Shown: positions 1-20,000, counted from the first letter of the stretch. The stretch is 20,000 nucleotides of DNA from an uncultured virus (IMG/VR IMGVR_UViG_3300030098_003452) (IMGVR_UViG_3300030098_003452:47290-67289), one strand, 5' to 3'. Translations and numbers: made by a program. The notes: generated by a model not told the origin, from the letters alone.

Positions 1-2
1 AT

Positions 3-662
3 GGGCCTTTATGCATAGATCATTTTGCTGCTAAAGTAGAGTATTTAAAAGATGGTTTTGCAGATGTTGAATATTTTGAATTATCAGAAAGATATAGGTA
101 TAAAAAAGATAAAAACTTAGCGTTTAGTATAGGTGCTGTACATAGATTAGCAGAACCGTATGGATACGATCCTTTAGCGGATTGGATGTTGTCAAATGGT
201 AATTTACATTACACTTATTTAGCTTTAGAAGAGGGGTATAATGTAGACGTAGCTAATGATATATATATGGATCCTGATGGAAACATTGTTGCTAATAGCG
301 CTGATGTATGGAAAGAAATTGTTATACCTCAGGTGCTAGCAGATTATACAACCAAAAAAAGAAATGAATTAGAGAGAATCATACAGCACTCTATTGTTAT
401 AGGTTTTGATTACTATAAATATACCAAAAGCAATTGGTTACACGCTTGGGGAAATATATTACCTTATCATTATAATGATGGTAATGAGTTTTCTTATCAT
501 AATTATATAGAAGACAACCAATGGTATGATTATTCTGGAGGCATTATATTTGGGCAAAAAGTTAGTAAGCAATTAGGATTATTTGCTGAAGGTAAATATA
601 ATAAATATTGGAATAGAGAATGGTATGATTTTAAATTTGGTATTAATTATATTATAAGGTAA
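3..662 (+). CDS. 5'-truncated protein with probable outer-membrane beta-barrel C-terminus
   Basis: The frame of ORF 186..662 stays open back to position 3 (GPLCIDHFAAKVEYLKDGFADVEYF...). Aromatic-rich alternating strands; ends WYDFKFGINYIIR. Confidence 0.6.
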   Translation, partial: GPLCIDHFAAKVEYLKDGFADVEYFELSERYRYKKDKNLAFSIGAVHRLAEPYGYDPLADWMLSNGNLHYTYLALEEGYNVDVANDIYMDPDGNIVANSADVWKEIVIPQVLADYTTKKRNELERIIQHSIVIGFDYYKYTKSNWLHAWGNILPYHYNDGNEFSYHNYIEDNQWYDYSGGIIFGQKVSKQLGLFAEGKYNKYWNREWYDFKFGINYIIR

Positions 663-832
663 TGAAAATTGGTACTAAAAGACAAGAAAGATTTAAAAAA
701 TCAAACACAGGTTATATACAAAAAAATAATCCATTTCCAGTGACTAGCTGTGGAAGAAGAAGAACGTTAATGATGACAAACAAACCTGTAAAATTATTTA
801 TGAAAAATAAAAATACGAATTATGACATTTAA
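662..832 (+). CDS. small basic hypothetical protein (56 aa)
   Basis: Hand-translated MKIGTKRQERFKKSNTGYIQKNNPFPVTSCGRRR...; ATG overlaps the upstream stop (TAATG); fills the gap between ORFs. Confidence 0.6.
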   Translation: MKIGTKRQERFKKSNTGYIQKNNPFPVTSCGRRRTLMMTNKPVKLFMKNKNTNYDI

Positions 833-1112
833 AATGAAAGGTTCTCCACATAAAATGGGGGCAATAATAGGTACTTCTGCTTTTAAACAAGATAAAAACA
901 AAACAGTAACAAAAAAAGAAAAAGAATATGCTACGGCAGGTATACCTGGAACTGTTTATGACGTAGATGGCAACAAAGTGTCTACAGATAATATGGACCA
1001 CGGTAATTTAACTGAGTGGAAAACTGGTGAAGATGGTAGAAAATATTTCACCGTTAAAGAAGACACAAAAAGATACGAGGCGGATACTAGATTTTATTTA
1101 AAATCTAAATAA
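822..1112 (+). CDS. hypothetical protein with MxFKMKG leader
   Basis: 96-aa ORF beginning MTFKMKGSPHKMG...SAFKQ. Confidence 0.75.
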   Translation: MTFKMKGSPHKMGAIIGTSAFKQDKNKTVTKKEKEYATAGIPGTVYDVDGNKVSTDNMDHGNLTEWKTGEDGRKYFTVKEDTKRYEADTRFYLKSK

Positions 1113-1117
1113 AGACC

Positions 1118-1486
1118 GTGTATACTTATAAAATTTCCCCATTAAAAGTANNNNNNNNNNACACTATTGATGCTGATATAGATTTAGGTTTTGATATTAA
1201 AGTGAAAAAAAGAATTAGGTTTATGGGGATAAATGCTCCAGAATCTAGAACTAGAGATTTAGAAGAAAAAGCTAAAGGATTAGCTGCTAAAGACAGGGTT
1301 AAAGCTTTGTTAGATGGTTGTGATAATATAACATTAAAATCACATGGTATAGGTAAGTTTGGAAGATGTTTAGGAGAAATATTTTTAGATAGAGTTGATG
1401 GTAAAGAATGTTTAACTTTAAGAAGTTTAAATGAATTATTAATTAGTGAGAGTCATGCAGTAGAATATCACGGGGGAAAAAGATAA
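1118..1486 (+). CDS. thermonuclease (SNase-family) nuclease
   Basis: TIDADIDLGF, RIRFMGINAPE and GKFGRCLG match SNase motifs; the DGD motif would fall in the N gap at 1151-1160; GTG start. Confidence 0.8.
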   Translation: MYTYKISPLKVXXXXTIDADIDLGFDIKVKKRIRFMGINAPESRTRDLEEKAKGLAAKDRVKALLDGCDNITLKSHGIGKFGRCLGEIFLDRVDGKECLTLRSLNELLISESHAVEYHGGKR

Positions 1487-1489
1487 ATT

Positions 1490-1975
1490 ATGAAAATTAA
1501 AAACATGGCTTATTGGAAAGCTAAAAATAAAACACCACTCCAACAATCAGCGAGTGATTTTGTTGTTGATACAGTTAAAAAAGAAGCGTTAAAATCAGGT
1601 GTTAAAAATCTAGCTGGACAAGTTTTAGGGAAAACAGGAGGAGAAATTGTAAAAAAGGTACTTCCTGGAGCAGGAATAATTGCTTCTTTACGTCAAATGT
1701 ATAAAAGTGGCCAGGAGCATTCTGGAGGAAAATATGGTTATGAACCAAATCCTAATTATGATCCAAAAACTGGAGAAGGTGTACACAGTGAAGATGTATA
1801 TACAGATAAAGGAGAATATGGAGGCACTGCTCAATGGAGAAAAACAAAACCAATAGGTTGGGAAGGTTGGTCAGATGAAAGAAAATATCCCCAAAAAGAT
1901 ATTCCTACTTATCCTCTTTCTGAAGAAGATAAAAAGAAAGGTGATTTTTCAGGAAAATGGAGTTTACCAGAATAA
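1490..1975 (+). CDS. hypothetical protein
   Basis: 161-aa ORF with AAATTATG start context; amphipathic Gly/Lys segment. Confidence 0.75.
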   Translation: MKIKNMAYWKAKNKTPLQQSASDFVVDTVKKEALKSGVKNLAGQVLGKTGGEIVKKVLPGAGIIASLRQMYKSGQEHSGGKYGYEPNPNYDPKTGEGVHSEDVYTDKGEYGGTAQWRKTKPIGWEGWSDERKYPQKDIPTYPLSEEDKKKGDFSGKWSLPE

Positions 1976-1994
1976 AATTTAAAAAAAGAAAATT

Positions 1995-2168
1995 ATGATA
2001 AATTGGATAAATGGTTTTAATACCACAAACAAAAAAGAAAAATATAAATTAGAATTACGAATTGGAACTTTTACAGTTTTAGAAATAAAAGCGTGTTTAT
2101 TTTGTGATGAAAATTGCAAGGCTAAACGTTTTAGATTTATGATTTGTAATTTAGGATTAGAAATGTAA
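1995..2168 (+). CDS. small hypothetical protein (57 aa)
   Basis: Hand-translated MINWINGFNTTNKKEKYKLELRIGTFTVLEIKACLFCDENCKAKRFRFMICNLGLEM; AAAATTATG start; fills the gap. Confidence 0.7.
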   Translation: MINWINGFNTTNKKEKYKLELRIGTFTVLEIKACLFCDENCKAKRFRFMICNLGLEM

Positions 2169-2179
2169 AAACAAAAATT

Positions 2180-2716
2180 ATGGCATTTAAGATGAGGGGC
2201 TTTCCCCAACACCAAACAAAATCAACATTAAAGCAATATACAAATACGTCTTCCGCTTTTAAACAGGGGGTACAACAACCTCTGGGTGGAACTGATATGG
2301 ATACTATACCTCAAAATCCAACAATGTTCAAATATCAAAATCCAGATGGTAGTATATCATGGCTTACTAAAGAACAGATAAAAGAAAGAGAACAAGAAAG
2401 AAAAAATAGACAAGCAGTAAGTTCAAAAGAAGAAAGAACAGGTGATCCAAGTAAAGACAAATCAGCGACATATGCAGCAACCACAAAAGATATTGTAAAC
2501 GAGGCTAGAAGAAATTTAGAAAAAGGTAAATCGGTTTCTCAAACAAGAGGAGTAGGAAATAAAGCAGGAAGAGGACTTAAAAATGTTTTGAAATTTGGAG
2601 CAAAAAGACTACCTTGGGTTGGTGCTGGGCTCACGGTTAAGGATGTAATGGAAGGTAAAAGCCTTGGAAACGCCTTATTAGATAATTTCCTTTTTGGAGA
2701 TCTGTGGAGAAAGTAA
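2180..2716 (+). CDS. hypothetical protein with MAFKMRG leader
   Basis: 178-aa ORF beginning MAFKMRGFP...STLKQ...SAFKQ. Confidence 0.75.
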   Translation: MAFKMRGFPQHQTKSTLKQYTNTSSAFKQGVQQPLGGTDMDTIPQNPTMFKYQNPDGSISWLTKEQIKEREQERKNRQAVSSKEERTGDPSKDKSATYAATTKDIVNEARRNLEKGKSVSQTRGVGNKAGRGLKNVLKFGAKRLPWVGAGLTVKDVMEGKSLGNALLDNFLFGDLWRK

Positions 2717-2723
2717 ATAAAAT

Positions 2724-3185
2724 ATGAAAAAAATTAGTAAGCATATTAGCTGGCACGAGGCTACATACAGTAGAACAGGTGAAAGAAAAAATTTAGATAA
2801 CACTCCTAACGAAGAGCAACTAAAATGTATGAGAGAGGTTGCTGAAAATTTATTTGAACCACTAAGAGAATGGGTTGGTGGACCAATAAAAATAAATAGT
2901 TTTTTTAGAGGTGAACCAGTCAACACGGCTATAGGTGGAAGTAAAAGATCTCAACATATGAAAGGCCAAGCTATAGATATAGACGATACGTTTAAATATA
3001 AAACGAATGCAGAAATGTATCGTTATATAAAAGACAATTTAGACTTTGATCAAATGATTTGGGAGTTTGGTGACGATAAGAATCCTAACTGGTTACACAT
3101 TAGCTGGGTATCACATAGACCTAATAGAAAAAAATTAACCATTGCTAAAAAAGTAAATGGTAAAACTAAGTATATACATAAATAA
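2724..3185 (+). CDS. peptidase M15A family Zn peptidase, putative endolysin
   Basis: INSFFR, SQHMKGQAID (H-x6-D) and WLHIS zinc-ligand motifs. Confidence 0.85.
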   Translation: MKKISKHISWHEATYSRTGERKNLDNTPNEEQLKCMREVAENLFEPLREWVGGPIKINSFFRGEPVNTAIGGSKRSQHMKGQAIDIDDTFKYKTNAEMYRYIKDNLDFDQMIWEFGDDKNPNWLHISWVSHRPNRKKLTIAKKVNGKTKYIHK

Positions 3186-3212
3186 ACAATTAATTAATTA
3201 AAAAAGAAAATT

Positions 3213-3629
3213 ATGGCAACAACGACAGCGACTTTAACGCTAACAAGTACTGACCTGCTGACAGATTCATTATCGCTGTCGGCTACACAAACGTTGTACA
3301 AGGCAGGTACAACAACAGGATTGGATAGTATCCAATACGAAAGATTAGAAGTTCCAACTGGTGACGTTTATGATTTATTAGACGCTACTTCCGCAGGGGC
3401 AAATAAAGCTAACAAAGTTTATATAGCAAATAAACATACTGATGCTACAAAATACGTTGACATTTATATAGCGTCTTTATGTATTGGTAGATTATATGCT
3501 GGTGATTGGGCTTTCTTTCCTTTAGAGGCGGCTGCAGCTACACAAGACGTAGGTATAGAAGCTATTTCAGCTGCTCAAGTAGTTGAATTCGCTTTAATTC
3601 ACGAAGGGAAAACACTAGTAGCATCATAG
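3213..3629 (+). CDS. putative virion protein, paralog 1
   Basis: Thr/Ala-rich, beta-strand-like; clear similarity to 3654..4073. Confidence 0.6.
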   Translation: MATTTATLTLTSTDLLTDSLSLSATQTLYKAGTTTGLDSIQYERLEVPTGDVYDLLDATSAGANKANKVYIANKHTDATKYVDIYIASLCIGRLYAGDWAFFPLEAAAATQDVGIEAISAAQVVEFALIHEGKTLVAS

Positions 3630-3653
3630 TATTAATATAAAAAATAAATAAAA

Positions 3654-4073
3654 ATGGCGACAACAACAGCACAAATAACATTAACTAGTACAGACATAGC
3701 TGATAACGCATTATCTATTTCTAATACGATGACGCTTACTACAGCAGGAACTGAAACTGGTATTACAGAAACAACTGGATTAGCTAGAAAGAAAATAGCT
3801 AGCAATTCTTTAGCAGATTTAATTACAGTGGCAAACACTGACGTTACAGCTGCTAAATCAGCTAAAGTATACATCAAAAACACTAGTACCGCTACAGACA
3901 AGTATGGCTTAGTAGGTATTGGAGATTCAAGTGGAACACCAATTTATATAGGTAGACTATATGGGGGTGATTGGATGTTAATTCCATGGGACGCAAACTC
4001 TGGAGAAGACATTACAATGACTATGAGTGATTCTACTGAAACAATTATTGAGTATATGGTATTCTTTGAATAA
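3654..4073 (+). CDS. putative virion protein, paralog 2
   Basis: Shares MATTTAxxTLTSTD, KVYIxN and IGRLYxGDW with the upstream gene. Confidence 0.6.
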   Translation: MATTTAQITLTSTDIADNALSISNTMTLTTAGTETGITETTGLARKKIASNSLADLITVANTDVTAAKSAKVYIKNTSTATDKYGLVGIGDSSGTPIYIGRLYGGDWMLIPWDANSGEDITMTMSDSTETIIEYMVFFE

Positions 4074-4088
4074 GAATATTTAACACAA

Positions 4089-4128
4089 AATAAAAGGGAT
4101 AACCATAATTGGCTATCCCTTTTTTATT
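4089..4128. terminator. bidirectional rho-independent terminator
   Basis: AAAAGGGATAACCA-TAAT-TGGCTATCCCTTTT hairpin with A and T tracts on either side, between the convergent gene blocks. Confidence 0.85.
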
Positions 4129-4141
4129 TAATTAACTATTG

Positions 4142-4342
4142 TTAAACTAAAACAGAATTTTTCTGTTTTTGAATTTCAACTCTAATTTCCTGGGCTAAAG
4201 ATTTTATAACTTGCATAGACTTTCTAACTCTTGTCCCCGCTGAGTTGTTACCTTCCACGAATTTTTCAGTATCTGGTACAGCTCTTTCAAATTCCTCACC
4301 CATTTTTTGATATAATTTAATTATATTATTTTCCATATTCAT
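4142..4342 (-). CDS. histone H1-like (Hc1-family, Bacteroidota-type) small DNA-binding protein
   Basis: EKFVEGNNSAGTRVRKSMQ matches the GNxxAGTRxRK signature. Confidence 0.7.
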   Translation of the reverse strand: MNMENNIIKLYQKMGEEFERAVPDTEKFVEGNNSAGTRVRKSMQVIKSLAQEIRVEIQKQKNSVLV

Positions 4343-4345
4343 ATT

Positions 4346-4489
4346 TTATTCTTTAATTGTTTCTTCTACTTTTGGTTCGTCAGTTGTAACTTCTTCTACG
4401 TCCCGAGATTGCCACCAAGCTAATGCAGCGCCAATAATAAAAAGCACAATAATAACTATTTTTTTATTTTCTTTTAATTTTTCTAACAT
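4346..4489 (-). CDS. small single-pass membrane protein (47 aa)
   Basis: Hand-translated MLEKLKENKKIVIIVLFIIGAALAWWQSRDVEEVTTDEPKVEETIKE. Confidence 0.7.
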   Translation of the reverse strand: MLEKLKENKKIVIIVLFIIGAALAWWQSRDVEEVTTDEPKVEETIKE

Positions 4490-4515
4490 TCTAAAATTTT
4501 TCGTTAAACATTAAT

Positions 4516-4914
4516 TTAAAATTTATAAGATAAACCTATCTTAAATTTGCCTTCAGAATCTTCTTCCATAGACATCATGTAACTTGGCTCGACATATAAC
4601 TCGTTCCAAACTTTTAAAGAATAACCAACACCAAACATCATGTTATCGGCTATTTCTTCCATAGGCATTTGTACGATTGCGTAGCATCCACTAAAATAGT
4701 ATCTACCCCACATATCATATTCTTCGCCACTTTTTACAATACCAACAGTCATTTTATCATTAAACATATAACCAACTCCCATGTTATCTGTTATACTCGA
4801 CATTTCCCATTTAGCATCTTCTTCTGGTTGATCTATAGTTGTTACAACCATAAATTGAGCAGAAGCAAACATTGTAGCGAAAGCTAATGCCATTGTTAAA
4901 AACATTTTTTTCAT
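4516..4914 (-). CDS. small outer-membrane beta-barrel protein with signal peptide
   Basis: Sec signal MKKMFLTMALAFATMFASA|Q, alternating beta strands, terminal KIGLSYKF (C-terminal Phe beta-signal). Confidence 0.75.
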   Translation of the reverse strand: MKKMFLTMALAFATMFASAQFMVVTTIDQPEEDAKWEMSSITDNMGVGYMFNDKMTVGIVKSGEEYDMWGRYYFSGCYAIVQMPMEEIADNMMFGVGYSLKVWNELYVEPSYMMSMEEDSEGKFKIGLSYKF

Positions 4915-4935
4915 AATTTTTGTTTTAATTAATAA

Positions 4936-6798
4936 TTAAGTTACTTCACAACTTCCACCCGCGCAAGCTAATTCACCAGATAAATCAGTATTATCCTCTG
5001 TTTCTATTATTTTTGATAAATCAACTTCTTGCAAAGTTTTAGTCATTTCTTCATATTTCCGTTTTATTATGTCCTCGAAAGGAGCCTGTACATAAGTACC
5101 ACCATCATACGGTAAAACGGATAAACCGTTATAATGATCTCTGTTTTCCCACATCCATTCACCAGCTTTTTCCCAATCATTATCTTTTAAAGATATTGTA
5201 GCAGAAACATTATGAGTATTAGATCCAACTCTGTGACCTTCTTTAACCCATTCTTTAGCTACTTTTTTAACTCTTTCTAAAAGATCAAAAGCAGATTCTG
5301 TTCTAACTATAGAACCTTTTGGTGAAGCTTGTGGGATACTAATAATTGCAGTGTCGTGTGGTCTAAAGAAATCATCTTCTAACAATTCTGGATGATGAAT
5401 AGTAAGATAACTATAAATTGCTTCATTTTTACCCACACGTATTCTACGTATATAGTATTTATTGTGCCAAGCATGTATACCCGATGAAGTGCCTAAAACT
5501 AGAGATGTTGTTCCTGCTGGTTTTACAGTTGTACATCTAGCAGCTTTATTAATACCTATAGATTTAGACACGGTTGCATTAGTAATTTTAACATGCTTAG
5601 CAGCTTCTTCCATATTTAATTCAAGAACTTTACCAGAGGCTATTCCTGTCATTGACACTCCTATAAGAGCATCTTTTTCAGTGGTCTCTTGCCAAATTTC
5701 TCTTAAATAATGAAAGTCAGTGTAACCAGCTTGTAATGTTCCTATAAAAGCAGCCGCAGTCACTCTATTGTTTAATTCATCTTGAGTTTCTACGTCTGAA
5801 ACATTTACTTCACATAGGTTACAAAATTGAAACGGACGTAATGCTATTTCACAACAGGGATTAGTCCCCCAATCTTTATCGTTATTTAAATATATTCCTG
5901 GCTCACCAGATCCAGATAATTCTATACGTTTCCATAGATCCATAAAAAAATCTTTAGTGACTTTATGTCTCATTAAAACCGCTGAATTATTTGCTCTACC
6001 TCTTTGTGGGTTTGTTTCCCACCAAGAGCCAGATTTACAAGATATCATTTCTTCATCATACGCGGAAAATAATGATATAAGAGCTGCCCTACGTATACCT
6101 CCAGCGAGGACGGCATCTGCAATATGGCAGATAATATCATGCACTTCAACGCTCGATAAAATTGTTCCATCTTCTTTACTTTCTAATATTCCTTTAATTT
6201 TTACAATACACTCTTTTAATGGTTGTGGTCCAGGTGCTTTTCCCCCAGAGGTCACGAGACGTGCTCCCTTAGGCCTAATATCAGAATAATCAAATTTTAT
6301 CTTAGATGATCTCTTAGAGCCCAAATAAGACTTGATTAAAACTTTTATTGCATCTGACCAACCTTCTATTGAATCTCCTATTACGAACCTTCTTGTTCTT
6401 TTGCTATGAGGCTTTATAACTTCAGGTAGCTTTTTAATATTATGTTGTTGTACAGAATATCCAACTCCACATCCTGATAGTAATAAAAACATTACTTCAG
6501 AAAAAGCATCAATATGGTCAATAGGTAAAAAAGCGCAGTTATAAAGTCTATTAGGTGAAATTTCAATTGGTTTACCTCCGAATTGTAAACTTCTCATAGA
6601 TGGTAAAACTTTTTTCTTATAAACATATCTATAGAATGTTTCTATATCATCTATTAATTCAGGGTATCTACGCTTGTGCATTTCTTTATTACGAGTAACT
6701 AATTCTTCCCAACTTTCTCTTCTTTGAAGTTCTGGGATATATTTAGCATACTTCATATGCACTGTTATATCAGATAGTATTTTATTATTTAAACTCAT
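4936..6798 (-). CDS. nrdJ: class II (adenosylcobalamin-dependent, RTPR-like) ribonucleotide reductase
   Basis: LPSMRSLQFGG, LYNCAF, TNPCCEI, TVKPAGT and C-terminal ACAGGSCEV; no class I beta subunit nearby; likely start MSLNNK at 6798. Confidence 0.9.
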   Translation of the reverse strand: MSLNNKILSDITVHMKYAKYIPELQRRESWEELVTRNKEMHKRRYPELIDDIETFYRYVYKKKVLPSMRSLQFGGKPIEISPNRLYNCAFLPIDHIDAFSEVMFLLLSGCGVGYSVQQHNIKKLPEVIKPHSKRTRRFVIGDSIEGWSDAIKVLIKSYLGSKRSSKIKFDYSDIRPKGARLVTSGGKAPGPQPLKECIVKIKGILESKEDGTILSSVEVHDIICHIADAVLAGGIRRAALISLFSAYDEEMISCKSGSWWETNPQRGRANNSAVLMRHKVTKDFFMDLWKRIELSGSGEPGIYLNNDKDWGTNPCCEIALRPFQFCNLCEVNVSDVETQDELNNRVTAAAFIGTLQAGYTDFHYLREIWQETTEKDALIGVSMTGIASGKVLELNMEEAAKHVKITNATVSKSIGINKAARCTTVKPAGTTSLVLGTSSGIHAWHNKYYIRRIRVGKNEAIYSYLTIHHPELLEDDFFRPHDTAIISIPQASPKGSIVRTESAFDLLERVKKVAKEWVKEGHRVGSNTHNVSATISLKDNDWEKAGEWMWENRDHYNGLSVLPYDGGTYVQAPFEDIIKRKYEEMTKTLQEVDLSKIIETEDNTDLSGELACAGGSCEVT

Positions 6799-6803
6799 AT
6801 ATT

Positions 6804-6935
6804 CTATTTTAAGGTTATACAAAAATCTACAAACGGTAAATAGATTACATGGTTTCTTTTATTAACCTCTGTGTAAGTTCTAAATCCGAATAGTATCCCC
6901 GGGTAGAACCCTACACTGAATTCCCAATCTTTCAT
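6804..6935 (-). CDS. small hypothetical protein (43 aa)
   Basis: Hand-translated MKDWEFSVGFYPGILFGFRTYTEVNKRNHVIYLPFVDFCITLK; fills the gap. Confidence 0.65.
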   Translation of the reverse strand: MKDWEFSVGFYPGILFGFRTYTEVNKRNHVIYLPFVDFCITLK

Positions 6936-6936
6936 A

Positions 6937-7383
6937 TTATTTAATTTTATTAGTTATTAATTCAATTACTTGATCGCATTCTTTTTGGTTCTGAGGCTTA
7001 TATAGAGTCACATGTTTTAAATGTTCTTTTACATATTTTTTAAACATTTTCCAACGAATTGGAAAACTTTCATTTGCTCTACCTTTACATTCTATTATAA
7101 ATGAATCACTTACAAAATCAGGTGTATATTTAATATTTTGTATCTTTTTTTGTCCTCTATTAACCATATCACCCTTTCCATTAGACTGCCGCTCGTAAGA
7201 ATCTATATTGAACATAAAGTCTTCTTGTAGTACAAATGTAGCCCCTTCATATAAAGCTTTTATTTTAGCTTTCTTTAAAGCTATATACATATATTTCTCT
7301 AAACCTGATGCGAACTGAATCCCATCAAAAGTAACTTTTTTACTTCTGACAGGACCTTTTTTTCTTTTATATTTCTTCTTCAT
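6937..7383 (-). CDS. PD-(D/E)xK endonuclease, T7 endonuclease I / DUF1064-like
   Basis: FASGLE, KYTPDF and IIECKG motifs; likely start MKKKYKR. Confidence 0.75.
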   Translation of the reverse strand: MKKKYKRKKGPVRSKKVTFDGIQFASGLEKYMYIALKKAKIKALYEGATFVLQEDFMFNIDSYERQSNGKGDMVNRGQKKIQNIKYTPDFVSDSFIIECKGRANESFPIRWKMFKKYVKEHLKHVTLYKPQNQKECDQVIELITNKIK

Positions 7384-7678
7384 CACGTTGAAATTTTTCA
7401 ATCATAGCTTCTTCAGATAAATCGTGAAGCTCTTCACGTGCTGCTTGTATATATAAAATTGCATCCATTAATTCCTCTTGAATATCATTAAGATATTTTT
7501 GAAGACCTTTCATTTTAAGCCTACGCTCATCGTCTAATGTTGATTCGTATTTAGCATATCCAACATCAGAACGTTTTACAAATTTGTCACAAACGTGTCT
7601 AACTACTGGGTCTCTGAATGCATATTCCTTTCTTGATTCGATACCATTTTTGGCATCATGTATTTCTCTACTTGACAT
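7367..7678 (-). CDS. putative all-alpha NTP pyrophosphatase-like protein
   Basis: RSDVGYAKY and IQEELMDAILY (EExxD) pattern; adjacent to MazG. Confidence 0.5.
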   Translation of the reverse strand: MSSREIHDAKNGIESRKEYAFRDPVVRHVCDKFVKRSDVGYAKYESTLDDERRLKMKGLQKYLNDIQEELMDAILYIQAAREELHDLSEEAMIEKFQRDEEEI

Positions 7679-7680
7679 AA

Positions 7681-8550
7681 TTAATCTTTTTTAAATGTTC
7701 CGTTATCCATTTTACCTGTTCTATTTTTAATCTCATCGTAAGCTGCATCAATACATTTTTCTATTGGGTAACCAACTAACTCAGCTAAATTTGTTAATAC
7801 AACTATGCAATCACCAATACCATCAATGATTTGTTCTCTATCATCTTTTAATACAGCCCTACATATTTCACCAGCCTCTTCCATTAGTTTAAGTGTTTGA
7901 GTTTTAGGATCACCTTTATCATACAAACCTCTTGATCTAGCCCATTCTCTAATTAAATCAAAACGATCATTACATTCTGGCTTACACTTCTTTTGTCTAA
8001 TACCTGTTGGTGATAAAGCGCCTGTTAAAGTTCCATTACGTTTTTGCTCAACTTCATTCATTTGTTTAGCATTATCAAACATGTTACTATAAGCATTGTT
8101 ATTATCAAAATATCTAGCAAAAGCTTTGTTGTATATATAACACCTATCTTGAGTATATTGAGATGTTTTAACGTTATCCATTATCCATTCAATAGATTTA
8201 TCTGTTATAACACAATTTCCATGCTCTGTTTCCCAAGACATTCCTTTGTTATCCATAAGTTGTCCTTTTAGTTTGTTGACTGGACAAGGAAACGTTGTCG
8301 TCATTTCTGTTATATTTATATTCATATTATTATTATTAAATTTAAGTTTATTATAAGGTATTTCATCAACTCTATAACCATAAGCTTCCTGTAGTTTTAA
8401 TTCAAGTCTTGATATTAAATCAATATCATCTGTTTGAGTTAATACTCCATACTCACCTGGTTCATAACCCTGTTGACGTTCAACTCTTTCTTTTAAATCG
8501 CGAGTTACCCCGATTTTCTTTCCTGGTATGTGGTATAAGTAATATGTCAT
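7681..8550 (-). CDS. multidomain protein with C-terminal MazG-like NTP pyrophosphohydrolase and N-terminal GIY-YIG-like region
   Basis: C-terminal KLMEEAGEI...IIDGIGDCIVVL (EExxE...DxxxD); N-terminal YYLYH...KKIGVT...ERVERQQ. Confidence 0.75.
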   Translation of the reverse strand: MTYYLYHIPGKKIGVTRDLKERVERQQGYEPGEYGVLTQTDDIDLISRLELKLQEAYGYRVDEIPYNKLKFNNNNMNINITEMTTTFPCPVNKLKGQLMDNKGMSWETEHGNCVITDKSIEWIMDNVKTSQYTQDRCYIYNKAFARYFDNNNAYSNMFDNAKQMNEVEQKRNGTLTGALSPTGIRQKKCKPECNDRFDLIREWARSRGLYDKGDPKTQTLKLMEEAGEICRAVLKDDREQIIDGIGDCIVVLTNLAELVGYPIEKCIDAAYDEIKNRTGKMDNGTFKKD

Positions 8551-9203
8551 AATCCTAATTTATCTGAATAAATATGTAAGTTATGTGCAAAGTGAAAATA
8601 TGTACCCATATCTAACTTTGTTTCTTTGCATACTAACTCTTGTAATTTAGAAAAACAATACTGATCGTTACAAAAACCATACCACAAATCATTACTTCTC
8701 ATTGTCACACACATATTTAATCTATTCTCTACATTTGTGAATTGAACAGCGTAAGTACATGGTGTATCCGTAGCAAATTGATCATGTTCTTTACCGTCGT
8801 ATATTGATATTGCGGCGTGTCTAGTATGTTTGTGTTTCTTAAGTTTATCAATAACATAATCTAATTGATTGTTACGTTTCCATTGATAACCATAATTAGA
8901 GTTAACATTACCTTTTTCATCTGCCATGCGTTTCCATATTTCAGGAATTTTACCATATATATAGCCTAACTTAGATATGCTTTTATCACCAGATAAATAC
9001 CATTCCCACTCAGCTTCAGCGTACGCGTGGCTCCACTTACGTTTACTATCTATAATAGTATTAAACTTTGGTTTATGTAATGTAAACCCTATATTAAATA
9101 AAGCTCTTGTATCAGCAAATTTTCTACCGTGTTTACTTATTCGTTTATAAAAGTATTCAAATGCTTCATTAGCATTATAAAATTCAGTCTCTATATTTTT
9201 CAT
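8547..9203 (-). CDS. thymidylate synthase-fold enzyme, probable dCMP hydroxymethylase/methylase
   Basis: Catalytic PC (TPCT), MRSNDLWYGFCND and HNLHIY; Asp at the ThyA N177-equivalent position. Confidence 0.8.
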   Translation of the reverse strand: MKNIETEFYNANEAFEYFYKRISKHGRKFADTRALFNIGFTLHKPKFNTIIDSKRKWSHAYAEAEWEWYLSGDKSISKLGYIYGKIPEIWKRMADEKGNVNSNYGYQWKRNNQLDYVIDKLKKHKHTRHAAISIYDGKEHDQFATDTPCTYAVQFTNVENRLNMCVTMRSNDLWYGFCNDQYCFSKLQELVCKETKLDMGTYFHFAHNLHIYSDKLGL

Positions 9204-9456
9204 AATAGTATTTATAATATTTAATTACATTATCATGTACATCTTCATCACTATATCTATTAGGATCGGTATGTACTTTACCGTTACCAATTTTTATATC
9301 TATTTGCCAATAATGTAAATTATGTTTAAAGTCAGGACTAATACCTATTTTAATTCCTTTACTTATAACAAATCCAATCATTTTCATTTCTTCAGTACTC
9401 CATGATCTTTTTGGATTACTTTTTCTTGGTGATTTATCCCATCTTTTCCAAGCCAT
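9184..9456 (-). CDS. hypothetical protein
   Basis: 90-aa ORF in operon context. Confidence 0.7.
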   Translation of the reverse strand: MAWKRWDKSPRKSNPKRSWSTEEMKMIGFVISKGIKIGISPDFKHNLHYWQIDIKIGNGKVHTDPNRYSDEDVHDNVIKYYKYYYEKYRD

Positions 9457-9459
9457 TAT

Positions 9460-9491
9460 TATTATCTTATTTTATTTGTATTTAATTTGTA
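9460..9491 (-). promoter_or_regulatory. repeated bipartite motif copy 1, putative phage promoter
   Basis: - strand TACAAATTAAATACA-N10-GATAATA, intergenic between the primase-helicase and the nucleotide-metabolism genes. Confidence 0.7.
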
Positions 9492-11198
9492 TTATTCCCA
9501 AGGCATATCTTCGACTTCAATTACTTGCTCAGGTATAAAACTACCAGACTTAGGCTCCCAAGTAAAATGAGACTCAGCACCATTCTCACCAAGGTTTTGG
9601 AACTTAACTTTAAGTACTTTAACTTTAGTCGTTTTGGCTTCGTAGTCCCTATGGACCAAGAGTCCATGATAACTCGCGTCATACCACTCACCTCCTCCTT
9701 TGATGTTGTACATTGTTGGCTCTTCGATTTTTCCATCATTTCCTTTATACATTTTAGTTGGATGTGCTACGATAAAAACTAACACATCATATTTCTTACA
9801 AAAAGTCTCAATCTTAGCTAGATAATCCATCGTGTAACGGTTTACATCATCTGACACTGCGTTTGTGTCTCTAATCTTATTAAATGGATCTATAACAAGA
9901 CATTTAATACCTTTGCGTTTCACAAGTTCAGCACCTTTACGTAATACAGATTCTAAACTATATTTATCCATATCAATAAAGAAATAATTATCATTAACAT
10001 GGTCGGCTACCTCGTTCCATTTACTACCACCTATATCTCCAGCTGACGGCATGTCTTGCCAAGTTTTCCTCATTAATTTATGAGCATGTAAATATGTTGG
10101 AGCATTTTCTGGACTAGCAAATGCCGTTTTCCAACCATAATTTTTATTATATCCTACAACCATTTGATCAACAAAATCAGACTTACCACTACTAGGTATA
10201 CCAGTGACAGTAATGAACTGCCCAGTATAAGTACTGAAAATATTGTCAAAATTTTTGAGTCCGACCTGGAACCCAGGCTTAAAACCATTTTTAACAAAGT
10301 CTTTAAGTTCATCTTCTATATCTTTTAATGTTGATACATTTTCTAATGGTACAGGTCTCGCGCTATGTATAACATTCTTTAACGAGTCTGCACCATGTTT
10401 TAATAAGTAATCATTAGCATCTTTTTCTCCGTGAAAATCAACAAGATAACAAACTTCTGCTCCAAGTCTTCTTACTAATTCCTTTTGTAACATTTGACCA
10501 GGTTCATCTTGGTCTACTGCTAATATTACTCTAGTCTTGTCATCAAAATAATCAATACAATTATCTAAGTAATCTAAATTATTATTGTTTAATGTGGCTC
10601 CATTAGGAACTGAAATAGCATTTGGAATACCGGCTTCATGTAATGCTAACACATCCATTTCACCTTCAGTTATCACGCAAGTGTCATATCCTACGATACT
10701 GTTAATATTATAAAATACTTTTTCAGCGCCTTTATAAAGCTTGAAGTTTTTTCTACCATCTCTGTATTTAATATTTATAAGTTGATCACCCATAAAATAA
10801 TTAAATTGAATAGTATTTTCCTTCTTTCCTGTCTGAGGCATAAACTCTAGACCTTCAATAACTCTAAGTTCTTTTAAAGTTTGTTTTGATATACCTCTTG
10901 TTCCAAACCACGTTTCCACATTTGTACTAACATCTTTAAATTGCTCTGGTGTTTCAGGTCTTATATAAACCCTTTCGCTAGCACCTTTACGTTGATACGT
11001 GTGTAGTTGAAAAGTAGTATTACAGTTGTGACAGGTACCAAGACCACGTTCCCAATCATAAGAAGCACATTGTGCTTTTTGATTCTTAGGTTTCCTATCA
11101 GATGAACACAGGGGACAAATCCCCTGCGTAGCACCTTCTTTTAGGCTATATTGATTGAAATTGTCAATCAAGAATCCATTGATCTCTTCTACACTCAT
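9492..11198 (-). CDS. bifunctional DNA primase-helicase (T7 gp4/Twinkle-like)
   Basis: Zn finger CPLC...CHNC, TOPRIM ITEGEMD and DQD, KDAND, Walker A GIPSSGKS, Walker B LVIDP. Confidence 0.92.
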   Translation of the reverse strand: MSVEEINGFLIDNFNQYSLKEGATQGICPLCSSDRKPKNQKAQCASYDWERGLGTCHNCNTTFQLHTYQRKGASERVYIRPETPEQFKDVSTNVETWFGTRGISKQTLKELRVIEGLEFMPQTGKKENTIQFNYFMGDQLINIKYRDGRKNFKLYKGAEKVFYNINSIVGYDTCVITEGEMDVLALHEAGIPNAISVPNGATLNNNNLDYLDNCIDYFDDKTRVILAVDQDEPGQMLQKELVRRLGAEVCYLVDFHGEKDANDYLLKHGADSLKNVIHSARPVPLENVSTLKDIEDELKDFVKNGFKPGFQVGLKNFDNIFSTYTGQFITVTGIPSSGKSDFVDQMVVGYNKNYGWKTAFASPENAPTYLHAHKLMRKTWQDMPSAGDIGGSKWNEVADHVNDNYFFIDMDKYSLESVLRKGAELVKRKGIKCLVIDPFNKIRDTNAVSDDVNRYTMDYLAKIETFCKKYDVLVFIVAHPTKMYKGNDGKIEEPTMYNIKGGGEWYDASYHGLLVHRDYEAKTTKVKVLKVKFQNLGENGAESHFTWEPKSGSFIPEQVIEVEDMPWE

Positions 11199-11506
11199 TA
11201 AAATGGTAGATCTTCTTCAGCCGCAGCAGGAGCAGGTGCTGGTGCTGATTGGTTATCTCTTGGAGCAACGTCTACATTAGTACCGTTAGTCCAAACTACC
11301 TTTACATTACCAAGGTAAGTTTTTTCTGCTTTAGCATCCCTTTCTTCCTTAGTTTGTTCTACAACTACAGGTCCTTGATTACCGAATTGATCTAAGTCAT
11401 CATTTAATGTAATTGTAATAGGTAAATACTTACCTTTCTTACCTACAAAGATTTTCTCTTTAGGTATATTGTTCAAGTTAATACTTGTTTTAATAATACT
11501 TGCCAT
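11198..11506 (-). CDS. putative single-stranded DNA-binding protein
   Basis: GKKGKYL and YLGN motifs; flexible tail ending in acidic EEDLPF; lies between exonuclease and primase. Confidence 0.7.
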   Translation of the reverse strand: MASIIKTSINLNNIPKEKIFVGKKGKYLPITITLNDDLDQFGNQGPVVVEQTKEERDAKAEKTYLGNVKVVWTNGTNVDVAPRDNQSAPAPAPAAAEEDLPF

Positions 11507-11667
11507 TAATAATTATTTATTTGGTTAAACATTCTAGTTAATTGTTCTTTAGTTACACTAGTATTTCTTCTAATGTTATCAACAGCCTTTAAATGGCTTT
11601 GGTTCTTATAGAAATTGCTTATACTTGTTTTAACACCAGTAACATCACATACTTTTTTTCTTGCCAT
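11506..11667 (-). CDS. small hypothetical protein (53 aa)
   Basis: Hand-translated MARKKVCDVTGVKTSISNFYKNQSHLKAVDNIRR...; stop overlaps the next ATG. Confidence 0.7.
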   Translation of the reverse strand: MARKKVCDVTGVKTSISNFYKNQSHLKAVDNIRRNTSVTKEQLTRMFNQINNY

Positions 11668-11676
11668 AATATTTAA

Positions 11677-12417
11677 TTAAAGTGTTTTACTTATGAAATA
11701 CTGTTTAGGATCAAAATCCTTAGTTTTATAGAACAGGTCATAAGCTTCCGCTGCTCTACGTATTTTATCTTCTCCTTTTTCATAAAATTGAGGAGAACAA
11801 TCAAACATACCTATTTGGTGCGTCGTCTTGTCAATAACTATGAATAACATCTCGTATCCAAATAACTTACTATAGATATAAGCTTGTGAATCATAATTAA
11901 ATTTACTAGCTGACCATTTAAATTTATCTATATCGCTAGTTGTTTTTAAATCTATTACTAATTTCTCGCTATGATTAACAATATCAGCTTTGCCTTTCCA
12001 TTGATTGCCAAATAATTCTGTAATCATAGGTACTTCAAAATCATTTAATTTACCATTTGTACCCATGATAAGATCAGCACAAATATCATTAGCCATAACT
12101 TTATCTCTCATTAATTCGATTGTATCTACTTCGTGTTGAAGCAAACAAAGCTCTCCACCAGACATATCTTTATACTGCTTAGTATTTCTAGTAGCTGAAG
12201 GTATTACTGTGAACTTCTCCAGTTTATCTGGTTCAAGTATACACGTGTGAAAATATCCACCTACTAGAAAAGCCGGTGAAGGCTTTGATTGTTTAAAAAC
12301 ATTTAATGGATCTTTTAATAATTTACCTACATGTGAATTAGATAGAAATTGATTACCAAAATCTCCATAATAGTCTTTATCATTTTTTAGCTTTTGTAAG
12401 ATTTGTTCTTTGTTCAT
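11677..12417 (-). CDS. RecE/exonuclease VIII-like PD-(D/E)xK exonuclease
   Basis: LSNS, GGYFHTCILEP, KGKADIV, IDLKTT and YDSQAYIY motifs. Confidence 0.82.
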   Translation of the reverse strand: MNKEQILQKLKNDKDYYGDFGNQFLSNSHVGKLLKDPLNVFKQSKPSPAFLVGGYFHTCILEPDKLEKFTVIPSATRNTKQYKDMSGGELCLLQHEVDTIELMRDKVMANDICADLIMGTNGKLNDFEVPMITELFGNQWKGKADIVNHSEKLVIDLKTTSDIDKFKWSASKFNYDSQAYIYSKLFGYEMLFIVIDKTTHQIGMFDCSPQFYEKGEDKIRRAAEAYDLFYKTKDFDPKQYFISKTL

Positions 12418-12945
12418 TTGTTAGTTTATATTTAGATTCAATAGCATCAATACTACCGCCAGATCTTACATAGCTCATAGCAGATTCCATTTGATCTTTT
12501 GTTATAGCTGGTTTAGCAGCTTGTTTAATTTTATCTACAGCTTTAGATTTACCATGATCATTATTAGCATCTGCATCTTGAGTATCATCAATCAAGAATA
12601 GATTACCTAAAGCATACTTCTTCCCATAAGATGAAGCCGCTCCAAATTTTTGTGGCATTTGCATTCCTTTTGCTCCCAGGTCTACACCTACCACAGCCGT
12701 TGCTGTTATTTGATTTTCGCCATCAGAAATTGTGGCTGTAGATTTAATTATCGGTATATCACAATCCATTAATATTTCTTCATTAACAGTTACCGATACN
12801 NNNNNNNNNCTGTTAAGAACGGTTTGGTAGCTTCAAGTATATCTTCAGCTGACCTAAAATAATACTTACCAAAAGAATTAAATCTAGATTTTTTAGATTT
12901 AAATTTAGTTTGTATTATTGCTAATTTTTGGTTTAATTCTTTCAT
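12380..12945 (-). CDS. ERF-family single-strand annealing protein, split by the N gap
   Basis: N-terminus MKELNQKLAIIQTKFKSKKSRFNSFGKYYFRSAEDILEA upstream of the gap (12800-12809); QKFGAASSYGKKYALGNLFLIDDTQDAD ERF motif downstream. Confidence 0.85.
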
Positions 12946-13016
12946 AATTTTGGTCTTTGGTCTATATATATTATTACACGTTTTTTTTCACTTTTAATTT
13001 TATTTTTTACTCTAAC

Positions 13017-13772
13017 TTACAGAAATTCAATCACTTGTGAGTGATCTACATTTTCAATTAATGTATCGACAGCTTGTCTTTTTAATTGTGAAATTCTCAC
13101 ATAAGAACTATCTCCGCTCATACCTAGTTTGGTTGCTATCTGTGAGGCTGTATGTTTTTTACAATCAAGTCCATAACTAAGTCTAAGAACTTCGTATTCT
13201 TTTTTGCTTAAGTTTGATTTTAATAGACTCATTAAGTATTTATTTAACATATCTATATTATATGGTTCGGATTCATCTGGTATTTGATATATCATATCTT
13301 CATTTTTAGGATTTGCATCAATACTTAAAAATATAGAATTGAAAAACATTTCTACCATTTTTTTATCTTTACCAAAGTTTTTACGTATTTCATTCATTTT
13401 ATGTTCTGGTATACGTATATTACCTCTATTCATATCTATATGTCTTCTTATACTACCTTTTATTCTTTTTGATAAAAATGATTTTAAAGTTTTTTCCATA
13501 TCTTCAGATTCTTTAAGTTTCTCATAATCTAATTTTTGAATTGCTTGAACCAATCCAATATGTCCAAAACCTATAAAATCCATTACATTCATCACACCAC
13601 TAGCTTGTTGTGAAGTTGAAAATTTTCTAGCTATATTTTCTACTAATGGTAAAAATTTAATTGTCAATTCTTTTCTATTATAGTTATCTAAAGAAAGATC
13701 TGGCAATCTTTTTATAGCTTGTACTATATCGTTTTTATATCTAACATAATTTTGTATATTATAACTTTTCAT
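13017..13772 (-). CDS. phage-encoded sigma70-family RNA polymerase sigma factor
   Basis: Region 2 LPLVENIARKF and DFIGFGHIGLVQAIQKLD; IRIPEH; region 4 LSKKEYEVLRLSYGL...IATKLG...RISQLKRQA. Confidence 0.85.
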   Translation of the reverse strand: MKSYNIQNYVRYKNDIVQAIKRLPDLSLDNYNRKELTIKFLPLVENIARKFSTSQQASGVMNVMDFIGFGHIGLVQAIQKLDYEKLKESEDMEKTLKSFLSKRIKGSIRRHIDMNRGNIRIPEHKMNEIRKNFGKDKKMVEMFFNSIFLSIDANPKNEDMIYQIPDESEPYNIDMLNKYLMSLLKSNLSKKEYEVLRLSYGLDCKKHTASQIATKLGMSGDSSYVRISQLKRQAVDTLIENVDHSQVIEFL

Positions 13773-13776
13773 TTTT

Positions 13777-14172
13777 TTAACAATTTATTGGTTTACTAAT
13801 TTTAGGACTACCCGGTTTTGATATTTTAATCTTTTTAATTTCGTTTCCGTTAAATTTGTGCAAATTATTTTTACTTTTATATCTATATGTTTTTATTGTT
13901 CCATTTCTATAATAAATAGTAATTTTTCTTATATTATTATAATATTTATTATTTTTATAATTTTTATCAAATAAATGTAAATATAATAATTCACTTTTAT
14001 CTATATTAATAGTTTTTTCTTTAATATATTTAGTTTCTGAAAATTCAAATATTTTTTTTGATTTGTTAATTTCTAATATTTTATTTCCAGATATCTCTAT
14101 ACGTACAGTGTCTATTTGTGAATAACAAGTTATTGTTAATAAACTAAATAATAATAATTTAATTGTTTTCAT
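13777..14172 (-). CDS. hypothetical secreted protein
   Basis: Signal peptide-like MKTIKLLLFSLLTITCYS|Q; Lys/Asn/Ile-rich, very AT-rich DNA. Confidence 0.6.
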   Translation of the reverse strand: MKTIKLLLFSLLTITCYSQIDTVRIEISGNKILEINKSKKIFEFSETKYIKEKTINIDKSELLYLHLFDKNYKNNKYYNNIRKITIYYRNGTIKTYRYKSKNNLHKFNGNEIKKIKISKPGSPKISKPINC

Positions 14173-14528
14173 TTGTTTAATTTTTCGTTAATTCTTTCTC
14201 TAATTATTCTTATATCATTTGCTTTTACTTTATAATCATTCATTAATTCTTTCGGTACATTATCCCAAGCTCCGATATAGTTTTGTACATTAAATCCTCT
14301 TTTTATACATTCGTTATATAATTTTATATATCTATTTTTTAAATATAATAATTTATTATAAAAGAATTTAACATGTCCACTACCTAATTTAAATCTTTTA
14401 GGTATTCCATCCATATTATATTTACCTTTAGCAATACAATTTGGTATACGCTTTATTTCTCTATGTTCAGCTATTAAATGTTGATTAACTAATTCAGCTG
14501 GTGGTATTCCTGCGTTTATTCTAGTCAT
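14169..14528 (-). CDS. denV: pyrimidine dimer DNA glycosylase (T4 endonuclease V-like)
   Basis: MTRIN N-terminus (catalytic Thr2), QHLIAEHREIKR and LGSGHVKFFYNKL; true start 14528. Confidence 0.9.
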   Translation of the reverse strand: MTRINAGIPPAELVNQHLIAEHREIKRIPNCIAKGKYNMDGIPKRFKLGSGHVKFFYNKLLYLKNRYIKLYNECIKRGFNVQNYIGAWDNVPKELMNDYKVKANDIRIIRERINEKLNK

Positions 14529-15145
14529 AATTGTTGGTTTAATAATTCCTTTTCTCGTTTTAATTCCGCACACATGTTTCTATGTATTGTTCTTATTGAG
14601 CAATTTAAATGAATTGCTAATCTTTTTATAGTTATTTTTCTATCACTATCATTTATAGATAACATCATATCGTATATATCACTTGATGTAATGCTTTTAG
14701 ACCTACCTATTAATTGACCTACAATACGTAATTTTTCTTCTTTACACATTCGATTATTAGGTTTAAATATAACTTTTCTAAGTTTATTGTTAGGAGGTTT
14801 TTCTAAATCTAACATGCTAACTTCATACACTATTTTTCTTAATAATTCATTGTGTATGTTAAAGCTAATAAATCCATTATTTTTATCACATATTACCTCA
14901 GCTAACTTCATAAAGTCATCTTGGTCTAATTGTGGATTAAGATACCAGAGTACGAGCAGATGCCACTTAAGAGATTTATACGTAGTTATTTTAGCAGAAG
15001 ATCTAAATAATTCATAACATTCATGAGTACCATTTAGATAAAACATATACACTTTATTTTCTTGATCTGGTACGTCTGTTATTGGTAATCTACGATATAC
15101 GATACGACGATCGTTGAGATATTTTAAATTTCTATTGTGTGACAT
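14525..15145 (-). CDS. hypothetical protein with C-terminal helix-turn-helix
   Basis: KITIKRLAIHLNCSIRTIHRNM HTH-like pattern. Confidence 0.6.
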   Translation of the reverse strand: MSHNRNLKYLNDRRIVYRRLPITDVPDQENKVYMFYLNGTHECYELFRSSAKITTYKSLKWHLLVLWYLNPQLDQDDFMKLAEVICDKNNGFISFNIHNELLRKIVYEVSMLDLEKPPNNKLRKVIFKPNNRMCKEEKLRIVGQLIGRSKSITSSDIYDMMLSINDSDRKITIKRLAIHLNCSIRTIHRNMCAELKREKELLNQQL

Positions 15146-15152
15146 TAGCCTA

Positions 15153-15287
15153 TTACTCTTTATTCTTAGGGGCTGTTGTCACAGTCCCCTGTGGTTTTAA
15201 TGTGGTAAATATAATTCTTGTTTCATTATCATTACCATATTTAATTTCATTAAATTGTTTTATTCTTAATTTTAATCTTTTATTCAT
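15153..15287 (-). CDS. small hypothetical protein (44 aa)
   Basis: Hand-translated MNKRLKLRIKQFNEIKYGNDNETRIIFTTLKPQGTVTTAPKNKE; ATGA overlap with the upstream gene. Confidence 0.5.
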   Translation of the reverse strand: MNKRLKLRIKQFNEIKYGNDNETRIIFTTLKPQGTVTTAPKNKE

Positions 15288-15475
15288 AGTCCTGATTTTT
15301 TCAAAAAATATTTATATACTTCTGGTATATGTTTTTTATAATAAGGTTGTTCTGATTTACACCATTTTTTAATTTCATCTCTTGATTTAAACGATTGATA
15401 TTTATAAGTCACTTCTAAATCATCTATAAAATCTCCAACTGTCCAACCTTCCCATATATGTTTATCTCTATTCAT
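15284..15475 (-). CDS. hypothetical protein
   Basis: Likely start MNRDKHIWEGW, overlapping the ligase stop. Confidence 0.7.
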   Translation of the reverse strand: MNRDKHIWEGWTVGDFIDDLEVTYKYQSFKSRDEIKKWCKSEQPYYKKHIPEVYKYFLKKSGL

Positions 15476-16346
15476 AATTTCTAATACATTTAAATAACGG
15501 ATGTCTATAACTACCCGCTTTTGTTCGTTCAAAATACGTGAACGTCGCTATTTTACCTACCCAAGTTTTCATTTCTTCAAAATTCTTTTGTAAATAATCA
15601 AATCTATCCATTACAGGCATACCAAATTCATTACCATCAGCATCGACAGCCATAAACTTGCCTATAGTACCTTTACGCTTACCTTTACCTTCAACCCAGT
15701 CGGTTATAGTAGCTTCAGTATCGGAGAAATCTTTAACTTTCATTAATGTCCAACTTCTTTTACATTCATAAGGCTCATTCTTTCTTAATATAGAACCTTC
15801 ATAACCTAGTTCTAAAAACTCTTCGTGTTTAGCTTCAACTTCTTCAGTATTATGTACTAAATAAGAAAGAGTTGGCATAATTATATTTATATCAGAATCA
15901 AACTTACCAAATGCACCAAAATTTTCATTTATAAATAAGTTTCTATCTTCAAATGTCCAATCTTCATTTACTATATCGTAACAATGAAATTGTACCATTT
16001 TAGATGATTCTATACGGTCTTCTGTTGTTGGTTTTGTTTTTCTGACTAATGATATAATCTTTTCAAAATCGTCTTTTAAATCGTGATTATATAATTCACC
16101 GTCTAATATAACATTAGGATATTTTGTAAAGAAAGGTACTAATTCTTCTAATATATGGTCAATATTTTTCCACTCTTTACCTGTACGTGAATATGCTACA
16201 ATACGAAAACCTAAATCGTCACCTTCGCGTTGTATTAAACATCTAACACCATCTAATTTTGGTTGAAGATATAATGGCCAATCACCATCTTTAATTCTAC
16301 TGTAATCACCCACGTTTTGGGCTAACATTGCTTTCTTTCTCATCAT
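15468..16346 (-). CDS. ATP-dependent DNA ligase (minimal: adenylation + OB domains)
   Basis: QPKLDGVR (KxDG), ILDGELY, FHCYDI, GYEGSILR and LMKVK motifs. Confidence 0.92.
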   Translation of the reverse strand: MMRKKAMLAQNVGDYSRIKDGDWPLYLQPKLDGVRCLIQREGDDLGFRIVAYSRTGKEWKNIDHILEELVPFFTKYPNVILDGELYNHDLKDDFEKIISLVRKTKPTTEDRIESSKMVQFHCYDIVNEDWTFEDRNLFINENFGAFGKFDSDINIIMPTLSYLVHNTEEVEAKHEEFLELGYEGSILRKNEPYECKRSWTLMKVKDFSDTEATITDWVEGKGKRKGTIGKFMAVDADGNEFGMPVMDRFDYLQKNFEEMKTWVGKIATFTYFERTKAGSYRHPLFKCIRNYE

Positions 16347-16356
16347 AATTTTATTA

Positions 16357-16388
16357 TATTATCTTTTTGTTATTGTATTTAATTTGTA
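16357..16388 (-). promoter_or_regulatory. repeated bipartite motif copy 2, putative phage promoter
   Basis: TACAAATTAAATACA-N10-GATAATA, ending 10 nt before the ligase ATG. Confidence 0.7.
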
Positions 16389-16675
16389 TCATCTAATTTC
16401 TTTTTAAGAATATCTATTTTCTTTTTTATTTTAGCACATTTTTCATATTCTTCTTTTTCTTGATAAATATTTAACTGTGTCATTAGGCTGGCTAACTCAC
16501 CTAATAATTCTTCTTCAGTATTATTTTTTTTAGGTTTTTTACCTATTCCAGGAAAATACTTTTCCATATAATCAAGAGTGGAACTGGTATACCAACTAGC
16601 TCCTTGTTGAATATATTTAGTTAATAATTTATCTACAATTAAATCTGCTAATTTATTCATTTCTTTTTCTGTCAT
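16379..16675 (-). CDS. hypothetical protein with C-terminal UvrB/UvrC (UVR)-like coiled-coil motif
   Basis: EKEEYEKCAKIKKKI resembles the ExYExAAxxRDxI consensus. Confidence 0.6.
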   Translation of the reverse strand: MTEKEMNKLADLIVDKLLTKYIQQGASWYTSSTLDYMEKYFPGIGKKPKKNNTEEELLGELASLMTQLNIYQEKEEYEKCAKIKKKIDILKKKLDDTN

Positions 16676-17100
16676 ACTTTTTCTTCGTATTTAGTTAATA
16701 ATTTTTCTGGTTTACCCACAAATATACAGTTGTTATCATAATCTAGTATACTTATCCATATATCTGCGTGATCTTTTACCCATATAAAATATTCGTAATC
16801 TTCCCAATCTTTTTCAACTGGTTTTTGTAAATATACATTACCTGGTCCATCTTTTAATAAACCTACTATTTGAGCTGTTAAACAACTCATACCATTAGCA
16901 TATGGTCCTTGCATACCATGAGATATACCATTTACTATGTTATAACCATCTAATAAATTAGCTAATTTAACTCCTAAATATTCTGGATAACCATCATAAT
17001 GATGATATATTTGAACGTGTATTTGATCCACACCTGGATGTTCGCTGAAAGATACTCCATCTTTTCTCTCAACAAAATTAATTAATGCTCTTGTTGCCAT
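16672..17100 (-). CDS. hypothetical phage protein
   Basis: MATRALI...IYHHYDGYPEYLG...DYEYFI, a pattern I recognise from phage early genes; function unknown. Confidence 0.75.
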   Translation of the reverse strand: MATRALINFVERKDGVSFSEHPGVDQIHVQIYHHYDGYPEYLGVKLANLLDGYNIVNGISHGMQGPYANGMSCLTAQIVGLLKDGPGNVYLQKPVEKDWEDYEYFIWVKDHADIWISILDYDNNCIFVGKPEKLLTKYEEKV

Positions 17101-17112
17101 AATTTCTAATTT

Positions 17113-17379
17113 TTAATCTAATAATATCATATATGCCTTTGGGTTATACTTTCTAAACCAATCTAAACCTTTTCTAAGATCAGCTACATGTTGAGGAGTA
17201 TTAAACATACCCATCTCAATAACTATTGAAGCACCCATAATAAAGTCATACACACTTAATTCTACGTTATTTAATTCATATTCTTCACCTGAAAATCTAT
17301 TAGCTACTACATCGCCTTTTTCATAGATTACTCCGTTAAACCAATCAGGTATTGGTTGTTTATTTGTTTTTATATTCAT
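17113..17379 (-). CDS. hypothetical protein
   Basis: 88-aa ORF in operon context. Confidence 0.7.
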   Translation of the reverse strand: MNIKTNKQPIPDWFNGVIYEKGDVVANRFSGEEYELNNVELSVYDFIMGASIVIEMGMFNTPQHVADLRKGLDWFRKYNPKAYMILLD

Positions 17380-17647
17380 AGTATAATTCTTTCATTGTTT
17401 CTATAATATGTCTACCAGTCGCGGTATGAAAACCATAATTGTGTGTGTGAAGTGCAGGTATAACTTGATTTTCACAAAGTAATTTAAATAAATCAAACGC
17501 TTTGTTGTGTTCAAATTTAATACAAGCTTCGTTAGCTGCATAAGCTAGCGCATCTGTATCATGTTTACATTCACCATATACAAACTCAAGATATAGTTTT
17601 ATTCTCTCGCTATCTGTTAGTTTCATTCCTTCATCTGTTAATTTCAT
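17360..17647 (-). CDS. hypothetical protein
   Basis: 95-aa ORF; N-terminal MKLTD is duplicated. Confidence 0.7.
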   Translation of the reverse strand: MKLTDEGMKLTDSERIKLYLEFVYGECKHDTDALAYAANEACIKFEHNKAFDLFKLLCENQVIPALHTHNYGFHTATGRHIIETMKELYYEYKNK

Positions 17648-17648
17648 A

Positions 17649-17975
17649 TTATTTTATTTTAAATTTGTTATTAATTTGACTCATTACATGTTCTATAAAA
17701 CCATCGTCTTGTACATTTATAGATTCTAAATATACTTTACCATCGTATTCCATACCAAATTCAACATCACATTCATCTTGAGTTAAATAACCAAGAGCAT
17801 CTTGAATACCTTCGATAATACAAGATTCTAATTTTTCATACATTTCTTTTGTCATTTCTGGTTTGTTTAAATCTTCTAATTCTTTTTGTTTAGCTTTTAA
17901 GTCCATATTTACTTGACCCATTTTCTCTTCGAGACCTTTTATTGTAGCCTCTAACAATTCTTTACTTTCATTCAT
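17649..17975 (-). CDS. hypothetical acidic coiled-coil protein
   Basis: Likely start MNESK (17975), since the longer start lies inside the repeated motif. Confidence 0.7.
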   Translation of the reverse strand: MNESKELLEATIKGLEEKMGQVNMDLKAKQKELEDLNKPEMTKEMYEKLESCIIEGIQDALGYLTQDECDVEFGMEYDGKVYLESINVQDDGFIEHVMSQINNKFKIK

Positions 17976-17998
17976 TTTATTTAATTTTAATTTATTAT

Positions 17999-18030
17999 TA
18001 TTATCCAAATACATTTGTATTTAGTTTGTA
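17999..18030 (-). promoter_or_regulatory. repeated bipartite motif copy 3, putative phage promoter
   Basis: TACAAACTAAATACA-N10-GATAATA. Confidence 0.7.
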
Positions 18031-18032
18031 TT

Positions 18033-18102
18033 GTGGTAGGAGAGGAATCGAACCTCTCTGTATACGTGGAATCTCACCACCTTACTATCCATGTAACTAC
18101 CA
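18033..18102 (-). ncRNA. tRNA-like element 1
   Basis: TGGTAG...GAGAGG-TTCGATT-CCTCTC-CTACCA; internal hairpin GTGG-TGAGATT-CCAC; no canonical D arm. Confidence 0.65.
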
Positions 18103-18113
18103 GACCAATTTTG

Positions 18114-18211
18114 TAGCTTGGAGAGGAATCGAACCTCTCAACTCGTCAGTTAGATTTTCAATTCGCTGCTATTACCAATTTTGGGAACGCGATTGAAAAC
18201 CATCTCAAGCT
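18114..18211 (-). ncRNA. tRNA-like element 2
   Basis: AGCTTG...GAGAGG-TTCGATT-CCTCTC-CAAGCT; interior is a long hairpin TTTTCAATCGC...GCGAATTGAAAA. Confidence 0.65.
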
Positions 18212-18230
18212 TCCAGTATTAGTTAGTTAA

Positions 18231-18349
18231 AGAGTGCGACTCTAGGTTGGCAACATTAGGGTCTTTTCATCCCAAGTATTTCTGCTATCACCTCTATTCT
18301 AATACTTTTCGTGTGAGCCAAAGGCGTACTTAATCTTTGCACTTCCACG
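18231..18349 (-). ncRNA. candidate multi-hairpin structured RNA
   Basis: GC-richer block with no convincing ORF; stems CGTG/CACG + CAAAG/CTTTG, AAGTATT/AATACTT, GGG/CCC and AGAGT/ACTCT. Confidence 0.4.
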
Positions 18350-18360
18350 TGTATAGCATT

Positions 18361-18456
18361 TTATTCGTAGTAAACAAAATACATTTTAAACTTATTTGTC
18401 TCTTTCATTAACTTTCTCTCCTTTATTTTAGGTCCAGTTAACTGGCTTTTGTCCAT
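18361..18456 (-). CDS. possible very small ORF (31 aa)
   Basis: MDKSQLTGPKIKERKLMKETNKFKMYFVYYE; supported only by position and strand. Confidence 0.3.
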   Translation of the reverse strand: MDKSQLTGPKIKERKLMKETNKFKMYFVYYE

Positions 18457-18472
18457 GTATTTTGGGTTTTTA

Positions 18473-18631
18473 CTATTTAACTTTCTCTTTTTCATCGTAT
18501 TCTTTTAAATTTTTATTAAATATATTTCTTCTTATATGGCACTTTATTTGTGACGATATATACATTCCTATTGCTATTCCTAAGAAAACTATTATTACTA
18601 CTAAAGGTATCATCATTATTACTTTTTCCAT
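18473..18631 (-). CDS. small single-pass membrane protein (52 aa)
   Basis: Hand-translated MEKVIMMIPLVVIIVFLGIAIGMYISSQIKCHIRRNIFNKNLKEYDEKEKVK. Confidence 0.7.
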   Translation of the reverse strand: MEKVIMMIPLVVIIVFLGIAIGMYISSQIKCHIRRNIFNKNLKEYDEKEKVK

Positions 18632-18671
18632 ATTTCTTTGTGTTTATGTTTTCTTTTATATTTCTTTTTAC

Positions 18672-18751
18672 TAACAAACACAGAAGAGCTAGGTGGTCTC
18701 ACACCTTGATCGAGATCTACTCGCCTTTTAACTCCTCGTTTATGTTTGTTA
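18672..18751 (-). ncRNA. candidate three-way-junction structured RNA (80 nt)
   Basis: TAACAAACATA/TGTGTTTGTTA and GAGGAGTT/AGCTCTTC stems enclose hairpins CGAG-TAGAT-CTCG and AGGTG-TGAGAC-CACCT; the non-Watson-Crick pairs are G-U on the - strand. Confidence 0.6.
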
Positions 18752-18758
18752 TTTAATT

Positions 18759-18968
18759 TCATTTTAACATTGTTCCATAACCTCTACGTCGAGTCAACTT
18801 AGCTATTATTGCAGCATCAGAAGCTGACATTATCTGTATAGAGTTACCAGTTTTGTGGTTAATAAGAGGTGCACATCCATACATTTCTGTAGTAGAGCAC
18901 TTAACACACGTTTTAAAACCAAGTTTAACTCGTCCGTCAGGTATTATATTTTCACACTTACATTTCAT
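18759..18968 (-). CDS. small Cys4 zinc-finger protein (DksA/TraR C4-like)
   Basis: CKC-ENIIPDGRVKLGFKT-CVKC; likely start MKCKC. Confidence 0.6.
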   Translation of the reverse strand: MKCKCENIIPDGRVKLGFKTCVKCSTTEMYGCAPLINHKTGNSIQIMSASDAAIIAKLTRRRGYGTMLK

Positions 18969-18973
18969 ATTGT

Positions 18974-19005
18974 TATTATCCATTAATAAATGTATTTAAT
19001 TTGTA
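18974..19005 (-). promoter_or_regulatory. repeated bipartite motif copy 4, putative phage promoter
   Basis: TACAAATTAAATACA-N10-GATAATA, 5 nt before ATG 18968. Confidence 0.7.
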
Positions 19006-19307
19006 AAACGATTCTCTAAATATATCCAACCATCTTCATCAACTTCATTATTGTTGATTAATGTTTGTAATTTACCACATTTTACATAATCTTCACATTC
19101 TATAAAGTGTTGTATCATAGATTCTATATCAGATTTTTGTAAATCACCTGTATCTACGTCAACTGGTGGTAGAAAAAATACATTTTTAACTTTATGTTTA
19201 TTTTGTATTTCAATAACCTCACCATATCCTTTACCTTCTATTAACATTAAGTAAGAAGATACCATTCCAACATGAATAAATTTCTCTGTTTGTTCTTGTT
19301 TTGTCAT
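18996..19307 (-). CDS. hypothetical protein with UVR-like motif
   Basis: Likely start MTKQEQ with AAATTATG context; FIECEDYVKCGKLQ. Confidence 0.65.
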   Translation of the reverse strand: MTKQEQTEKFIHVGMVSSYLMLIEGKGYGEVIEIQNKHKVKNVFFLPPVDVDTGDLQKSDIESMIQHFIECEDYVKCGKLQTLINNNEVDEDGWIYLENRFTN

Positions 19308-19318
19308 AATTTCTTGTT

Positions 19319-19411
19319 TTAAAAAGCGAAACAGTCTAGTATCATTATTACATTTTCTATTGTTGGTGAAATCTTTATTAATTTCCAATGTATTTTTTGA
19401 GTATAAGACAT
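19319..19411 (-). CDS. possible very small ORF (30 aa)
   Basis: MSYTQKIHWKLIKISPTIENVIMILDCFAF; AAATCATG start; fills the gap. Confidence 0.4.
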   Translation of the reverse strand: MSYTQKIHWKLIKISPTIENVIMILDCFAF

Positions 19412-19448
19412 GATTTCTAGTTTTTACATTTATTTATATTTTAATTTA

Positions 19449-19524
19449 GTGGTAGGTGAGGACTCGAACCTCACTACTTTCAACTATTTGTATCTTACGT
19501 TTCTAGATTTCAACCGTTCTACCT
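19449..19524 (-). ncRNA. tRNA-like element 3
   Basis: GGTAG...GTGAGG-TTCGAGT-CCTCAC-CTACC(AC); AT-rich interior with no D or anticodon arm. Confidence 0.6.
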
Positions 19525-19552
19525 ATCGTGACACTCTTATTTGAGTGGAATT

Positions 19553-19819
19553 TTAGTTTTCTTCGTGTCGATAACACAAACCACTTTCATTTTTAGTTCT
19601 ATTTTTACAAGATTTGTTCTTTTTAGTAATTCCTTTACATTTTTGTGACACTTTGTCATCTTTTACATACGTTTTGTCATGTAAATAGCACAATTCTGTC
19701 TTAGATTTAGTAATATTTTTACATTGAACACTATCTTTAGTGAGTCCATTACACTGGGTTTGACTCATTCCCATCATTGAAATACTTATCATTCCAATTA
19801 TTAAACTTTTCTTTATCAT
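19553..19819 (-). CDS. signal-peptide protein with two Cys3His repeats (DUF5763-like)
   Basis: MIKKSLIIGMISISMMGMS|Q; repeats CNGLTKDSVQCKNITKSKTELCYLH and CKGITKKNKSCKNRTKNESGLCYRH. Confidence 0.7.
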   Translation of the reverse strand: MIKKSLIIGMISISMMGMSQTQCNGLTKDSVQCKNITKSKTELCYLHDKTYVKDDKVSQKCKGITKKNKSCKNRTKNESGLCYRHEEN

Positions 19820-19830
19820 AATTTTAAATT

Positions 19831-19998
19831 TTAATCTAAATTTGGTGTCATACCATTTTGTTTATCTATTTCTATACATTCTTTGATCGCTTTACCAAGT
19901 AAATCTACCTCACGTTTCACTTCGTTGTCCCATATTTCTTGAGCACTTTGTTCTAACTCTTTAATATCTTCTTCATCGAAGTGAGTATAATAACCTAA
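19831..19998 (-). CDS. 5'-truncated hypothetical acidic protein
   Basis: Open frame from the window edge: LGYYTHFDEEDIKELEQSAQEIWDNEVKREVDLLGKAIKECIEIDKQNGMTPNLD*. Confidence 0.6.
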   Translation of the reverse strand, partial: LGYYTHFDEEDIKELEQSAQEIWDNEVKREVDLLGKAIKECIEIDKQNGMTPNLD

Positions 19999-20000
19999 AT

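What the first reader, a model, noticed from the sequence alone, without database searches (positions are those of the whole stretch)
18033..19524. Family of three tRNA-mimic elements: conserved 6+6 bp acceptor/T stack with unrelated interiors
Seen: three intergenic - strand elements (18034-18102, 18115-18211, 19451-19523) share one architecture: 5' strand, variable interior, 6-bp stem, T-loop (TTCGATT or TTCGAGT), 6-bp stem, then a 3' strand pairing with the 5' strand. Pairing survives sequence change: closing stems are TGGTAG/CTACCA, AGCTTG/CAAGCT and GGTAG/CTACC; T stems are GAGAGG/CCTCTC and GTGAGG/CCTCAC. The interiors are unrelated, differ in length and lack proper D and anticodon arms. 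Known: tRNAs have a 7+5 stack, and this ~12-bp top half plus T-loop is what RNase P, RNase Z, CCA-adding enzyme and EF-Tu recognise; tmRNA, bacterial Y RNAs and mascRNA mimic it. Inference: these are non-decoding tRNA mimics. They could be host-RNase processing signals that cut the early transcript and release small RNAs with different cargo domains, or decoys for tRNA-targeting defences.
Basis: partly seen in the sequence, partly recalled or inferred. Interest (0 to 1): 0.85.

Follow-up and report, generated by a model that had tools for sequence, protein, structure and literature searches.

The report
Anticodon-less tRNA look-alikes in marine phage
A marine phage that has no working tRNA genes keeps three conserved tRNA-shaped RNA elements that cannot read codons, and one belongs to a large, apparently undescribed family in ocean viruses that probably uses the host's tRNA-trimming enzymes.

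Summary
Three minus-strand intergenic elements (A 18033-18102, B 18113-18213, C 19449-19524) each have a canonical T-loop, a 6-bp T stem and a closing acceptor-like stem. ARAGORN and Rfam call none of them.

They are tRNA-derived. In related contigs a true tRNA-Asp sits where A lies, and other relatives carry tRNA-Arg or tRNA-Tyr in the same region. A keeps the first 12 nt of that tRNA-Asp.

B belongs to a family of at least 95 distinct sequences from marine viral and metagenome contigs.
- 97% of top-half base-pair cells are paired, and 6 of 13 pairs show compensatory changes.
- CUGACGAG is invariant and C73 nearly so (94 of 95).
- The inner arm is hypervariable, 9-90 nt.

A is 94-99% identical between phages whose flanks are 45-81% identical.

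So these are selected, non-decoding tRNA-like RNAs, not decaying pseudogenes. What they do is not shown. My best guess (about 45%) is that host RNase P and tRNA 3'-end enzymes excise them and thereby cut the early polycistronic transcript. A decoy or scaffold role is the main rival.

No expression ends could be mapped. This is a new variant of a known kind.

The parts
18113..18213 (-). Element B, whole: G-1 (18213), A1 (18212) to A72 (18114), C73 (18113). A tRNA-like RNA without a D arm.
   Evidence: MFE -32.2 kcal/mol, z -4.01. The family alignments are A4 and A6.
18206..18212 (-). B acceptor 5' strand AAGCTTG. It pairs with 18114-18120 (CAAGCTA). Pair 1:72 is A.A.
   Evidence: pairs 2-7 are paired in all 92 sequences that have letters there, and pairs 2-5 show changes on both sides; when 1:72 is A.A, N-1 is G in 30 of 33, which pairs with C73.
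18200..18205 (-). B junction J1, AGATGG. A8 and G9 pair with T18152 and C18153. UGG (18202-18200) is the likely elbow GG.
   Evidence: 8:-13 is paired in 89 of 89. 9:-14 is paired in 96% (GC 42, AU 39, GU 4; MI 0.77). G13 is invariant (89 of 89) and G12 is present in 85 of 89.
18154..18199 (-). B variable inner hairpin (in our copy GGTTTTCAAT.../...ATTGAAAATC).
   Evidence: -15.2 kcal/mol, z -4.2 for our copy. Family mean z is -1.46, and 4 of 10 reach p<0.05; interiors run 9-90 nt, with 88 distinct in 95 sequences.
18140..18153 (-). B junction J2: CT (pairs with A8 and G9), then AA, then the invariant CTGACGAG (18149-18142), then TT.
   Evidence: CTGACGAG is invariant in 89 of 89; in ordinary tRNAs the same string lies just upstream of the T stem, which I read as the 3' side of the anticodon stem plus the variable loop.
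18121..18139 (-). B T arm: GAGAGG, TTCGATT, CCTCTC.
   Evidence: 100% of cells are paired, and pair 128:144 alternates AU (49) with GC (45).
18033..18102 (-). Element A: acceptor TGGTAG/CTACCA, a degenerate D-like region, the hairpin GTGG-UGAGAUU-CCAC, T arm 18040-18058, C73 at 18033.
   Evidence: the body is 94-99% identical in L004, L005 and L074, against 58-81% for the leader, 45-61% for the trailer and 50-65% for upstream sequence.
18095..18106 (-). GGTCTGGTAGTT. This matches the first 12 nt of the canonical tRNA-Asp(GTC) that follows B in related contigs. The chimera junction with the A-type body lies at GGTAGTT.
   Evidence: (alignment A7).
19449..19524 (-). Element C: A1 (19524), GGTAG/CTACC, T arm 19456-19474, A72 (19450), C73 (19449).
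   Evidence: the L077 copy is 96% identical. C is homologous to the E1-type elements of L007, L008, L009 and L011, with GGTAG/CTACC changing to AGTAG/CTACT.
19532..19554 (-). Leader of C: AAAATTCC plus the hairpin CACTC-AAATAA-GAGTG, directly after the stop codon of the 88-aa ORF (19553-19555).
   Evidence: (A5): the same leader precedes A in L004, L005 and L074 and C in L077. The stems covary (CACTC/GAGTG, CGCTC/GAGCG, CGCT/AGCG, CATACC/GGTATG).
18214..18362 (-). Non-coding stretch upstream of B. It may be part of the same transcript, but no structure is shown.
   Evidence: z -0.77; its last ~45 nt (AATGTTGCCAACCT...TAACTAACTAATACTGG) recur upstream of B in L222, L231, L241, L303 and L314.

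Best explanation
The three elements are tRNA-derived RNAs on the gene strand that no longer decode. They keep only the part of a tRNA that the maturation machinery reads:
- a 12-13-bp acceptor/T coaxial stack;
- a canonical T loop;
- a GG that can close the elbow;
- a discriminator C73;
- no encoded CCA.

They lie in the early/replication gene block of a lytic marine phage of the Flavobacterium/Cellulophaga phage group. In relatives this spot is a small tRNA-gene island.

Proposed mechanism, all of it inferred:
1. The elements are co-transcribed with the flanking small early genes.
2. Host RNase P cuts at their 5' side.
3. The host tRNA 3'-end pathway (an endonuclease or exonucleases, then the CCA-adding enzyme) trims their 3' side.
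4. This excises stable small RNAs and at the same time cuts the polycistronic transcript. The downstream mRNA is left with a short A/U-rich leader.

This is 'tRNA punctuation', as at plant-mitochondrial t-elements.

What is shown: the elements exist, they are tRNA-derived, they are not decoders, and they are under selection for the top-half fold on this strand.

What is inferred: transcription, cleavage by RNase P and 3' enzymes, and any effect on neighbouring mRNAs.
For: Not decoders:
- ARAGORN finds 0 and Rfam finds 0.
- A's loop changes between close relatives.
- B's arm runs 9-90 nt.

Derived from tRNA, in a tRNA island:
- A true tRNA-Asp(GTC) follows B on the same strand in 8 of 95 B contexts, 6 of them within 10 nt. 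That is the position of A.
- A keeps that tRNA's first 12 nt.
- tRNA-Arg(TCT) lies in the same region in 5 of 10 related loci.
- B's invariant CTGACGAG(G/T)T also occurs just upstream of the T stem in ordinary tRNAs.

Selection at the RNA level:
- In B (94 distinct rows), 97.0% of 1208 cells are paired, against 41-58% when the partner is slid.
- 6 of 13 pairs change on both sides (76 cells), and 0 of 500 shuffles reach the observed covariation.
- G.U pairs (UG 12, GU 2 and others) fit only this strand.
- A further covarying 2-bp helix, 8-9 with -13/-14, was found.
- A's body is 94-99% identical, while its leader is 58-81%, its trailer 45-61% and neighbouring ORFs 55-81%.
- C and the E1 elements show GGTAG/CTACC changing to AGTAG/CTACT.

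Fit to a processing role:
- All elements are intergenic and on the gene strand.
- No sigma-70-type promoter or intrinsic terminator of their own was found on the - strand next to them. The scan does not cover Bacteroidota promoters.
- In many relatives the next ATG lies about 15-20 nt after C73, in the form C-TAAAATTAAATAATATG.
- B is tandem with a tRNA that must itself be released by RNase P.
- tRNA-like elements with the same GGTTCRANYCC motif direct RNase P and RNase Z cuts at mRNA ends in plant mitochondria (PMC1920247, passages read).
- A bacterial tRNA-like Y RNA is cut by RNase P and receives CCA (PMC4201824, passages read).

Presence in an RNA library: a 60-nt contig of a metatranscriptome run lies on 18033-18092. 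This shows presence only, and DNA can be present in such a library.
Against: - No transcript ends, no CCA tails and no cleavage were observed. The only RNA data are contigs, which cannot show ends or levels.
- The acceptor stems of A and C are short (5-6 bp), with mismatches at 1:72 and 7:66. They may be poor RNase P substrates.
- Punctuation alone does not explain why CUGACGAG, UGG and C73 are invariant in B. RNase P does not need them, so they point to a further, specific partner.
- The conserved leader hairpin and the conserved structured domain upstream of B in relatives are also unexplained by this model.
- High identity of A at three different genomic positions could partly reflect recent transfer, not purifying selection.
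Confidence: 0.45

Rival explanations
1. Trans-acting tRNA mimic. The excised RNAs, B above all, are the product that matters. In this reading a tRNA top half serves as a stable scaffold, and its invariant core (UGG, CUGACGAG, C73) binds a host or phage factor. Candidates include a tRNA-targeting defence enzyme, a tRNA-modifying or CCA-adding enzyme, or a translation factor. The RNA would then act as a decoy, sponge or regulator, and the variable arm would be either tolerated or under an arms race.
For: - Single-stranded motifs that RNase P does not require are invariant: CTGACGAG in 89 of 89, G13 in 89 of 89 and C73 in 94 of 95.
- The arm is hypervariable, with 88 distinct interiors in 95 sequences.
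- Some copies of the arm covary as a hairpin. L015 and L016 differ by G-C to A-U and by G.U changes (sequences).
- Earlier notes of this scan describe other anticodon-less phage tRNA mimics. These are unchecked leads.
Against: - No partner gene is conserved next to B. The downstream ORFs differ between contigs.
- PHROGs found no tRNA-related enzyme, Ro60/Rsr or RNA ligase among the 81 of 83 ORFs scanned.
- The arm can be nearly absent (9-10 nt), so it is not an obligatory cargo.
- No anticodon loop is present to decoy anticodon nucleases.
Confidence: 0.22
2. Relics. The elements are remains of phage tRNA genes that lost their function. Their T arms would be kept alike by gene conversion between neighbouring copies, and they would persist only because they are short.
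For: - Our phage has lost every canonical tRNA, while relatives keep Asp, Tyr or Arg.
- A is a recombinant between a tRNA-Asp 5' end and another element.
- A and B share an identical 20-nt T arm.
- Copy number and position vary between phages.
- E1-type copies have mismatches inside the stack.
Against: - Compensatory changes keep the stems.
- B is conserved beside intact tRNAs in many lineages.
- A's whole body, not only its T arm, is 94-99% identical where leader, trailer and genes are 45-81%.
- A-type elements rebuilt a closing stem (GGTAG/CTACC) after losing the original acceptor 5' strand.
Confidence: 0.12
3. A role at the DNA level. The conserved tRNA-like segments would serve as recombination linkers between exchangeable early-gene cassettes, or as att-like or target sites, and would not act as RNAs.
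For: - A sits at three different positions relative to homologous ORFs.
- An assembled contig (L231) has B followed directly by the sequence that follows A in our phage, so A is absent there.
- Contig joints in metagenome runs fall at element borders. Examples are 18030>18111/18113, 18056>19509, 18086>19541, 18220>19446, and replacements of B's interior starting at 18152-18157.
- These joints are weak. They were laid at 88% likeness, and the shorter sides are only 21-43 letters.
Against: - No integrase or recombinase of that kind was found among the 81 of 83 ORFs scanned. The genome does have Erf-like and exonuclease genes.
- Recombination at repeats is an expected side effect and needs no selection.
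- G.U-containing covariation fits an RNA on this strand, not DNA.
Confidence: 0.1
4. They are unusual but working decoder tRNAs.
For: - A can be drawn as a cloverleaf.
- ARAGORN of 95 B elements class II tRNAs, L198 as Leu(gag) and L225 as Ser(tga).
Against: - There is no Rfam tRNA hit even at E<=10.
- A's loop lacks U33 and a purine at 37, and its middle letters differ between close relatives.
- B's arm has no conserved loop or length.
Confidence: 0.03

Closest known systems
Plant-mitochondrial t-elements (tRNA-like elements at mRNA ends; PMC1920247, passages read)
   Same: Both are non-canonical tRNA-like folds with a perfectly kept T arm (GGTTCRANYCC). Both are embedded in transcripts beside protein genes and have no decoding role. 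In plants, RNase P and RNase Z cut at them and C/CCA is added.
   Different: The t-elements belong to an organelle, not a phage, and there is no sequence homology. Cleavage is shown for t-elements and not here. B has extra invariant motifs (CUGACGAG, UGG, C73) and a variable arm that t-elements are not reported to have.
Bacterial Y RNA YrlA (tRNA-like domain; PMC4201824, passages read)
   Same: Both are non-decoding RNAs that mimic the T arm, D-loop contact and acceptor stem. The M. smegmatis RNA is cut by RNase P and receives CCA, and the family also occurs in phages.
   Different: In YrlA the RNA ends lie in the Ro60-binding stem, and the family is encoded next to Ro60/Rsr. Here the ends lie in the acceptor stem, there is no Rfam hit, and no Rsr-like gene was found among the ORFs scanned.
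Phage T4 small RNAs RNAC and RNAD from the tRNA region (PMC3014915 and PMC9697503, passages read)
   Same: They are phage-encoded small stable RNAs transcribed from the phage tRNA gene region, and their function is still unknown.
   Different: Their structure was not compared here. That they have tRNA-like ends is only my recollection. The phage group and host are different.
Allo-tRNAs with 8/4 or 9/3 stacks (PMC5389517, abstract seen in the listing)
   Same: The 12-bp acceptor/T stack is partitioned in a way other than 7/5.
   Different: Allo-tRNAs keep an anticodon arm and decode. Here the partition is 6/6 (A, C) or 7/6 (B), and there is no anticodon.
tmRNA tRNA-like domain
   Same: It has an acceptor stem plus T arm, with a D-loop analogue in place of a D arm.
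   Different: ARAGORN's tmRNA search finds nothing. Pair 3:70 is G-C or A-U, never G.U. No tag reading frame or pseudoknots were seen, and the size is 52-135 nt.

Membership tests
Canonical tRNA (Rfam RF00005 / ARAGORN) | Scores as a tRNA with the covariance model or with ARAGORN | tested here: not met
   ARAGORN finds 0 in the window and the genome. Rfam gives nothing at gathering score or at E<=10. True tRNAs in relatives score 66-74 bits.
Canonical tRNA (Rfam RF00005 / ARAGORN) | Anticodon arm with a 7-nt loop, U33, a purine at 37 and a conserved anticodon | tested here: not met
   A's loop is UGAGAUU or UGAAAUU. B's arm is 9-90 nt with no conserved loop. No such arm was recognised in C, whose fold shows none.
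Canonical tRNA (Rfam RF00005 / ARAGORN) | T arm with a TTCRANY loop, plus an acceptor stem closing the molecule | tested here: met
Canonical tRNA (Rfam RF00005 / ARAGORN) | 7/5 partition of the acceptor/T stack | tested here: not met
   The partition is 6/6 in A and C and 7/6 in most B copies. Position 7:66 is mismatched, and C66 pairs with the base before the T stem.
tmRNA | tRNA-Ala-like acceptor with G3.U70, a tag ORF and pseudoknots | tested here: not met
   ARAGORN -m finds none. Rfam finds none. Pair 3:70 is GC in 87 and AU in 5.
YrlA / bacterial Y RNA | Matches the Rfam model, has a Ro60-binding stem formed by the RNA ends, and has an rsr gene nearby | tested here: not met
   No Rfam hit. 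No Ro60/Rsr-like hit among the 81 of 83 ORFs scanned.
t-element-like processing signal (functional class) | Conserved GGTTCRANYCC T arm within a non-canonical tRNA-like fold, beside protein genes | tested here: met
   Intergenic position on the gene strand is shown.
t-element-like processing signal (functional class) | Transcript ends coincide with the element's ends, with cleavage by RNase P and the 3' enzyme and non-templated C/CCA | not testable with these tools
   Only contigs could be laid.
Hammerhead ribozyme (considered because of CUGACGA) | CUGANGA plus GAAA cores, three helices and a cleavage-site C17 | tested here: not met
   Position 9 is G in 50 of 89, so the GAA core is broken. 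The minimal forms have 9-10 nt where two helices would be needed. There is no Rfam hit.
tRNA 3'-half att-site copy of an integrating element | A tRNA 3' fragment without a matching 5' strand, beside an integrase | tested here: not met
   The 5' strand is present and covaries. No integrase was found in the ORFs scanned.

The most novel reading that the evidence does not exclude
B-type elements, and their paralogues A and C, would be a new and widespread class of phage 'tRNA-scaffold' RNAs. Host tRNA-maturation enzymes would excise them and add CCA. Their invariant single-stranded core (UGG, CUGACGAG, C73 and the G-1:C73 / 1:72-mismatch end) would capture a specific host factor, for example a defence enzyme that attacks tRNA acceptor ends or an enzyme of tRNA maturation. 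The hypervariable arm would evolve in an arms race or carry strain-specific target recognition.
Probability: 0.15. Interest if true: 0.85.

Novelty: new variant of a known kind. Interest (0 to 1): 0.62.

Why it matters
Phage tRNA genes are usually read as codon-usage or anti-defence tools. Here a lytic marine phage lineage keeps tRNA-shaped RNAs that cannot decode. One of them is a family of at least 95 distinct sequences with strong covariation. It has no Rfam model, and I found no counterpart in 50,697 deposited phage genomes at blastn sensitivity.

If the elements are RNase P and 3'-end processing signals, bacterial viruses would be using mitochondrion-like 'tRNA punctuation' to organise early transcripts in hosts (Bacteroidota) whose mRNA processing is poorly known. 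If they are decoys or scaffolds, the invariant CUGACGAG/UGG/C73 core marks a binding partner that is not yet known.

Either way the family gives a ready alignment for a new covariance model. It also offers a compact natural scaffold that tolerates a 9-90-nt insert.

Tried and rejected
- Hammerhead reading of CUGACGA plus GAAA. Rejected: G9 occurs in 50 of 89, the minimal forms lack helices I and III, and there is no Rfam hit.
- tmRNA or mini-tmRNA. Rejected.
- att-site copy. Rejected: the 5' strand covaries and no integrase was found.
- The leader hairpin as an N4-type virion-RNA-polymerase promoter. The 3522-aa protein matched only LPD14 and DUF5763, both below Pfam's cut-off, and gave no PHROG hit. 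I dropped the idea.
- A complement to CTGACGAG nearby. There are 4 matches with up to 1 mismatch against 3.7 expected, and none lies on the element strand.
- Structure in the 150 nt upstream of B in our phage. z is -0.77, and no homologue was found among the loci held at that point. Short homologues appeared later in metagenome contigs.
- Expression from public runs. One RNA run (X20) held only a 0.05 share of the words, and all runs were contigs. Depth cannot rank regions, ends cannot be seen, and parts without cover say nothing.
- Joints at element borders. They were laid at 88% likeness with short sides, so they are weak.
- B-type in cultured relatives. R1 gave only one E=0.13 match, inside a coding region of an elemo phage, among 5 records. 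blastn against 50,697 phage records gave only T-arm-length matches to ordinary tRNAs.
- blastn of 17600-20000 against phages: no match.
- Comparison with host tRNAs: not done.
- My generic T-loop-plus-acceptor scanner has a background of about 4 hits per shuffled genome, so it was not used as evidence.
- Four literature searches listed no paper describing such elements in flavobacterial or marine phages. That is not proof that none exists.
Full report
**What is in the window.**
- A: TGGTAG (18102-18097) closes with CTACCA (18039-18034). The 6-bp T stem is GAGAGG/CCTCTC and the T loop is TTCGATT.
- B: AGCTTG (18211-18206) closes with CAAGCT (18120-18115). Its T arm is identical to A's over 20 nt.
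- C: GGTAG (19523-19519) closes with CTACC (19455-19451). Its T arm is GTGAGG-TTCGAGT-CCTCAC.
- All three are followed by C at the discriminator position, and none encodes CCA.

The standard detectors do not call them.
- ARAGORN reports no tRNA or tmRNA in the window or in the whole 67,289-bp virus record of which the window is the last 20 kb.
- Rfam gives nothing at gathering score. At E<=10 over 17900-19700 it gives no tRNA, tmRNA or Y RNA hit.

How much is beyond chance within the window:
- The 11-mer GGTTCGANTCC occurs three times in the genome, only in these elements, against 0.03 expected.
- The closing stems alone are not compelling. The chance of a partner within 110 nt is 0.069, 0.095 and 0.13.
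- MFE folds include the acceptor and T stems in all three, with z-scores of -1.64, -4.01 and -1.21.

**What phage this is.**
The genome has about 30% GC. It encodes a large terminase, a portal protein, virion proteins, GroEL/GroES, a holin and an endolysin on the + strand. The window carries a - strand block with these genes:
- ribonucleotide reductase and thymidylate synthase;
- primase-helicase;
- an Erf-like protein and an exonuclease;
- a sigma-like protein and DenV;
- DNA ligase;
- then small ORFs of unknown function.

In these scans (81 of 83 ORFs of 50 aa or more) I saw no integrase, reverse transcriptase, Ro60, RNA ligase or tRNA enzyme.

Terminase identity places the phage as follows:
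- 64% to an uncultured podovirus (MW202828);
- 46% to Flavobacterium elemo phages;
- 38-39% to Cellulophaga phages.

Public runs that hold the stretch are marine metagenomes.

**Homologues: element B.**
The script sorted them as follows:
- 112 complete elements, of which 95 are distinct;
- 13 truncated by contig ends;
- 2 with no 6-bp partner;
- 4 loci with no regex match.

On the 95-sequence alignment A6, the 13 top-half pairs gave these counts:
- They are paired in 97.0% of 1208 cells, against 41-58% with the partner slid by 1-3 columns.
- 6 pairs show changes on both sides (76 cells).
- 0 of 500 shuffles reach the observed covariation score.
- Acceptor pairs 2-7 are paired in every sequence that has letters there. 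Alternative types include AU/UA/GC, GC/AU, CG/UA/AU and UA/AU.
- U.G and G.U pairs fit only the - strand.
- Pair 1:72 is unpaired in 36 of 92.

When 1:72 is A.A (33 sequences), the base before it is G in 30. That G pairs with the near-invariant C73, which is C in 94 of 95.

A scan anchored at both ends of the interior found a further 2-bp helix. A8 pairs with U(-13) in 89 of 89. R9 pairs with Y(-14) in 96% (GC 42, AU 39, GU 4). In our copy these are A18205-T18152 and G18204-C18153.

The consensus layout of B is therefore:
1. acceptor stem (7 bp);
2. A-R;
3. M-U-G-G;
4. variable hairpin;
5. Y-U;
6. R-M;
7. CUGACGAG;
8. K-U;
9. 6-bp T stem, T loop, T stem;
10. acceptor 3' strand;
11. C73.

CUGACGAG is invariant (89 of 89). 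The interior is 9-90 nt (median 47), with 88 distinct versions. It tends to fold (mean z -1.46; 4 of 10 tested reach p<0.05), but it can be nearly absent.

The string CTGACGAGNT-NNNNGGTTCGA also occurs in ordinary tRNAs, such as Paenibacillus tRNA-Tyr and Anaerolineae tRNA-Ala. There it lies immediately upstream of the T stem, which I take to be the 3' side of the anticodon stem plus the variable loop. So B looks like a tRNA that kept positions 38-73, the 5' acceptor strand and a GG. Its D arm and the 5' half of its anticodon arm were replaced.

**Homologues: element A.**
A recurs in three IMG/VR contigs (L004, L005, L074). Identities between the copies are:

| Part | Identity |
|---|---|
| 69-nt body | 94-99% |
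| 40-nt leader | 58-81% |
| 40-nt trailer | 45-61% |
| Upstream 200 nt | 50-65% |
| Neighbouring ORFs | 55-81% |

A lies at three different places relative to homologous ORFs.

In 8 of 95 B contexts a canonical tRNA-Asp(GTC) follows B on the same strand. In 6 of these it starts within 10 nt, which is where A lies in our phage. Alignment A7 shows that the spacer and the first 12 nt, GGTCTGGTAGTT (18106-18095), are those of that tRNA-Asp. From GGTAGTT onward, our sequence switches to the A-type body.

The A-type body itself resembles the tRNA-Asp D region twice over and lacks the anticodon arm. Its closing stem uses GGTAG, which corresponds to tRNA positions 6-10, against a new 3' strand CTACC. 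A is thus a recombinant, re-closed tRNA derivative.

**Homologues: element C.**
C has a 96% identical copy in L077 in the same gene context. It is homologous to the 'E1' elements of L007, L008, L009 and L011. Those share GGTAGAAMGG at the 5' end and GTTCGAGTCC...CTACCAC at the 3' end, but have other interiors. A compensatory change, GGTAG/CTACC to AGTAG/CTACT, is seen.

C in our phage and L077, and A in L004, L005 and L074, share a leader. It consists of AAAATTCC, a hairpin whose stem covaries (CACTC/GAGTG, CGCTC/GAGCG, CGCT/AGCG, CATACC/GGTATG), then TCNCRATA.

**The locus as a whole.**
In five related genomes every GTTCGANYC motif lies on the gene strand within one region of a few kb. The reversed-pattern control shows that the motif count alone is not unusual; it is the clustering that stands out. 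Five of ten related loci also hold a true tRNA-Arg(TCT) there. The locus is therefore a small phage tRNA island in which decoders and non-decoding derivatives are mixed. Our phage retains only the derivatives.

The elements also mark break points between gene cassettes.
- L231 has B followed directly by the sequence that follows A in our phage.
- Contig joints in metagenome runs fall at element borders and at the J2 edge of B's arm. This evidence is weak, because the reads were laid at 88% likeness and the shorter sides are short.

**Interpretation.**
Several points argue against neutral decay and for an RNA folded as a tRNA top half with an elbow:
- the covariation;
- the strand-specific G.U pairs;
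- the conservation of whole bodies against diverged flanks;
- the rebuilding of a closing stem in A-type elements.

That top half is what RNase P, the 3'-end enzymes and the CCA-adding enzyme recognise. This is established knowledge; see the elbow review PMC4810234, of which I saw only the abstract in the listing.

Four further features are what one expects of co-transcribed processing modules:
- The elements are intergenic and on the gene strand.
- They are often about 15-20 nt upstream of the next ATG.
- They can be tandem with real tRNAs.
- They have no recognisable sigma-70-type promoter or intrinsic terminator of their own beside them on the - strand. That scan does not cover Bacteroidota promoters.

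The closest precedent is the plant-mitochondrial t-element (PMC1920247, passages). [quoted passage not shown] I therefore favour 'tRNA punctuation plus release of a stable tRNA-like RNA', at about 45%.

Punctuation does not explain B's invariant CUGACGAG, UGG, C73 and its G-1:C73 / 1:72-mismatch end. These suggest a specific partner and keep a decoy or scaffold role alive, at about 22%. Relics (12%), a purely DNA-level role (10%) and true decoding (3%) are less likely, for the reasons given under the rivals.

**Limits.**
- No transcript ends or levels could be read. The one RNA run is held as contigs. A 60-nt contig on 18033-18092 shows presence only.
- Host tRNAs could not be compared.
- B-type elements were not found in five cultured relatives with model R1, nor in 50,697 phage records by blastn.
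- Four literature searches listed no description of them.
- T4's RNAC and RNAD are small RNAs of unknown role from a phage tRNA region (PMC3014915 and PMC9697503, passages). They may be a distant analogue, but I did not compare structures.

Noticed in passing
L007:4275-4448, L008:4125-4279, L009:4325-4506, L011:3985-4146 (upstream of B in relatives): A conserved structured domain of about 150-200 nt lies directly upstream of B. Its motifs are GTGAACTAGGTGGT, AATGTAGGATAAAGCG and ACCACACCTACGGTTCACAA. A hairpin in it covaries: GTAGG/CCTAC, GGCAGG/CCTGCC and GTGAG/CTCAC. Both motifs (GGATAAAG and CCACWCCT) are present upstream of B in 39 of 88 contexts with at least 200 nt held. There is no Rfam hit. 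Our phage lacks this version.
   Followed up: partly
window 19532-19554 (- strand); also L004:7096-7125, L005:3918-3948, L074 and L077: A conserved leader, AAAATTCC plus a covarying hairpin, lies just upstream of A- and C-type elements. In L004 and L005 the upstream ORF's stop codon lies in the hairpin loop. Read on the + strand, the hairpin followed by GGAATTTT looks like an intrinsic terminator. Its function is unknown.
   Followed up: partly
L004:7201-7395: A 195-nt element has a perfect 7+5 tRNA top half (GCCCAAG/CTTGGGC, T arm GGTGG-TTCGAAT-CCACC) and an interior of about 160 nt. It lies directly after the A copy. ARAGORN and Rfam do not call it.
   Followed up: no
MW202828.1 about 520-735 (L044): The closest deposited relative, a freshwater-spring podovirus, has two tandem non-canonical tRNA-like elements. 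One has a good D arm and a long stem in place of the anticodon arm. They are followed by a strong intrinsic terminator. ARAGORN calls neither.
   Followed up: partly
window 18013-18032 (- strand) and downstream of B or A in many contigs: A conserved motif, CAAT(T)ACAAACTAAATAC, then a small variable hairpin, then GGATAATA, follows the tRNA-like elements before the next gene. In our phage the hairpin is CAAATAC-AAAT-GTATTTG.
   Followed up: no
L006:1589-1630: A minimal 42-nt element has only a 6-bp acceptor, 13 nt that include ATGG, and a 5-bp T arm. It suggests that the top half plus GG is the irreducible unit.
   Followed up: no
G000:C1:32719-43287 and 4148-5960: The phage encodes a 3522-aa protein whose only Pfam matches, LPD14 and DUF5763, fall below the curated cut-off, plus GroEL and GroES homologues.
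   Followed up: no
window 18759-18983 (- strand): A 74-aa Cys-rich ORF has the highest contig depth in the RNA run, up to about 1950 in bin 18806-18872. Contig depths cannot rank genes and may include other organisms.
   Followed up: no
L198:391-485, L225:391-467: ARAGORN of 95 B elements class II tRNAs, Leu(gag) and Ser(tga). These are most likely chance fits of the variable arm.
   Followed up: no
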